Source: Schmidtea nova | Taxonomy: Eukaryota | Reading direction: 5' to 3' | Length of the DNA stretch: 64,000 nt | Assembly: GCA_044892505.1 (NCBI GenBank) | Contig: CM097882.1 | Location: 294,066,001-294,130,000 of the forward strand | In this document: one piece after another, positions 1 through 64,000 of the stretch | How positions within the stretch are numbered: the stretch's first letter is position 1 | Layout of the letters: each line of letters begins with the position of its first letter | Translations under genes and position numbers: made by a program | Notes under the pieces: generated by a model | Seen by the model: the letters and a program-made list of their open reading frames with translations, nothing else | Database searches by the model: none | What the model was told of the DNA's origin: nothing

Positions 1-287
1 CCTAAAAGTATTTAAAAATTAATTAAAAATAATTGTAGAACAAAGATAACTTTTCAAAGCTTATCATATCATTATGAGATCAAAATGAAAGTTTTAAAAG
101 ATATCTTTATAAAAATATTTACCTGAAAGCCTGAAATATGTTAAAAATCATAATTTCCTAAAAGTATTTAAAAATTAATTAAAAATAATTGTAGAACAAA
201 GATAACTTTTCAAAGCTTATCATATCATTATGAGATCAAAATGAAAGTTTTAAAAGATATCTTTATAAAAATATTTACCTGAAAGCC
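1..287. repeat. Tandem duplication, period 156 bp (~131 bp copied); related to an inverted diverged copy at ~21360-21450
   Basis: cctaaaagtatttaaaaatt...acctgaaagcc occurs at 1-131 and 157-287, near-identical. Confidence 0.9.
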
Positions 288-1112
288 ATATTAAAATGGC
301 TAAATAATCTTCAACAAAAATTTTTATGAGTAACACGTAGGTATACACACCTACTGGTATTATAATTACTTTTAAACTACAAAAACAGGTGTATGACATT
401 AAATTTCTTAAACTAAATAGTCAAAATTTAGCACCAACGTAAGTTTTCATTTGATATTGGTAATTTTAAACGTATATTATAGAATCTGTTAATGTATGAA
501 AGCAGGAGTATGTATAGCGAAGCAGTTACCTAATTAACTTTGAATAGAATTGAATGTTAACTGGACTTTTTAAATATTGCAATTTTCTTTTGATTCTTTC
601 AAATATTACAAGTAATTTATATTTCTCCATCAAAGATTTGTTCACTATAAATCTTGATCTTTTTAAAGACTATTCTTTTCGGAGTTTTACTAATTATATT
701 AAAACAGACAGTAGTAGGGAGTTAATCTCCTCTGGACGGTTCCATCCCAAGTGTTTTTAAACGACAGTAATTTTTGTATACAGTCTTTATTTCGGATTTT
801 TGAACTAAAATTTTTTCTCCGTCTTCTATAAAAATTCTTATACATAGATTTCAATGGTCAAATTTTAGTGGGTACATTTTTCAAATAAAAATTGTAAAAG
901 AATTTTGAATTGGATTTTTAGCTCTCAGATTTTTACAAAACAAAATATTATTTAGTCATTTTTAATACAGATTTTTTTGGAAAATAAAAACACAAATATT
1001 TTAATATACAGAATTTTTATTTTGTACATAATTTTCAGCTGTCAAATTACTCTACAGACAAAATTGATGTAAACCTTTTGTACTTAGATATCGGTATACT
1101 CAATTTAAGATA

Positions 1113-1940
1113 CAGTGCTCGACATATTTATAAGGACACATTTTTTTCGTTCTTGATGAATTTTAATGAAATTTCACATGTAAGTTAGTGCTCTCGTGTG
1201 AAAGTATCTGTAAATGATTTCAGTTCGTTTCAACCATTTTTGAAGAAGCTATGTCCATTAAATAAAAAACATTAGTTAAAACGCAACAAAGTTATAAGGA
1301 CACATGATTTATATTAATAAATATGAATTCTCATTAGTGCGTATGACTGTCATTTTTAATGAAAATATCAGATACTAGGTTAGGCATCGATTTTATGAGA
1401 GTATGGTACTTCTGCTATCTTCCTTCGAAAACTTGACGTAAAGTGTTCACAAAAAGTTTCTACAGGTTTTAAGTCTGGCCAGAGTGAAGGCCAGTCCAAT
1501 AAAGCGATGTTCTATTGTTCAAACCAATTCAAAGTTCACGTAGCATAGATGGGAGCGTTGTTCTGTTATGATGTTTATGTTCGACAACTTATTCTTGCAC
1601 CACATGGTAGTAAATGGTTTGTCAACCTTTTTGGTAGACAGTTATATTTTTTGTCCATTAATTAAACGTGATATTGTTTTTGCCGTCCCATACAAAAGCA
1701 TCCCTTACTATGGCAGAATTTCCTTTTTTTGTGCGGCGTCACAATGTAAATAATTTTTTTTTGAGGTCCTGAAAGTGAAACAAGCTCCTCTGGGATCGTC
1801 TAAATTGAACTTTTTTTTATAGTTGGAAAATTTTCATCTCCATTGTATTGTTTCTGCCAATTATAGTCGATTCTTCTCGTGGTGAGTTTTAAATGCTGGC
1901 TTTCTATTGATTTTGAAACGTTTTAATAAAAGTAATTGTA
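1113..1940 (-). mobile_element. Tc1-like DNA transposon remnant (3' half plus one IR/DR-type terminal repeat)
   Basis: TA|CAGTGCTCGAC terminus at 1113; direct repeat tataaggacacat at ~1129 and ~1293; minus-strand decayed motifs FNLDDP (cf. FNLDGPD), QNNAPIY (cf. QDNAP.H) and WPSLWPDLKPVE (cf. WPS.SPDLNPIE). Confidence 0.8.
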
Positions 1941-1943
1941 GTG

Positions 1944-2170
1944 GCCGTTACAAGGTCTTACCGAACCTTATAAATCTTATATGATCAACATAAACCAAAT
2001 TCAAGCTGCTCAAATTGATTTGAAAGAAATAATAAAACAAATCGAAAAGATTCTTTGGTCAAATTAGTTCAAGAAGTTCCAATAAATTATCAATAAAATT
2101 GGGACACAAAGTTAAAATCAGTGAAAGATAAAATCAAAATAAAAGAATTAATTTATTAAATAGAGAAACA
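1944..2170 (+). pseudogene. Putative retrocopy of a spliced-leader trans-spliced mRNA (SL-like 40-mer at 1944-1983)
   Basis: GCCGTTACAAGGTCTTACCGAACCTTATAAATCTTATATG resembles planarian SL1 as recalled (GCCGTTAGACGGTCTTATCGAAATCTATATAAATCTTATATG); it ends in ATG and is followed by ATC, not a GT donor; 3' end approximate. Confidence 0.65.
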
Positions 2171-2553
2171 GACCATTATCAGACACCAGTTGAAATACTA
2201 ATACTATTGGTGGATTACCAATGGGTGTTTGACCTCCGTTTCTATGGTAACTACAGTCATCAAACAGGATTCCCATGGTTCATCAAACTATTTCCCACCC
2301 AATATACCCATAAGTGTATGACTTAACAAACTTAAGTTGGTAATGTATACCAGTGTTTGGTGGTCGAGATCAGTGGTGAGCACGCTTATCGCACTTCACG
2401 CCTGCAACCTACTGTTAGGGTCAGGCTCTTGGCCTTAAAGAATAAAGAGAGCGGATTCTGAAAGTAATAATATTAAATTACTTAAAATAGATTAATAAAA
2501 TAAACTATTTAAGAAAACAATTACCAAAAATAGAATTAAGTTATATTTGGTAA

Positions 2554-5084
2554 CACTACCCGACACTAAAATTTTTTATTTGATGAGAAGAAGTTGGTAT
2601 AGGATATTTTTGCAAGTTGATTACAAAAATGATATCGAAATTTTTCTATCACGTCCAGTTTTTTATAAAAAGGATATTCGAAAATGTTGAAGAAAATCTA
2701 TGTTACATACATTTTATCACATCCAGATTCAGAGATAAGGCTTTAAAATCGTATCGGTTTTTATTTTATTTATTTTAATGCATACATAAGATATAATGGT
2801 TGCTCCCTTTAATTTGTTTCAATGAAGTAAAGCTGGCTAAATTATAAATTCCCTTCGTTATTTTACTAAAGTACGTAATTCGATAATGCTACTTAATAAT
2901 TATTAGTAAAGGTAGATTCCTGAACTACTTTAAAAGAGTATAGTATATTTAGAACATGTGCACTATCGTGAATTAATTAATGTTTCAATGACAGTAAACT
3001 CTCTTGCATTTTAGAACTACAATCATGTCTAGAAGAAAATGCTTGAACAACGTAAACCATTTTTGCTACATATGTGGAGAATATGTATTTTCTGACGACA
3101 GACTATCAATCACTGCATTGATTCAACATAGATTTTATTGTTATTTTAAATTCAAACTTGGTGATCAAGACAAACCATTTGCACCTCATACCGTTTGCAG
3201 AAAATGCTCTTCGAATCTTTCCATGTGGTCAGTTGGGAAACTGAAAAAAATACCATTCTCAACTCCTATGGCATGGAGAGAACAGTCAAGCCACGTAAAT
3301 GATTGTTATTTTTGTCTGACTAATGTCAAGGGTTTCACCAAGAAAAGTGCTAAACACATAGTTTATCCTGATTTGCCTTCAGCAGTCCGACCAGTTCCAT
3401 ACAAAGAAGGTGAAAATCCTCCAAAGCCAACTGACACGTCTGCTTGTAAAGAAAATGAATACAATTCAAACAATAATGGAGACGACACGAGCAGTGAAGA
3501 ATACATTGATGAACATACTCATGAGACAACGGGACTCAGCCAAGCTCAATTGGACTTGTTTATAAGAAAGTTCGAATTGTCTAAATCTGATGCTTGCCTG
3601 GCAGCATATATGTTAAAAGAATTTGGAGTTTTAAACAAGGAGACAAGAATTTCAGTTTATAGACACAGAGATATGAATACCAGGTTTACTTCAAAAAGGA
3701 CGAAGACAGTTCTTTTGTGTATTGTTGTGATGTTAATGGCTTGCTTGGAAAGCTTAGTTTCTTCAGTGATGCTAAGAAAGATTGGTGGTTGTTCATTGAT
3801 GGCAGTGTCTGCAGCATTAAAGCCGTTCTTCTGCACATTGAAAACAAATATCCAGCTGTCCCAATGGCATATGGAAGACTAGTTAAAGAGACTTATGAAA
3901 CAGTGAATACCATCCTAACACTTATTCAGTACAGTCAATATCTGTGGTAGGTTGGTGGAAACCTCAAAATTGTTGGAATGCTCATGGGCATGCAACAGGG
4001 CTACACCAAATTCAGCTGCTTTTTATGTCTGTGGGACAGCAGAGATAAACAAAACCACTACACTACCAATCAGTGGCCAGCTAGACAGACCCGAATACCT
4101 GGGACATATTTAATCAAATACAACTTTTTAGTCGATCCTAACGACATCTTGTTACCTTCTCTCCACATCAAATTGGGCCTGTTTAAGTAATTTGTTAAAG
4201 CCTTGAATACAGAAGGAGAGCCAATGAAAACACTGAGACGGACATTCCCCAGATTGTCCAAAGCAAAGATAAAGGAAGGAGTTTTTGTCGGCCCACAGTT
4301 AAGGAAGATAATGGAAAGTGAAGTGTTCAGAGTGACACTCAACCAGGTAGAACTTCAAGCCTATAATGCTCTCTTTGAGGTAATCAGAGATCTTTTGGGA
4401 AAACACCGCTCTAGCAACTACAAAGAAGTCGTTTCTGAGATGCTTGATGCTTTTGCTGCACTGACGGTAACTTCAAATATTGTGGCTGTAGCATATTATT
4501 ATTTTTCTACCTCTTACAGGTCAATATGTCTCTCAAAATTCATTTTTTGAAGAATCATCTTGAATTTTTTCCTGACGATCTGGGAAAAGTGAGTGATGAA
4601 CACGGTGAAAGGTTTCACCAGACAATCAAAACTATTGAAAATCGCTATCAAGGCAGGAGTGACTCAAAGATGATGGGAGACTTTTGCTGGTTAATGAATG
4701 TTGATACTTAAATTTTATTGACACTGCGTTTCTTTGCTGAAATATCAAATAGTGACAGCCTAACTCAGCGTATTTTTCCGTTTCATTTATCTCGCTGTTG
4801 AAATTCTCATGCAAGTATCTTTCTACTTCTGTCTGTGTTTATCATAAATTGTTTTCGCTATGATTTACTATATTTTTAATGACAATCTCCTTAAAAAATA
4901 TATCGTTAACTTCAACTAACTTTCCTTCTAAATGACTTTTTTTCTAAATTTCGGATACTGTTTTATATAAAAAACTAGACGTGATGGAGAAATTTCGATA
5001 AAAATTTCGGAATCAGCATGCTAAATTACCCTAGAGAGACACATTTTTATCAAATAAAAAAAAATTAAATTTTGTCGAGTAGTT
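2554..5084 (+). mobile_element. Chapaev3-type (CMC clan) DNA transposon with imperfect ~120-bp TIRs
   Basis: Left end CACTACCCGACA vs reverse-complemented right end AACTACTCGACA; TCACGTCCAGTTTTTTAT mirrored at ~4965-4985; encloses a transposase pseudogene; no clean TSD. Confidence 0.75.
3025..4711 (+). pseudogene. Chapaev3-like DDE transposase, disrupted; one 53-bp intron (4467-4519)
   Basis: N-terminal CYICG...H..C..C...DCYFC; FIDGS; GNLK (normally GDLK); GYTKFSCFLCLWDSR; LHIKLGL; MSLKIHFL; SDEHGERFHQ; frameshift ~3670; stops at 3948 and 4188; GTAACT...TTACAG intron restores the frame. Family name is from recalled motifs. Confidence 0.8.
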
Positions 5085-6249
5085 ATTAGTAAAGCAAAGG
5101 TTAAGAATAGTAATTTTTTAATTACCAAATATAAATTATTTGTTTTAATTTAAGTATAAATACCCAAGAAAAATTGAGACCCGGGAGACATAGTAGGCAA
5201 CTAGATATTTGTGGGCGATTAAATTTGAGTGAACATTTAATTTTGAGAATACATTTGTGGGCGATAATTTATCTGACAATAAAATAGTGGAGCAAAGAAA
5301 AATCGATTATCAGTGAAGACAATTGTATCTAACAACGATAGAAATCTGATTATTGGAAACAGCAGTTTGTCAAGTGATTGTTGAGTAAATCTGTTTTTCT
5401 GGAAGCAACAGATATTCATTAGCAATTTCCCAATTCATTGATTGGAGAGTCATTGTAATTGGAATTGAGCATACTCAAAGTAGAATTGTTGAGTGTTTTT
5501 AAGTATATTGAAGGATTGGAAATTTGGCATAAATACGGCGATCGGATTTTAGAAAAGGGACAGAGAAAGAGCGAATAACAAAAATCATTGCAAGGAAAAA
5601 ACAGAATTTGAGAAGTAATTATTATTATAGTATTTGAAAGAAAGTTGAGTTTAGTGAAGGATAAATTATTATCCTTTTGCGTTTACATTTTTTTAAATAG
5701 TGAATACAAAGTAAAGAGATATACCTTAGTATTCCCTGAGTGCCCCTAAATCTTGACCCACTTGCTTATCCATTTCTTTCATTGAGTTATTTTAGCGATC
5801 ATTGTGCTAAAGAGGAGCCAACGATTTATTGCAGGCTCAACAAACAGCAAGGATTAGTAAATCCACATCTTGAGTGTTCTTGTACACATTTTTGTAAATT
5901 GATTTTCTGTAAATTTGAAATAAAAGTATTTAAAAAGAGAGTGGTTTTGTTTATTACCTATTAAATAGATATACGCAACCACACGAATTATATCTTATTT
6001 ATTCTTATTAATATTTACAATTAATTGGAGTCAACCTGTGCGATAAGAGTAGGTCTGCCAAAAGTATATTGCCTTTTCTGAAATGCTTGATTGCCTAATG
6101 TTTTTCTTTTCAACGATCTCCTTTTCACTTACTCACTCTTTTAAACACTGGTAATTTTCTTCGACAAAACTGGCCATTTACTGTTTTTCTTGCCACTTTT
6201 ATAATTTACCAATTTGTCAACAAATTGGTTATGTTTTCCAAGCTTGCGG

Positions 6250-6660
6250 TCAAATTCGATTATGACTTTCCGTAATTGGAATTTTGCTAATTATAATTTG
6301 TTCTTATTTGATTTATGTATCCACGCTTTTGGTAGTTCTATTTCCTCTCGGGTTTCCCTTTGCTCGGGCTCTCCACTAGCCCAGATCTCCCATGCACTCG
6401 GGCTTCCCCTTGACTCGGGTTTTGTACAGAATTAACAAATTATTCATAAATTTTTAATTAATTTCTATTTACTGAATATCTTTTTCTGGGGACCCCATTG
6501 ATATTTTATTATCATATTCGTACTCGTCTCTCTATTTGCCATCCGTACACACCAATTTCCCCGTTAAATCTTTATTTTAAATTTTTCAACTGTTTAATTA
6601 ATTTTTTGTAATTACTTATTAATTGTGAATTTAACGCTTTTCAACCTTTTACCGATTTTC
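6250..6660 (-). repeat. LTR fragment related to the TGTTGGG..CCCAACA LTRs; boundaries uncertain
   Basis: Similar to 55880-56061 and, reverse-complemented, to 14900-15200 and 18700-19000; carries GGGAAACCCGAG-type repeats. Confidence 0.7.
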
Positions 6661-9562
6661 CTTCAATCCTCGGAGCACTCTCATTTTACTTGCACCACTT
6701 CAGCCTAACCCCAACAAACTGATACTTTTGATTTTCTCTGGATCTGTTTTAACATCTTCCTTATTCACGATATGCCCTAGATAACAAATCTTTGTTTTTA
6801 AAAATACACACTTATTAGGCGATAATTTAAGTCCAGCTTCTCTAATGCGACCTAGCACCTTATCAAATCATTCATTATGTTTTTTTATTGTTCTTCCGAA
6901 AATCAACACGTCATCCAAGTATACGACACAATTAATCCAATTTTCCTTCATTAGAACCATGTTCATGAGTTTTTGAAATGTAGCAGGAGCTGAGCAAAGT
7001 TCGAATGGCATTCTTATGAACTCAAATTGTCCGTATTTTGTACTAAAAGCTGTTTTCTGGATATCCTTTTCATCAATTGGTACTTGATAATACCCACTAG
7101 ATAAATCGAGTGTAGTAAAATTCCTGGCCCACCGATAGTATCAAATAAATTCTCTGCAGCTGGTATAGGGAAAATTAGTCTAGTCGTCTTAGCATTAAGT
7201 TCTCGATTATCGTCGCACATTCTTATATCCCCATTTTTCTTCTATACCACCACTATAGGGAAATTCTATGGTGATGAACTTGGTCTAATTATTACTGCAT
7301 CTAATAAATCTTTTATCATATGATTAACCTCTTCTTCAAATCCTATCGGAACCATTCGTGGCTTAAACGCTATTGGCCTTGCGTTTCCAGTATCAATGTA
7401 ATGCTTCAATTCATCCGATTTTCCGATGTCCATCTTGTATTTACTGAAAATATCTTCATTACTTTTTAATGTTTTCATCAGCTCGAGCTTATCATGCTAT
7501 TTAATATCTGAACACAGCCATTCCTTCATTTTGTCTATTATTGCATCTATAGCCTTCTTATCCTTTATTCTTTCATCCTTCGTGAGTTTATTCACTGTGC
7601 CTTTTGATTCATTAATAAACTCGTTCCATTTTTCTAAATACCTCAAGCCGGTCTCTGCATGAAGAGTCTTCGAACTTCATTCTAACATGCATATCTTTAC
7701 AAATATATACCCATTCTCACATCGTACCACATAGTCACTTATCACAATGTCATGATCTGCCATCCTCGATTTTTCTCCATTTAATATACAAACCTCATTA
7801 AAATCATCAATTTTCTTCCTACGATCATTAACTACCATCCTTTGATCAAATATTCGCCGGCATTACTTATTTCTATAAAATTCGATAAAATAACTCTATA
7901 ATAATAATCTCGTTGAGCCTTCTCTCTCTCACAACCGCATTCCGACTCCCCCATACGGTTTTCATTCGTTTAAAGATAAAGCACGGATTGTCTTAAATAA
8001 AAATGGAATCTTAATACCTTGCAATTCAATTCCGTCATTTGCTGCATCAATAATTATTCCTTATTTCTTCTTGCTTCTAAGTCCTAAATAAAATAGTGAA
8101 AATATAATAAGCATAGTATCAAAAATATGACTTGTTAATATAGGTCCAATTCAAAACGTTAACTTAATCTTACAGGTACATTGCACTGTACTCCCATTAG
8201 CGCATGTTACTTTTGTCATTGAATTGTAAACTCTTATAGTTGGCTTATCTTTGACAATATTTTTGGCTAACTCTTGACTTATAACATTCAGATCTGCTCC
8301 TGAATCAAACATGACATTCAACTGTCGATTTCCAATTACACATTCTGTAACTGGTTTATTTCGGGCCTTTTCAGGTTTGTTAATAGAAATCAGCGTTGGT
8401 TCATATATCCTTAACTGTGTCTTTGGTTTTTTACCTTCCCCATTGATAAAGTTAGCATATTTCTCTTCCAATGTTGGTTTTGTCGCAAGAGGTTTTATTA
8501 TCTTCGCTGTTCTTTGCTCACTCCAACTATCCTTTATCATTGCGGCACAGTTATTTTCCTGTTATTCGTAAACTAATGTATCTGTGATTTCAGTTCTTAT
8601 ATTTTCCTCGCATTCTTCTTGTAGATACCTAAACGTGTTCCTTTTATCGCAGAATCTCGCTTGGTGTGCTCCACCATACTTTAAACATTTCGTTCCACTC
8701 TTTACATCGTTCATATTACTTCGGCAATTAACTGAAATGTGACCTTTCTTGCCGCACTGATAACAAATTCGTTCTTCTTTTGCTTTCATCCATTTTTGCT
8801 TCTTACAAAATCGGACTATGTGACCTGGTTCATTACATTTGTAACACTTAAGGTCCGTCATTCTTGTGTGAGTCACATTGTTTCCAGGTCGTATTCCTTG
8901 CGACTTCAAACTTTCTATAATCTTTTTCAATCTCTGTAATTCTTTCTTATGCGACTATTGTTCCTTGATCCGAAGGACTGAACTTCCTGAGATGATGTCC
9001 TTCTTCCATTGTTGTAATGCTTTTGTTTTCAGCCTTTATTGCTTAAACAGCTTCTTCTAATGTTTTCGGCTGTCTAATTCTTAGGACAATTAAAAGCAAA
9101 TTATGCCGTAACCCTTCGATAAAAGCTTGAGAAATCGTTCTTTCTTTGTCTCCGTAGTATGCCATACATCGTAATCGTATTCTTTTGGCAAAATCAACTG
9201 TACAATTGTTTGTTTCTTTAATTGTATCATTTAATATGTCGACTATAACCGACGTTTTCGACTTCATTTCACTCAGTAATTTCGTAATCTTATCGATGTA
9301 CCCCTCTATCGATTTTTCAGCATCTTTCTCTGCTATGTAATCTATTTCCTTTATTACATCTTCTTTGAATTACTTTAGGAAAACCTCTTTTTCTTCGTCT
9401 ACTGTTACTAAATTGTGCTCTCCGAACTGTTTCACAAAATCTTGTACTTTCGTCAAATGTTCTTCAATCTTTTTGTTACCGTATCTCTTAAACACTTTCA
9501 GTTTTGAGAGTCTCATTATATAGAAAATCTTGTAAATATTCTTTTTTTGCTTGAGACGCCAT
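6660..9562 (-). mobile_element. Ty3/Gypsy internal region, decayed: gag, CCHC knuckles, protease, RT; truncated early in RNase H
   Basis: CYKCNEPGHIVRFC and CYQCGKKGHISVNC (8562-8930); protease MFDSGAD (8151-8540); IDTGNARPIAFKP...IIRPSSSP; VVYLDDVLI at 6901-6930; multiple stops and frameshifts. Confidence 0.92.
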
Positions 9563-9664
9563 GTTATATTCTCTAGAGTTATAAAATACGAAATATAAAT
9601 AATAAAGATTCAAATAACATATATTAATATTACACTATTATTAAAACAATTTAAAATTATAATA

Positions 9665-10551
9665 CACCTATCCCCCGATTTACACGGTAGATTGTTCCTG
9701 AGAATTCCGTGTAAATCGAAACCGTGTAAATAGGGACAAAGACATAAAGTATATTTGTAAGGGATTGGTTCCAACAAAGAAGTAAACTCGCAAACCGGAC
9801 CTATAAATCAACGGAAACTGAAACATTGGGTAAAAAACTGCTTAAATGAAAAAATTAAAGTTTATAACAAAACATAAAGAAATTTATATTAATTTAAACA
9901 TAAAATAAAAAGGTTTAATTCATTTTATAAAACAAAGTAAAGTGTTACTGAATTTTAATCATCAGAATCCTCAATGTTCTGCCCTTTCTTTCGAAATGGA
10001 ATAATTTCACTTTCGTCGCTTGAAATGGATATTTCTGAATCATTTATAGACTGTGTATGAACTTCATCCTGTGTGATCTTTGTCACTGTAATTAACAGTT
10101 GAGTGCTATTTTTGGGCAAATCTTTATAGATTTCTTGATATTTCGCCAAACATTGATTGAGTTCTCTTTGAAATTGATTAGCTCGCTCAACAACTGGATC
10201 ATGATTTAAAAAATAGTTTTCTACTTTTTTACCTAATTCAAGACCTTCCCGAACAATCGTTGAAGTTAATTCTAACAGTTCTTCCTCATTATCAGTGGTG
10301 TTATTAGAATCAGGATCATTGGTTAAGTCCACCATGTTTACTAGATAATCTTCATCCAAACCATGATCTACCACTAATTCTGTAATATCACCAATTGCTA
10401 AATCTTCGAATCCTTCCCCTCCAAGGGATTTGATAATTATTATTATAAATATGTATTGATAAGAGTGAAATTAAAAAAAAAATTATAATTTTCGAAACCG
10501 TGTAAAAGCGAAAACGTGCAAGAAAAGTACCGTATAAATCGGGGATAGGTG
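9665..10551 (-). mobile_element. Internally deleted pogo/Tigger-like element retaining the transposase C-terminus
   Basis: TIRs CACCTATCCCC(C)GATTTA(C/T)ACGG flanked by TA at 9663-64 and 10552-53; peptide GEGFEDL..DITEL...EGL...DP..ERA..FQREL...Y.EIY...QLLIT. Confidence 0.88.
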
Positions 10552-11098
10552 TATATGAATTAAATATTAATTTAATCCATATAAAATTACACATAACATT
10601 CATATTATTTTCCTAAGGATCAAGAAAAAATAAATACATGTATGAAATTTTGAAATAATAATTTATTCAATCAAAACAAATTATTTAATCAATCATATGA
10701 TTTCCATAAAATAACCCCAAGTTGTCTGTATTATTATATTAATAACTTTTTAATCTTTTTTACTGATTTAATTACAAGTAGTAATTCACATAATTTAAAA
10801 TTAAAATATTTTTTCAATTTAACTTTGAATTGAATTATTTTCTTGACTAATAATTTTCATAATTTCAATTTATATCAAATTCAGTAAGCTGGATCCGATT
10901 TTGTAAAGATTTTTTTTCATAAAAACGAAAATACAAAATTATTCCAACTTGTTAGTTGAGCCTGAGCCTCTCACATATAAAAATTTTTCAAAAATTGGAT
11001 TAGAATGCGTCAACCACCGAACTACATTCGACATTTTATAATCAAAATTATAATATTTGTTTGAATTAATATTTACGTAGGTTTAGTAATAATAATAA

Positions 11099-11109
<11 letters not shown>

Positions 11110-11130
<21 letters not shown>

Positions 11131-11320
11131 TCATAATTATCTTTTTTCACCTTTGATCTTTTTTTATTATTATTATCAATAATTCTCATAATGACTATAG
11201 ATCAAAATTTTTTTTTATAAACAATAACACAATATTTCGGCACAGCCTTTATACACACTTGATAAAGGCTGTGCCGAAATATTGTGTTATTGTTTATAAA
11301 AAAAAATTTTGATCTATAGT
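11110..11320. repeat. PLE terminal (pLTR) sequence as a perfect palindrome: 59-bp arms 11194-11252 and 11262-11320, 9-nt loop
   Basis: Same sequence as the 3' end of the PLE at 53086-53230; runs into an N-gap. Confidence 0.85.
11251..11290 (+). ncRNA. Minimal type-I hammerhead ribozyme motif (U3-A8 variant), family A
   Basis: ACAC-TTGATAA-A-GGC(TGT)GCC-GAAA-TAT-T-GTGT. Confidence 0.7.
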
Positions 11321-11899
11321 NNNNNNNNNNNNNNNNNNNNNNNNNNNNNNNNNNNNNNNNNNNNNNNNNNNNNNNNNNNNNNNNNNNNNNNNNNNNNNNN
11401 NNNNNNNNNNNNNNNNNNNNNNNNNNNNNNNNNNNNNNNNNNNNNNNNNNNNNNNNNNNNNNNTTGGAAATTAATTAAATTGGCAATTAATAAATCCATA
11501 AAATTTATTTCAACACAATTATTTAAAAAACTTAACTGGTTTTAATTTGTTCTGATATTCAAACAAATTTACCATCTTCATTTTTTTTATTTTAAATTTT
11601 TAAATTTGAAATATTTTTTAATTTTTACATTTAAATTTAAAATTTTTTCTAAATTTTTAGTTTCACATTTTCAATATTTTGCAACCAATAACTTTAAAAA
11701 TTTTTAGAATCTTCCAGATTCTCTCATATCCCCCTTCTTTAGAATTTTTCTTAAAGTTTTTCCACGTTTCTTTCGATTTTTTACCATTTTTTTTTCTTAA
11801 GATATATCGACTGTCATCCACTTTTTCGATCACTTTGTATGGGCCTCATATCTGTTCTGGTTTTATTTGCGTGTTTATAATTTTAATAACACGTCTTCT

Positions 11900-14855
11900 C
11901 CAACATTGAATTTCCTCCTTGTTTGTTCTTCCTGTTCTCATTTTACCTATTTTTCTTAGGACTCGTACCATTTTCCCCCACTAATCCTTTTTCCAAAAAC
12001 TATCTCTGCCGAGCTTTTTGCTTTTGTTTTTTGTTTGGTTGTATCTAATGGGAATTTGACTTCCGGGAGTATCTCTGCAGAATCAGTCTCATTTCTGTCC
12101 TGTAAAGTAGCATTTATCAGTTCTCGAATTGTCCTGAATTGTCTTTCAATCTATCTATTTGTTTGGTGATGGTATGGACTCGAAAAACATAACTTAATAT
12201 TTAGCTTCTTTGTGAATTCTCTCATCATTCCTGATTAAAACGCCTTCCCGCAATCAACTATTATCTCCTTTGGACAATGAAATCTTAAAATCCATTTTTC
12301 GAAAATATTTTTCTTTATTGTTTCCTCGTATTGCCTTGTTATTGCTATCAAGACTTGATACTTACTATATTGGTCTATTATTCCCAATATATCCTTTTTA
12401 CGTCCTTTGGTTTCTTGCATTGGTTCACATATATCCACGAATATAATTTCAAACATTTCGGTTGATTCTAGTTTCTTTACTGGTTCTTTCGTTGTTGTTA
12501 TAGCCTTAGTTTTTTGACAAATCTCGCAACTTCTAACAATTTCCTGAATCTGACTCAACAAGTGTTTTCCAAAATATATATCTTTCATATTACCGGCTAT
12601 CTTCTCGACTTTAGCATGGCACAATAGTCCGTGTATTTCCTTTATAGTCTCTGGTATCTCGTTTTCAGGTATCATCGTTTTCTTTTGTACTACTTCTTCT
12701 TCCAAGTTTCTTTGTTGGTTGATGCTTCTCCCTTCTTCTCGGACCGAGTCTGATAATCTCGTTTTTATCTTCCCTTTCTTATTTTCTTCATGGGTCATTT
12801 AACACTGAGTACACGTGTCACATTTAGTTCTAGACACCATGTCTACATTTTGGTGATTAACACCCTTTCTGTATTCTACGACCATATCTAAACTGCTTAA
12901 ATAATTGATCCAGGTTTGGAATGGTGAAGAAATTGACTTCTTGGCTGTCATCATAAACGTGATCGACTTGTGGTATGTTCTGAGTGTGAATCTTCTTATG
13001 TAGAGATAGTGTTTAAAATGAATGCAAAAGTAGTAGGGTAAACTCCGCTTTCTCCGTGACACGGCTAATTTCGTGATATCAAAGTAAAAATGCACTATTG
13101 AGGTTTACATACGGTTTTATGTAAATGTTTATCCATCAAACTATTAGATTAAACTATTCCACAGCCTAAGGGACTGGCTGGTTCCATTTATATATAATAG
13201 ATATTAATTTGTGTAGGATCTTTACAATATTGCTTGTTAATACAACTTTTTTGTTAATATAATGTATTTTATTTAAGCATTGAATTCAAATGCTAGTATG
13301 CTACGAAAATATTGACATTTAATTTATTAAAAATATGTTTGTAATAACATAAAATTTAAACCCAACAAATGGCTCCCATGAAGAAGACATCACGAAGTTA
13401 CACAAAAGGAACATGGTTGGTTTAAACGTTTATAAGTTTGAACTCACAAACAGATTTTAAAATTTAAAATGATAAATTAGTAGACAAATCATATACCAGG
13501 ACATACATAGTTGTCAGATATTATATTTGTCAGATATATATATATATATATATATATATGGTTTCTTTTAAAATATTAAGAGAATTCCTTAATATCACGA
13601 AGTTAGCCGAGTTTACCCTATACAGCCATTAGTTCCTTCCTTGTAATACAATAACCTTTCTCGTGGCTCGTCATCGAGTGTGATCCATACGCATTAACTC
13701 TTTCCTTTCCATCTTTATATCTTTGTGAAAGTACCACCCCAATGGTATTAAAACTGGCATCTGTATCTAAAATGATCTCAGATCCGGAAACATAGGATCA
13801 ATGCTGTCGTAAGTGCTCCCTTCAATCCCTCAAGCCCGCTATTCATTCCATCCATCCGTCCATTCCAATTTTTTATTACTCAGGCCGCTACTTAATTGTT
13901 CTAACATTCTGGTCTTCTTTGCATACTCGCTGATGAATATTCTGTAATAATTGCAAATGCCTAAAATGTTTCAGAGTTTCTTTACGCAACTTGGCCTCCC
14001 AAAATTTTGTATGGCCTCAATTTTAGAAGGATCTGTCTGTACTCTTTCTTTGCTCATTATGTGTCCTAGGAATCTTATTCCTTTCTGTAATATTTGACAC
14101 TTTTATGAATTAATCTTTAGTCCTGATTCTTCGATCGCCTTTAACACTTCCCCGAATATTGCATAATGTTTTTCTTTACTGCTCTAATAAATCAAAATGT
14201 CGTCCAAATACACCATGGCTCCTTTTATATTGTCGATTACCTTTGTCATCATTTTCTGGAACGTACCATGTGCTGCTGCAATTCAGAACGGCATTCTTTT
14301 GAAACAGTATTGCCTGTTCTTTGTTGAAAAGGCTGTTTTCTCCTGTGATTCTTTGTCTAATTCAACTTGGTAATAAGCATTACCTAGGCTGATTGAGCTG
14401 AAAAAGACGGCTCCTCCTAACTAATCCAACATCCTGTCTATGTTCGACATTGGAAATGCATGCTTCTCTGTTACTGCGTTTAGCCACCTGAAATCCAAGC
14501 ATAATCTTATCTTTTTTCTCTTTTTTTCACACGCATATTAACGGCGTATTCAATGTAAAGTTGCATTTCCATATAATCCCATACAAATTTTCGTACAAAT
14601 TCTGTATTGCTTCTTCAATTTTTTTCCAGATTTAATGGTTAACGATATGGTTTAATATTAATCGGTTCACCTCTTGTAACTATCTTATGTTTTACCAAAT
14701 GCGTGTGACCCACATCCCATTTATCCGCCATGAAGAAGTTTGCACTGTACACTATTATTTCCTTTAGTTTGCTATCTTCATTAATCTTTAGATGTTTCAA
14801 GGCTCGTGTCAACCGTTCTCCGTCCTTTATTTGCCTGCCGAATTTTGCTTCAATG
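11900..14855 (-). mobile_element. Ty3/Gypsy pol remnant (RT, RNase H, integrase); 5' half missing; interrupted by a MITE
   Basis: KHKIVTRGEPINIKPYR; MVYLDDILIY (~14200); LDTDAS; H..CHAK...CEIC; IFVDIC..IIDQYSKY; SPYHHQTN..IERQFRTI. Confidence 0.9.
13036..13618. mobile_element. MITE with GGGTAAACTC termini and TA TSD, inserted in the Gypsy RNase H region
   Basis: TIRs gggtaaactc..ggctaa(t/c)ttcgtgatat; removing it restores the minus-strand reading ELMAV-Y-YFCIHFKHYL. Confidence 0.85.
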
Positions 14856-17800
14856 TGTTTGGGTTGTTAAAATAAACAGAAGATAAAAGTAAAAGGCTCA
14901 AAGCTATGTGCAAATCAATAAAAAAATAATAATTTGGAAAAATAATAATTAAAGTGCAAACATTAATTAAAAATTTATGAAATTCAAAAATAAAGATTTA
15001 GACGGGGAAACTGGTATGGGAGAATGCCAAATGATGAGACAAATTCAAAAATGGGTATTTAAAATTAAAAAGGGACCTCCAGAAAGAAATATTAAGAAAA
15101 TACAAATTAATTAAAAATAATTAATTGCTTAATGGGAAACCCGAGCGCTGTGGGAAACTTGGGCATCAACAAAATTATTTAATTATCCAAATAAATTGGA
15201 TGAACAAAGAAGCCTCAGGAAAATCCGCAAACCCATTGTCAGCAAAATTCAATTAGGCAGCGGCCAAACCAATCTAATTATTTTATTTTCGACAGATCTA
15301 ATTAAGGTGACAGGATGACCGGAAAAGGCAGTATATAAACTGAGGGCAAGTTGCCGATATTGCCAAGTGGTCGAAGAAAAAAAATACAAAGAGTGAAGCA
15401 AGAAATCTGAACGTAGAAAGGACAACAGAAGCGGTAATTAAAAGTTATAAAGTATCGGTATATTATTTTCCTGCGTACCAGAAAGGGAAATATCCGATTG
15501 GGTGTCCTACCATACGTGCAGAGTTGCAGAGTGCAGAACGTTAGTAACTTTCTGTGATTCAAAGTGTTGTTATTAAATCGAAAAATAAAAAATTATTGTG
15601 TTGGGTCTAATTTATTGTCGTGATAAAAATAAAACACAGGAGTCAGCGACTACTGACTACTCATTGATAACCCAACATATTTGATGAGCCGGCATGATCA
15701 GAGTCGGTGAAGCATTTTCCAAAAGAAATTAAAATTTTATTGTCAATTGTTGCTGTAAAATTCCAACGGGATCTGAGTTGGTGAAAGTTATCTAAAGAGA
15801 AATTTTAAATATTTTGTGAAATTTTCAAAGTTGTGAAATTGATTAAAAGTGTGTGGCATATTGGATAAAATTGAAAATTAATTTATCGAGAAAATCTTAT
15901 TAAATTCCGATGTGAGCAGAGTAGGTAAATTGAATCAAGGATTGATAAAAGTTTGTTGAAAATTGTGGAAAGATTTTACTGTTGAAAATTAAAATAAAAG
16001 GTAAATTTTATAATTGATATATTAAAATTTAGAAGAGTGAAAGTTGTACCAAACCAGCCATGTTAAAAATTAAGAAGCCATAAACTAGCAGGAAACCAAA
16101 TGAACAATTCAAACGGTCATGATGATACGCCAATGGCCACGAGCAACACCGGAAATGGAAATGACTATGCGAGTTACCAAAAGCTGCCAGTAAACCAATA
16201 TGGAGGCGATCCGGTGGAGTTTTTTGACTTTATGGAGGACTATTATATATACGCCACAGCCTATGGATGGAGCCAAGAGATAATTCTACAAAGACTGCCA
16301 CTGTATTTAAAAGGAGCTGCCAGAAGAGCATGGCAACAGATTGATATAATGAGAATTGGAAATGATTGGAAGAAATTAAATGATGATATGGAACATAAGT
16401 TGTTATCTAAAGAAGTTTACAGTATTATGAGGAGTAACTTTTATAAAAGAATACAAAGATGTGATGAATCAGTTATTGACTTTGGGTATGCTTTAATTTC
16501 TTTAGCTAAAAAGGCATTTAGATCTACTTCAGTTTATGATGTAAATGTTCAAAATCTTATTATTGATCAGTTTTTGGAGGGTATTAATGATGATTTAAAA
16601 AGAGCATCTTGTGTAATTGATTATGATGACATATATGACTTAATGCATAAAACCTTAAAGGTTGAATTAAAAATGGCTGCTTATAATACATCCATAAATA
16701 ATAATAATCGATGTTTTAAACAAAAAATTAAACATTGTAATTTTAGACCTAAATGTAATGGTGCAAATATGAAAATGTGTGACAGTAATAAAAATGCTTT
16801 TAATGACTCAAGTTCTTTAGAAACTTTTAATATTGAAATAAATGCTTGTTAAGGTAATGAGTTTCGTTATGGTCAAGAAAGTAAATCAATAATTAATAAT
16901 TGTAATTTAAATTATGAAAGGATTGAAAATGAGTCTTGGTTAGAGGATACAGTTGTTGAATTTAAAGGTGTTGATTGTTCTTTGGAATATGTTGTTCAAG
17001 GTATTTCGGAAATTGAAAATAATGATGAGAATAAAATATGTTATAATGAGATAAATGAGATAAATGAAGATTTTTATTATTTTAGTAATTGCTGTGTTAC
17101 TAGCCAACTCTTTTTAGTGAAGGAAGATGAAAGTTTAGATGAAGATCTTAATCAATTTATTTCAATAATACCTAATCTTGAAACATTTAATGGTCATTCA
17201 TTCATAGTTATCAACGAAGTTATACCCTGTGAGTTCATTACTATTACAGAATGTCCTGCCTCTTTGAATTTGCTAAAATCTAAAATTGATGTTGTGCCAA
17301 TGACCAAAAACAACAAAATTACTTATAACATTGAAGATGTAGTTACAAAGATCCAAGATGAATATGAATATAAAGTGCCCAGAAGACTTTCTGTAAAAAA
17401 TGATATCATATTTAAAAATCAATATATTATTTATGTTATGCTAAAATTGATATGGGGCAAGATTAAGCTTTTATGAAAATAAAGATATAGAGGAAAGAAT
17501 CATAAGTATCAAAGATTATATTCTTCTTCCGATGACCTCCTATATCGCCATTATATGTTTGAATTGTGGAAACCACATTGGATGTGATGGAGAATTAAAA
17601 ATTAAATGTGAGTCTGTATGTATATATGTATATATTTAATAACAAAAGGTAAAGGCTTAAGACAGTGTTGAATATTAGGCATCAATTTTAAGAGTACTAA
17701 TAGTTAATACTTTCATTAAGAAGGTTTTAATAATTTTAAAATTTAAATATTTGACGTTTTTCACTATTCATGGTTATTAGAAAAAAGATAAATGGTGAAA

Positions 17801-19502
17801 TTAGTAATTTATTATCGGTAGTATAAATCTGAACATATTTTATGTGAACAAAAATTTTGGTGCTCCGCACTTTTCGAAGGTACAAAGGTTTTAGTCATTT
17901 GAAGGGTCAAAATAAAAAGTTGTCCGAAGCAAATTTTAATACAATACTCCAAATGTACTTGGAAAGCAGATTCCGAAAAAACCGCCAAATTATCTTTTAA
18001 ATTCAATGGTTTCCAATGGTATCGGTTTTGAAGTTTTTTGAAGATACAGGGGTAAAAAAACTTTCTCAACAAACTTTTGCTATTTTGTAGAGAATGATGA
18101 GCTAAACAAAATTGTCCAGAGAATTAGGGTCATATCTTGTCAAGTTTCGAAGAAACAAGGGGTCAAAACCTTGGCCAAAAATTTTATTTTTTGATATGTT
18201 GTAGAGAAAATTGAGACGAAAAAGGTTGACTTAACAACTAGTATCATCTAAGTTTAGGATAAAAAGTTTCGAAGGGTCAAAACCTTCAAATTTTCAAAAA
18301 TTTCAATTATTTGAGACAAAACTTCATAAATTGAAAGTGGTTTCGATGTATCATTATTTCTTTAGTGATTATAGTTTAAATTTAGTATTTATTTAAGCAT
18401 TTCATTTTTTAAACGTTTCAAATCGTGAAATTCAAAAAGAAATGATATTTATGTATGTTTTGAAAATGACAATTTATATTTTTAGTGATGACAATAGAAT
18501 TGGCGAGTAAAACGTGATACAAAATATTTGAAAATAACTCTGTAGATCCAACACCACAAAGGAAGATGCTAAAACGGTAGTTTAGATCGATTAAAACAAT
18601 TTCGAGGACGAAATTTCTTTAAAGGGGTGAGGTATGTTGGGGTTGGCTGAACTGGCTTGAAATAAAATATTGAAAACCACAAAAACTATGTGCAAATCGA
18701 TAAAAATACGAAAATTGGAAAAATAATAATTGAAGTACAAACATTAATTAGAAATTTATAAAATTCAAAAACAAAGATTCAACGGGGGAAACTGGTATGG
18801 GAGGATGGCAAATGATGAGACGAATTCAAATATGGGTATTTAAAAATAGAAAGGGCTTCCAGGAGGAAATAATTAGAAAATACAAATTAATTAAAATAAT
18901 TAATTATTCTATAGGAAGCCCGAGCTAATGGGAAACCCGAGCTAGTAGGAGATCCGAGCGATGTAAGAAACCCGGGGCATCAGCGAGGTCATTAAACTAT
19001 CGAATTAAATTGAATGCCCCGGGGAGAGCTGGAAAAACCATTAACGGCAAAGATCCAATTACGACCAAGCAGGCTAATCAGATCCGATTACAACCGAGCG
19101 GATTTGATTAGTTTCCTTTTTGACAATATCCAATTACACCGACAGAATGGCAACACAAAAATGATATAAAAACGGAGAGCAAAGTGCCTAAATTGCCAGT
19201 TGGTCGAAGATAAATTTTAGGCATAAAGTGAATCTCTAACCGTTAGAAGATATTTGGAGGAGACGTTGAAAGGAAATCAAAGGTTGAACTTGAACCTAAT
19301 CTTTTGCGTACCAGAGAGGGAGATATCCCATTGGGTGTTCTACCCTCACGCGAAGAGTGCAGAGCCTGAGTAACTTTTGTGATTAAAAGAGTTGTGATCA
19401 TTTGAAAAATAAAGAAAGCTATTGTGTTGGGTTTTGTTTATTTTGTAATTGAAAGAGAACACAGGAGTCAGAAACTACCGACTTAAAACTAATAACCCAA
19501 CA
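14856..19502 (+). mobile_element. Internally deleted Gypsy-like LTR element (gag, no intact pol); LTRs 14856-15677 and 18635-19502
   Basis: TGTT(T/G)GG...CCCAACA termini; PBS-like TGATGAGCCGGC after the 5' LTR; integrase tail LDRLKQF and TTCGAGGACGAA...AAAGGGGTGAGGTA polypurine tract before the 3' LTR; LTRs strongly diverged. Confidence 0.8.
16100..16852 (+). CDS. Retrotransposon Gag (capsid-like) ORF, 250 aa, open
   Basis: FFDFMEDY...AYGW...LPLYLKGAARRAW...Q...ESVIDF...L..LA..AF...IIDQFLEGI pattern, downstream of LTR and PBS. Confidence 0.8.
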   Translation: MNNSNGHDDTPMATSNTGNGNDYASYQKLPVNQYGGDPVEFFDFMEDYYIYATAYGWSQEIILQRLPLYLKGAARRAWQQIDIMRIGNDWKKLNDDMEHKLLSKEVYSIMRSNFYKRIQRCDESVIDFGYALISLAKKAFRSTSVYDVNVQNLIIDQFLEGINDDLKRASCVIDYDDIYDLMHKTLKVELKMAAYNTSINNNNRCFKQKIKHCNFRPKCNGANMKMCDSNKNAFNDSSSLETFNIEINAC

Positions 19503-20000
19503 AAATGTAGACATAAAATAAATCAGATGATTTCAATAAAAAGATTGAAAATCAAGTGAAAGAAATGGGTCAACGTTTAGGGCGTCTAATGTCCAAGTTT
19601 GAATTTGATGATGAATTGGATAATCATATGATGTATGGATTGCAGCAAGACATGACCGAAGCGGAAACGACAACTTTGTGTACAAAGGACGATTTGATAA
19701 GCGAAAAAGCTATGATGATGATGAAAACAATTGAGAAACTATTAAAAGCCTGTGCAGAAGAATCCTCTAAAATATTGACATCGATAAGAAACTTGAGTTA
19801 AATGTCGTTGAGTATGAGAAAATTAAAAGGCTGAAAATTAAAGTGCTGAACTTGTGTGCCAATTATTATCAAATGTAATGAATAAAGACGAAATTAAAAA
19901 ATAAATGAAAAAATTTGGAAAAGCATTTTGAGAACATAAATGGTTAGATTTTATTTTTATTGATGTTGTTAATGGAAGTGATAAAAATATGATTACGTGA

Positions 20001-20943
20001 CGTTGTGAAGCCTATGATTGCGTAAAAGATTTTAAAAGGAGACTATGAGAGAAATGTGAAGGATGGGTGGTCGAACTAAAGTTTAAAAATAAAGATTTAG
20101 AAAATGATGAGTATCTAATAGACTGTGGGTTCATACTAGGAAACAAAAATGAATTACAAATAGCCAGTATGATGAGTAACGGTGAAATGATAAAAAGTGA
20201 TCCAGTGAAAATAATAAGGGAGCTACATGATGTTTTAAATTTTGGTGACGAAAACGAAATTAACGAAATAGTAAAATTAATTGAGGAATCTTAATTTTAG
20301 GAAAAAGAAAAAATAGGAATTGTTAATGTGATACGACCATATTTGTTTTGAAGACGGGATACAGAAAATTTTAAAGAGCATATTGAGAAATTTGGGTAAA
20401 GAGCTTAGAAAAGATCGAGTTTGAATGAATTTGCTGACAATTGCAATAGAATATGAAGACATTGGGAAAACTGAGTATGCAGAGGAATACTGGTGTACGA
20501 AAGTTCGAAAAATGCGTAAAAGAGCTGCTAAAATGTTAGCAAAAGATGGAATTATAGTGTTGAGATATAAAGGTGAAGAACTTGATGACGATGAATATTT
20601 ATATGACTGTGGATGTGTGCCAGAACTGGATGAATATGGGTATTTAAGTACGAATGAAAGTCAAGAGAGAAACTGGCATGAACTTCTACCTAGAATAGAT
20701 TTCAGTATAAATAGCAGTCAACAGAGTCCTACAGGTTTATTACCACTTGAGACAATTTATGGACTTAGTGTTAACCTACATTCAAACCTGAAACAAGCAG
20801 AGATATCAAGAAGCAAATGGATGGAAGACGCAAGATATAACTCGAGTAAAGCTGCAGACACTATGATATCTGTGGATAAGGCAAAGAGAGGCACTCGTGT
20901 TTTTGAGGTGGGGTTAGGGATCATTGAGGGATTGATCAGTTGA
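20001..20943 (+). pseudogene. Decayed ORF(s) with two ubiquitin-like motifs
   Basis: DCVKDFKRRL*EKCEGWVVELKFKNKDLENDEYLIDCG and TKVRKMRKRAAKMLAKDGIIVLRYKGEELDDDEYLYDCG resemble each other and the Ubl L.F/Y.G..L.D...L.D.G pattern. Confidence 0.5.
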
Positions 20944-21272
20944 TCACGTTCTTAGTTATATCTGTAGTAAAATTTGTACACATTGTTATTTAAAAAAAAT
21001 ATTTAAAGAGAGAAGGAGTTTCTTTTGGTTCTATCATTCGATAGTGAGCGCAACCTATAACGATACATAATTTGGAGTCAGATAAATAAATAATTATTAA
21101 TTTAATTTCTCTTACAGCTTTATTTTTGTGTTAGTTTCAACTTTTCCCCTGTTGATCCTAACATTACCATCTACAGGTATGTTTGTTTATAAGCATAAAT
21201 TAAATAATCTGATTGGCTGACGTACGTACGTATAATTCATAAACTAACTCACATTTCATTTTTTGTCAAATA

Positions 21273-21355
21273 GATGAGGTGGAATACAGAAGTGTGATAA
21301 AATTTAAAGAAGTCATCTGATGAAATATTTCGTGATATGGCAATTGCATATGGCA
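21273..21355 (+). pseudogene. Mariner transposase N-terminal remnant
   Basis: DEVEYRSVIKF...KSSDEIFRDMAIAYG; compare IEYQSVIRFF in the mariner at 47152. Confidence 0.6.
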
Positions 21356-21794
21356 AAAATCTTATAATGACATGAGATCATTTTAAAAGCTTTAAAAGGT
21401 TGTCTATTATCAACGATTTTAATTTAATTTAATTTCTAATTACTTTTAGTAAACTTTTATGATTCTTTGGAATTATTCACATCAAAGATATGTAAAAATT
21501 CATTTTTAACTAAAATTTATTCATTAAATACATTAATCTTCTAAGATTTCAAATTTTTGAAAACATTTTGAAAATAAATTGCGAATATGAAGGAAAACAA
21601 ATTCTAAATCTTTATAGTCATCTGTAGTGCCTCCGTTATTTATATATAAGTACAATATTTTTATATACAGTAATTTAATTAAATATTATATCATTATATT
21701 TATATATTAAAATCAAATATTAATATATATACAAAAATAAACTAAATTGTTTAAATCACCAAAAAGAGGACTTTTCTCAAGGATTCAAGAAAAT

Positions 21795-21930
21795 ACAAGC
21801 AAGAAGAAATATTCACTCAACAATTTCAAAAATCGAAATAATCAATCAACAATTTCAAAAGCGAAATATTCAATCAACAATTTAAAAGCGAAATATTCAA
21901 TCAACAATCTAAAAGCAAATAATCAACAAA
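21795..21930 (+). repeat. Minisatellite, ~29-30-bp unit x4-5
   Basis: gaaatattcaatcaacaattt(c)aaaagc repeated. Confidence 0.85.
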
Positions 21931-22925
21931 CAATTACATTGGAATTTAAATAAAATGTTTAGCTATTTATTGTCTTATCTTATATTATTTCAGCTGCTAA
22001 ATCATCTTTATTTAATTCCTCCTCAAGAGCATTTTTCACCAAACAAAATCTGTCTTGGAAAGACATTGTGGAGATAATCTTCGTGAGATAGTCTTCCGTA
22101 AACTGCATTTGATTTTGCTAAATACACTTTCAATGGGGTAAAGAAAAGCGCTATGTGATGGTAGATTATCAACGAAATTGTTTTCGGATATTGCTCCACC
22201 ATGTTTCGAAGCATTTATTCTAATTTAAATTATATTGCTTACGATGATATTTCGTCATCTTCATGAAATGGAATAGTTTCAATTGAATTTTCTGATTTTC
22301 TGGGAAAATATAAATTTATTCTAAATTAAATTATATTACTTACGATGATATTTCATCATTTTCACGAAAACTCAAGGCAGATACCTCAGATTCATTTAAA
22401 AAAATTTTGTCGGCCATTGTAATTTATGATTTTTCTGTTTATTAAAATTTTGTGTGAAATTATAAAATGAAACAATAAACGCATCTGAAAGTTTACATCT
22501 GTTTGTTTTCTATGTATTGTGTTTTTGTGTTATTTTATTTTTTCTCTCTTTGTCTACGACATAATAAATGATACGATTGAGTTAAACAGCAATGGATAAG
22601 GTACAGGTAGGCGTGTATTTTTCTATAATATAAGTTTACTGATTATAATAGGTGAGAAACGTTAGTGAAACACGGTGTATATCTAATGTTTATATAATAT
22701 GCACAAAATTTCATTCACCGAGAATTTCATATAGATTATATCATTTCAGTTATTAACACCAACATGCAGCATGTCACATCCAGAAAATCCATACCAAATT
22801 CGCTCATTCACCTTCATCATTACACTACCCATCTCATCCATCAACATCTCCTGCATTCAAATTGTCACACTAAAGATTTATCATTTCATTTAGGAAACAT
22901 GCATACGTATCGACTTGTAACTACT

Positions 22926-23410
22926 CAGAAGCGTAACTAGGGTATGGCAGGCTTGGCACGTGCCATAGGCGCCAACTGAAGGAGGGTACGAAAAAGCGCC
23001 TAAAGTATAAATACGCAAATGAAAATAAAAAAATATTTTTATAGATATAAATATGTGTATTAAATCGCGGTTTCTATTGCCAGTTGAGAAAAATTATTTA
23101 GCAAATTAAAATTGATAGTGTCATATTTTAGAGTCTCGATGGGCCAAAGTCGATTATGTGATCTTGCTTTACTTAGCATAGAACGAGAAATGACCGAAGA
23201 AATTGACTTTGATAATATAATTAAACAATTTGCGTCAGATAATGCAAGAAAGATAAATTTGTAATAAAGTGTTAATAGATTTAACTTGTGTGCTTTTTTA
23301 CCCAAGTCTAAATCAGTTTTTTAGAAAATAAAACGTAAGTAACCTACCGTCGGGGAGGGGCGCAAGATTGGTGTTTGTCATAGGCGTCTTTTACCCTAGG
23401 TACGCCACTG
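22926..23410 (+). mobile_element. Non-autonomous hAT element with dimerisation-domain remnant
   Basis: TIRs CAG(AA/TG)GCGTA(A/C)CTAGGGT; perfect 8-bp TSD TAACTACT (22918-25, 23411-18); peptide FSKLKLIVSYFRVSMGQSRLCDLALLSIE...FASDNARK. Confidence 0.93.
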
Positions 23411-23881
23411 TAACTACTACATCCAAGATCAACAATTCATTGCAAATCACAACATCGCATAATTCAAATACTTTCATATCATAACATCCATCGACATAAT
23501 TTATTCGCATCGAACCACATCCATGTCCACACTTAATTAATCAGTCAATTAACAATCAACATCCACATCTGCTAGTTACTACATTGATCTTCGGGTTGTA
23601 GTATGCTGTATATGATATATTAAAGAATGAGATGTTGTAAACTAAATTGATGTACAGGTAAATAGGTTATTTTGTATAGTACCAGACTGGTAAGAAATGA
23701 GTCGATAAAATTTCAAATTCGTAAAAGTTATTAACACTCCAATTGCTCGTTTAAGAAACTTCCGCACCTGAATTGAGTGGTGATGCCGGATAAATAGTTA
23801 ATGATTGATAGGTATGAATGTGCATGAAGATAAGAGGTGAAATTGAAAATTATTATTTATTTGTATGTGTTGGTTTAGTAA

Positions 23882-24337
23882 ATGGAATCCATGATTAATC
23901 AGATGATCGTCCAAATGACTGGAATGAACCGGAGCATGCGACATCTAACTGCCCGCGTCGCAGAGATGGAGGAGGAAAAGAAGCTCACCTTGGTAGAGCT
24001 CCAAGTGATGACGGAGCGGATGGAACAGTTTCGCTCTCGGTGCCACAAGGTGGAGTCCATGTGGACAAATGTGGAGAGCACCGAGAAGATGCGAAAACAG
24101 ATCAAAATGTTGCAGAATCAGGCCGCAGAAGATGGACTCCAACTGCACGCAGTGAAGATACCGGTAAAACAGCGAGACGCGGAGATCGTCCAACTAAAAT
24201 TCGATACCGGAATCGACTTAGCAGTGCAATTAAAAGGTCAAATTCCCCGCCAGGAGTTGTTTCCAGTACGGGCTGGAGAAGCGATGTCGACGCGAGGGCC
24301 AGTTGCAGATCCAGTTGTCAATCGCCCAAAGAAATGA
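23882..24337 (+). CDS. Unknown 151-aa ORF, predicted coiled-coil, in a GC-rich island
   Basis: Open ORF at ~50% GC amid very AT-rich DNA; heptad-like E/K/M/L-rich N-terminal half; no recognised family. Confidence 0.4.
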   Translation: MESMINQMIVQMTGMNRSMRHLTARVAEMEEEKKLTLVELQVMTERMEQFRSRCHKVESMWTNVESTEKMRKQIKMLQNQAAEDGLQLHAVKIPVKQRDAEIVQLKFDTGIDLAVQLKGQIPRQELFPVRAGEAMSTRGPVADPVVNRPKK

Positions 24338-25571
24338 CGACTCAGCAATGGAGTTTGTGCCCATCGAAAGCGATGTCAGAAAGCTCGATTCCTGGGCAGT
24401 TCTGTAAAGTATCGATCAAAACGATTGACCTATACATTACTGATTAATAATATGAACAATCTGTGTACAAATTTTGTATTTTTACCTCAATGTGATTATA
24501 TGTATTGTATTTACGAGTTATTTCCAAGTTGAATGAATGGATTGATTGATATCGCGACTGTTTGAATGATGTTGTAGCGAAATTTGGTGAACAACGAAAT
24601 ATTTAGAAAATGATAAAGACATTTGGCTTCATTATTTTTAATTAAATCGTATGATAACAACTCGTCATAGATCTTGAGACAAATTACCGTGACGTGATTT
24701 TCTTCCTTGCAATCGTCGTTTATAACTTCAACAGGAAATAATAAGGTTAATGTCGAATAAGGGACAAATTGGGCGCGAAACTTTCTATCGGTAGCCCTTG
24801 AATCCCAGGAAATGTTGGGTCAGTCCTAGTTTCGAATTTTTCGAAACTCACTGTTTGTGAAAATCCACCCATTTATTGCATTACCAACGTTACAATGTGA
24901 CGGGCAATTAAACTAATGTTTTGCATGTTAAGTTATTGATGTGAGCCATAACAACATCAAGGTCATATTGACGGTCAACAACCCACCATTTTTATTCAAT
25001 AAAATTTTTGTCACAAGTGCCTTCAATTGTATTTTTCATTACTATAGTAAAAATAAGGCAAAACAATGAGGAATTCCATTTGAATAAGAATAGCGAAATA
25101 TAGAAACATTCGATGAAATGCGAAATTATATTATTTAAATTTTAAAAATTTGTTAGCCCAACAGGAACATAGGTGAACCTAGTCACGAATCCTACAATTT
25201 TTTAGTTATTGTAGTTTGTAAAAAAATTTTCATCCTACAAGTGTCTATATTTCAGCAAAAAAATTGCTCAAAATCAAAAATAGAATGAATTTAAATTAAT
25301 CAACTCACAAAAATTAATTTTTATTAGCTCTTTGGTTAAGGACTATTTTTAAAGCATATATACAAAACGCATACGTATGCATGTAGAAACGAAATGGTTC
25401 AATTAAATTTAAATCTACTAAATTAGTAGTACTAATGTTTTACATTAATACCATGTATAATTTGTTAGATTAAAGTTTGTTTAAAGTTCAATAAATTTTG
25501 AACTATTTCAAAAAATATATATAAATGTGCACTTATTTTACTGTTAGACAAATTTATTATCTTTAATTTAG

Positions 25572-25838
25572 ATGAATAATTCGACCGAAGCAAAGCAAGT
25601 TGTTCAAAAGCCAATAATTTATGTTTGTGGAGGTCAGTGAGTAATTTATATATTATTCAATTAACCAATGATATAGAATGTCGGAAAGACATCGAAATGA
25701 AGCCAAAAGATATTATTAGATGCAGTGAATGTGGCTGCAGAATTTTATTTAAAAAACGAACATTGAGGCGTATGTTTTGAAAGTTATTTTGCATTAATAA
25801 TTTTCCTTTATTCAGTGAGCGTTTTCGAAGGTCGTTGA
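25572..25838 (+). CDS. POLR2K: RNA polymerases I/II/III shared subunit RPABC4/RPB12, 58 aa; exons 25572-25632, 25677-25769, 25816-25838
   Basis: [58 protein letters not shown]; C4 zinc ribbon; GT-AG introns of 44 and 46 bp keep the frame; AATAAA downstream. Confidence 0.97.
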
Positions 25839-26862
25839 TATGTTGTAAAATAAATGTTTTTCAGTTTTATCTATCATTATTTATTGATTTTGGTTTTAAA
25901 TAAATCAATTTACTGTTAATTGAATATCTGAATGATATGAGCTGGTTAATGTCATCATTGATACTTTTTGGTACCTGTACATTTATAAATTTTGAATGTA
26001 AAATAAAATTATTTTTAAAAATCTTTACAAAAATTAAATTCTCTAATCATGTTATTCAGAAGTCCTCGTTTTATGATAGGAAAATTTCAGCATAGTAAAT
26101 TGCATTTTAAAGCTTTTTGCTTGATATAATATTACATTTCTAAAATTAGTCAATATATATCTATTTAAATAATTATGCAATCAATTATTTTTAAATGCTT
26201 GAGACATGTATTTGACTTTTAATAAAAGAATTTTTTCCAGGAAAGCAAGGAATAATTTAAGACAAGATAAAATGCACAAATCGATGTACGCATTAAGGTC
26301 GCAAAAAAATTATTATTCATGCTGTCGGATCAAGTCAAAATAAGGTTGTCTTGTAATTTCATAACGATTACATGCTTTTGTTTGTCATTAATATCTTTTA
26401 TTAAACGTATTCAACAATTGAACTGAATCATTTTTTAATATTATTTCCCATACTGCCTTTGTTGATATTGATAAAACGAACATTTACATATCAAATTTTT
26501 TCAATTTCAAAATAAATTTGATACATGTGATTTATTAAGTTAAAGTTCTATGACATGCTATAATAAACGTATCTGATTGATCATTTTCATTTTGTTGATA
26601 TTAAAGGCACATTTTTAACTGAAAATGTATTATTTTTGAATACGTTTATTTGGATTTGTTTTGAAGGAAAGAAAAATGGATGTAATTTTTGTTTAAACGC
26701 ATCAAAATTTAAATATACACAAAAAGAGGATAATTTAAGGCACATGAAAATACAAAAGCATTAGGCACAAAATAGCACAAAAGTATATAGAATATTAAAG
26801 CGCAAATAGTAGTAATATGAACCGCATTCTATAAGTCGGTCCAGTTAGGGAGAAAACGGTAG

Positions 26863-27420
26863 ATGGACAAACTTATGAGTCATGGATGGACGACAGAAAA
26901 ATTAAAAGAACAGCTATTGGTATATTGTTCCGTGGAAAAGAAGCTGATAATGAAATTATGCGCAGATGAAATCGGAGGTACTGAAAAAATAAAAAAGAAG
27001 ATCAATAAATTACACAAAGTTAGACAAATGAGCGAAGAGATTTACACGGAAAAGGAAAGAATACCCGAAGGAGAGATAAATAGAAGCTACAAAGATGTCA
27101 CCATAAAAAATAATAGATATGTCGAACCGGAAAATAGAACCAGAAGATATAGAGAGAACGTAACTCTAGATAATAATATTATAAAATGCTTTTGTTGCGG
27201 ACCAAGGCCATGTAGAAAGGGAATGTCAAAATAAACAATTAATAAGCATCGAGTGTTATGGATGTGGACAACAGGGGCATACCCAGATAGAGTGTCCAAA
27301 TAGGCAGCGAAGAATTATTACATATTATGCATGTAGAAAACAAGGACATATTCAGAGAGATTGCCTGAAAAGACAAAAAAATCGTTACATATTATGCATG
27401 TGGAGTAGAAGGACACGTTA
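26863..27420 (+). pseudogene. Gag-like fragment with about four tandem CCHC knuckles, frameshifted and truncated
   Basis: CFCCG/QGHVEREC, CYGCGQQGHTQIEC, YYACRKQGHIQRDC, YACGVEGH; ends at the pLTR palindrome. Confidence 0.75.
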
Positions 27421-27429
27421 TATATTCCT

Positions 27430-27469
27430 CACAATATATTTCGAGAAATTAATTCTCTTCATCAGGTGC
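27430..27469 (-). ncRNA. Minimal type-I hammerhead ribozyme motif, family B
   Basis: Minus strand GCAC-CTGATGA-A-GAGAA(TTAAT)TTCTC-GAAA-TATAT-T-GTG. Confidence 0.8.
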
Positions 27470-28298
27470 TACCCAATCTTACATTCAACTATAAATCAAA
27501 TAAATCGATTTTTCAAACAAATTAATATTAATTTTTAAAATAAAATACATATTATAAATTCCATATATCAGTCAAAAAATTTAAAACAATTAAAAATTTT
27601 TTAATTTAAATTAATTAATCTTAAAAATATAATATTCTTTTTATTACAAAAAAATATTTTTTTAAGAATATATTATAAATATTTCTATATTTATAAACAA
27701 CAGAATGACTGAAAACAAAATCCACAATCCTCAATTGAAAATGTTCTAATACTCGAGTACAGAAAAGTCGGTCAGTCTTGTCAAAAGTATGTGGCATTTC
27801 GCCCATGACGTTTGAAAAATTAAACGAGTATAGAACACAAATCAAAAGAAGAAAATAAACATCATCAACAATCACATCAGTTAATTTACTTAAATCACAA
27901 AAAATGAGGCAAACAAACGCACCCAAAATTCTTACACTCACATATTCACAAACATCGACATGACTGAAAACAACACTACATCCCATTAATTTTTCAAACG
28001 TCTTTTCTGTACTCGAGTATTAGAACATTTTCAATTGAGGATTGTGGATTTTGTTTTCAGTCATTCTGTTATTTATAAATATGGAAATATTTATGATATA
28101 TTCTTAAAAAATATTTTTTTGTAATAAAAAGAATATTATATTTTTAAGATTAATTTATTTAAATTAAAAAAATTTTAATTGTTTTAAATTTTTTGACTGA
28201 TATATAGAATTAATAATATATATATATTTTTAAAAATTAATATTAATTTGTTTGAAAAATCGATTTATTTGATTTATAGTTGAATGTAAGATTGGGCA

Positions 28299-28339
28299 GC
28301 ACCTGATGAAGAGAATTAAGTTCTCGAAATATATTGTGC
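28299..28339 (+). ncRNA. Minimal type-I hammerhead ribozyme motif, family B
   Basis: GCAC-CTGATGA-A-GAGAA(TTAAG)TTCTC-GAAA-TATAT-T-GTGC; canonical core, 5-bp stem II, 4-bp stem I; predicted cut after 28335. Confidence 0.85.
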
Positions 28340-28379
28340 AAAATATATATTTGGATTGGCGTTTGTTTTTAATTATTTT

Positions 28380-28468
28380 AGTGCCATGTTTGTTGAGTTA
28401 TGTAATAATAATAATAATGGTAATAATGATATTATTAATAATGATAATAATAAAAAAATATTAATTAT

Positions 28469-28509
<41 letters not shown>

Positions 28510-29521
28510 TAATAATGAAAATAATAATGAAAATAATAATAAGAATTGTTGGGCGAAAACTGCAAATTGTTTAAATGAAGCGGTAACACAACAAGTAGAG
28601 AGCGCGCAAGATTCTAATTTGACCAAAGCATTAAGTAAAATCGAAGTAGTTAAGTGAAAACCCACCTAAATATTAAAGTGGACCAAAGTGCATTACCAAG
28701 TCAAGAGCGCGCAAGACTCTAATCTAAAGTCCTTTAATCAAAACATCAAGGAAAAATCAAAATGGTTAAAAAAAGCACGTCTAAAAGGCTTGAATAGACA
28801 AAAAACACATCGAATATGCACGTGGAGAACGCGTTCATGATATAAAACCTCGGTTGTGGAAATATAGCATGTTTGGAGAAGGAAGATTACGATTTTATCT
28901 TAAAAATTCGTAAAAATATAAAAGAAAATGATTTTGATTGAAATTGCAACAAATTAAATCAAATTAGAATAAACTTCAAAAGTAAAATTTTGGATTAAAA
29001 AGAAATTATTTAAAGTTTTATGAAAGTTTGATGTAAAATTATTAATTTAGTTTAACGGAAAATTGTTGAAATTAATTTCAAGAAAATTAGAAACTCCTTC
29101 TTGAACGATTTGTTTTAATACCTCAATGGAAATAAAAATGCAGAAAAATTTATATAAATACCGCCATTAAAATGGAGAGAATTAGCAAATGCTATTTTGC
29201 AAAAGATTTGCGGAGGAATTTTTTTGCTAAAAATTTTGAGGTTTTTAGCAGGGAAATTTTAACAAAGAGTCTCTTACTACTGATATACCAGTGTGACTCT
29301 ACCAGAATATTACGAAAGAAGATTATTTGTGGTCATGAATCGAATCATTCGTAAGAAACTTGATTTTGTTTCCTAATTATAAAATCCCGAGAAATCATGC
29401 CCTCGCTACCCGGCCTAAGTATTTTTCTTTATTTTAACCTTAGTCTATGTGTACTATATGATATTTTATGTATTCTTTTATGAAAATTATAATTTTTTAT
29501 ATTCATTTTATTGTTATTTAT

Positions 29522-29552
<31 letters not shown>

Positions 29553-32500
29553 TTATTTATATTTTTTTATGTATTTCATTAAAACCACTTTCATACCCTC
29601 TGACATCCATTCAGGCCTTGAGCCGTACGAGTGAAAGTAGTCTGAGCGAATCGCTGTTCGATTCGTAATTGATCAGCCCATTTTTCCGACTTCAGGCGAT
29701 ACGCCCAAACATCCATGATCACTTCATCCCAACTGGGGAACAGTGGCTTGGCCAAGGGCAAGGTTTTTCATATTAATGATCATCAATTTATATTAATGTA
29801 TTTTTATTTGAATTATATTTTACAACATACAGCAAATTAAGATTTTATATCTTGATGAAAATCAACGTCAATTCGTCCAGTGTTATCTTTATTTCCATCA
29901 AACTTATTAGTATAAAACACACAGCTCGTTATTCGCCTTCGCATTCGCAAAAACCTTTTTATCTCCTCAGAACTTATGGAGGTTGAAACTATGAAAATTG
30001 TTAGAAACAGATGCTCAAAGATCAATATTGTTGAGTCCACCATTTGACCAACATTTGATTAAATAAATAAGACTAATAGTAAAAAAATAAATATTATAAA
30101 GTAAGATAATACTAGCGGAAGAAATTTAAATATAATGATTTAGAATGAATAGAAAAGAAATAATTAGCGAAATAAAAAGAACAGAAATAAATATGATATA
30201 TTTAAAAAGATCGAAAAATATAAGTTAAAAGTAAAATATATATTTATGAAATACAATTAATAATTAATAAGAAATAAAATAAGAAAATAAATAAAATTTT
30301 ATTTGGTGAATTAAAACAAAAATTAAATTGTTTTTATTTTTAAATAAATTGGTATTATGATCATCAGCTTCACGCTGATTGGTCGGTGTGCTGATCGGTT
30401 CAGTATAAATACTGAACCAGAATCAGACAATTTAACACTTAAATTTTGTGATTTTTTGATCAAGAAATTTTGTTAGAAGAATTTTTGTTTACTACTGAAG
30501 GTACGAATGATTTTATTTTTGTATTTTAATATTGATTTCATGATTTCTGTATAATGTCTTAGCACGAATAAACTTTAATAAATCTAATACTTATATTTTG
30601 CCATTTATATTATTATGATACATATGAAAGTGCGCTCCTTCCACTGTGTAATCGGTGGAAGGAGGCGAAATAAATTGTTTTATAAATTATATGATGTTTA
30701 AAGATTAAACGGGGCTCCTGTCCACCGAGCAATCGGTTGAAGGAGGCAGACTTCGCCGAGTGGATTAGCTACTCCGTGAAGTTAGGCCGTCTTCATGGTA
30801 TTAAGTGTCATGAAGAGGGTAGGATTTTTTAATGATTTATTACTGAGCAGTATAGCCAAATTACTATAATTTTTACATTATCAAATATCTAGTATAATTA
30901 ATCAAGAACTGAAAGAATTTTATTATTTATTAAATAACTTATTTTTACCGACACCGAGGTTTTCTTTTTGAGATTGCCGTCGAGGGTTTGAAGCGGGTGA
31001 CGGCTGATATTTTCTGAAGGTGAAGGGTGTAGTCTGTTGAACACTTCCAAGGGCGATATCGTCCAGGTGACTTAGCTCTGCTATCGGATAAAAGGGTAGA
31101 CACCAACTGATAGTGACTGAATAATGATTAGATGTCCATGTCGAATAAATCGAGGTAGATGCTCACAATTAGAGTAGAGCAGATTTTAAAAATCCAAATC
31201 TTTGTAAAGGGTATCGTAGTAATCGGTGGTAGAAATGAGTGAAATCCGAACATTCTCCATATCAATTATGATTTCTGATCCATAACAAATAGAACAAATT
31301 AAAGTCATCACAGCTGAACTAAAATTATGCACATTGAACCGCAGGTAGGTAGATCCATTCCGATGTCAGCGTTAGTGTGGGTAGCCCGTAATGACCTACC
31401 GTATCTCATATTGATCGATCAACCAACTAGTGACAAAAATCAATGAAAGAAAGAAATTAAATTTACTATCCTGATCCCTGTACATAGTGCAAAAAAACTT
31501 ATTTTTATATTTTGTAAATTATCAACCTGATTGCTGTAGATAGCACAGCTACAACCGAATACAATAAATAAATTATCTGATCGCTGTGCATAGCGACAGT
31601 GTTGAAATATGGAATGTATTTTACTTCACTCCTTAGTTGTAATATGATGGTCAAATAAACCTCAAGCAATCTTCAGAGGAAAGCATGAAACAGAACCTAT
31701 CAATGTAATACTAATCAGCCGTAATTTATCCATCAATAATTATTGACCCTAATTGATTTCAGAAAATGGCAAGCAATCCAACGAATCCACAAACAGAACT
31801 AGATAAGGCTTGGCGAATCGTTCGCAGCCTTGAGAAATAAATTGACAGAACCACCGGAAATTTAAAAACAGCTGAAGCCACAATTTCTCATTTTCGAACC
31901 AGTTGGTTCAGCCCTGAGCAAATGAAGATCCAAATCACAAAGAATCAGCGAACCCAGAGAGCCGTGGAAGAATACCGAACTGAACTCGAGGCAACAAGGA
32001 TCGAGTTGAGGAAATACCTCAAGGCGGTCACAGCATCGTTCATAGACCGCGAGTTAAAACAGTTAATCCGGCCAATTACCTATCAACATTGGTCAGAAGA
32101 GAAAACAGGATGTTCAAAGGGAACAAATACTGAAGGACCATCGCAGGTTCGGGAAATGGAAAATCCAATCATACCGAAAAGCTCATCAACAATCGAAATT
32201 AAAAAGAAAAAGAAAAACAAGATGGGGGCAAGACAACGACGGTGGAAGAAACAATTTGCGCAGCAAATGATCCAGGATAATGATGACCTTCCTGAAATCG
32301 ATTTATCGACAGACTTTGTTACTTTTGATGACGATTTTTTGAAATTTTTTGAATAAATTTTGTTAAATTTAGTTAACTAAAGCTTATCGTTTTGTAAAAA
32401 TTTATAGTTTTGTTATATTTTCTTTTGTTGTGCTCATATTTGTAAAGTAGGTAAAATAAAGTGTTTATTAAAAATTAAAATTAAATTAAATCAAATACAA

Positions 32501-35500
32501 ATTACATTGACAAAAGTGCTAACACAACTCGCTAAATGACAAATATTAGGAATATAAAACCCAGATATATAAACAATTATTCGAATTATCTGTTGATATT
32601 GTAAAGAAGGAGGCAGGAAAATTAAAATGAAAGATAAAGAATTCAGAGGAAGTAAAATGAAAGTAAACCGTAAGTCCTTCTATCGGCAGCAATGGACCCG
32701 TGAACATAAATGGGGAGTAGTTCTAGTAATAGAGCTCACCTGCCCATCATTGTTCAAAAACCTTGCACATTTCCAACTCTATTATCCAGGGAAATAGTCG
32801 AGGGTGCTCGTATGTCGTGAATGCATTTTATGTTTGGTCTTGGATGGAGGCATCCTTAAATCGTTTATCTTTTGTTTTAACCCATCCAGGACCACAACAA
32901 TATAATTATTTAGATCACGACCGAAGAAGTGAATAATTGTGGATTTATAAAAAATCAAACCTCATAGAATTATAAAATTACAAAGATTTGTTCAAAAACA
33001 ACAGCTCAATGATTATTAGAAATGCTTCGAACATGTTAATTGATTCCATCTATTTGAACTTCATTAAACCGAAGACTTTTGTAAAAGTTTATAATAAATT
33101 TTCAGAGATAATTAAATATATAATTCTTTTATTGAATTACTTAGATTTGTGAAATTTGTGAATAAAAATTTTATTATTATATAAATTTTATAAAATTTTT
33201 AGATTTGATTATAAAAATAAAATTTTACTTTTATAGATATTATGTTATGAAAAAATTATAATATAAAAATTATAAATCAAAAAGTTTCCTAGAAATTCTT
33301 ATACGTAAAAATTATAAAAATTATTCTAAATTTGAAATTTCGTAGAAAAATTTTCAATTAATATAAATGTATATCCTTAAGATATAAAAATTCAAAAATT
33401 TATAAAATAAAAAATATATAAATTATATTATTATATAATTTTTATAAAATTATAAATTCAAAATTTGTAGAAATTATAAAAATTATTATTAATTTTAAAA
33501 ATATTTTATATATAAATATATATTATTTTATAAATACCCAGCCCCCCCCCACGGTATCGCGAAAATCATGATACATCAATATTTGCAAAACCTTATATCC
33601 ATTTCATTCATTAGTAAGATCCATATATAATACCATACAAAAATTCATTAGAACATCAACACAAATACTATATCTTTTCACTCAATAGTACCTATCTGCA
33701 TCAAAACCCATAAAATACACACCCAAAATTTATTTAATAACATGTGTTTGCATCGTACGTCCAGAATTCATACAGACACCCACTTAACCACATTCATATC
33801 TACCTCGTTTAATTCATCTAACTGGTGGGTTGTTGATCGTCAATATGACCTTGACGTTTCTATGGCTCTCATCAACAACTCAGCACATAAAACATTTAAA
33901 CTACCATCTTGTTACCCGTCACTATGTAACGTTGGTACTGTAACAAGTGGGTGGGTATTCGCAATCAGTGAGCGTCGTCAATACGAAACTATGATTGACC
34001 GAATATCTCCTGGGTCCAAGGGCTACCGATAGAAGGTTTAATGCCCATTTTGTCCCTCCTTTAATGATTGATCTATAAGCATTCAACAAAATTTTATCGG
34101 AAATTCAACATAAACACTCTACACAACTATAAATTCATTATTGCATCCAAATAAATTATTCCGAGCATCAAAAACACTAATATAACCCTATATTTTACCA
34201 ATATTGCATTTTATGATAATTAATACATAAAATATTATATTTTTATAGAAAAATTTTAATCTGCATTTGAAATTTAAGAAAAATTTTAATTATTACCGTA
34301 ATTTTATCCAGTTTAGAAATAATAAAAATAAAATTTCCGTTTGTTTAAAATTGCTAATTTAATCAAAAGGACAAATTTACTCAATTTAAAAATCATATTA
34401 ATTTTAAATGTAATTTTCTGAATTTTTTCACTAAATTGATTAATTAACGATTTCTATAGTTCAGATCAACAAGAAATGGATCTCTCCAGAAACTACGAAG
34501 CCAGAGGAAAATTCTCCCACCCAAAATAGGTCAAAGAAACCAGAATTCCAGCTCCTACGAAGCAAAATTGCCCACTCTATCGACCAAGTAAAAATTTTGA
34601 TTATTTTAGAATTATAATTTATTTTGAACAATTTTAGAAAATTTCTTGAGGAGAATATGTTGGAACTGGCCCTTCAAGCACTGTAAACCGGAAAATTCCT
34701 TGTCGGAGAATCTTATCCCTCAAACGGAATGACCGTCAATTTTTATCAATAAATTTTTAGATAATTTTTTCCGTCTTTACTCTTTTTCGTTTGAGTTTTT
34801 ATTATTTTTATGAAATTTTTGTAAATGGGAAATTAAAATAAACTGTAATGTAAATGGCCTATTTGATGGTACTAAGTTTGGCTGGGTATATTTAATTTTT
34901 TATGGTATGGTTGAATGATAGATATAAGTGAATGAAATTTTTGTATGGTTTTTCTGGATTTGTGATGCAGACTAACATAACTGTGTAGAATTTTCAGTAT
35001 GGTTTGCCTGTGTGTATATAATTGTTGAATGTTAATAAATGATACTGTGTATGTGTGTATATTGTATTTTAAATAGATGTTGCTTGTGTATTAGTATGGA
35101 AAATGTTATTGAATGAAATGGATGTAATTTTTTGCAAGTAGAGATGCGTTATGATTTTGAGATATCGTGGGGTAGTTATATTATACTATATATAAATTAT
35201 ATAAAATATTTTTAAAATTAAAATAATAATAATAATTTTATTTTAAAATAATAATAATAATTTTTATAATACTTTTTACAAATTTTTAAATTTATAATTT
35301 TATGAAAATAAAATTTCTAATTTTTATAATACACATTTTTATAATACTTTTTATAAATTTTAGATTTATAATTTTATGAAAGTAATATAATAATAAAATC
35401 TCTAATTTTTATACATTTTTATAATACTTTTTATAAATTTAAAATTTATAATTTTATGAAAGCAATACAATAATAAAATTTCTAATTTTTATAATATACA

Positions 35501-37485
35501 TTTTTAGANNNNNNNNNNNNNNNNNNNNNNNNNNNNNNNNNNNNNNNNNNNNNNNNNNNNNNNNNNNNNNNNNNNNNNNNNNNNNNNNNNNNNNNNNNNN
35601 NNNNNNNNNNNNNNNNNNNNNNNNNNNNNNNNNNNNNNTTTTGAAATTTTGGATTTTTTTAAAGTGATAAAATTTTCAATATAATAATAATATTTTCGAT
35701 TTAAAATTTTTATGGGTTTCAATATAAGTTTTGATTTATAAATTCTTAGGAATTTTATAAAATGACAAAATCTTTTATATCATCACAATATTAGGAATAT
35801 TTTTGGTTTACAAATTTTCATTATAAAAAATTTTTCAATATAATAAAAAGTAAATTTTTATTTTTTGATCAAAACGAAATCCACATAATAATAAATTTTT
35901 ATCCATCAATTTCGAAATCTAAATAAGCATTTAACCTAAAAAGTTTTATATACTGAATAAAAATAAAATAAAACTAAGTTATAAATTTTTCAACGAATAT
36001 TTTTCGAAATCGAGTAAGTTTAATTTTGTTTTCATCATTATTCCATTGGATTTGAGCATTAATTCGAACGATTTCCTTTTCAATATCAGTTTTTATTATT
36101 CTGGATCTTGGATGAGGAGAAAACTATTGTGAAGGTGAAGGCGAAGGTGAGTAAAATGTTCTTGCATAAATTATTTTTCATAATGGAAAAGACATTTCTG
36201 GAGAGATTCGTTTTTACGTTTTCGTGTAGTATTAATTTTTAGATGATAAATGTGTCGGAAATTATAAATTCAAATAAACTACATTTATTATAAATTAAAT
36301 ATCATTAATATAACACCTTGCCTTTGGCCAAGCCACTGTTCCCCAGTTGGGATGAAGTGATCATGGATGGTTAGGCTATTCACCTGGACTCGGAAATATG
36401 GACTGATCGATTTACGTATCGAACCAGCGATCCGCTCAGGCTACGTCCACCCGATCGGCACAAGGCCAGACACAGGCTTCAGGGGGTACGGAAGTAAAAA
36501 AAAATTTTTTTATTTATTTATCTTTTTTATAATATATATCATTGTGATTTCAAACGGCAATTTGTGACAATAAAAGAAAATAAATAATAGTAATAAAAAA
36601 TAATAATATTCATAAAATAATATGACAATAATGAAAATAACATAATACACAATTATCAAAATAAAATATTACTGGGTACGGGGTAATCGAAAAGGCATGA
36701 CGTTCGATGACCCCGCACCGAACAAGAAAATGGTACTTACCAATAAATTCTTCCGGGAAAATACAAAAGTAAAAATTCTGCTAATTTTTTTTTTAAATTC
36801 TCAAAAATTTCTCCAAAATTCTGCTTATTGCCATTTTGATGGCGGTATATATACCATCGATTTTCGTCACCTTCACCAGTGTAATAAAACAAATTATTCT
36901 AGAATTTTCCTTTTAATTTTTCTAATTTAATTCTAATGATTTTCCGAAAATTAAATCCATATTTTTGTGTAATAATTTTTAGCAAAACACAAATAATTTA
37001 TTTTAATCCAAAATTTTTATTTTTGAATCGAAATTTGTTCGATTTAATTTAATTTACGATATTTCAATCAATATTAATTCTTTTTATTGTTAATGTGAAA
37101 TATTTTGCTAAAATCACAATTTTCGGCTAAAATTCTGTTAATTTTTTCTGCATCAAGGTTTTATAACACAATTCCGTTCTTTATGGGTATTTTCAATGGG
37201 TTTTACGTCTATTCTAACTTTCAAACGTTCTTCTTTTGATGGCATTTGATTTTTCTCGAGGTTTCAATGTAAAGGCTTTCAGACTCACAGCTAGCGCGTT
37301 CTCTACTGGTTGATGTGTTTTGAGTCCTCTTCACCTTTTGGTGTTTTCCACTTAATCGTTTCGATTTTTAAGGGATATTTGGGTTAAAACTGAATCTTGC
37401 GCGCTCTCTTCCTATGGGGTTATCGCTTTATTAAAACAGTTTGTGGTTTTTGCCCAACATAACAATACATTCAACATACCATCAC
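28380..37485. repeat. Large diverged inverted duplication centred near 34.3 kb, with ~2.7 kb extra in the left arm
   Basis: Inverted anchors 28598-28614/37392-37408 (17/17), 29710-29763/36316-36369 (53/54), ~29930-29980/~36110-36160, and 33547-33610/35110-35172. Confidence 0.8.
31766..32356 (+). pseudogene. Unknown 196-codon coiled-coil ORF with one nonsense codon (TAA 31838-40)
   Basis: TTTCAG-AAA-ATG start, in frame with the listed ORF 31922-32356; KKKKKNK basic patch; acidic/aromatic tail; AATAAA at ~32455. Confidence 0.5.
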
Positions 37486-38871
37486 ACGAAATTATAACAA
37501 TAGAGTGTCCGTCTCAAACTTACAATCACTCCACTGAAAATTTATAATATATCCATCAAAGCAAACATACATGTCACCACACAATTATTACATTTTACAT
37601 CATTAATCCATCGCAAGACGTAACAATCCCTATTGTAAGCGATTCCCCATCCAAATATAAATTCGCATGAAACCCACCTAGAAATATGACCCAAAATTTT
37701 CACCCACCGTGATTACTTACCCCATATCTAAAAGGAAATTATTTGAACGAAAAGTGAGACTCGATTTAACTTCAAAAGGAAATGCAATCCATTTGATAGG
37801 TAATTGAAGATCGAAAAATTTATTAACTCATGAATTATGGTCTTACGGTAATGTTCTGTGAAAAGGGTGTAACTCGTACTACAAGAAAATTCACCCAAAA
37901 CATTTGTGTTATAGATGCATTAGGAACAAATATTTTTTTTAATAAAAATCAAGATTTTTTTTCTACGATAAATGAAAATCAACATCAAAATTTATTTTAA
38001 TTTATTAAAATGAACGAAAGGTGAAATCAAAGCTTTTTACCACAATGAATAAAATCGAGAATCGAAAATTTATGATGAAGTCATTAAGTCATTCCTAAGA
38101 AATCGAAGTAGATAAAATTCCAGAGATTTTCTTTCCAGTGAGCGATAGACCCGCAGCTAGAGATGCAATAGATACATTGAGGCCACTGACCTCAGTTTGA
38201 AATGAATCCAAACGTGAAGTTTTAGCCAGCGCCATAATAATGGGAATGGAGTGATATTAGATATTTTCTTTGGGAAAATTGCATTGAATTGAAGATCTTG
38301 GAATAAATCATCTTCTTTCTCGTGACTAAATAAAAAGAAAAATGACGGCCGTTAAAATTTAAAGGTTAAAAAATCAAATGAATTACCATTAAATTCCATT
38401 GACATCGATCAGAGGAAAATTTTTGTCGAGGAATGAGAAGGAGAACGCCTGAGGTCGAGTTATCCTAGGTTGTAAAATGGTTTTTGGGTAAAATTTAAAT
38501 ATCATGCGGATAATCTTGAATAAATTCCTAAAGTAGGTAAATGTAATTATTGTAAAATTTGTTTCAATACCGTTGCTAAGGCCTCGGCAAATTTTCAAAA
38601 ATTAAAAACATTAGATTTCTAGTTAATTTTCTTTTATATTTAAAGCAAGATAGACAATAGGATAGTAAGCAGTTATGTGGAGCATGAGTCATCTGCGAAC
38701 AAAGGAGGTGGGAGGTAGAAATATTTTTATGACTAATCGCGATGACTCATCGGTATGACTCATCGACATGACTCATTTCAAATTTGAATTTTATGACATC
38801 ATCGATGACTCATTTCAATTTTAAATTTGAATTTCCAAAGGTCAAATAAGGTCAAACCTTCAAACAAGAGT

Positions 38872-38978
38872 ATCATTCGAAAGGTCTTTGAGAGGTGCAC
38901 ACAATGGTCATACCCTCGAAGGTTTATGGATGGTCCTTAACCTTCAAAAGGTCAAAAACCTTCAACCTTTTACAAACC

Positions 38979-39041
<63 letters not shown>

Positions 39042-39540
39042 TTCGAAAGGTATTTGAAGGGTGAGTATGATGGTCATACACTTGAAGGTCTGTGGTGTGT
39101 CCTCGACCTTCAAAGGGTCCAAAACCTTCAACTTTATTCAAACCTTGTGTGTAATATATCATTCGAAAGGTAATGCCGATGTGCACACAATGGTCATACC
39201 TTCGAAGGTCTATGGCGAGTACTCAACCTTCAAGGGGTCAAAAACCTTCAAATATATTTAAACATTACAAGTTATATATCAAACAAAAGGTAATTGAGAG
39301 TTAAGTATGATGATCAATCCTCGTAGGTAGGTGGTCGACCCTTGAAGGGTCCAAGGTTCAAAATTTTAAAAACTATATAATATACGTATCAAACAAAAAG
39401 TAATTCTGAGTCGAGTATGATGGTCGTACCCTTGAAGATCCGCGGCTGACCCTCGAAGGGTCCAAGGTTCAAAACTATATAATATATGTATCAAACAAAA
39501 GGTAATTGGAAGTTGAGTATGATGGTCATATTCTTGTGTG
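38872..39540 (+). repeat. Tandem array of six ~102-120-bp units with CCTTNNAAGG-type palindromes; (AT)n expansion in unit 1
   Basis: Unit starts ATCATTCGAAAGGT or ATCAAACAAAAGGT at 38872, 39038, 39158, 39278, 39388, 39490. Confidence 0.88.
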
Positions 39541-39670
39541 TGTTTGTGTGTCAAACAGATAACACTACGCATTCAACGCGCGTGCAACGCGCGTTGTTAG
39601 TCTCTTGTGTGTAAGACAGATAACAGTACTCCGTTGTGAATCCCTTCCGTGTGTAAGCCAGTATCCATTG

Positions 39671-40030
39671 NNNNNNNNNNNNNNNNNNNNNNNNNNNNNN
39701 NNNNNNNNNNNNNNNNNNNNNNNNNNNNNNNNNNNNNNNNNNNNNNNNNNNNNNNNNNNNNNNNNNNNNNNNNNNNNNNNNNNNNNNNNNNNNNNNNNNN
39801 NNNNNNNNNNNNNNNNNNNNNNNNNNNNNNNNNNNNNNNNNNNNNNNNNNNNNNNNNNNNNNNNNNNNNNNNNNNNNNNNNNNNNNNNNNNNNNNNNNNN
39901 NNNNNNNNNNNNNNNNNNNNNNNNNNNNNNNNNNNNNNNNNNNNNNNNNNNNNNNNNNNNNNNNNNNNNNNNNNNNNNNNNNNNNNNNNNNNNNNNNNNN
40001 NNNNNNNNNNNNNNNNNNNNNNNNNNNNNN
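39671..40030. other. Assembly gap; others at 11321-11463, 35509-35638, 40915-41053, 50858-51048, 58289-58481
   Basis: N runs. Confidence 1.
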
Positions 40031-40309
40031 GTGTAGCAAACTTTGGCTTTCTGCCTTTTTCGGTCTCTCGCGTCTGTGTGCGCAGAGCCGTATGTTTTGC
40101 CAGTTTAATTCGCGTCTGTGTGCGCGCTCTAGTTGTAATGGATTGAAAAATTTGGTAATTTTGAAGATTGTAATTTAATTGAGTATTTGTTTAAACTAAT
40201 CAATTCAGTTTGGATTTTTGATGTGGAATTTATGGAATTGTTTAAATATTCCAATTTTAGTTTAATGTTGCGAATTTTTTGTGGAATTATTGAACAATTC
40301 AAATAGATT

Positions 40310-40914
40310 ATGAAGATAGTTTGTGTGACAGACTTTGAACCAAATGTAACTTGCAATGATGCTCAACTTTATGATTATAGAAAAAGTGCCTATGATGAAT
40401 TAGAGAAAGTATGTACTAGGAAGTTTTCTATGTTATTGTTTGTGAAAGTTGGTTTCCAAATGATGAGTTCCAGTCTCGATATTTTGGCTCAATATCATTC
40501 AGTTAATGATTATGTTCCTTATGAAAATTGCGATCATAGATTTCTTGACTGGCCAATTCGATGGATAAATATTAAGAAGGATCTGGAGAATTTAAATTGT
40601 GACATTTTCTGTCTCCAAGAAGTTGAAATTTCATATTGCTTATCTGACATCGAACCAGCGATGCTTCAGTTAGGATATAAAGGATTCTCGTCTGCGAAAC
40701 CAGGTGCCGAACCTGATGGTTGTGCCAAACTTGTGAAATTAGACAGCTTTAATTGTGACCTTTCTATTTTCGAAACTGTGTTATTTCATTACGATGAACC
40801 TTCAGTTCTGTCGACACACAATGTTGGTCAAATCGCTCTATTGTCTCTAATATCGAATCATTTTGCTCGAATCATTTTGCTCGAATCATTTGACAATAAA
40901 ATTATTAATAAAGN
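40310..40914 (+). CDS. CCR4/nocturnin/Angel/PDE12-like EEP nuclease, N-terminal half; truncated at an N-gap
   Basis: DILAQ...Y..C....LDWPIRWINIKKDLENLNCDIFCLQEVE...LGYKG...K...DGCA...NVGQIALL; canonical NILA Asn appears as Asp. Confidence 0.75.
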
Positions 40915-42754
40915 NNNNNNNNNNNNNNNNNNNNNNNNNNNNNNNNNNNNNNNNNNNNNNNNNNNNNNNNNNNNNNNNNNNNNNNNNNNNNNNNNNNNNN
41001 NNNNNNNNNNNNNNNNNNNNNNNNNNNNNNNNNNNNNNNNNNNNNNNNNNNNATTGTAATAAAAAAAATAATTATAAAAAAATAATATTAAATAAAATAA
41101 TAATACTTACAAAATATTATTAGTAATAAAAATAATATTAAATAAAATAATACTTATAAAATATTAAGAAAAAATAATACTTATAAAATATTAATAGTAA
41201 AAATAATAATAAAAAAAAGTTATTTAAAACTTTTGAAAATTGCGCTAAAAATTTACTTTGATTAAACAAAATGACGCTAAAATTCAAAAATTGCGAGAAA
41301 AAATTCAAAATTCTAACAAAAATTCAAAAATTGCGCCAAAAAATTGAAACAAAAAAATGACCTTGACCTTGAAACGACCTTGACCTTTGACCTCAATTAC
41401 GAATTCATGATGTCATAACTCGTGTGTTATGTAAAAAGCCCGAGAAATATTGTGTAATAACGCGTGTCGTATGTAAAACCCGAGAATTGTATAATGATTA
41501 CGTAATCATGTGTGATACGTAAACTCCGAGTGATTACATAATATACACACATGGTGGTATTGACGCAGTAAGCTCATAGTCCCCTACTCTTGCGCCCTCG
41601 CACCGTGAGCTATTGAGGAAGCAAGTATAAAATTAAAAATATATTGTTGAAATCATGGAAGCATCAAAATATTGACATGAAATAACAAACAAAATTAAAA
41701 ATTACTTTAAGTTTCCTGTAGCGATTTGTCCAATAAACGTAGAATGTAAATATATTTTAAGTGATGAGTTAGAAGCGGTGTAGTCGTTCTAAGCTCTCAA
41801 AATAAAATGCTGATTTTATGATTTTTGGGTCGGTATTTATACCAATACAGTTGGTCCAATTGACCAATCAAAATCAAGCCGCCCTTCACAGTTGGTCCTT
41901 ATTATTTTTTAATCATTTAATAAGATTTTAAGCAGATTTCGATTTTCCAACTCTGTGGATCAATATTCAATCAATGAACTAATGAAAAGTACTTTTATTA
42001 ATTTTATTTTAACATTATTTTAATGTTTTTCCATTGTAGTTTTACTTATCCTGCGGTTCCTGGCTCATTGGACATACTTTCATAATTGGTAATTTATTAT
42101 TTTTCTTATTTATTTATTTTTAGTTACGCTATTGTGTCCTTATAAGTTGAATTTGTAATTTTTTAGCTTTTTGTTTTAATTAACAAAAATTGTTTTTGTA
42201 GATTTAGATGTTCAGCTATCCCAACATTGAAAAAAACCAAGTTGAGTTAGAAAATAATTTGTATATGTGGTGGTACTCAAATAAATTGTTCAGTGTTGGG
42301 TTTTATTGATTTTCGACAATAAAATGACACGAGGAGATAGGTATTTGAACCGATCTTATACAAAGTAAAATAACCCAACAATTATGATTAACTTGATTAA
42401 AGAGTAAATGAATGGAAAGATTAAAATAAAAAAATAATTAGCCAATGTAATGGTTATTATTAGTTTTTCTATTTTCTATTATTAATTTTCCCAAAAAATT
42501 TAACTAGCCTAGAAAATTTTATTTATCGCACAATAATAATAATAACAATAATAATTTCTTAACATTTTATGTTCCACTTGTTTTGTAAAATTCAAATCTC
42601 TTCAGTTATTATTGTTTCAAAAATATTTACTTTATTTTTTATTTATTTTTTGATAAGTTTTATTTTTACTTTCAAACTAATATTTACTGAAAAACTATCT
42701 CAAAATGATTTGTAAAAATTAAAAAAAACACAAGTAGATTTTCAAACAAAAAAG

Positions 42755-43221
42755 TTAATTATATCCTCTCCATGCAAATGACGCAACTATACCAAGTTTT
42801 TCTAAATTTGCTGATTTTACTGTTCTATTAGCATCTGGTGGTTTTCCAACGCTGAACTTGCTCAGGCGGTTAACCTGAAATACACATTGTAAATAACAAA
42901 TAATTAAATTAACTGAATATGTTTTTTTTCTTTTAATTATTTATTATTTTATCAAACAAATAAAATATATACTAAAGAATCCATATCTTCTTTTTTAAAT
43001 TTTTTGTTATCGATGCCAAATGGATTTTTATCAGGTTGCCGCCTAATTGGAACGTAATATAATCGATCAACAACTTGCTTTATTTCATAAGCTGTTAATC
43101 TTTGGTAACCCATGCCAAATTCTGGATGCACGATAGTCCCCCATGGCAATTTAGCTGACTTTGGTCTCACTCCTGAACGAATAACAGGCATTCTAAACCT
43201 ATATTCTGCATTATCCCCCAT
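42755..43221 (-). CDS. Uncharacterised 122-aa protein; exons 43221-42973 and 42874-42755
   Basis: 98-bp phase-0 GTATAT...TTTCAG intron joins ...KEDMDSL to VNRLSKF...SFAWRGYN*; no stops; an upstream exon is not excluded. Confidence 0.7.
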
Positions 43222-44422
43222 TGAATATTTTGAAAAGTAATTTAAATGTATCCAGGAAGTGACTAAAAAAATCTTTACTTGATTAATTTAACAAATTTAG
43301 TTTATTATTAAAATTAATTTTTTGAAAAATCAATAATTTTCAGATTAATAATTGTATGACTATAGATCAAAATTTATTTTGAGATCAAAAATTACTTGAT
43401 AATTTTATTTTTACTTAATAAAATAAATCAAAATAAATTTTTATTTAATTTAGGATTAATAATTTAGAGAAATTAAATAATATTTTATGCTGTTAAATGA
43501 AAATTATTACAAAATAAAACATTATGGATTGTTTTCAAAATACCTTTGTTTAAGTAATACAAATATATTCATTTAATTATTCGCAAAAATTGAAAATATT
43601 ATATCTAAAATTGAAGTTTTTTCAAAATTTTATTTAGTTAACATTAAACTTCAGTTTAGACTTATAAATGAAGAATACTGATCCAGAAAATATTCCTTCA
43701 AAAGTTTATGTGATAGGTAATCAAGTTTTATTAGTAAATGAATAGTTGAAATGTAAAATATTTAATTAATCGTTAAATTCTTTTAAATAAAATGTAGATA
43801 TAATAATATAATATAAAAAAAATTAATTAATGTGCGTTACTCAACATTTTCTTAAAACAGGTCAATCAATTCAAAGTAGAAAAATTTATTGATTCAGAGT
43901 GGAAACTAAAATAAATTGAAAATGTTTTTCATTGATGAAATTTAATAATTTCAGCTACATATATTTATAGTTTGATGTTAGACAAAAAATATAATTTATA
44001 ACTCAATTTCCTAATACTTAAGAGAGCAAAGCGTCATTAAGGAGATGTGAGTCCGCTGGACCAACGTAAGACCCTCACTTGATACCCCCAGAAAACAGAT
44101 TCCTTCCGAGTTTTTTGTAAACTTCTTTTCGTAAAAGTTATTTCCTGGTTAAGATCAACACTTTTGCTGAAGACAACTTTTACGGATTACGATGAGATTC
44201 CTTGGAAAAGTTGTAAATCTGCTGGACCAACGTAAAACAAATGGCTTTAAATTATTAAAGATCCCCCATTCCCCCTAGAAAACATCTTTCTTTTGATATT
44301 TTCAAAGTTGTATTTTCATCAAAATGGTATTCTTCGTCATATGGTTGGATCATGCCCAAATCTAGATTCCAATGTTCTTCCTATCTATTTACATAATAAA
44401 CCTTTACATAATTAAATCTAAG

Positions 44423-44424
<2 letters not shown>

Positions 44425-44503
<79 letters not shown>
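44425..44503. repeat. (AT)n microsatellite; others at ~13534-13559 and ~38984-39038; (AAT/ATT)n at ~11090, ~28400-28545, ~53215-53310
   Basis: Direct inspection. Confidence 0.95.
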
Positions 44504-44512
<9 letters not shown>

Positions 44513-44638
44513 TGACTTTAACATTTAAAAAATCATAATAATGCTAAGTTTTGAGTGCAGTATTTTTTCATATTAAAAGTGCTTTTAATATCAATAATTT
44601 CCATAAGACTATATATCAAAAATTTATTTTAAACAAGT

Positions 44639-44673
44639 ACACAATATTTCGGCACAACCCTTTATCGAGTGTG
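44639..44673 (-). ncRNA. Degenerate hammerhead motif, family A, in an isolated pLTR fragment
   Basis: Minus strand CACAC-TCGATAA-AG-GGT(TGT)GCC-GAAA-TAT-T-GTGT; U4C change; flank matches the family-A pLTR. Confidence 0.5.
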
Positions 44674-46015
44674 CTTTTGTTGTTAGCATATGAAATTCTT
44701 ACAACAATTTGATGTCAAGTATAATGCACCTATCCTAACATTGATGTTAAGTGCAAAATCTATTTTTGACTGCAGAATGGTGCTAAAAAATCTAAAAAGT
44801 GCATATCATGTTTACTAGTAGAAATGTTCAGATTTTTGAAGAAACAAAAGTACTTTTCATCATAGTATTGATATTTGATGCAGACAAGTGAAATCAAGTG
44901 CAGAAAAGTGCAAAAATATTTTTTAAATGTAAATATTATCAAATCTTTGTTGTTTCATGTTTAGCACTTGTTTATTGACATTCAATTTTTCCCGATTTAC
45001 AAATGATTTACTTAACAGATTTTAATCATTTATCCATTGTTTGACTCTAAAATATGTGTTGCACAACTTGATGTAAAAGGATTAACAGTAAATATCGAAT
45101 TTCACTAATTTTAATTTTTCAAACAACCAAGGCTATTTTTCAATTTATTTTGTATACCTTAGACCACCATCAAATTATCTACAAGATGACATGTATCTTT
45201 ATTAAAAATAGTATGGATTTTATAATTTTTCACTATATACACATTGAGTTTTTTCCATGTAGATGAAATATTTTTCAACTTATTCAAATATAATTCAAAT
45301 CAGAATCAAATACTCTACAAGGCTACGTGTAAATATTTTTCAAATAATTGATTTTTAAAAATTTCACTTTTGCGTCCAAATAAAAAAAGTTATCAAATTA
45401 TTTTTTAAAATTTTAAAGAAAACAAGAATTAATACATTATTTATTTTTGAAACTTTGTGAAAGTTTTATCAAACTGTGAAACCTATATGAAAATTAAAAG
45501 TTTTACCTTATTTTAGTCAAAATAATCTATGATTTTAGATAAAAATATTTAGTTATTTTAATGAAAGTAATTTTGATGTTTATTTGAAAGTTTTTAGTTA
45601 TTTTATAAAGCTTAGTGAAAGGCAAAGGTTATTCGATGTTAAAGAAATATTTATTTGATAATTAAAAGGTTATTTTAGAAAAATATTAAGTCATTTTATT
45701 AAAGGTTTCTAAAATTATTTGATTATTAAGCAATAATTTTTCAAGTTTTAAGTTATATTATGAAAATTGTGAAGCCTATTTGAAAATTACAACTTTTATT
45801 TTAGACAAATAATTTTGTTTTTAGAATTATATTACGTTATTTAATCAAAGGTTCATATTTTCATTATTATTGTCATTATTATTAAAATACTGTGCATCCA
45901 TTGCTAAAAGACAAAATAGAAAGAACGATAAGATTTATTTAACGCTCAATTATTTATAGCTTAAAGAAGAACTGCAACGAAATATTTAATGAAATATTAC
46001 GTTGCCATTAACCTA

Positions 46016-47311
46016 CGTGGTTGGTTCATTAAGTACCTGCAGTTGGTATCAAAAACAAAAGATATTGACAAAACACATTTATTTTTAGAATTTACTACAT
46101 GTCTAGGCTTATTTTTCAATGTAAGAGCCATTGTTCTCAATACAGTTTTTCCAACAAACAGGAAGTTCTAAAAACCCGTTATTGTAGAACCATTTTGGTT
46201 TTTCGTCGAAGAATTTTGTTACTTCCTCCTTTAGTGAATCACTAGAAACAAAGAATTTACCAGCCAAGTGTTTCTTCAAATGTCTAAATAAATAGAAATC
46301 ACTTGGAGCCAGATCAGGACTATAAGCAGGATGTTCCAATGTTGAAAAGCCACATCGAACAATTTTCTCCGACACAAGTTTTGATGCATGAATTGGAGCA
46401 TTGTCGTGAAGCAGCCACAAATTTGTGTTTTTCTTTTTTCGTCGAAGTTTCCGAGTTTGTTCAATGAGATTAGAATAATAAACACTGTTAATTTTAACTT
46501 GCCTTTCTGCGAAATCAATATTGATTATTCCATCACTATCCCAAAAAATCGAGAGCTTCAAATTTCGACGGTGAATGAATCCAGATTTCAGCTTATTTGT
46601 TGGCTTTTCATCTAGAAACTTCCATTCTGCTGAAGATCTTTTACTTTCTGGAATATAAAGACTTAGTGGTGTCTTGTCTTCCGTTATAATGTTTTTCAAA
46701 AATGACTCACCATGTTCCTCGAACAGTGCAAGATTGTGTTCACAAATAATTAGTCTTTTTTTCACACAATTCAACTCATAAAAATAAGGAACAAATCTGC
46801 TGCACAACTTCCGCACACCCATCTCTTTTATCATTTCATGACACTTACCGACACTGACATTGATCTCCTTCGCCAAATGTTTTACTGTTATCCTTCGTTC
46901 GTCTTTAATTTACGATTCAATCTGATTTTTCTTTTTGCCTTCATCAATTTCAATCGGTCTTCCTTGCTTTGATTCATCAATAACTGACATTTTTCCACTT
47001 TTGAATTCACTAATCCAATAATAAATAGTTCTATCACATGGACAATCTTCTTTATACGTCTCTTGGAGCATTGCTAATATCTCTAATCTTGAAGCCTCGG
47101 GCATTACAAAAAACCTAATCACCGACTGATATTCAATGCTTAAAATTGCCATATTTTGAATGATTAAATATTTGCTCTAAACAAATATTGGTTAAATAAA
47201 ACAAAATGAAGATTTCTAACCTTTTATAAATTCTCTACAACGGAAACATAAAGTTATTATAATATCTCTTATTTTTGATATCGAGTGCAGGTACTTCGTG
47301 AACCAACCACG
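46016..47311 (-). mobile_element. Full-length mariner (DD34D), transposase frameshifted near 46915
   Basis: TIRs CGTGGTTGGTTCA..AAGTACCTGCA with TA at 46014-15 and 47312-13; ORFs 47152-46910 and 46876-46109; ITEDKT, HDNAPIH, YSPDLAPSDF with 34 residues between the last two Asp. Confidence 0.95.
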
Positions 47312-48884
47312 TATAATGTAATAAGTCATGACGCACAAGAATCTGCATCATTACAAAAACAAATAATAAAACTAAGGAAATTAAAAAATTAATACATGCA
47401 ATCATCATTAATAACATCAACAACAATAATATTCATATCAATAATTCATTCTTTTATTCTGCATCATCTTCTTTATGTAAAAATATTATCAAAAATATTA
47501 TCTTTCATTAATTCGTAATAATGCTCATATGACACACTCTTATTCTTACCCAGTCATAAGCTTTTATCATCCTTAATTGTGAGCGCAACTTTCATGTTTT
47601 TAATCCATACAATTGATGATTCTTTGTACTAATACGAAGTTGTAGTACTTATTGTTAGTATCTTCTTTTCCTGAACTTCGGGTATTAATTGCATCAATCA
47701 TTAAATTAATAATTAAATTAACAAAATTTCAAAACTGTATTTTTTACCACAATTATTTAAACAAGGTAAGGAGACTCAAAGAAATATGTAATTTTTCTTG
47801 ACAGAATTTTCATACAAAACATTCATACATATATTCAATATACGATTTTTAATTAATTTCAGCTATATTTTAATAAACCTATATATTTAATAAAAAATTT
47901 AATAAAACTTTATTGTAAATTTTAAATTTGATTTTAAATATTCTAATTATTAAAATCTTTACTGATAATTATTTTTGTTTTAAACGAGATGTTTTCTTTG
48001 CAAAATACTTTTTTTGTATTAAAATAATTTCTAAAAATCTTTAGAGTATTTTTAAACATCTCACACTTATGGCATTTGTTGACCAAAATAACAATTAAGA
48101 TATATTTATGCAAGGCTTCTTTTTTCAATATAGTTTAGTACAATAAGAAAAGAATTTATCAGAATGAATTTAAAGTTCATGTATAAAATAATCTAAAAAT
48201 ATATTCAATCGTGCTCAGTGACTGCTGATATTGGAGAAAAAATTAATTTACATCAATTATCAATGAAAACAAATTTCTTAAATGAACCGGAAATATTTCC
48301 TGGTTTGAGACTCGGAAAATAAACACATTGCGTGTTGATTTATTTGCCAGTGTTAAAATAGTTATACTTGGTTTAAAAATATAAAATTATAATTCGTTCG
48401 TAAATCAAATTATAAGAATTTAATTGGTTCAAGAAAATTATAAATACTTTTAACATTCTCATTCTCTTCATTGAACAATAGGTCGATTTTCGGATAATGT
48501 TAATATTTGATTTTTTATTTATTTTCTTTTTTTTAGAATACAAGATTGAGCTACTTGTTATGAAGATCACGCTAAATTTCCCAGAAATAAAATATTTTGT
48601 TCTTAATTGTGCATCAGAAATTGCTCCTCACGAAATATTTCAAGCTTCTAGAATTAACATTAAAGACTCATATTCCGTCATAAATTTATTCAACATGGAC
48701 TTAAAAAGCAAACCACTACTCAAAACAATTGAGTGCCCATATAAGTGTCCACATTGTAAGGATTACAAAAGAAAGCAGGCAGTAATTATTATTGTCAATG
48801 AACTAAATATTCATCAAAATGACATTTATTACAAATAAATTTGTTAAATGTTTGATAATAAATTTTTATATATATATACTATAT

Positions 48885-49534
48885 CATGGGTATTCAACTA
48901 AATATTATGAAGGACCAAATTTATCTTATAACGGCAATCGAGGGCCGTATCAATTAAAAAGTTGTTAGTTTTGTAGCGGATTACACTTTAACAAAATATA
49001 AACGTGTTTTAGTGATTGTTATTCTATTACCAAGTATTATAATGTTTACCATATATTTTTATATTATTATGTAATTTTCCAGACGCATTTTAAATTAATA
49101 ACTTTATTACCATTATTTCATTTATTTTTTTAAATTTTAACGCATTTTCCAAGGAATTTGAATGATCGCAGCCGCTTATACACATATTTAATTTATTAAA
49201 TATTAAATAAACCCCGTTTCCTATTCAAACTTACAAGAAACCTTTTTCTAATATTTTACTGTTTTTTGCAAGTTTTTTTATTGCAAAATTATCGCAATTT
49301 ACACGAATTCCCAATTTCTTCCTACCGTTAAAGCAATAAAAACACCATTTTGATCGGGTTTGAATCTAAATAGACAGCCTTTTCTATATGTCATACATAA
49401 AATACTTGATCGTTTTTATGCATATATCATCCAAATATTTTTATATATGTGTAATATTCGAAGATATTGAAAGGGCCATTTTCAAATTTCGGCGGGCCGG
49501 ATCTGGCCCGCGGGCCGCCAGTTGAATATCCCTG
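48885..49534. mobile_element. hAT (Charlie-like) MITE
   Basis: Ends CATGGGTATTCAACT and AGTTGAATATCCCTG; perfect 8-bp TSD TACTATAT (48877-84, 49535-42); subterminal GGCCCGCGGGCC. Confidence 0.9.
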
Positions 49535-51049
49535 TACTATATTATAGAATATTGTATGCTAAATCTTGCTACATAAATATATTTTAATAACTATTTTTAT
49601 TTGGACGCAAAAGTTAAATCTTTGAAAATCAATTATTTGAAAAATATTTACACGTAGCCTTGTAGAGTGTTTGATTCTGAGTTGAATCATATTTGATTAA
49701 GTTGAAAAATATTTCATCTACATGGAAAAAACTCAATGTGTACATAGTGAAAAATTATAAAATCCATTATTTTTAATAAAGATAAATGTCATCTTGTAGA
49801 TAATTTGATGGTTGTCTAAGCCTTAGACTCTAAGGTATAAAAAATAAATTGAAAAATAGGCTTGGTTGTTTGAAAAACTAAAACTAGTGAAATTCGATAT
49901 TTCCTGTTAATACTTTTGCATCAAGTTTGCGGCGCAAATATTTTAGAGTCAAGCAATGAATTGATGACTAAAATCTGTTAAGTAAATCATTTTCTTTTAC
50001 ACAACTATTGAAGAGATACAAAAATGTTGTCAGATTAAATATTCATCTTGAAAATCTCTATATATATATTGCACAAACAATTTTTCAAAAATCTCAAACA
50101 CTCGCACTGAAGTGCGATAAAACAAAACACAAAATTGAAAGTTTGGACTCTGCACCCAAAAATAAATATTCAAATTTAAAAAGTTTTCGCGTGAGTTTTT
50201 AAGCGTGCTATATATTATCGCTAGGGACGGGGCAGTTAGGGGGCGATAATTGGCAGTGAGTTAGAAAGCTCACATCTACCTACTGATGTTGAATAATCGA
50301 GTGTTTCATAATCAAAGTTTTACCGTGTATATTTTTTACTATTGATCTATTTTCATTTTCTTTATCTTCATTTTTTTCAGATTTTAGGTCGATATATTTT
50401 GTTTTATATTAAACCCAAATATAAAGGAAAATGTTGATTTATAATACGAAAAGATATGAAAAAAGTAATAATCAGAAAAAAATAATTAAATTGATCCCAG
50501 ATATTTAAAATAAATTTATTTTCTCTTAAATTTTAATGAACCTTTTTTTAAAAATTATAGAGATTATTATTACTAGTCAAAAATGACATAAGTTTTTTAA
50601 ATATCAATTAAAAACAATTTTTCTTCTTTTAATGTTTTAATTCATATTCAACAACTCCTAATGACAATAATAATATCGGATTCAGAGTCCAAACGATAAA
50701 TCTTTTATAATTCGTGTACCATCTTTCAGCGTTACTGACAGTTTGGATTTTTTAATTCAATATTATTTACTAAATTAATAAATAATTTAAAAAAAATTTA
50801 GATATTACTTATAATAATCAATAGAAAATCATTCAGCGTTACAGCGTCATTAATATANNNNNNNNNNNNNNNNNNNNNNNNNNNNNNNNNNNNNNNNNNN
50901 NNNNNNNNNNNNNNNNNNNNNNNNNNNNNNNNNNNNNNNNNNNNNNNNNNNNNNNNNNNNNNNNNNNNNNNNNNNNNNNNNNNNNNNNNNNNNNNNNNNN
51001 NNNNNNNNNNNNNNNNNNNNNNNNNNNNNNNNNNNNNNNNNNNNNNNNA

Positions 51050-53219
51050 TCCACCAAATCTTCAAGTTTAGCTGAAAAGCACAATCATCTTCAGGATCCA
51101 AATCGTAGAACATATCCAAATATGCCTGTCTTTTCGACTGAACTTGAAGACAAAATCAGATTTTTAGAAATTAAAGTCAAAACTTTAGTCAAAGAACAAA
51201 TTATCTTTCTTGAAAAACATTGCTCAACACAAAATTCTTTCACTTCAAACATAAATAAAATTAAGAATTCGAAAAGACTTCACAATTCTTCCATCAGATA
51301 AAACCAATCGACTAATTGCCCTTGACACAGAACAATACAATACTCTATTTGAAGAACATCTCTCGAACTATGAACGATAAACAAAATAATCTTACCTGCA
51401 TCGACTCAGATTTTATACAATAAGAAACTGTCAACACTTGAAAATAAACAAAGCAACCTTCAAATCAAAGATTTACTTTTAAAATGCAACTGAAATGAGC
51501 CCTTACCTAGTAATATGACTATGTTACCTAAAGACCACAAAAGTCCTTTAAAAGGCAGATCTCTTGTCCGCTGTTGACACTCCTTCCACAAAACATTCTA
51601 AAGTTCTTTCAGAAGTCCTAAAAACACTTTTGCCTTTGGTTCCTTGTCATTTTAAAAACACAACTGAATTCGTCTCCGAAATTACAAATACGACTATTCC
51701 GTTAAACGCAGAACAACAGTACTTCTGGGGATCTCTTGATGTTTCCAATCTTTACGGATCTATTTCTCTTCACGGAGACAATAATATTTTTGATATCGCA
51801 GCTTCTTTCTTTGAAACTCATAAAGCCAATACTGACCTCGCAGACTTAACTAAACAAGACTTTTTAGAACTTCTAAAATTAGCAATAAATTCAGGTACTG
51901 TCATAATTAAAGAAAAACCATTCAAACAAATTCATGGATTAGCCATGGGTAACAACCTTTCTCCCATCTTAGCCATCTTCTACATGAACTTTATAGAATC
52001 TAAGATCATATCTTTTTTGGGGACAAAATACTTTTCTGGAAACGATACATCGATGACATCTTCATAGTCTCCACAATCCCTCTCAATCAAATCCTATCAC
52101 ACACAAATTCTACTAACACCAACATACAATTCACTTTTGAAACACCGAACACAGAAGGTAAAATACCGTTTTTAGATACCATGGTAAGTTTCATAAAAGG
52201 CCAAGATACACTAAATGCAAACACCGAGCTATATTCTAAAAGTTTACATAGTGGTCATATCCTCCCATGGAAAAGCCACGTTCCACTTCAACGCAAAATC
52301 GCATTACTAATTGGAGAAAGAAAAAGAGCCATAAGAAACTGTTCAGGCGCAAACAAAATACAAGAAACATTAGAAAACTTCAAAATACGATTCCTCCAAA
52401 ATGGATACCCTGAAGAATTTGTAAAGAAATACTTCATTAACGAACCATACCACAATAAACGCAACAATAGGAAACGCCAGAAACACAATAACAATAACAA
52501 ACACACAACATATCTAAGATTACCTTTCCTAAATGACACTACAGCCAACAAAATGACCAACATTTTTAATCAAACAGATTTGCCTATCCACATCCGTCCA
52601 ACGTTCATAACTTCCGCACCGTTAAAATTACAACTCCGAAAGCCACCAATTTCCAACATCTCCAAACATAAATGTCTTTGCCGTTCCACAACCCGATGCT
52701 TTTGCTTTTCCAAAAATATAGTATATAAACTTTATTGTCAAAAAAGTGACGCTACTTACATAAGAGAAACACATAGAACTTTTCGCACCCAACTTAATGA
52801 ACACACTAAAAACAAAACCAGTAATTATTATGAACACTGGGAGAAAGTACATAAAACAACTCCATCTATAGAAGAAACAAAATGCCAGATTCTACAAGAG
52901 GGATTCAAAAATTCATTACAAAGATTAGCTTCCGAAACTTTTTACATAAAAAAATACAAACCGTCCATCAACATTCAATTCGCACAAAAAAATTAAAATA
53001 AATTTTAATCATCCAATAAAATCATTATAAAATATTAAAAAATAATTAAGGTTACTATTTAGGATTAAGTTAATATAACGATTGAAATACACACTTGATA
53101 AAGGCTGTGCCGAAATATTGTGTTATTGTTTATAAAAAATTTTGATCTATAGTCATCATTATGAGAATTATTGATAATTATAATAAAAAAAGATCAAAGG
53201 TGAAAAAAGATAATTATGA

Positions 53220-53230
<11 letters not shown>
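51050..53230 (+). mobile_element. Penelope-like retroelement: RT plus GIY-YIG endonuclease (frameshifted), 3' pLTR and (ATT)n tail; 5' end in a gap
   Basis: DKTNRLIALD; LPKDHK; SLDVSNLY; GLAMGNNLSP; RYIDDIF (shifted frame at ~52030); PFLD; NIVYKLYC...YIRET.RTF...EH. Confidence 0.93.
53086..53127 (+). ncRNA. Minimal type-I hammerhead ribozyme motif (U3-A8 variant), family A, in the PLE 3' pLTR
   Basis: AATA(C)ACAC-TTGATAA-A-GGC(TGT)GCC-GAAA-TAT-T-GTGTTATT; 8-bp stem I with one bulge; predicted cut after 53119. Confidence 0.8.
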
Positions 53231-53284
<54 letters not shown>

Positions 53285-54477
53285 TTATTTTATTATTATC
53301 ATTATTATTAGTGTTGTGCTGGTAGAATTGAGGTTCAATTTTTGTTTTAAAACGCAAAAATAAAATTAAAAGCACACGATAAAACATAAGAAAATTAAAC
53401 AGGAAAATAGCATGAAAAAATATAGGATATTAAAGCATAAATAATAGTCATACGAACCGCTCTTCATAAGTCGGTTGAATTAGGGCGAAAACAATATAAA
53501 AAGATGTATCTTAAAAGAGAGCACAAAATTTCAGTGACTACTCAAGAATTGAATGGGGAAGGTCATTGCTAGTAAAAAGCATGATCGAAAAATAAAATTA
53601 GTTACAAAATAAAGAGAATAATTTATTAAAAAATATAGAAAAATCCCCATTAAAATATCGTAAAAATACCATGTTATAAAAGTAGAATTGAAATAAAATT
53701 TGATTGCTTTAATCAATCAATTAACGCGCCTAAAATATGGATACACACATTATTTAATAGAAATAAAAATAAATATTTAGGAATAAATAAAATAAATTAT
53801 AAAATAAAATTTAAAGAAAATAAATAAATAATTATTTGGTAAAATAAATAAGTTGAATATTAAAATAAATAGATGAATTGAATTTTAAATGTTCTTGTTT
53901 TATTAAACAGAATGGGTAGGTGCCAAGCATAAATAATATAAATAGACACTAAAATTCATAATTTTAACACGCTTGAATATTTTTGAACACTGTAACACGT
54001 TAATTCACGATTTTCAATTCTGCCTGCCAGCATTGGTCAGTAATTTTTCTATTCAATTGTGTGGTACATCAATAACAAGTATGTTCTTATTTTATGCATT
54101 CTTTTAAAACTTTTCGTAACTATTATGCTTTATTTTGTAACTGTATGTTATATAATTTGTAATGTTATATAAATTTGTTTAGTTTTGTCTTGTTCAATTG
54201 ATGTGTCCCGATTAAACTGATTTTAATAGAGGCTTTGTTGGCTCACCAGTCTCGAGTCTCCGATGGTTAAAAACTGTTTAAAAAGAATAATTGGTTCCTC
54301 CGGACAATAGTCTCATTAAACTATATAGGATAGCCAGGGAAAAGTAAAATTTAAGAGTGTTGTAAAAAATCTTTGAGAAAAATAAGTGTAGAGGTTTAGA
54401 TAAGATAGCGAAAGGATATAGGAAGTTAAGAATTTTTAAATTTTAAAGACCTTTGAAAATAGATAGTAGTTAGATCA

Positions 54478-54494
54478 GTGGATTCTCGCCACCA
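54478..54494 (-). other. Possible PBS (TGGTGGCGAGAATCCAC) directly after a CA end; probable LTR-element junction
   Basis: Minus strand ...TGAACA|TGGTGGCG; no associated ORF found. Confidence 0.35.
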
Positions 54495-55845
54495 TGTTCA
54501 TTACCAACAGTTTGCCAAGGAGTGAATATGAGTACATGGGTGAGGTACATAATATTTATGATTGGTTATGGGTTGTATTAATCCCTAGAGTCAATAATAA
54601 ATTTTGTAACAAAACCCATACGTCCCAGCATTAGTATTACTGGTTTATCATGGCTTTAATTGTGAGCTTCGTTTACTTTGTTCTTTTTTATAAAGGTGAC
54701 TGTGGGCCTCATGGTTTTTTTTATTATTAAAAATATTAAAAAATAATAAAAAAATAAAAAATAGGAAAACTGTTTGGACAAATCATACTATTATGAAAAG
54801 TCCGCTATTTATTTGTTTTTAATTGAAAAAGTAAGAGAGTCATTTAATTTGTTTCTCACAAATGATTTACAGAAATCTCCCCTTCACGCAATGAATTTTG
54901 AATTTAAGACATTTTATTAAACAATTCCTTTTTAGTCTACAAATGTGAAAATCTGCCTGATTTAAGAACGGAAAAAGAAAGAAAAAGTAAAATTTACTGA
55001 TGTATTTTATTATTCACTTATCAAAATTAGAAAATAAAAAATCATCTTGGCAGGTTATTTTCCCAGACGCAAAAGAATCTTTAGCAAGCAATCTAGAAGA
55101 GGGTTCAACCGAAGTGTGTTGGATGGTTGAAAGTTTCTTGTTACTTTTATTTTCTTTCATAAACTTAAGTTAAATTAAATATCCTTAGGACTATTAAGAA
55201 TTCGTCTAATTCATTTTCAATGTCAGTTATTGATGACAAATCCCGTAAAGCTGGCATGGTATCTATAAGTTTAAATGACATTCTCATTGGAGACAAAGAA
55301 ATCCTCAAACCTGGTAGAAAACATGAAGGAGCTCGAGAGGCTTATAGAAATATGCAGCCTATTCAAACCGCTAAATTAAATTCCAAAAACATTATTATTA
55401 GTTTTTGGATGTGGGCTATAGCATTTCGAGAACCGAAGAAAGAAAGTTCAAATTTAGCAAAATTGAAAACCTTTTCAAAGTTTGTTATTAAAGAATAATT
55501 AAATAAATGTAAAAAGAGAAGGACTATAGCTGCACTCACCTTTTTCAGCTAGATTGATGAAATAAGTATAAAAAGAAATCAAAATGTTGGGCTATTTGTT
55601 TTAAGTCGGTTTATTACCTGACTCATCGTGCTCCTATAATTGAGAAATCACCAAAGCCAAACACAACAAATTTTATTGATCACAATGACAATCTACTGTT
55701 GTTTTGCTATTCTATTATAGTAATTTTATTGCGTCAACATATCAATAAAATTTCCAGAATAGGGACATAATGTAATTATTTTTTATAATTGAATTTTCAC
55801 AGAATTGAGATGATTGTTGTTTCTTATAATTTAATCATTTCAGCC

Positions 55846-57727
55846 TGTGACTCCGATAATTTGATTTTTTTCCTTTTGTTTCAGTTTTCCATTTGTTCGG
55901 GTTTCCCATTGACTCAGGTTTCCTACATAACTAATAAATTATTCATTAATTTTTAATTAATATCTATTTATTGAATATCTTTTTCTTGGGACCCCCATTG
56001 ATATTTTATTACTATATTCGAACTCGTCTCTCCATTTGCTGTCCCTACATACCAATTTCCCTAGAGGGTATCTTTTCCCGGATATTTTTTACCCGGGAAA
56101 CGGGAAATATAAAACTCTTTTCCTGGGAATCTCGGGAAGTTTTATAATAAATAAAAAAACTAAATGTAATTTAATAAAATAGAAAAGAATATAAATCAAC
56201 AAAAAATTAAATTCAAATTGTATAGAATATGAAACCTGACAAATTTAGTTATTTTCATTAGATATTTCAATTATTTTTCATGTTTATTTAAAAAATAACT
56301 TTTAAAGAATGAAAGTGAGTTAAGAGAGGAGTCACTCAATGATGATCTTCTCTTTCTACAAAAATGTTATGAAGTGGCTAAAACTCTTTTGCTTTCAAAG
56401 GAAGTGAGTCGAATAGCGTCCAATAACCTCTACAGATTTCTTGTAATGCCACCTGTACTTTCATATATTTGAAACTCTTTTTGAAGACTTTGTTGGATTC
56501 ACTGATGTATTAGTTTCTACCTTTTTAAGTGAAGCACTTATAGCCTCGGTCAATTTATCTTTTATAGTAGCAGCTTACAAGATATTCTTAGACGAAGTAT
56601 CATCTGTTTCAACTGTCAAGCCAATTTCCCCGCATTCAACAGATTCGACCTCTTTCTCGAATAATTTAATGTATTAATTGTTAGCGTAACGAATGCTTGC
56701 TATCTTTGATGAAGAAGGGAAATCTTCTGTTGGGGTAGATTACCGGTTTAATTTCATCTACTTCATATTCTTCATATCGTTGAACCACACCATTATTTTC
56801 TTCATCATCAGATTCATCAATATTAGAATCAGCATTATTTGAGCAAGATGCATATTCTCTTTCTTCAATATTATTCATTTACATTACATCTACCACAGCT
56901 AAATGTATGCCATGGTTGTAGCATAATTGGTGAATGTATCCAGATTATCCTCCAAACATTACCATAACATGCAGAAAGAAAACTTCATAAAATAGGATTA
57001 TAACAGATTTTTCTATAAAAATTGTCGTTACCGAAAGATGGGTCTAAATCAAAAATGGATTAATTAATTTTTAATTAATCAATAAATGATTTAATTAATA
57101 AACAAATGATTGATTAATTAATTTAAGATTTATAAACGAAAAACTGAATAAATACGCATGTTACCCAATAATTTTAATAACACTAAAAAGTTTAATAAAA
57201 GTCGCGCACATAACTCTACATGACAAGACAATATATTATTTAAAATTGATTCTCACACGTGGAAACAATTCATTGCTAATTAATGTACATAAATGCATTT
57301 TTTTGCTTCGCGATCAAATGGGGACAGTAGTGCAATTTCGGGGATTTCCTTTATAAGTGTAGCTATATGTTTGATACATAACTCGTTAAATAATAAAACT
57401 AATTAGGTTGAATAACAATTGTAGCAAATTCTTTGTAAAATATTTCCACTTATTTTTATTTTCTTCCCGGGAAATTTTTCTATATTCCCAAGAAACGGGA
57501 ACTAAAGAATTTTAAAAATTCCCCGGAATTTTCTGTCGGTAATTCCCGGGAACCACCCTCTAAATTTCCATCAAGATATGTAAATTTTTAACTTTTTTAA
57601 TTTTTAATTAATTTTTCTTAATTTTTAATTAGCTTTTGACGTTATTTATCAGTTGTAAATTTAACATTTTTCAGCCTTTCTATTAATTTGTCCCCAATCT
57701 CCGTCACCCTTTCGTTTCACGTTACAC
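55846..57727 (-). repeat. LTR fragment (same family as 6250-6660) split by a hAT insertion
   Basis: 55880-56061 matches 6330-6560; similarity resumes at 57563; minus-strand start TGTAACG. Confidence 0.65.
56062..57562 (-). mobile_element. Internally deleted hAT transposon
   Basis: TAGAGGGT...ACCCTCTA termini; 8-bp TSD AATTTCCC/AATTTCCA; subterminal CCCGGGAA repeats; remnants LCYNHGIHLAVVDV and KEFQIYESTG...TSFES...KRRSSLSD.SL. Confidence 0.9.
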
Positions 57728-59139
57728 TACTTTATACGAACCTCAAAAAATGCTGCAGAATTAACATGATAGTTACATGAGACAAAAAGCTGTTGGGAAA
57801 GGAGTTGAATAGAAATTAATGACACATAAGTTGTAAGGTAAAATAAAATGATGTTGGTCGCCATATTCAAGGAAAAGGTCAGGTAGAAATTCATAAGTTT
57901 AACATTATTTATGAATGAAATATTTACATGTAATCGTTCTACAGGAGGTGAACATTTTGGAAATAAAACGATCACTATGAAATGGTCAAAAATCCTTTGA
58001 AAAAAATAAAATTAAATAAAAAGTAATCAAAAGCCGCAAAGAAAAAATACAATGAATGCATTGAATAATGAAATACATCGCATCGTTCTTAAATAGTTTA
58101 TTAAAAATCAGACAATAATTGAGGCACCTTTGTATACTTCAACGAGAAATTACAAAAAGAAAACCCTTGGACAAAAGATTCTGAAAATTATTTTCAAATA
58201 TTGAAAAATAAACTTAGCATAAATATTGGATTTCAAAAAAAGAGGAAACATGATCTTCATATTGGAGGTGATTTTTGAATCTTTCCGGTTAGGTCTAAGT
58301 CAGCAAAANNNNNNNNNNNNNNNNNNNNNNNNNNNNNNNNNNNNNNNNNNNNNNNNNNNNNNNNNNNNNNNNNNNNNNNNNNNNNNNNNNNNNNNNNNNN
58401 NNNNNNNNNNNNNNNNNNNNNNNNNNNNNNNNNNNNNNNNNNNNNNNNNNNNNNNNNNNNNNNNNNNNNNNNNNNNNNNNNACGTTTTTTTAAAAATAGA
58501 AGAATGCTAGCTATTTACATCAAGCCAAATATCCCAGAAACCTCCCCGACTTTTTTGATGATCCCTAGTATATTGATTCATATAGTTATTTCGTAACAGA
58601 TTTATAATAAAATAACATTTAATAAAATAAAATAAAAATTAATTTATATTGTCCTATAGGTAGAAAAAAGTATTGTAAATAAATAAATAAAAAGTTAATT
58701 GTAAATAAAAATGTTAAATCAAGAATGATGAGTTTGGAATTTAATATTATTTTCAACAAAAAAGAAGAAAAAATAAAATTCCCAGTTTTGTTTAGGAAAA
58801 AATAACTGTAAAGATAAAAATATGTACAAAATTTTAGAAGTTATAATATAAGAAAACAAAATTATTTTCTAAGATTTTACTCTTATAATAAATCATATTA
58901 TTTGAGTATGGGGGTATCCTAATGAAAATAGTTCCCCATAAAAGTGAAAAATCATTACTAACAAGAAAAAAAATTGCTCAACAACAAACTTTAAAAATTA
59001 GTGATGGGTAATAATAATGCGTTATTAAAAAATTCTTATTAATAATAAATATTTATTTTCAATACCAATTTAATGGATTATCAAAACAATAAAATTTCAA
59101 AAAATAAGAAAAAGGAAGAAGCGAGGATGTATTGCAAAC

Positions 59140-62100
59140 TGTAATCTTTTTCGGAGTTCGGCATAATATATAAAAAATAAGTCAATATTCGAATTTGTGA
59201 TTCTTTATTTTTACCACATATTAAAACAAAGTTTTTTTAATGATATCATTATTAAAAATACCTATGATATTTATAATAATTATTTAATTGATTTGGCTAC
59301 ATAGCCTTCCGCCGAGGTCATGGAGTGACCTATTAGATTTTTGAAGATGGGCTGCTTTGAGTTTGTCTACCGATACTCGTAAGGTTCTCGTTGGCAATTG
59401 AATTTCAAATGTTTTAAAGTCTGAGCTTCGTTTTACTACCTTGTATGGTCCGTCATATACAGACTTGAGGGCGGTTCTTGATTCGGCTTTGAGCCACACG
59501 TGAGTAGATTCCTTCAGCTCGCTTGGTAGGAATGGTTTCCAATTTTGATTTCTTTTCCTTCTGACTATAATATCACCAGGTAGTCGTCCATCAGTTCCAA
59601 AAACACTTTGACTTGGTGATACATTTGTTTCTTCGGAGATGACATTGCAAAGTCCAAGTAGAATTACCGGAAGTTCATTTGCCCACCTTCTAGGATCATC
59701 ATCTGATTGTGACCTTATTGCTGCTTTGAGAGTTCTATGAAACCTTTCAACTTTACTGTTGCATTGAGGATGATATAGTGCGATGTGTCCGTTATCTGTA
59801 TTAAATCTTTGACACATCTCTCTGAATGTAGCCGAGATAAACTGCTTGCTTTTGTTGATTATGATGATTTTTGGAGCTCCATGGCAGCATATCCACTCGG
59901 TCTCCAAGGTTCGGGATGGCCTCCGGCCAAGAAGTATATCTGTCAATAGTAGTAAGAATAAATCTTTTGTTGTTTACCTATGGTAGAGGACCAACAATGT
60001 CCACGTCAATAACTTTGAATTTTCCTAGATTTGGGAGTATTTTGAGTGCTGACTTGGTGTGCTTGGTTATCTTGTTTTTCTGACATTTCTCACAGTTTTT
60101 GCACCATCTTCAGATTTGTGCCCGCATTCGTGGCCATACGTATTTAGACGATATTAGTTTAATCGTAGTGTTTGCTCCCGGGTGGCATATATTGTGTAGC
60201 CGCTTGAATTCAATGAGTTGATGGGTTTCTGGCAGGACTATTCGTTGTGATCCTGTTGACATGTTCACAAACATTCCATCTTCATTCTTTTGAATTTCGA
60301 ACGAGGGAAAAGCTTCTAACATTTTTAAGAATGATGGCTTCTCTGTTGTTGGATGATTTCAGTTTTTGTTATCTGTAGTGAGTGAATATTTGATTCTTCA
60401 TTGGCGTTGTTACTGGCACCCATTTGCCCGGATAGGAATTCTGCAACCAAATTACCTTTGCCCCATATGTGGTGGATCTTTACATCGAATTCATTTATGA
60501 ACTGGATTTATCGCCATTGTCGATTTGATGGCTCTTTCAAATTGTTTAGGTAAATCAGTGGTTTATGGTCGGTAAGCAATTCAAAGCTGTTGCCCTCCAG
60601 GTGGTGTTTGAAGTTTTTGATGGTCAGGTAAACTGCTAGCAGTTCTCTGTCAAATGTTGAATACTTGCGTTCCGTACTGTTGAGTTTTCTTGAAAAGAAT
60701 CTGATGGGTGTGAGTTTACCATCGCTATTTCTATGATTGAGAATTGAACCAATGCCGATATCCGACGCGTCCGTACATAGAATGAAAGTTTGCTTTGAAT
60801 TTGGGAGTGTCAACTCATAAATTTCTTGCAGTTTCTTTTTTGCCGCCTCGAAGGAGAGAGTATATTGTTCCGTCCACAAGAACTTGCGATTGTCTTTGAT
60901 GATAACTGAAACTAAGTAATGTAGTGGAGCAATTACTTCTACCAGGTTTGGAGTTAGCCAGTGATGAAAAGTTACTGCTCCTATGAATCTTCGGAGTGAT
61001 TTTTGGTCATTTGGACGTGGACATGATGAAATTGCTTGAATCTTGTCTGATTGTGGTGATATTCTTGAACCTGAAATTTTAAATCCAAGGAATTTTACTT
61101 CTGTTTGAATAGTGCAACACTTATTCTCATTTATGAACAAATTTGCGCCTTCCACGACTTTCCGAATGACTGATAAGTGATTAAGATGTTCTTCTCTAGA
61201 CTTGAAGAAGATGATGATATCATTTGTTATGAAGGGATACCCCTTTTTTATTTTTGTTATTTTTGTTATTATTATTATTTTTGATTTTTAATTCGGTTAA
61301 ATACCAAATAAATTCCTATAGTTAAATAATTACTATAGGAATTTAAAAATAAATAATCAATCACAAAATATATAAATCTATTATCCAAGGTTTGAAAAAA
61401 ATGAAAAGAAGATTCTAGAAGATCCTATATTTTAAAGATTCTAGTAAATAACAAATCAAAAAATTTCGAACTTAAATTAAAAAAAATAACTATAGAAAAG
61501 GTTGGAATAACTTACAGAAGAATCAACCTAAAAAAACATCTGAAATTAAAGTTAAAAAAAGAATTTTATGCATAATCCTAATATACGTGAGTAGAGGTTC
61601 ATTTGTGATTTTTTTAACTGTTGGTTAGAATAAAAGTATTTGTACTAATTTTTCTATTTGTTATTTGTAAATATTATAATTACACACACAAATAAAACAC
61701 AACAAGCACCCCAGGTGTCCCGATACACTTTTACTGGTAACTGGGCTGGGCTCAACAGACTTCCTGATAAACATAATACAATATAAAATTATAATTATAC
61801 ATAACAATTGGTAATTTAGCATAGCATACCTCTGCATAAATATCCTGTCCATACCAGTATAAACAAAAATAACAACTGTTTATAATAAATTATAAAAAGC
61901 ATTACCTATCATAATATCATCTATATATGCTCTAACAAATTCTCTGTACGGGCGTCAAAGTTTGTCCATGAAACGTTGAAAGGTCTGCAATGCCATTTTT
62001 AATCCAAATGGCATTTTTAGATATTCATATAACCCAAATGGCGTGATTATAGCCGTTTTTGGTATATCATTTACTGAGATGGGGATTTGATGATAGGCTT

Positions 62101-63754
62101 TCTCTAAGTCAATGGTTGAGAATATTCGACTTCCTCCCAGTTGATGGAGCATATCGGTTATTCTGGGTAATGAGTATCTGTCTGACTTTGTAACTACATT
62201 CAAAAGTCTGTAATCTCCACAGGGTCGAATCGATCCATCTTTCTTTCTTGCAATTACCAATGGGGATGCCCAATTGCTCTTACTTTCTCACAGAATGTCT
62301 TTTGCAATTAACTCATTAAATTCCTTGTCCAACACGTCTAAATACTTCCCGCTTAGACTTCTAGCTGATTGTGCAATCGGTGGGCATGCTGTCTCTATCT
62401 TCAATGCGTGCTCAAGAAAAATTAAGTTGATTTCGTCAGGAGCAGCTGTTGCTCTGGCTTCTGCCGTATTTTCGGCGATGTAGATCTTAGCATTTCTGCA
62501 GTCAATTACAAATTTGTGGTTAGCTAGAAAATCTGCTCCTAGAATCGGGCGGGTTACATCTGCCACCACAGACCTCCATTTAAGGTTCTGCTCTATGTCT
62601 GCCATCCTGAAATGTTGCGTCTTTGAACCATACGTTTTGATTTTGCAGTTATTGGCTGAAGCAAGTTTAATAGGTCCGTCTCTAAGATCAGGCGTAAATG
62701 CATTTGCTGGGATGACGCTGACATCAGCTCCAGAATCCACAAGGAAATTGTGTCTTTTGTTGCTCTGGAAAATTGGCACAGTAAAGATGGCTTGGAGTTT
62801 TATCGACTTCTGACTGTTGTCCGAATTTCTGTCGTCAACTTAAAAGAGATCCTTGACCTTTTCCCGAATACGATGACTTATTCCAGTGACATGGTCGCAT
62901 TTTCGGGCATCTTTTCCAAATCTTCTGTGGAAATAGCATATTGGGTTTTCTGTTGACAGCTTGTTGTATCGATTGGAATTGTTATTTGATTTTATTGCAT
63001 TGATTTTATTTTGAAGATTTTCTATTGCCTGTTGATACTGGCTTTCGGTTGGTAGTCGATTTTCCACCTGAGATACAACATGATGTTCGATACTCATATG
63101 TACATTTGCGATGTTTTCCAGCTCATCAATGTCTGCTTCCTTTTACATTAATAAGTGTTGTGTGTGAACTAGTTTGCAATTTATAAATTGAAAACTCAGG
63201 ATCTGACTTGTTTGTGGGTTTCCATTCAGTTCCATTAACTTATAATTACACTTGAGTTCCTGAGAAGTTGACTTGGTTTTCGGTCACCAAGCTTTTGTTT
63301 CTGCAGTAATTTGTTAGCAGCCTCAGTTATCAATCCTTTTGATTCCCTGATGATTGCGTCTTTTAATGTCGAATACGGCAGTTTGATGTTTGGGTCCAAA
63401 AGATCAGAGTATTCTTGAGGATTCGCGGTGGTAAACTGGTGAGCAAATGAAAATATTTTGTCTTTTCATTTTTTATCGATGCAAGCTCGAGTGCAGCGTC
63501 AACCTGCTGGAACCACGCTACCACGTTGTCGAAGAAAATCGGTATCTTCATCTGGATGTGGCTGCCTTCAGGAGACACACTTCTGATACCAATGTAGTCT
63601 TTTTCGGAGTTTGGCATAATATATAAAAAATAAGTCAATATTCGAATTTGTGATTCTTTATTTTTACCACATATTAAAACAAAGTATTTTTAATGATATA
63701 ATTATTATAAATACCAATGGTATTTATAATAATTATTTAATTGATTTGGCTACA
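59140..63754 (-). mobile_element. Near-complete Ty3/Gypsy element, CsRn1-like; 162-bp LTRs at 59140-59301 and 63593-63754
   Basis: LTRs differ at ~7/162 sites; TSD CAAAC/CGAAC; PBS TGGTATCAGAAGTG; gag WFQQV..., CYFHRRFGKDARKC knuckle; FLVDSGAD; RT AYIDDI; LCTDASD..ELLAVY; integrase HICHPG and YHPQCNSKVERFHRTLK; frameshifted. Confidence 0.93.
61225..61916. mobile_element. Solo-LTR-like insertion in the RT YIDD motif
   Basis: TGTTATGA...TCATAATA termini; (A)TCAT duplicated on both sides; flanks rejoin as AYIDDIIIFF. Confidence 0.75.
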
Positions 63755-64000
63755 CGAACTAATAAAGAAAATGTTGCAAAATGCAAGGAATATGGACATA
63801 TGGTGTATACCAATTGACAGACAAATGAAATGTTTTTTTTTAAAAAAAGGATGTACATATTTCAGTTTTTATTACCTACTTCACATACATAGGACAGGAT
63901 CATTCTGCGTGTTGAACCAAGGGTATCATACACAGTCACTTATTTCAAAATAACAAACATTTTTCTTAATTTCTTTTCTTTACAATTTTGTAAGACTTAC

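What the first reader, a model, noticed from the sequence alone, without database searches (positions are those of the whole stretch)
1944..2170. Spliced-leader sequence fused to non-GT DNA: candidate retroposed trans-spliced mRNA
Seen: a 40-mer ending TATAAATCTTATATG followed by ATC AAC ATA..., open for 28 codons from the leader's own ATG, exactly where the Tc1 remnant stops. Established: flatworm SLs end in AUG and SL RNA genes continue with a GT donor and Sm site. The match to planarian SL1 is from memory, with about 3 substitutions plus a changed 3-5-nt stretch. Inference: a full-length reverse-transcribed mRNA was inserted here, preserving an old or species-specific SL variant and pointing to the taxon.
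Basis: partly seen in the sequence, partly recalled or inferred. Interest (0 to 1): 0.72.

Follow-up and report, generated by a model that had tools for sequence, protein, structure and literature searches.

The report
Decayed spliced-leader-headed repeat copy
This is a real fossil of the flatworm's spliced leader joined to a transcript body, but it is one worn-out copy of an old, extinct repeat family of at least 40 members, not a lone retrocopy of a host gene and not a new leader variant.

Summary
Window 1944-1983 matches the genome's own 42-nt spliced leader (SL) at 36/42 positions. No GT donor follows it. The leader's ATG opens a 28-codon frame, and the Tc1 remnant's homology stops at 1937.

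The SL plus its body (1937-2207) is one copy of a dispersed family, here called "W". It has at least 40 copies, 67-86% identical to this one, with unrelated flanks.

- Most copies start sharply at TGTAGTG(G), directly before the SL.
- Three "long-form" copies carry about 200 nt more upstream.
- The family's majority SL matches the canonical leader at 40/42 positions. This copy's other differences are therefore private decay, not a species-specific leader.
- Shared SL substitutions (T18C, T37C, and A40T in one lineage) indicate the SL was passed on as DNA from master copies. It was not re-added by trans-splicing each time.
- Every copy examined has stops. No intron-bearing parent, poly(A) tail or significant target-site duplication was found.

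Most likely, one trans-spliced RNA was reverse-transcribed once and then amplified from genomic masters.

This is ordinary repeat biology with a neat marker, so interest is low to moderate. The genome's far larger SL class (at least 1,039 SL copies behind a Pao/BEL-like LTR head) was already noted elsewhere in this scan and is not present at this site.

The parts
1111..1937 (-). Old Tc1/mariner remnant, truncated at its transposase N-terminal side
   Evidence: Terminal repeat TACAGTG... at 1111-1138. A minus-strand ORF fragment contains DWPSLWPDLKPVE. Genome copies are 64-89% identical and none aligns past window 1937.
1937..1943 (+). TGTAGTG, the family-specific 5' extension in front of the SL; the sharp 5' end of most W copies
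   Evidence: Present in most copies while the flanks further upstream are unrelated. At least 8 copies start alignment exactly here.
1944..1983 (+). Spliced-leader-derived 40-mer ending in ATG
   Evidence: 36/42 to the canonical SL of the genome's own SL RNA genes. Unique in the genome at up to 3 mismatches.
1981..2067 (+). 28-codon remnant of the family's ORF, which starts at the SL ATG
   Evidence: ORF list. The same N-terminal peptide appears in most copies. The tool's 5-copy consensus stays open for about 84 codons, apart from two codons whose first base is unresolved and could read as stops.
1984..2207 (+). Body of the W repeat copy, with an internal deletion of about 95 nt relative to subfamily i
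   Evidence: Homology to at least 40 dispersed copies.
2209..2457 (.). Unrelated interspersed repeat inserted into the W copy; its 3' limit is uncertain
   Evidence: All copies begin sharply at TGGTGGATTACC with unrelated flanks. A possible 8-9-nt duplication AATAcTAT / AATAaTAT flanks it.
2458..2528 (+). Probable 3' remainder of the W copy (weak)
   Evidence: Local alignment to the 3' ends of subfamily-i copies scores only about 2.3-2.7 sd above shuffles for two copies and is not significant for the others.
2551..3030 (+). 5' end of a young, abundant transposable element that cuts off the older nested elements; it continues beyond 3030
   Evidence: Forty scored copies at 93-96% identity, nearly all starting at window 2551-2553. 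The read-depth jump at 2550 agrees.

Best explanation
Window 1937-2207 (probably continuing at about 2458-2528) is a decayed copy of an extinct interspersed repeat family, W. The family's founder was a trans-spliced RNA: the 42-nt SL joined at its exact 3' end (the AUG) to an ORF-bearing body, then reverse-transcribed into the genome. The family then amplified from genomic master copies rather than from repeated trans-splicing. Transcripts began 7-8 nt upstream of the DNA-encoded SL, so nearly every copy starts with TGTAGTG(G) followed by the SL. This copy landed in, or next to, an old Tc1 element. It later received another repeat insertion, and a young transposon cut in downstream. Shown: family membership, the exact SL-body junction, the sharp common 5' end, shared SL substitutions and decay. 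Inferred: reverse transcription as the copying step, and the master-gene model.
For: 1. The SL identity rests on the genome's own SL RNA genes, which have a donor, an Sm-like site and three stems (fold z = -4.6). 2. Forty-one hits to 1925-2200 lie on all three large scaffolds at 67-86% identity. The 29 copies fetched have unrelated flanks. 3. All 16 copies within 3 mismatches of the junction 32-mer have the SL end before ATCAAC. None has AG. 4. The majority SL matches the canonical leader at 40/42, with T18C and T37C in 18/26 copies each. Subfamily ii is uniformly C18/C37, and 5/8 of its copies carry A40T, which destroys the ATG. 5. A40T clusters on a tree built from the body alone: 4 changes against a shuffled mean of 7.9, reached by 4/300 shuffles. 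The SL variant therefore travels with the lineage. 6. Three long-form copies share about 200 nt upstream, while the other copies begin exactly at TGTAGTG. This is what source loci and their transcripts' copies would look like. 7. The subfamilies diverge exactly after ...GAAACAG. One copy lacks a roughly 95-nt block bounded by CAG|ACC on both sides, which is compatible with alternative splicing of the source RNA. 8. The tree is star-like with long terminal branches, and every copy has stops.
Against: No poly(A) tail was found and the 3' end is not sharply defined. Candidate target-site duplications are no more frequent than chance in this AT-rich DNA. No intron-containing parent gene and no protein relative were found. 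The 7-8-nt 5' extension is not what a plain retrocopy of a capped SL-mRNA predicts and needs the master-copy assumption. T18 and T37 copies do not cluster on the tree, so the order of SL changes is unresolved.
Confidence: 0.7

Rival explanations
1. W is an older product of the genome's LTR-head system. In that system a Pao/BEL-like retrotransposon carries the SL 105 nt inside its LTR, and SL-capped RNAs are joined behind that head, possibly by strand transfer at the SL. TGTAGTGG would be the last trace of an older head.
For: At least 1,039 head|SL junctions exist in the genome. The head follows integrase/DUF5641 ORFs and a purine tract in L020. The cargo includes an intron-free proteasome alpha cDNA. 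The modern head ends ...ATTGTAGGGCGAGCC..., which resembles W's ATTGTAGTGG over about 9 nt.
Against: No head was detected upstream of any W copy or in the window. Alignment of W's upstream flanks, including the long forms, to the head scores within the shuffled range. Tc1 homology runs right up to 1937, leaving no room for a head. Modern head-linked copies keep the whole 105 nt.
Confidence: 0.12
2. W is a DNA-level mobile or duplicated element that once captured an SL-bearing fragment. The copies spread without an RNA intermediate.
For: No poly(A) tail and no significant target-site duplication were found. The 5' terminus is sharp and begins with TG.
Against: No terminal inverted repeat was seen by eye in the aligned copy ends; no dedicated repeat search of the W ends was run. 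The subfamilies differ by exon-like blocks at CAG junctions. Long and short forms fit a promoter-plus-transcript relation. The SL-body junction itself still needs one reverse-transcription event.
Confidence: 0.12
3. One reading: a single full-length host mRNA retrocopy inserted here, preserving an old or species-specific SL variant.
For: The SL-body junction is exact and the ORF starts at the SL ATG.
Against: At least 40 copies share the body, the 5' extension and derived SL changes. This copy's extra SL differences are private.
Confidence: 0.03
4. An SL RNA gene or pseudogene, or a chance or Tc1-derived resemblance.
For: 36/42 identity to the SL.
Against: There is no GT donor. Only three loci in the genome match the SL RNA beyond the exon, and none is here. 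The Rfam scan of the window returned nothing. Tc1 copies never align past 1937. The chance expectation is about zero.
Confidence: 0.02

Closest known systems
Dinoflagellate retrogenes carrying DNA-encoded relic DinoSL (PMC5585692, PMC6050394, PMC12014239)
   Same: A spliced leader sits in genomic DNA at the 5' end of a transcript-derived copy and marks passage through a trans-spliced RNA and reverse transcription.
   Different: Those are retrocopies of many different genes, often functional and re-trans-spliced, with stacked relic leaders. Here one transcript gave a multi-copy, now dead, repeat family with a 7-8-nt extension before the SL. No stacked leaders were seen.
Partial SL sequences associated with LTR and LINE elements in parasitic flatworm genomes (PMC12582326; 597 discarded loci)
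   Same: Flatworm SL sequence without SL RNA features, inside repeated mobile DNA, interpreted by those authors as integration of transcripts that had received the SL.
   Different: That report concerns parasitic flatworms and gives no element-level anatomy. Here the element is a short ORF-bearing unit in a free-living triclad-like genome, with source-like long forms and SL substitutions that follow the lineages.
Master-gene retroposon families derived from cellular RNAs (SINE-like or mRNA-derived retroposons; general knowledge)
   Same: Many dispersed copies, a sharp 5' end at a presumed transcription start, subfamilies with diagnostic substitutions, a star-like phylogeny and decay.
   Different: No A-rich or LINE-derived tail, no target-site duplication and no internal pol III promoter were shown. 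The head is a spliced leader, not a tRNA, 7SL or 5S sequence.
Bona fide planarian SL RNA genes (Zayas et al. 2005 and Rossi et al. 2014, cited in PMC12582326; sequences could not be read here)
   Same: The leader sequence.
   Different: No donor, Sm site, stems or gene promoter. The window's leader is fused to an ORF.

Membership tests
SL RNA gene | Leader exon sequence ending in AUG | tested here: met
   36/42 to the canonical SL and ends in ATG.
SL RNA gene | GT splice donor immediately after the leader | tested here: not met
   ATG is followed by ATCAAC. The whole family has the same junction.
SL RNA gene | Intron part with an Sm-like site and stem-loops | tested here: not met
   Only the three C2 loci match the SL RNA beyond the exon. 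Their fold shows the expected architecture. Rfam found nothing in the window.
SL-tagged retrocopy of a trans-spliced RNA | Leader joined at its exact 3' end to non-intron sequence in genomic DNA | tested here: met
   The junction is confirmed in contigs from three samples.
SL-tagged retrocopy of a trans-spliced RNA | Intron-bearing parent gene with an AG acceptor at the junction | tested here: inconclusive
   None among the 16 junction matches at up to 3 mismatches. More diverged hits could not be fetched. No transcriptome was available.
SL-tagged retrocopy of a trans-spliced RNA | Poly(A) tail and target-site duplication | tested here: inconclusive
   No A tail at the aligned 3' ends. Flank repeats are no better than chance. 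The copies are too old and AT-rich to decide.
Interspersed repeat family with master copies | Many dispersed copies with unrelated flanks and a common terminus | tested here: met
Interspersed repeat family with master copies | Shared diagnostic substitutions and subfamilies | tested here: met
   T18C and T37C are in the majority. A40T clusters with the body lineage, reached by 4/300 shuffles.
Tc1/mariner element (SL as part of its consensus) | Other Tc1 copies align through the 40-mer | tested here: not met
   No Tc1 match extends past query position 838, which is window 1937.
LTR-head (Pao/BEL-like) SL-cargo class of this genome | Conserved 105-nt head directly upstream of the SL | tested here: not met
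   The head is absent from the window and from all W loci.

The most novel reading that the evidence does not exclude
W is a previously undescribed kind of planarian retroposon. It would be an mRNA-derived, spliced-leader-headed family whose about 120-codon coiled-coil-like ORF used the leader's own AUG as start codon. Its ancestral leader (C18/C37) would record a second SL class that may survive as the single genomic locus with exactly that variant followed by GT (C1:551021862).
Probability: 0.2. Interest if true: 0.55.

Novelty: new member of a known kind. Interest (0 to 1): 0.33.

Why it matters
It shows that SL sequences in this flatworm genome are reliable markers of RNA-derived DNA. It also shows that such a fossil should not be read as a leader variant or as a single-gene retrocopy without a family census. 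The W family gives a dated example of an SL-capped transcript becoming a repeat, with the leader then evolving as ordinary DNA. It also separates this older class from the much larger LTR-head-linked SL class. That distinction matters for SL gene annotation and for repeat masking in planarian genomes.

Tried and rejected
- **Published SL sequences.** They could not be retrieved: a full-text search for the leader found nothing and Rossi 2014 is not held. I used the genome's own SL RNA genes as the standard instead.
- **Rfam.** The scan of the window returned nothing.
- **tRNA-derived head.** ARAGORN found no tRNA in 1800-2700.
- **Protein relatives of the W ORF.** An 83-aa stop-free piece gave no hit. 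Pfam gave nothing above cut-off.
- **Target-site duplications.** 9-10-nt flank matches occurred in 4 of about 20 copies, about the chance rate.
- **Link between W's upstream flanks and the LTR head.** Not significant.
- **Second Tc1 terminal repeat downstream.** Not found within 3 mismatches. Whether the missing Tc1 part lies beyond the nested elements is therefore open.
- **Inverted terminus for the young element at 2551.** None found.
- **Further loci.** I did not try to get those letters another way.
- **RNA evidence.** No RNA run holds the stretch, so expression was not assessed.

Full report
**Observation**

The 40-mer at 1944-1983 is unique in the window and in the 1.25-Gb assembly at up to 3 mismatches. 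Its terminal 15-mer is expected 0.02 times by chance in the window.

To judge whether it is a spliced leader (SL) I did not rely on memory, and the published planarian sequences could not be retrieved. Instead I looked for SL RNA genes in the same genome.
- A cluster of three genes on C2 has an AT-rich upstream region, a 42-nt leader ending in ATG, a GT donor, a single-stranded AAUUUUUAA-type Sm-like site and a terminal hairpin.
- The 108-nt RNA folds into the classic three-stem SL RNA shape, with z = -4.6 against shuffles.
- These are the only three loci in the genome that match beyond the exon.

The window's 40-mer aligns to that leader at 36/42 positions, with four substitutions and two 1-nt gaps. 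ATCAAC follows it rather than GT. The frame from the leader's ATG is open for 28 codons, at 1981-2067.

Upstream lies an old Tc1/mariner remnant on the minus strand. It has a terminal repeat at 1111-1138 and a transposase C-terminal fragment. Homology to other genomic copies never passes window 1937. The leader is therefore not part of the Tc1 consensus.

Contigs from three samples of one study bridge the Tc1|leader and leader|body junctions without a single difference. The arrangement is real DNA and not an assembly artefact.

**What the unit is**

Searching the genome with the region after the leader, and then with 1925-2200, gave 41 hits on all three large scaffolds at 67-86% identity. In the 29 copies I could read, homology runs through the leader and stops 7-8 nt upstream of it. 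Most copies begin with TGTAGTG(G) followed by the leader, and what lies further upstream is unrelated from copy to copy. I call this family W.

- All 16 genomic matches to the junction 32-mer (up to 3 mismatches) are preceded by the end of the leader. None is preceded by AG, and none is a perfect match.
- Every copy has stop codons.
- A tree of the bodies is star-like with long terminal branches.

The family is therefore old and extinct. In the tool's five-copy consensus the frame from the leader's ATG stays open for about 84 codons, apart from two codons whose first base is unresolved and could read as stops. Stop-free pieces of up to 83 codons survive in single copies. No protein relative or Pfam family was found.

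**The leader inside the family**

The column-wise majority of the W leaders equals the canonical leader at 40 of 42 positions. The two differences, T18C and T37C, each occur in 18 of 26 copies.
- Subfamily ii is uniformly C18/C37, and five of its eight copies also carry A40T, which turns the ATG into TTG.
- On a tree built from the body alone, A40T needs only 4 changes against a shuffled mean of 7.9. Only 4 of 300 shuffles do as well.
- The minority T states at positions 18 and 37 do not cluster.

Shared, lineage-linked changes inside the leader mean it was inherited as DNA from master copies. It was not freshly added by trans-splicing for each copy. The window copy is C18, T37, A40 and has further private changes. 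Its oddities are decay, not a species-specific leader.

**Source-like copies**

Two copies (L080, L082) share about 200 nt upstream of TGTAGTG at the same roughly 72% identity as the rest of the family. A genome search with that region found only one more such locus and one fragment, and all three long forms run on into the leader. The other copies start alignment exactly at TGTAGTG.

This is the pattern expected if a few promoter-bearing source loci were transcribed from a start 7-8 nt before the DNA-encoded leader, and the transcripts were copied back into the genome.

The subfamilies diverge exactly after ...GAAACAG. One copy lacks a roughly 95-nt block bounded by CAG|ACC on both sides. That fits alternative splicing of the source RNA, but a deletion between the 6-nt repeats would look the same.

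**What is not shown**

- The 3' end is not sharply defined and I saw no poly(A) tail.
- Candidate target-site duplications are no more common than chance in this AT-rich DNA.
- No intron-bearing parent was found.

Reverse transcription as the copying step is therefore an inference. It rests on the exact leader-body junction, the dispersed copies, and the relation between long and short forms.

**Local history**

W (1937-2207) abuts the truncated Tc1. A second, unrelated repeat begins sharply at 2209 in all of its copies and is inserted into W, possibly with an 8-9-nt duplication. W seems to resume at about 2458-2528, but the alignment is weak, only about 2.3-2.7 sd above shuffles for two copies. 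A young, abundant element (93-96% identical copies) starts at 2551-2553. Whether the missing part of the Tc1 lies beyond it was not settled.

**Genome context**

A 34-mer covering the leader's 3' part has 355 matches at up to 3 mismatches, against a control of 0. About four fifths of the 100 listed are followed by something other than GT.

Nearly all of the SL copies I inspected sit behind a conserved 105-nt head:
- all 30 fetched loci have it, plus a second inverted copy in L022;
- the head|leader junction occurs 1,039 times;
- in L020 the head follows integrase-type ORFs (weak Integrase_H2C2, below its cut-off; DUF5641, above its cut-off) and a purine tract, so it is the start of an LTR of a Pao/BEL-like element;
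- behind the leader come different sequences, among them an intron-free proteasome alpha-subunit cDNA.

Earlier notes of this scan describe the same head-plus-cargo class. I used them as a lead for the LTR test.

W is not part of that class as far as I can tell. No head is present in the window or in any W locus. W's upstream flanks, long forms included, do not align to the head better than shuffles. A 9-nt resemblance (ATTGTAGTGG against the head's ATTGTAGGG...) remains unexplained.

**Comparison and verdict**

The closest known cases are two:
- dinoflagellate retrogenes tagged by DNA-encoded relic leaders (PMC5585692, PMC6050394, PMC12014239);
- the partial leaders found with LTR and LINE elements in parasitic flatworms (PMC12582326).

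Use of the flatworm leader's AUG as an initiator is established (Cheng et al. 2006, pmid 16230357, as cited in PMC4233971).

The finding is a genuine SL fossil, but it is a worn member of an extinct repeat family. I rate it a new member of a known kind, of low to moderate interest.

Noticed in passing
L002-L031 (e.g. L012:1370-1515; L020:1-1500); genome-wide counts: A conserved 105-nt head (starting TGGTCGCGCCCGC) sits directly before a near-perfect SL at 1,039 places. In L020 it follows Pao/BEL-type integrase/DUF5641 ORFs and a purine tract, so it is the start of an LTR. The sequence after the SL varies; L012, L014 and L025 carry an intron-free proteasome alpha cDNA. One idea: the SL acts as the repeat (R) region, so strand transfer can join any SL-capped host RNA behind the LTR head.
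   Followed up: partly
L086 (G000:C2:409013914-409017649): The only three full SL RNA genes detectable in the assembly lie within 3.7 kb, two on the plus strand and one on the minus strand. Each is 108 nt, with a donor, an Sm-like AAUUUUUAA site and a terminal hairpin.
   Followed up: yes
G000:C1:551021862-551021895: A single genomic locus has exactly the W-type leader variant (C18, C37) followed by GT. Its intron start does not match the canonical SL RNA within 3 mismatches. It could be a second SL RNA class or another retrocopy. It could not be fetched.
   Followed up: partly
G000:C1:260054411-260066640 and other same-strand pairs: Perfect SL copies followed by CT recur four times at about 4,066-bp spacing. 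Many other SL or head|SL hits come as same-strand pairs 4-9 kb apart. This fits LTR pairs or tandem arrays of the SL-bearing element.
   Followed up: no
window 2551 onward (ORF from 3025): A young, very abundant element (299 first-look candidates; the 40 scored are 93-96% identical) has a fixed 5' end CACTACCCGACAC. An ORF begins MSRRKCLNNVNHFCYICGEY. No inverted partner terminus was found in the window.
   Followed up: partly
window 1-300: A direct duplication of about 130 nt (about 1-131 and about 157-290), seen by eye. A related piece occurs in L055.
   Followed up: no
window 2209-2457; L034-L051: A separate old interspersed repeat starts sharply at TGGTGGATTACC. It has dozens of copies at 71-79% identity, and other copies run further 3' than the window's. 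Its nature is undetermined; ARAGORN found no tRNA.
   Followed up: partly

What the first reader, a model, noticed from the sequence alone, without database searches (positions are those of the whole stretch)
27421..28350. Second hammerhead family: two outward-facing ribozymes on a 350-bp inverted pLTR pair
Seen: both arms end in GCAC-CUGAUGA-A-GAGAA/loop/UUCUC-GAAA-UAUAU-U-GUG. The two motifs differ only in the stem-II loop and the outer stem-I position. Like family A they use CAC/GUG stem I, an AU-palindrome stem III and an AUU triplet, but stem II is unrelated and C3-G8 is canonical, giving covariation between families in one window. No RT lies between the arms. Inference: a non-autonomous, retrozyme-like PLE derivative.
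Basis: partly seen in the sequence, partly recalled or inferred. Interest (0 to 1): 0.72.

Follow-up and report, generated by a model that had tools for sequence, protein, structure and literature searches.

The report
Head-to-head hammerhead retroelement twin
Two truncated copies of a very abundant 963-base repeat that carries a minimal hammerhead ribozyme motif lie head to head here; Penelope-like retroelements are known to insert this way and it is already described in flatworms, so the finding is real but ordinary.

Summary
Two 41-nt hammerhead (HHR) motifs with a complete catalytic core face outward at 27429-27469 (-) and 28299-28339 (+), on arms about 95% alike.

The arms are not a 350-bp unit or a pLTR pair. 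They are two 5'-truncated copies (573 and about 410 nt) of a 962/963-nt repeat ("B"), joined at their 5' ends.

B has 6,808 exact HHR cores in this 1.25-Gb genome (reversed control: 0). It occurs as dispersed copies and as 963-nt tandem arrays, and has no RT.

Its copies carry the insertion signature of Penelope-like elements (PLEs):
- scattered 5' ends;
- two 3'-end classes about 32 nt apart (the PLE "tail");
- (AAT)n targets;
- outward-facing twins only (21 vs 0).

The RT/GIY-YIG PLE of this genome ("A", U3-A8 hammerhead) shows the same signature. One twin pairs an A arm with a B arm.

Descent from a PLE is not shown and cleavage is untested.

Minimal PLE hammerheads, opposite-strand pairs and inverted truncated copies were published in 2014-2024. 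This scan reached the same reading on other windows of this genome (s1-381105, s1-376056).

One thing stays unexplained: an open frame of 218-298 codons that starts in the CUGAUGA box.

The parts
27419..27991 (-). Left copy of repeat B, 5'-truncated. It covers unit positions 401 to 962 plus 14 nt past the cut site. Its 3' end is unusually short (+14) and abuts a truncated gag-like retroelement.
   Evidence: BLAST against the reference unit L032:2123-3084
27429..27469 (-). Left minimal hammerhead motif. Stem I has 3 bp plus a mismatch at 27429. Stem II is GAGAA/UUCUC with loop UUAAU. Predicted cut between 27433 and 27432.
   Evidence: Sequence reading and motif scan
27992..27998 (.). 7-nt filler at the head-to-head junction of the two 5' ends.
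   Evidence: Gap between the two BLAST matches. Other twins abut within 0-13 nt.
27999..28408 (+). Right copy of repeat B, 5'-truncated. It covers unit position 622 through the HHR to about +69/+73, the long-type 3' end.
28299..28339 (+). Right minimal hammerhead motif with intact 4-bp stem I and 5-bp stem II (loop UUAAG). Predicted cut between 28335 and 28336.
   Evidence: The motif fits a helix I + II fold of -6.6 kcal/mol.
28374..28408 (+). About 32-35-nt 'tail': the segment between the short-type 3' end (...TTTTTAAT, +38) and the long-type 3' end (+69/73). It is present on this arm only.
   Evidence: 3'-end classes among 42 copies. The PLE tail is described in PMC8557442 and PMC11167929.
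28409..28540 (.). AAT/ATA-type microsatellite-rich flank, the usual target context of families B and A.

Best explanation
The locus is a 'twin' insertion of a non-autonomous retroelement. Its two arms are copies of a 962/963-nt repeat (B) that has no reverse transcriptase and carries one minimal type-I hammerhead per unit.

Inferred mechanism: B RNA is transcribed from tandem or partly tandem copies. A Penelope-like RT/GIY-YIG enzyme then copies it into DNA. That enzyme cuts both strands at AAT/ATT-rich DNA and primes on both strands, starting at one of two internal sites about 38-41 or 70-73 nt downstream of the hammerhead cut site. Each cDNA stops early, so two 5'-truncated copies meet head to head with their hammerheads at the outer ends.

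The hammerhead has a palindromic AUAUAU in place of helix III. If it cuts, it would do so as a dimer or with protein help, trimming multimeric RNA to unit length.

Shown here: the anatomy, the copy number, the insertion signature, and its identity with that of the genome's RT-encoding PLE family A.

Inferred: trans-mobilisation, with family A as the best candidate partner (about even odds), and any RNA cleavage.
For: Copy number and arrangement:
- The HHR core has 6,808 exact copies against 0 in the control. Among the first 100 listed, 21 close pairs are (-,+) outward-facing and none are (+,-). Direct neighbours are spaced 952-964 nt, with one at 867.
- The unit is 962 nt between cut sites in L032. 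Some copies exceed one unit (L010, L032, L033), and L003 holds a partial plus a longer copy in tandem.
- About two thirds of the 150 best hits lie at multiples of 963 nt within C2:381.00-382.15 Mb.

Insertion signature of B:
- 5' ends are scattered over the unit. 3' ends cluster at about +38-45 and about +72-74: 23 short, 12 long, 7 other.
- 18 of 35 classified ends run straight into four or more AAT/ATT units, against 0.8% of window positions.
- Twin 5' ends abut within 0-13 nt.

The same signature in family A:
- Family A has an 869-aa ORF with RVT_1 and GIY-YIG domains and 41,346 exact HHR cores.
- Its 3' ends fall at +64-69 and +101-105, with (AAT)n flanks and head-to-head twins.

Direct links between A and B:
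- L036 holds an A(-)/B(+) head-to-head twin inside one (AAT)n tract, with no microsatellite between the arms.
- L004 holds an internal A fragment fused to a 5'-truncated B copy, as a template switch would produce.

Two templates per twin: in 8 of 11 twins the arms are no more alike than random copies.

The HHR itself: it is the least variable 41-nt stretch of the 3' 375 nt, at 1.7% against 5.7% (Mann-Whitney p=0.002).

Literature:
- A purified PLE enzyme cuts and extends both strands, prefers 5'-ATT-3', and starts reverse transcription at two internal sites that bracket the 'tail' (PMC11167929).
- PLE insertions show 5' truncation, partial tandems, an adjacent inverted truncated copy and a one-sided 30-40-bp tail (PMC8557442).
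- Flatworm PLE mini-hammerheads have a 4-5-bp helix I and an extra base before stem II, and pairs occur on opposite strands 100-700 bp apart (PMC4209133).
Against: - There is no RNA evidence.
- Self-cleavage is untested. Rfam hammerhead models do not score the motif.
- A and B share no sequence in the region where reverse transcription would start, so recognition of B RNA by the A enzyme is unexplained.
- There is only one hybrid twin and one chimera in about 60 loci. Two independent hits in one microsatellite cannot be excluded for L036.
- Copies whose 5' end sits at the predicted cut site are not enriched: at most about 10 of 91 pattern hits have unrelated upstream sequence, roughly what uniform truncation predicts. 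The genome therefore holds no fossil trace of cleavage.
- No empty site could be reconstructed for this locus. The two flanks belong to different repeat families, and the left arm lacks a normal 3' end.
Confidence: 0.8

Rival explanations
1. B is moved by PLE-type enzymes, but the hammerhead does not act as a ribozyme in its life cycle. The motif would be kept because it is part of the RNA structure the enzyme binds near the reverse-transcription start, and unprocessed multimeric RNA would be the template.
For: - 5' ends are not enriched at the predicted cut site.
- For the Anolis PLE, catalytic HHR mutants did not change insertion in vitro. Unprocessed RNA was the main substrate, no RNA-seq reads ended at the cut site, and the HHR cut only when protein was present (PMC11167929).
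- Metazoan PLE mini-hammerheads cut poorly in vitro (PMC4209133).
Against: - All catalytic-core positions are intact in 6,808 copies.
- The HHR is the most conserved stretch of the unit's 3' part.
- Five dispersed B copies carry the double change U3-A8, where about 0.7 would be expected if each single change runs at the 1% measured at the stem-II pair. The single changes at positions 3 and 8 were not counted.
- A circular or multimeric template would also leave no 5'-end signal.
Confidence: 0.3
2. B is mobilised by its own rare RT-encoding master or by another PLE family, not by family A.
For: - A and B share no sequence downstream of the cut site, where reverse transcription starts.
- B copies in the sample are older (about 5% variable sites) than A copies (96-99% identity).
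Against: - Among the first 100 B hammerheads, only one same-strand pair lies at PLE-like spacing (4,074 nt), and the largest open frame between them (286 aa) has no RT match; the rest of the interval has no ORF over 83 aa and was not scanned.
- The A/B hybrid twin and the A-B chimera.
- Identical target and end-class behaviour.
- The search for other PLE families was swamped by family A (23,946 candidates), so absence is not shown.
Confidence: 0.25
3. The inverted pair is a DNA-level palindrome: a fold-back duplication, or a MITE-like DNA transposon with terminal inverted repeats.
For: 351-nt arms at about 95% identity with a short spacer look like a fold-back element.
Against: - The arms are of unequal length and are 5'-truncated at different unit positions (401 and 622).
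- They are no closer to each other than to random copies: 63% of comparisons with other copies are at least as similar.
- In other twins the arms vary freely in length.
- Orientation is always outward-facing, with retroelement-type 3' ends in microsatellites.
- The same unit forms head-to-tail arrays.
Confidence: 0.03
4. B is simply satellite DNA that spreads by recombination or extrachromosomal DNA circles, with a chance or relic hammerhead.
For: A span of about 1.15 Mb on C2 holds hits at multiples of 963 nt.
Against: - By extrapolation from the first 25.5 Mb of C1, thousands of copies are dispersed and 5'-truncated.
- They have two fixed 3'-end classes in (AAT)n and strictly outward-facing twins. 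That is a reverse-transcription signature, not a recombination one.
Confidence: 0.05

Closest known systems
Minimal hammerheads (min-HHR) of metazoan Penelope-like elements, first described in Schistosoma mansoni (Cervera & de la Pena 2014, PMC4209133)
   Same: - Type-I topology with a 4-bp helix I.
- An unpaired base between A9 and G10.1, and a G10.1-C11.1 pair.
- A palindromic 15.2-16.2 segment in place of helix III, predicted to act as a dimer.
- Thousands of copies, mostly solo. Pairs occur on opposite strands 100-700 bp apart.
- A U3-A8 sister variant exists in the same genome.
   Different: - Helix II is 5 bp with a 5-nt loop, against 7-8 bp in the main Schistosoma families.
- The carrier is a 963-nt unit without RT that also forms long tandem arrays.
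PLE insertion architecture and 'tail' (Craig et al. 2021, PMC8557442; Frangieh et al. 2024, PMC11167929)
   Same: - 5' truncation and partial tandems.
- An abutting inverted 5'-truncated copy.
- Two 3'-end classes about 32 nt apart, usually one of each in a twin.
- An ATT/AAT target.
- The hammerhead lies just upstream of the reverse-transcription start sites.
- An open frame starts inside the hammerhead, as in the Anolis PLE.
   Different: B has no RT/GIY-YIG ORF. The frame that starts in the hammerhead matches no known protein.
Non-LTR retrozymes of animals (Cervera & de la Pena 2020, PMC7229834; Li, Clavereau & Pollet 2026, bioRxiv 10.64898/2026.07.22.740005)
   Same: - Tandem repeats with one type-I hammerhead per unit.
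- Non-autonomous.
- Proposed to depend on PLEs.
- Said to occur in platyhelminths.
   Different: - The unit is 963 nt, against about 170-400 nt.
- The hammerhead is the stripped-down PLE type, not the canonical loop-loop type.
- Circular RNA is not shown here.
- Dispersed twins outnumber arrays.
Sm-alpha / Sj-alpha SINE-like hammerhead elements of schistosomes (Ferbeyre et al. 1998; Laha et al. 2000; cited in PMC6765202 and PMC8490949)
   Same: A short, highly repeated flatworm retroposon with no RT that carries a hammerhead.
   Different: Those carry a canonical, efficiently cleaving hammerhead, and the review's schematic shows a promoter followed by the hammerhead. Neither feature was found or tested in B.
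Newt satellite 2 hammerhead (Epstein & Gall 1987; Forster et al. 1988; as summarised in PMC7229834)
   Same: A tandem repeat whose hammerhead has a one-pair helix III with a palindromic loop and works as a dimer.
   Different: It is a vertebrate repeat of about 330 bp. A PLE-type twin signature is not described for it in the sources read.

Membership tests
Hammerhead ribozyme, PLE minimal type (min-HHR) | Catalytic core: C3 U4 G5 A6 N7 G8 A9 ... G12 A13 A14 ... U16.1 H17 | tested here: met
   CUGAUGA ... GAAA ... U-U|G is present in both copies. There are 6,808 exact genomic copies against 0 in the control.
Hammerhead ribozyme, PLE minimal type (min-HHR) | Helices I and II base-paired, open helix I (type I), G10.1-C11.1 closing pair | tested here: met
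   Helix I is GCAC/GUGC (4 bp; 3 bp in the left copy). Helix II is GAGAA/UUCUC, starting with G-C. The fold evaluates to -6.6 kcal/mol.
Hammerhead ribozyme, PLE minimal type (min-HHR) | Unpaired nucleotide between A9 and G10.1, and a palindromic 15.2-16.2 segment replacing helix III | tested here: met
   There is an extra A after CUGAUGA. A-UAUA-U is self-complementary, and the two-strand duplex scores -4.8 kcal/mol. The features are as listed in PMC4209133.
Hammerhead ribozyme, PLE minimal type (min-HHR) | Compensatory changes in the stems or the 3-8 pair within the family | tested here: inconclusive
   Stem II pair 3, G-C to A-U: 2 double variants against 0.68 expected (68 x 68 / 6,808). U3-A8 in the B scaffold: 5 dispersed copies against about 0.7 expected, but the single changes at positions 3 and 8 were not counted.
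Hammerhead ribozyme, PLE minimal type (min-HHR) | Match to curated hammerhead covariance models (Rfam) | tested here: not met
   No hammerhead family was reported at gathering score in the window or at E<=10 in 27300-28500. I infer the missing helix III is the reason.
Hammerhead ribozyme, PLE minimal type (min-HHR) | Site-specific self-cleavage | not testable with these tools
   This needs transcription and cleavage assays. The genomic proxy, 5' ends at the cut site, showed no enrichment.
Penelope-like element (autonomous) | A single ORF with a telomerase-like RT and a GIY-YIG endonuclease | tested here: not met
   Unit B has no such ORF. Its open frame has no Pfam hit and no similarity to the family A protein. 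Family A does have RVT_1 + GIY-YIG.
PLE-mediated insertion (signature) | 5' truncation, partial tandems, and an adjacent inverted 5'-truncated copy | tested here: met
   5' ends are scattered. Some copies exceed one unit. Outward-facing pairs number 21 against 0 inward-facing, and their 5' ends abut within 0-13 nt.
PLE-mediated insertion (signature) | An optional 30-40-bp tail giving two 3'-end classes, and an AT-rich/ATT target | tested here: met
   3' ends fall at about +38-45 and about +72-74. 51% run directly into AAT/ATT repeats against a 0.8% background. Family A behaves the same way.
Non-LTR retrozyme | Head-to-tail tandem repeats, each with a type-I hammerhead and no coding capacity for RT | tested here: met
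   Hits lie at 963-nt spacing, including a span of about 1.15 Mb on C2. L032 holds three hammerheads, 867 and 962 nt apart.
Non-LTR retrozyme | Small unit (about 170-400 nt) with a canonical hammerhead showing loop-loop contacts | tested here: not met
   The unit is 962/963 nt, and the hammerhead is of the minimal PLE type with a 4-bp helix I.
Non-LTR retrozyme | Expression as unit-length circular RNA | not testable with these tools
The runs that hold the sequence are of unknown kind and kept as contigs.

The most novel reading that the evidence does not exclude
B may be a PLE-architecture element in which an orphan ORF of about 280 codons occupies the place of the RT-EN gene. As in the Anolis PLE, the start codon lies inside the hammerhead: here it is the AUG of the CUGAUGA box, two codons after an in-frame stop. 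The frame then runs through the cut site. The complete ORF would therefore exist only on uncut or re-ligated (multimeric or circular, 963 = 3 x 321 nt) RNA, coupling ribozyme state to translation.
Probability: 0.08. Interest if true: 0.7.

Novelty: new member of a known kind. Interest (0 to 1): 0.3.

Why it matters
For this locus, little. It is one decaying twin among thousands, and the ribozyme type, its link to Penelope-like elements and the inverted arrangement are all in the literature.

At genome level, families A (about 41,000 hammerhead cores) and B (about 6,800) together make this flatworm a dense natural data set for how PLE enzymes choose templates and targets. B shows the 'tail', the ATT target and two-strand priming, which were worked out biochemically for one lizard PLE in 2024. 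It shows them for an RNA that shares no sequence with the enzyme's own RNA.

The A/B hybrid twin, if it proves general, would be direct genomic evidence for the proposal that animal retrozyme-like repeats ride on PLEs. The stop-free frame that begins inside the hammerhead is worth a ribosome-profiling look.

Tried and rejected
- Rfam at gathering score and at E<=10: no hammerhead family reported.
- Autonomous B master: the only PLE-spaced same-strand pair among the first 100 hammerheads (L031) has no RT match in its largest open frame. A search with the family A C-terminal ORF returned only family A.
- A versus B DNA and protein comparison: only AT-rich noise.
- Empty-site test: the left and right flanks belong to different repeat families (163 and 2,084 candidates), so no pre-insertion site could be rebuilt. 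My guess that the gag zinc-knuckle frame resumes after the insertion was wrong.
- Within-family covariation in stem II: not significant.
- 5' ends at the cut site as a fossil of cleavage: no enrichment.
- Coding test of the open frame:
  - Fixed subfamily differences fall 7/9/6 by codon position, with 5 synonymous and 17 non-synonymous.
  - The in-frame 255-nt duplicates differ 18/26/16, with 3 synonymous and 35 non-synonymous.
  - There is no Pfam hit, no homologue in the word search, and the Atlas recognition score is at the level of shuffled sequences.
  - I did not run the large representative search, because this is a side issue.
- Minimum-free-energy dimer folding is dominated by an intermolecular stem-II duplex and says nothing about the hammerhead dimer.

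Full report
**Observation.** The window is 29% G+C. It lies at C1:294,066,001-294,130,000 of a 1.25-Gb assembly.

The inverted repeat is real. Arms 27419-27770 and 27999-28349 are 94-95% alike. Each arm ends in the motif GCAC-CUGAUGA-A-GAGAA-loop-UUCUC-GAAA-UAUAU-U-GUG, on the - strand at 27469-27429 and on the + strand at 28299-28339.

The motif is not chance. The core with a free loop occurs 6,808 times in the genome, against 0 for the reversed control. Rfam reports no hammerhead here even at E<=10. I put that down to helix III being only a palindrome, though I did not test it.

**What the arms are.** The arm has at least 2,593 first-look matches, and the 40 scored are 94-100% identical. Mapping 54 copies from 34 loci onto a natural reference unit (L032:2123-3084, cut site to cut site, 962 nt) gave these results:
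- Homology continues inward of the 351-nt arm.
- 5' ends are scattered over the whole unit.
- Some copies exceed one unit.

In the window, the left copy is 27419-27991 (unit 401 to +14) and the right copy is 27999 to about 28408 (unit 622 to about +73). They are joined at their 5' ends by 7 nt. So there is no 350-bp unit and no pLTR pair. These are two truncated copies of a 963-nt repeat, which I call B.

B also forms arrays. Direct neighbours are 952-964 nt apart, with one at 867. About two thirds of the 150 best protein-level hits sit at multiples of 963 nt within C2:381.00-382.15 Mb.

**Insertion signature.** Four features stand out:
- Among the first 100 listed hammerheads, 21 close pairs are (-,+), that is outward-facing, and none are (+,-).
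- Twin 5' ends abut within 0-13 nt.
- 3' ends fall into two classes. One ends ...TTTTTAAT at about +38-41 and the other ...GTTATGTATTA at about +70-73: 23 short, 12 long and 7 other among 42 ends.
- 18 of 35 classified ends run straight into four or more AAT/ATT units, against 0.8% of window positions.

In 8 of 11 twins, including this one, the two arms are no more alike than random copies. That points to two templates rather than a fold-back.

**Link to a PLE.** The window also holds family A, the U3-A8 hammerhead noted earlier (s1-396003). Its unit is 2,761 nt, with an 869-aa ORF carrying RVT_1 and GIY-YIG domains, and it has 41,346 exact hammerhead cores.

Thirty A loci show the same architecture as B: head-to-head twins, 3' ends at +64-69 or +101-105, and (AAT)n flanks. 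Two loci tie A and B together directly:
- L036 contains an A(-)/B(+) twin inside one (AAT)n tract, with no microsatellite between the arms.
- L004 fuses an internal A fragment to a 5'-truncated B copy, as a template switch would produce.

This matches published PLE behaviour:
- 5' truncation, partial tandems, an adjacent inverted truncated copy and a one-sided 30-40-bp tail (PMC8557442).
- An enzyme that cuts and extends both strands, prefers 5'-ATT-3', and starts reverse transcription at two internal sites that bracket the tail (PMC11167929).

A and B share no sequence outside the hammerhead architecture. The choice of A as the partner is therefore an inference, at about even odds.

**The ribozyme.** The motif meets the published descriptors of flatworm PLE mini-hammerheads (PMC4209133):
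- a 4-bp helix I;
- an extra base after A9;
- a G10.1-C11.1 pair;
- a palindromic 15.2-16.2 segment.

It is the least variable 41-nt stretch in the 3' 375 nt of the unit, at 1.7% against 5.7% (p=0.002).

Within-family covariation is weak:
- The stem-II double variant occurs twice, against 0.68 expected.
- U3-A8 in the B scaffold occurs 5 times, against about 0.7 expected. The single changes at positions 3 and 8 were not counted.

Copies that begin at the predicted cut site are not enriched. This fits circular or multimeric templates. It also fits the 2024 finding that cleavage is dispensable for insertion in vitro.

**An unexplained frame.** From the cut site, the sense strand is free of stops for 218 codons. 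Counting from the AUG of the CUGAUGA box it is 230 codons, and array copies reach 261-298 of 321 codons. The other two sense frames have 15 and 22 stops. About 10 stops are expected from phase-specific base composition (P about 3e-5), and no shuffle out of 2,000 reached 200 codons.

Yet substitutions look neutral, and no family, homologue or protein-like signal was found. In the Anolis PLE the RT ORF also starts inside the hammerhead, so the position of this frame is PLE-like. I leave it unexplained.

**Known or new.** All of the following are published: minimal PLE hammerheads including the U3-A8 variant, pairs on opposite strands, inverted truncated copies, and the idea that animal retrozymes are passengers of PLEs (PMC4209133; PMC8557442; PMC7229834; bioRxiv 10.64898/2026.07.22.740005). 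Other agents of this scan reached the same reading for other loci of this genome (s1-381105, s1-376056).

Family B is a new member of a known kind. Its unit size, its long arrays, the hybrid twin and the open frame are new details.

**Verdict.** Interest is 0.3.

Noticed in passing
L032:2087-2776 (+); unit B positions 927 to 654: A stop-free frame of 230 codons (261-298 of 321 in array copies). It starts at the AUG of the hammerhead's CUGAUGA box and runs through the cut site. The other two sense frames have 15 and 22 stops. There is no coding signature in substitutions and no homologue.
   Followed up: partly
G000:C2:381.00-382.15 Mb; also C1:593.59 Mb, C1:180.92 Mb, C1:487.35 Mb, C2:345.58 Mb, C213: Hits to unit B lie at multiples of 963 nt (= 3 x 321) across a span of about 1.15 Mb, so B behaves as a satellite as well as a dispersed repeat.
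   Followed up: partly
L036:1301-2941: A hybrid head-to-head twin. A family A PLE copy (-, 1301-2349) and a family B copy (+, 2363-2941) are separated by 13 nt and flanked on both sides by one (AAT)n tract.
   Followed up: partly
L004:4-1908: An internal family A fragment (unit 896-1965, lacking its 3' end) is fused within 4 nt to a 5'-truncated B copy in the same orientation. It looks like a template-switch chimera.
   Followed up: partly
window 26000-27418 (+): A gag-like ORF fragment with three CCHC zinc knuckles spaced 67-69 nt apart is cut off exactly where the left B copy ends. Its family has about 163 candidates at 87-90% identity.
   Followed up: partly
window 28545-28960: A different, younger repeat family (2,084 candidates, 94-96% identity) starts about 4-9 nt into this stretch, right after the microsatellite. 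It was not identified.
   Followed up: no
window 11125-11320; 44585-44673; 51049-53225: Family A PLE pieces: a mini twin of 128 + 70 nt, a 91-nt fragment, and a 2.2-kb 5'-truncated copy with the long-type 3' end.
   Followed up: partly
unit B positions 249-404 and 504-659 (L032:2371-2526 and 2626-2781): An internal duplication offset by 255 nt (85 codons, in frame) at about 75% identity.
   Followed up: partly
genome-wide: The family A U3-A8 hammerhead core has 41,346 exact copies, about one per 30 kb. Many sit in (-,+) pairs only 40-60 nt apart.
   Followed up: no

What the first reader, a model, noticed from the sequence alone, without database searches (positions are those of the whole stretch)
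53086..53127. Hammerhead ribozyme with a compensatory U3-A8 core in a PLE pLTR (three copies in the window)
Seen: ACAC-UUGAUAA-A-GGC/UGU/GCC-GAAA-UAU-U-GUGU lies ~90 nt after the GIY-YIG stop, recurs with an identical core at 11251-11290 and is degenerate at 44639-44673. Established: PLE pLTRs carry minimal hammerheads, C3 pairs with G8 in the active fold, and a loopless palindromic stem III favours cleavage as a dimer. Inference: CUGAUGA to UUGAUAA keeps the 3-8 pair, so this may be an active variant that CUGANGA searches miss, cutting after AUU (53119).
Basis: partly seen in the sequence, partly recalled or inferred. Interest (0 to 1): 0.8.

Follow-up and report, generated by a model that had tools for sequence, protein, structure and literature searches.

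The report
Penelope-element mini-hammerhead, U3-A8 core variant
The motif is a genuine, evolutionarily conserved copy of the stripped-down hammerhead ribozyme that Penelope-like retrotransposons carry in their terminal repeats, but this U3-A8 core variant was published in 2011 and 2014, and its cutting activity could not be tested here.

Summary
Observation confirmed. A 33-nt motif sits at 53091-53123 (+), 94 nt after the stop of a decayed Penelope-like element (PLE) ORF. An identical copy lies at 11255-11287 (+). There is also a 5'-truncated inverted copy (11231-11252, -) and a degenerate copy (44639-44672, -).

Chance is excluded. A minimal-hammerhead descriptor expects 0.005 hits per window.

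- Eight of ten motif-bearing members of the window's own PLE clade, the window among them, carry U3-A8. One carries U3.G8 and one C3-G8.
- Distant PLEs mostly carry C3-G8, and no C3/A8 mismatch occurs.
- Helices I and II and the palindromic helix III covary.
- N7 varies freely, H17 is never G, and the remaining core bases are conserved, invariant in all but a few decayed copies.

The motif opens a ~130-nt pseudo-LTR that also holds a hairpin and the ORF start codon.

It is not new. Natural U3-A8 covariation was reported in 2011, and in flatworm PLE hammerheads in 2014. This scan had also reached the same verdict elsewhere in this genome.

I class it as a new member of a known kind, of low-to-moderate interest.

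The parts
53091..53123 (+). Minimal type-I hammerhead motif with a U3-A8 core. Helix I is 53091-53094 / 53120-53123. Core positions 3-9 are 53095-53101, followed by an extra A at 53102. Helix II is 53103-53105 / 53109-53111 with loop 53106-53108. G12-A14 are 53112-53114. The palindromic helix III AUAU is 53115-53118 and U17 is 53119. The predicted scissile bond is 53119/53120.
   Evidence: the minimum-energy fold of the 42-mer gives helices I and II; 38.8 bits.
53124..53220 (+). Rest of the ~130-nt pseudo-LTR. It holds a hairpin with arms 53142-53148 / 53191-53197, then AGGUGA (53198-53203), which corresponds to the ORF start AUGGUGA of relatives, then about 17 nt of tail.
   Evidence: In L003 the homologous ATG is the start codon of an 877-aa PLE ORF.
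53221..53310 (.). (ATT)n microsatellite that abuts the 3' end of the element and is the likely insertion target.
   Evidence: inverted pair I4 and the repeat pairs against 28.4 kb.
52181..52996 (+). C-terminal part of the PLE ORF (HTH_animal plus GIY-YIG endonuclease), 271 aa, with its stop at 52996.
   Evidence: 45% identity to P0001, which carries PF01541 and PF26215; 914 relatives.
51122..52067 (+). N-terminal and reverse-transcriptase pieces of the same PLE ORF, broken by frameshifts and stops (pieces 51122-51301 and 51564-52067). A run of N at 50858-51048 lies just upstream and was left untouched.
   Evidence: (RVT_1, E 0.03).
11255..11320 (+). Second copy: an identical hammerhead motif at 11255-11287 plus the start of the pseudo-LTR, running into a run of N (11321-11463, left untouched).
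11084..11252 (-). Inverted pseudo-LTR copy that lies head to head with the copy above. It is truncated inside the hammerhead core, starting at A6, so helix I 5' strand and U3-G5 are absent. It ends in (ATT)n.
   Evidence: I4, 96% complementary to 53156-53266; 17 bits, model positions 8-32.
44560..44672 (-). Diverged solo pseudo-LTR copy. Its hammerhead motif at 44639-44672 has U4 changed to C and an extra base in helix II. Similarity to the 53-kb copy begins at the 5' edge of the motif, and the copy ends next to a (TA)n run.
   Evidence: 24.8 bits.

Best explanation
This is a minimal type-I hammerhead motif of the kind found in the pseudo-LTRs of Penelope-like retrotransposons. The tertiary base pair of the catalytic core is U3-A8 instead of C3-G8. 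It opens a ~130-nt pseudo-LTR that consists of the hammerhead, a hairpin, the ORF start codon and a short tail.

Shown here: the motif is under purifying selection as an RNA structure across a deep PLE clade. The core bases a hammerhead needs are kept, N7 is free, and helices I, II and III covary.

Inferred: the RNA self-cleaves between U17 (53119) and G1.1 (53120). With a 3-bp helix II, a 4-bp helix I and no closed helix III, it would do so only weakly on its own. It probably needs either a second copy that pairs through the AUAU palindrome or the element's own protein.

This particular copy belongs to a dead element. Its ORF is broken and its tail start codon is mutated.
For: Specificity:
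- Descriptor hits are 3 against 0.005 expected.
- The motif lies on the ORF strand in 16 of 17 descriptor hits in the related loci.

Clade conservation:
- U3-A8 motifs lie 87-180 nt after the stop in L002 and L005-L009, and 5' of the ORF in L003, although the proteins are only 36-46% identical.
- The clade has 100/99 support.

Covariation:
- 92% of cells are paired, against 61% in shuffles and 26-43% when the partners are slid.
- The covariation score is 0.767 against 0.208.
- The 3-8 pair is CG 22, UA 9, UG 1.
- The inner helix III pair is CG 18, UA 8, AU 4, GC 2.
- The 3-8 and helix III pairs were not part of the model that made the alignment.

Other support:
- RNAalifold on a MAFFT alignment of seven pseudo-LTRs recovers helices I and II on its own.
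- Core columns are 84-93% identical, against 63% for the spacer.
- The motif shows all four hallmarks listed for metazoan PLE hammerheads in PMC4209133: covarying families, an extra base between positions 9 and 10.1, G10.1-C11.1, and palindromic 15.2-16.2.
- Perreault et al. 2011 (PMC3088659) state that cores with covaried 3-8 bases are active in vitro.
Against: The fold is weak. It scores -6.5 kcal/mol with z -1.0 for the 42-mer, and it is lost in the 101-nt context. The intermolecular AUAU helix is worth about -2.4 kcal/mol.

No Rfam hammerhead model matches, even at E up to 10.

None of the four copies in the window starts at the predicted cleavage site. No same-strand partner copy is visible for the 53-kb element.

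Published PLE hammerheads cleave poorly in vitro (PMC4209133). In the one reconstituted PLE, the hammerhead needed the protein and was dispensable for insertion, and no RNA ends at the cut site were found (PMC11167929).

Some clade members have a damaged motif: L002 has an extra A in the core, and L005 and L009 have weakened helix II.
Confidence: 0.68

Rival explanations
1. The motif descends from a hammerhead and is conserved as a structured RNA, but it no longer cuts. On this view it serves another role in the pseudo-LTR, such as a binding site for the element's RT/EN protein, a marker of the transcript 5' end, or part of the internal promoter region.
For: The helices are very small and the predicted stability is weak. 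Pseudo-LTR copies in the window start at the 5' edge of the motif or inside the core, never at the cut site. One clade member has almost no helix II (L051). PMC11167929 found cleavage dispensable for insertion in vitro. PMC8557442 notes that PLE clades without hammerheads proliferate well.
Against: The pattern of conservation is exactly what catalysis requires. G5, A6, A9, G12-A14, A15.1-U16.1 and a non-G at position 17 are kept, in all but a few decayed copies. N7 and the loops drift. The 3-8 pair changes only in ways that keep pairing. A protein-binding site alone would not be expected to reproduce this pattern.
Confidence: 0.22
2. The motif is a decayed relic or a chance look-alike. On this view, C3 to U and G8 to A are just two deamination-type transitions in a 70% A+T genome, with no selection for pairing.
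For: Both changes are transitions towards A/T, and the genome is 29.8% G+C. The host element is dead. The copy at 44.6 kb is visibly decaying.
Against: The same U3-A8 state recurs in seven further loci from other samples, including G+C-richer ones (L006, L007), with the other core bases kept in most of them. No C3/A8 half-step is seen in 35 distinct motifs. The chance expectation is 0.005 per window.
Confidence: 0.04

Closest known systems
U3-A8 minimal hammerheads of Cercyon PLEs in Schistosoma mansoni (Cervera and de la Pena 2014, PMC4209133)
   Same: It is a flatworm PLE pseudo-LTR motif with U3-A8 in place of C3-G8. It has an unpaired base between 9 and 10.1, a short helix I and no closed helix III. 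Most copies are single and dispersed.
   Different: The published S. mansoni families are described with a long helix II (7-8 bp). Here helix II is 3 bp with a 3-nt loop. Whether the window's clade is Cercyon itself could not be tested, because no organism names or published sequences were available.
Canonical C3-G8 minimal hammerheads of metazoan PLEs, including the second family in this window (28299-28339 + and 27431-27469 -)
   Same: The architecture is the same: a 4-7 bp helix I, an extra A, G10.1-C11.1, a palindromic helix III, H17, and a location in the pseudo-LTR.
   Different: The core pair is C3-G8, helix II is usually 4-7 bp, and helix III is mostly ACGU rather than AUAU or AAUU.
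Natural U3-A8 hammerheads reported by Perreault et al. 2011 (PMC3088659)
   Same: The covariation at core positions 3 and 8 is the same, and that paper states such covaried cores are active in vitro.
   Different: That paper says only that several examples exist. I did not compare their helix architecture or genomic context with this motif.
PAc (Poseidon of Anolis carolinensis) hammerhead (PMC11167929)
   Same: It is a PLE pseudo-LTR hammerhead placed close to the ORF start. The C3G/G8C double mutant partly restores cleavage, which shows that pairing rather than base identity matters at positions 3 and 8.
   Different: The PAc motif overlaps the start codon, whereas here the start codon lies about 75 nt downstream of the cut site. 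PAc has C3-G8, and its cleavage needed the PLE protein.

Membership tests
Hammerhead ribozyme (core definition) | 5' core box N3-U4-G5-A6-N7-N8-A9, with positions 3 and 8 able to pair | tested here: met
   UUGAUAA at 53095-53101. The 3-8 pair covaries as CG 22, UA 9, UG 1 among 35 distinct motifs.
Hammerhead ribozyme (core definition) | 3' core box G12-A13-A14, the A15.1-U16.1 pair, and H17 (not G) before the scissile bond | tested here: met
   GAA at 53112-53114, A53115/U53118 and U53119. A15.1-U16.1 is invariant in 35 of 35 motifs, and no aligned motif has G at position 17.
Hammerhead ribozyme (core definition) | Helices I and II flank the core and are supported by compensatory changes | tested here: met
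   All four helix I pairs and two of three helix II pairs show changes on both sides. RNAalifold recovers both helices independently.
Hammerhead ribozyme (core definition) | Site-specific self-cleavage that yields 2',3'-cyclic phosphate and 5'-OH ends | not testable with these tools
No wet assay was possible.
Metazoan PLE minimal hammerhead (Cervera and de la Pena 2014) | An unpaired base between positions 9 and 10.1 | tested here: met
   A53102. It is present in every U3-A8 clade motif and in 16 of 17 descriptor hits.
Metazoan PLE minimal hammerhead (Cervera and de la Pena 2014) | A conserved G10.1-C11.1 pair | tested here: met
   G53103-C53111. The pair is GC in 32 of 35 distinct motifs.
Metazoan PLE minimal hammerhead (Cervera and de la Pena 2014) | No closed helix III, with positions 15.1-16.1 palindromic so that two copies can pair | tested here: met
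   AUAU at 53115-53118. The inner pair changes among UA, AU, GC and CG while remaining self-complementary.
Metazoan PLE minimal hammerhead (Cervera and de la Pena 2014) | Location in the pseudo-LTR of an element that encodes a telomerase-like RT and a GIY-YIG endonuclease | tested here: met
   RT and EN ORF pieces lie at 51564-52996. The same motif block is found 5' of the ORF (L003, L051) and 3' of it (the window and seven loci).
Metazoan PLE minimal hammerhead (Cervera and de la Pena 2014) | A second same-strand copy nearby (tandem pseudo-LTRs) that allows a dimer on one transcript | tested here: inconclusive
   No same-strand partner is found upstream of the 53-kb element. A run of N at 50858-51048 lies where the 5' pseudo-LTR might be, and it was not filled. 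The pair at 11.2 kb is inverted.

The most novel reading that the evidence does not exclude
The U3-A8 core combined with a 3-bp helix II could define a distinct, protein-dependent hammerhead subclass that has been fixed for a long time in one deep PLE clade. The U.G-bearing elements would be surviving intermediates of the C-G to U-A switch.

In this reading the motif marks the 5' end of the element's transcript. The very abundant ~130-nt solo pseudo-LTR copies would then arise because the reverse transcriptase also starts at the 5' copy of the hairpin-plus-start-codon module and runs off at the transcript start, not from ribozyme-cut RNA.
Probability: 0.15. Interest if true: 0.5.

Novelty: new member of a known kind. 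Interest (0 to 1): 0.3.

Why it matters
The finding adds little that is new in kind. PLE hammerheads, their dimer-type architecture and the U3-A8 covariation have been in the literature since 2011-2014.

The U3-A8 state is a long-lived character of a whole PLE clade and not a local decay product. C-G, U.G and U-A states all occur while the mismatch C/A never does, and a helix II of only 3 bp is maintained.

That makes the clade a convenient natural series for testing two questions: how far a hammerhead can be reduced, and whether PLE hammerheads depend on the element's protein. It also reminds annotators that Rfam models and CUGANGA descriptors miss these motifs.

Tried and rejected
- Rfam: the scan of the whole window at gathering scores and of 52950-53250 at E up to 10 found no hammerhead family. 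The only matches were chance snoRNA-like ones.
I therefore obtained no reads, no RNA ends and no genome-wide copy census, and read laying was not used.
- Viral contigs: the pattern scan found nothing.
- Dimer cofolding: ViennaRNA returned only domain-swapped versions of the monomer fold and was uninformative about the helix III dimer.
- MAFFT realignment of 14 motifs shifted the U3 group by one column. I replaced it with a covariance-model alignment.
- Hairpin in the alignment fold: RNAalifold did not recover the pseudo-LTR hairpin because its 5' arm was misaligned. Single-sequence folds show its closing stem in 5 of 7 sequences, with unimpressive z-scores.
- Organism names for the related contigs could not be obtained, so the taxonomic spread of the clade is unknown.
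- Papers not held: Przybilski and Hammann 2007 and Lunse et al. 2016. Their content is cited only through papers that quote them.
- L047 has 456 nt after the stop but no motif at E up to 1.
- The two runs of N next to the copies were left as they are.

Full report
**What is there**

At 53091-53123 (+) the window reads as follows:
- helix I: ACAC
- core: UUGAUAA
- an extra A
- helix II: GGC, loop UGU, GCC
- GAA
- AUAU
- U
- helix I: GUGU

The 25-nt heart of the motif occurs three times in the window with at most 3 mismatches, against 0.00 expected. The copies are:
- an identical copy at 11255-11287 (+);
- an inverted copy that abuts it head to head, which starts only at A6 of the core (11231-11252, -);
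- a diverged copy at 44639-44672 (-), with U4 changed to C and an extra base in helix II.

So the window holds two intact copies, one truncated copy and one decaying copy.

**Is it more than chance?**

I wrote a minimal-hammerhead descriptor with these requirements:
- any bases at positions 3 and 8;
- an optional extra base after A9;
- a helix II of at least 3 bp closed by G10.1-C11.1;
- GAA;
- a palindromic A...U helix III;
- H17;
- a helix I of at least 4 bp.

It finds only three sites in both strands of the window. Two are the intact copies. The third is a canonical CUGAUGA motif at 28299-28339.

Two hundred dinucleotide-preserving shuffles gave a mean of 0.005 hits. I set the stem-length limits after seeing the motif, so this number is somewhat generous. 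The comparative evidence below does not depend on it.

**Context**

Upstream lies a decayed Penelope-like element (PLE):
- an N-terminal piece at 51122-51301;
- a reverse-transcriptase piece at 51564-52067 (RVT_1, E 0.03);
- a 271-aa C-terminal piece at 52181-52996 with a visible GIY-YIG signature.

The C-terminal piece is 45% identical to P0001, which carries the Pfam HTH_animal and GIY-YIG domains. It has 914 relatives at E up to 0.001 in the representative library. The ORF is broken by frameshifts and stops, so this copy is dead.

A run of N at 50858-51048 lies where the 5' end of the element might be, and another at 11321-11463 follows the 11.2-kb copy. I left both untouched.

**Related loci**

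I fetched contigs encoding the closest endonuclease relatives. I also fetched 40 metagenome loci found with an alignment of the endonuclease part.

A relaxed descriptor found 17 motifs in 106.5 kb, 16 of them on the ORF strand. A covariance model built from 16 motifs, with helices I and II only, found 44 matches in the window plus 46 loci and two more in five further loci. With filters off it found no further credible copy in the window.

**The core pair tracks the phylogeny**

The loci fall into two groups by endonuclease similarity.

Loci 33-46% identical to the window's endonuclease over about 250 residues form a clade with 100/99 support. Its assessable members carry:
- U3-A8 in the window, L002, L003, L005, L006, L007, L008 and L009;
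- U3.G8 in L051;
- C3-G8 in L049.

The distant PLEs (20-27% identity) carry C3-G8.

Resolution inside the clade is poor. At least one C-G to U-A switch is required, and more cannot be counted.

On the model alignment the 3-8 pair is CG 22, UA 9, UG 1 and other 2 among 35 distinct motifs. A C3/A8 mismatch never occurs. This pair was not part of the model's structure, so the alignment was not fitted to it.

**The rest of the structure covaries**

Over ten pairs, 92.2% of cells form standard pairs, against 61.4% in shuffles and 26-43% when partners are slid by 1-3 columns. The covariation score is 0.767 against 0.208.
- All four helix I pairs and two of three helix II pairs show double changes.
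- G10.1-C11.1 is GC in 32 of 35 motifs.
- A15.1-U16.1 is invariant.
- The inner helix III pair switches among CG, UA, AU and GC, so the palindrome is kept.

Within the U3-A8 group, N7 is U, A, G or C. Position 17 is U, A or C and never G. U4 (apart from an extra A before it in L002), G5, A6, A8, A9, the extra A, G12-A14, A15.1 and U16.1 do not change. This is the constraint pattern of a working hammerhead.

RNAalifold on an independent MAFFT alignment of seven pseudo-LTRs predicts helices I and II as the only consensus structure. Core columns are 84-93% identical, against 63% for the spacer.

**Anatomy of the pseudo-LTR**

Downstream of the motif, every clade member has a hairpin whose closing stem covaries. 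The hairpin is followed directly by AUGGUGA or a close variant.

In L003, where the block lies 5' of the ORF, that AUG is the start codon of the 877-aa ORF. L051 carries the block at both ends of its contig.

The pseudo-LTR of this clade is therefore the hammerhead, the hairpin, the start codon and a short tail. In the window:
- it runs from 53091 to about 53220;
- the hairpin arms are 53142-53148 / 53191-53197;
- the start codon is mutated to AGG at 53198-53200;
- an (ATT)n run follows.

The copy at 44.6 kb ends next to a (TA)n run.

The head-to-head inverted pair at 11.2 kb matches the published description that an inverted 5'-truncated copy often adjoins PLE insertions. The microsatellite ends match the published insertion bias (PMC8557442).

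**How it most likely works**

By homology the scissile bond is between U17 (53119) and G1.1 (53120).

The fold is marginal. The 42-mer gives helices I and II as its minimum-energy structure at -6.5 kcal/mol (z -1.0), but the fold is lost in a 101-nt context. Helix III exists only if two copies pair through AUAU, which is worth about -2.4 kcal/mol.

The literature shows the following:
- Metazoan PLE hammerheads cleave poorly in vitro and only as dimers or with an engineered helix III (PMC4209133).
- The one reconstituted PLE has a protein-assisted hammerhead that is dispensable for insertion in vitro and leaves no detectable RNA ends at the cut site (PMC11167929).
- The C3G/G8C double mutant partly restores activity (PMC11167929).
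- Covaried 3-8 cores are active in vitro (PMC3088659, citing Przybilski and Hammann 2007, which I could not read).

I therefore take the motif as a selected hammerhead whose cleavage is weak and probably assisted.

The main rival is a hammerhead-derived structural element that no longer cuts. It is favoured by one observation: none of the four copies in the window begins at the predicted cut site.

**Novelty**

Natural U3-A8 covariation was reported in 2011 (PMC3088659). In 2014 Cervera and de la Pena found the U3-A8 variant in Cercyon PLEs of the flatworm Schistosoma mansoni and retrieved about 1,300 hits with a dedicated descriptor (PMC4209133).

Earlier notes of this scan on other DNA of the same genome reached the same verdict (s1-408923, s1-408921). 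They describe the genome as a flatworm's, which I did not test.

- clade-level conservation of the U3-A8 state;
- the C-G / U.G / U-A series without mismatches;
- the very short helix II;
- the hairpin-plus-start-codon module.

I file the finding as a new member of a known kind.

**Limits**

The organisms behind the related contigs are unknown. Several related contigs may come from the same samples (L006, L049 and L050 share one), so the loci are not all independent.

Noticed in passing
window 53142-53203; L003:340-387; L009, L008, L007, L006, L002, L049 downstream of their hammerhead motifs: A second conserved pseudo-LTR module. It is a hairpin whose closing stem covaries between relatives, followed directly by the PLE start codon in the context AUGGUGA. 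In the window copies the AUG is AGG. It may be the recognition or initiation site for the reverse transcriptase, or a translation element.
   Followed up: partly
window 27431-27469 (-) and 28299-28339 (+): A second hammerhead family with a canonical CUGAUGA core, a 5-6 bp helix II and an AUAUAU palindrome. It sits at the outer ends of a ~350-bp inverted repeat pair (27419-27770 / 27999-28349). Both copies are recovered by the covariance model at 31 bits.
   Followed up: partly
L051:19-49 and L046:539-579: Two PLE hammerhead motifs with a U3.G8 wobble core (UUGAAGA, UUGAGGA). L051 has almost no helix II, only a G and a C around 5 nt. They are possible intermediates between the C-G and U-A states.
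   Followed up: partly
L049:1449-1484: A C3-G8 motif inside the otherwise U3-A8 PLE clade. Its hairpin-plus-start-codon module closely resembles that of the U3-A8 locus L007. The tree cannot say whether this is the ancestral state or a reversal.
   Followed up: partly
L002:971-1002; L005:1326-1358; L033:2199-2238: Irregular motifs. L002 has an extra A between U3 and U4. L005 has lost G10.1 and helix II pairing. L033 has C3 opposite U8 and a U as the extra base.
   Followed up: no
window 53009-53022: A 14-nt stretch of the 3' UTR that contains AATAAA (53015-53020) is identical in the closest relative, L001 (near L001:1126-1139). It lies about 70 nt upstream of the hammerhead and may be a polyadenylation signal.
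   Followed up: no
window 45065-49927: A mariner-like DDE transposase ORF (46109-46876, -; Transposase_1 E 2e-11, DDE_3) lies between long inverted repeats (45065-45405 and 49575-49927, 93% complementary).
   Followed up: no
L047:2705-3160: A clade member with 456 nt after its stop codon but no hammerhead motif at E up to 1. Its flank is extremely A+T-rich, and the motif may be lost or lie further away.
   Followed up: no
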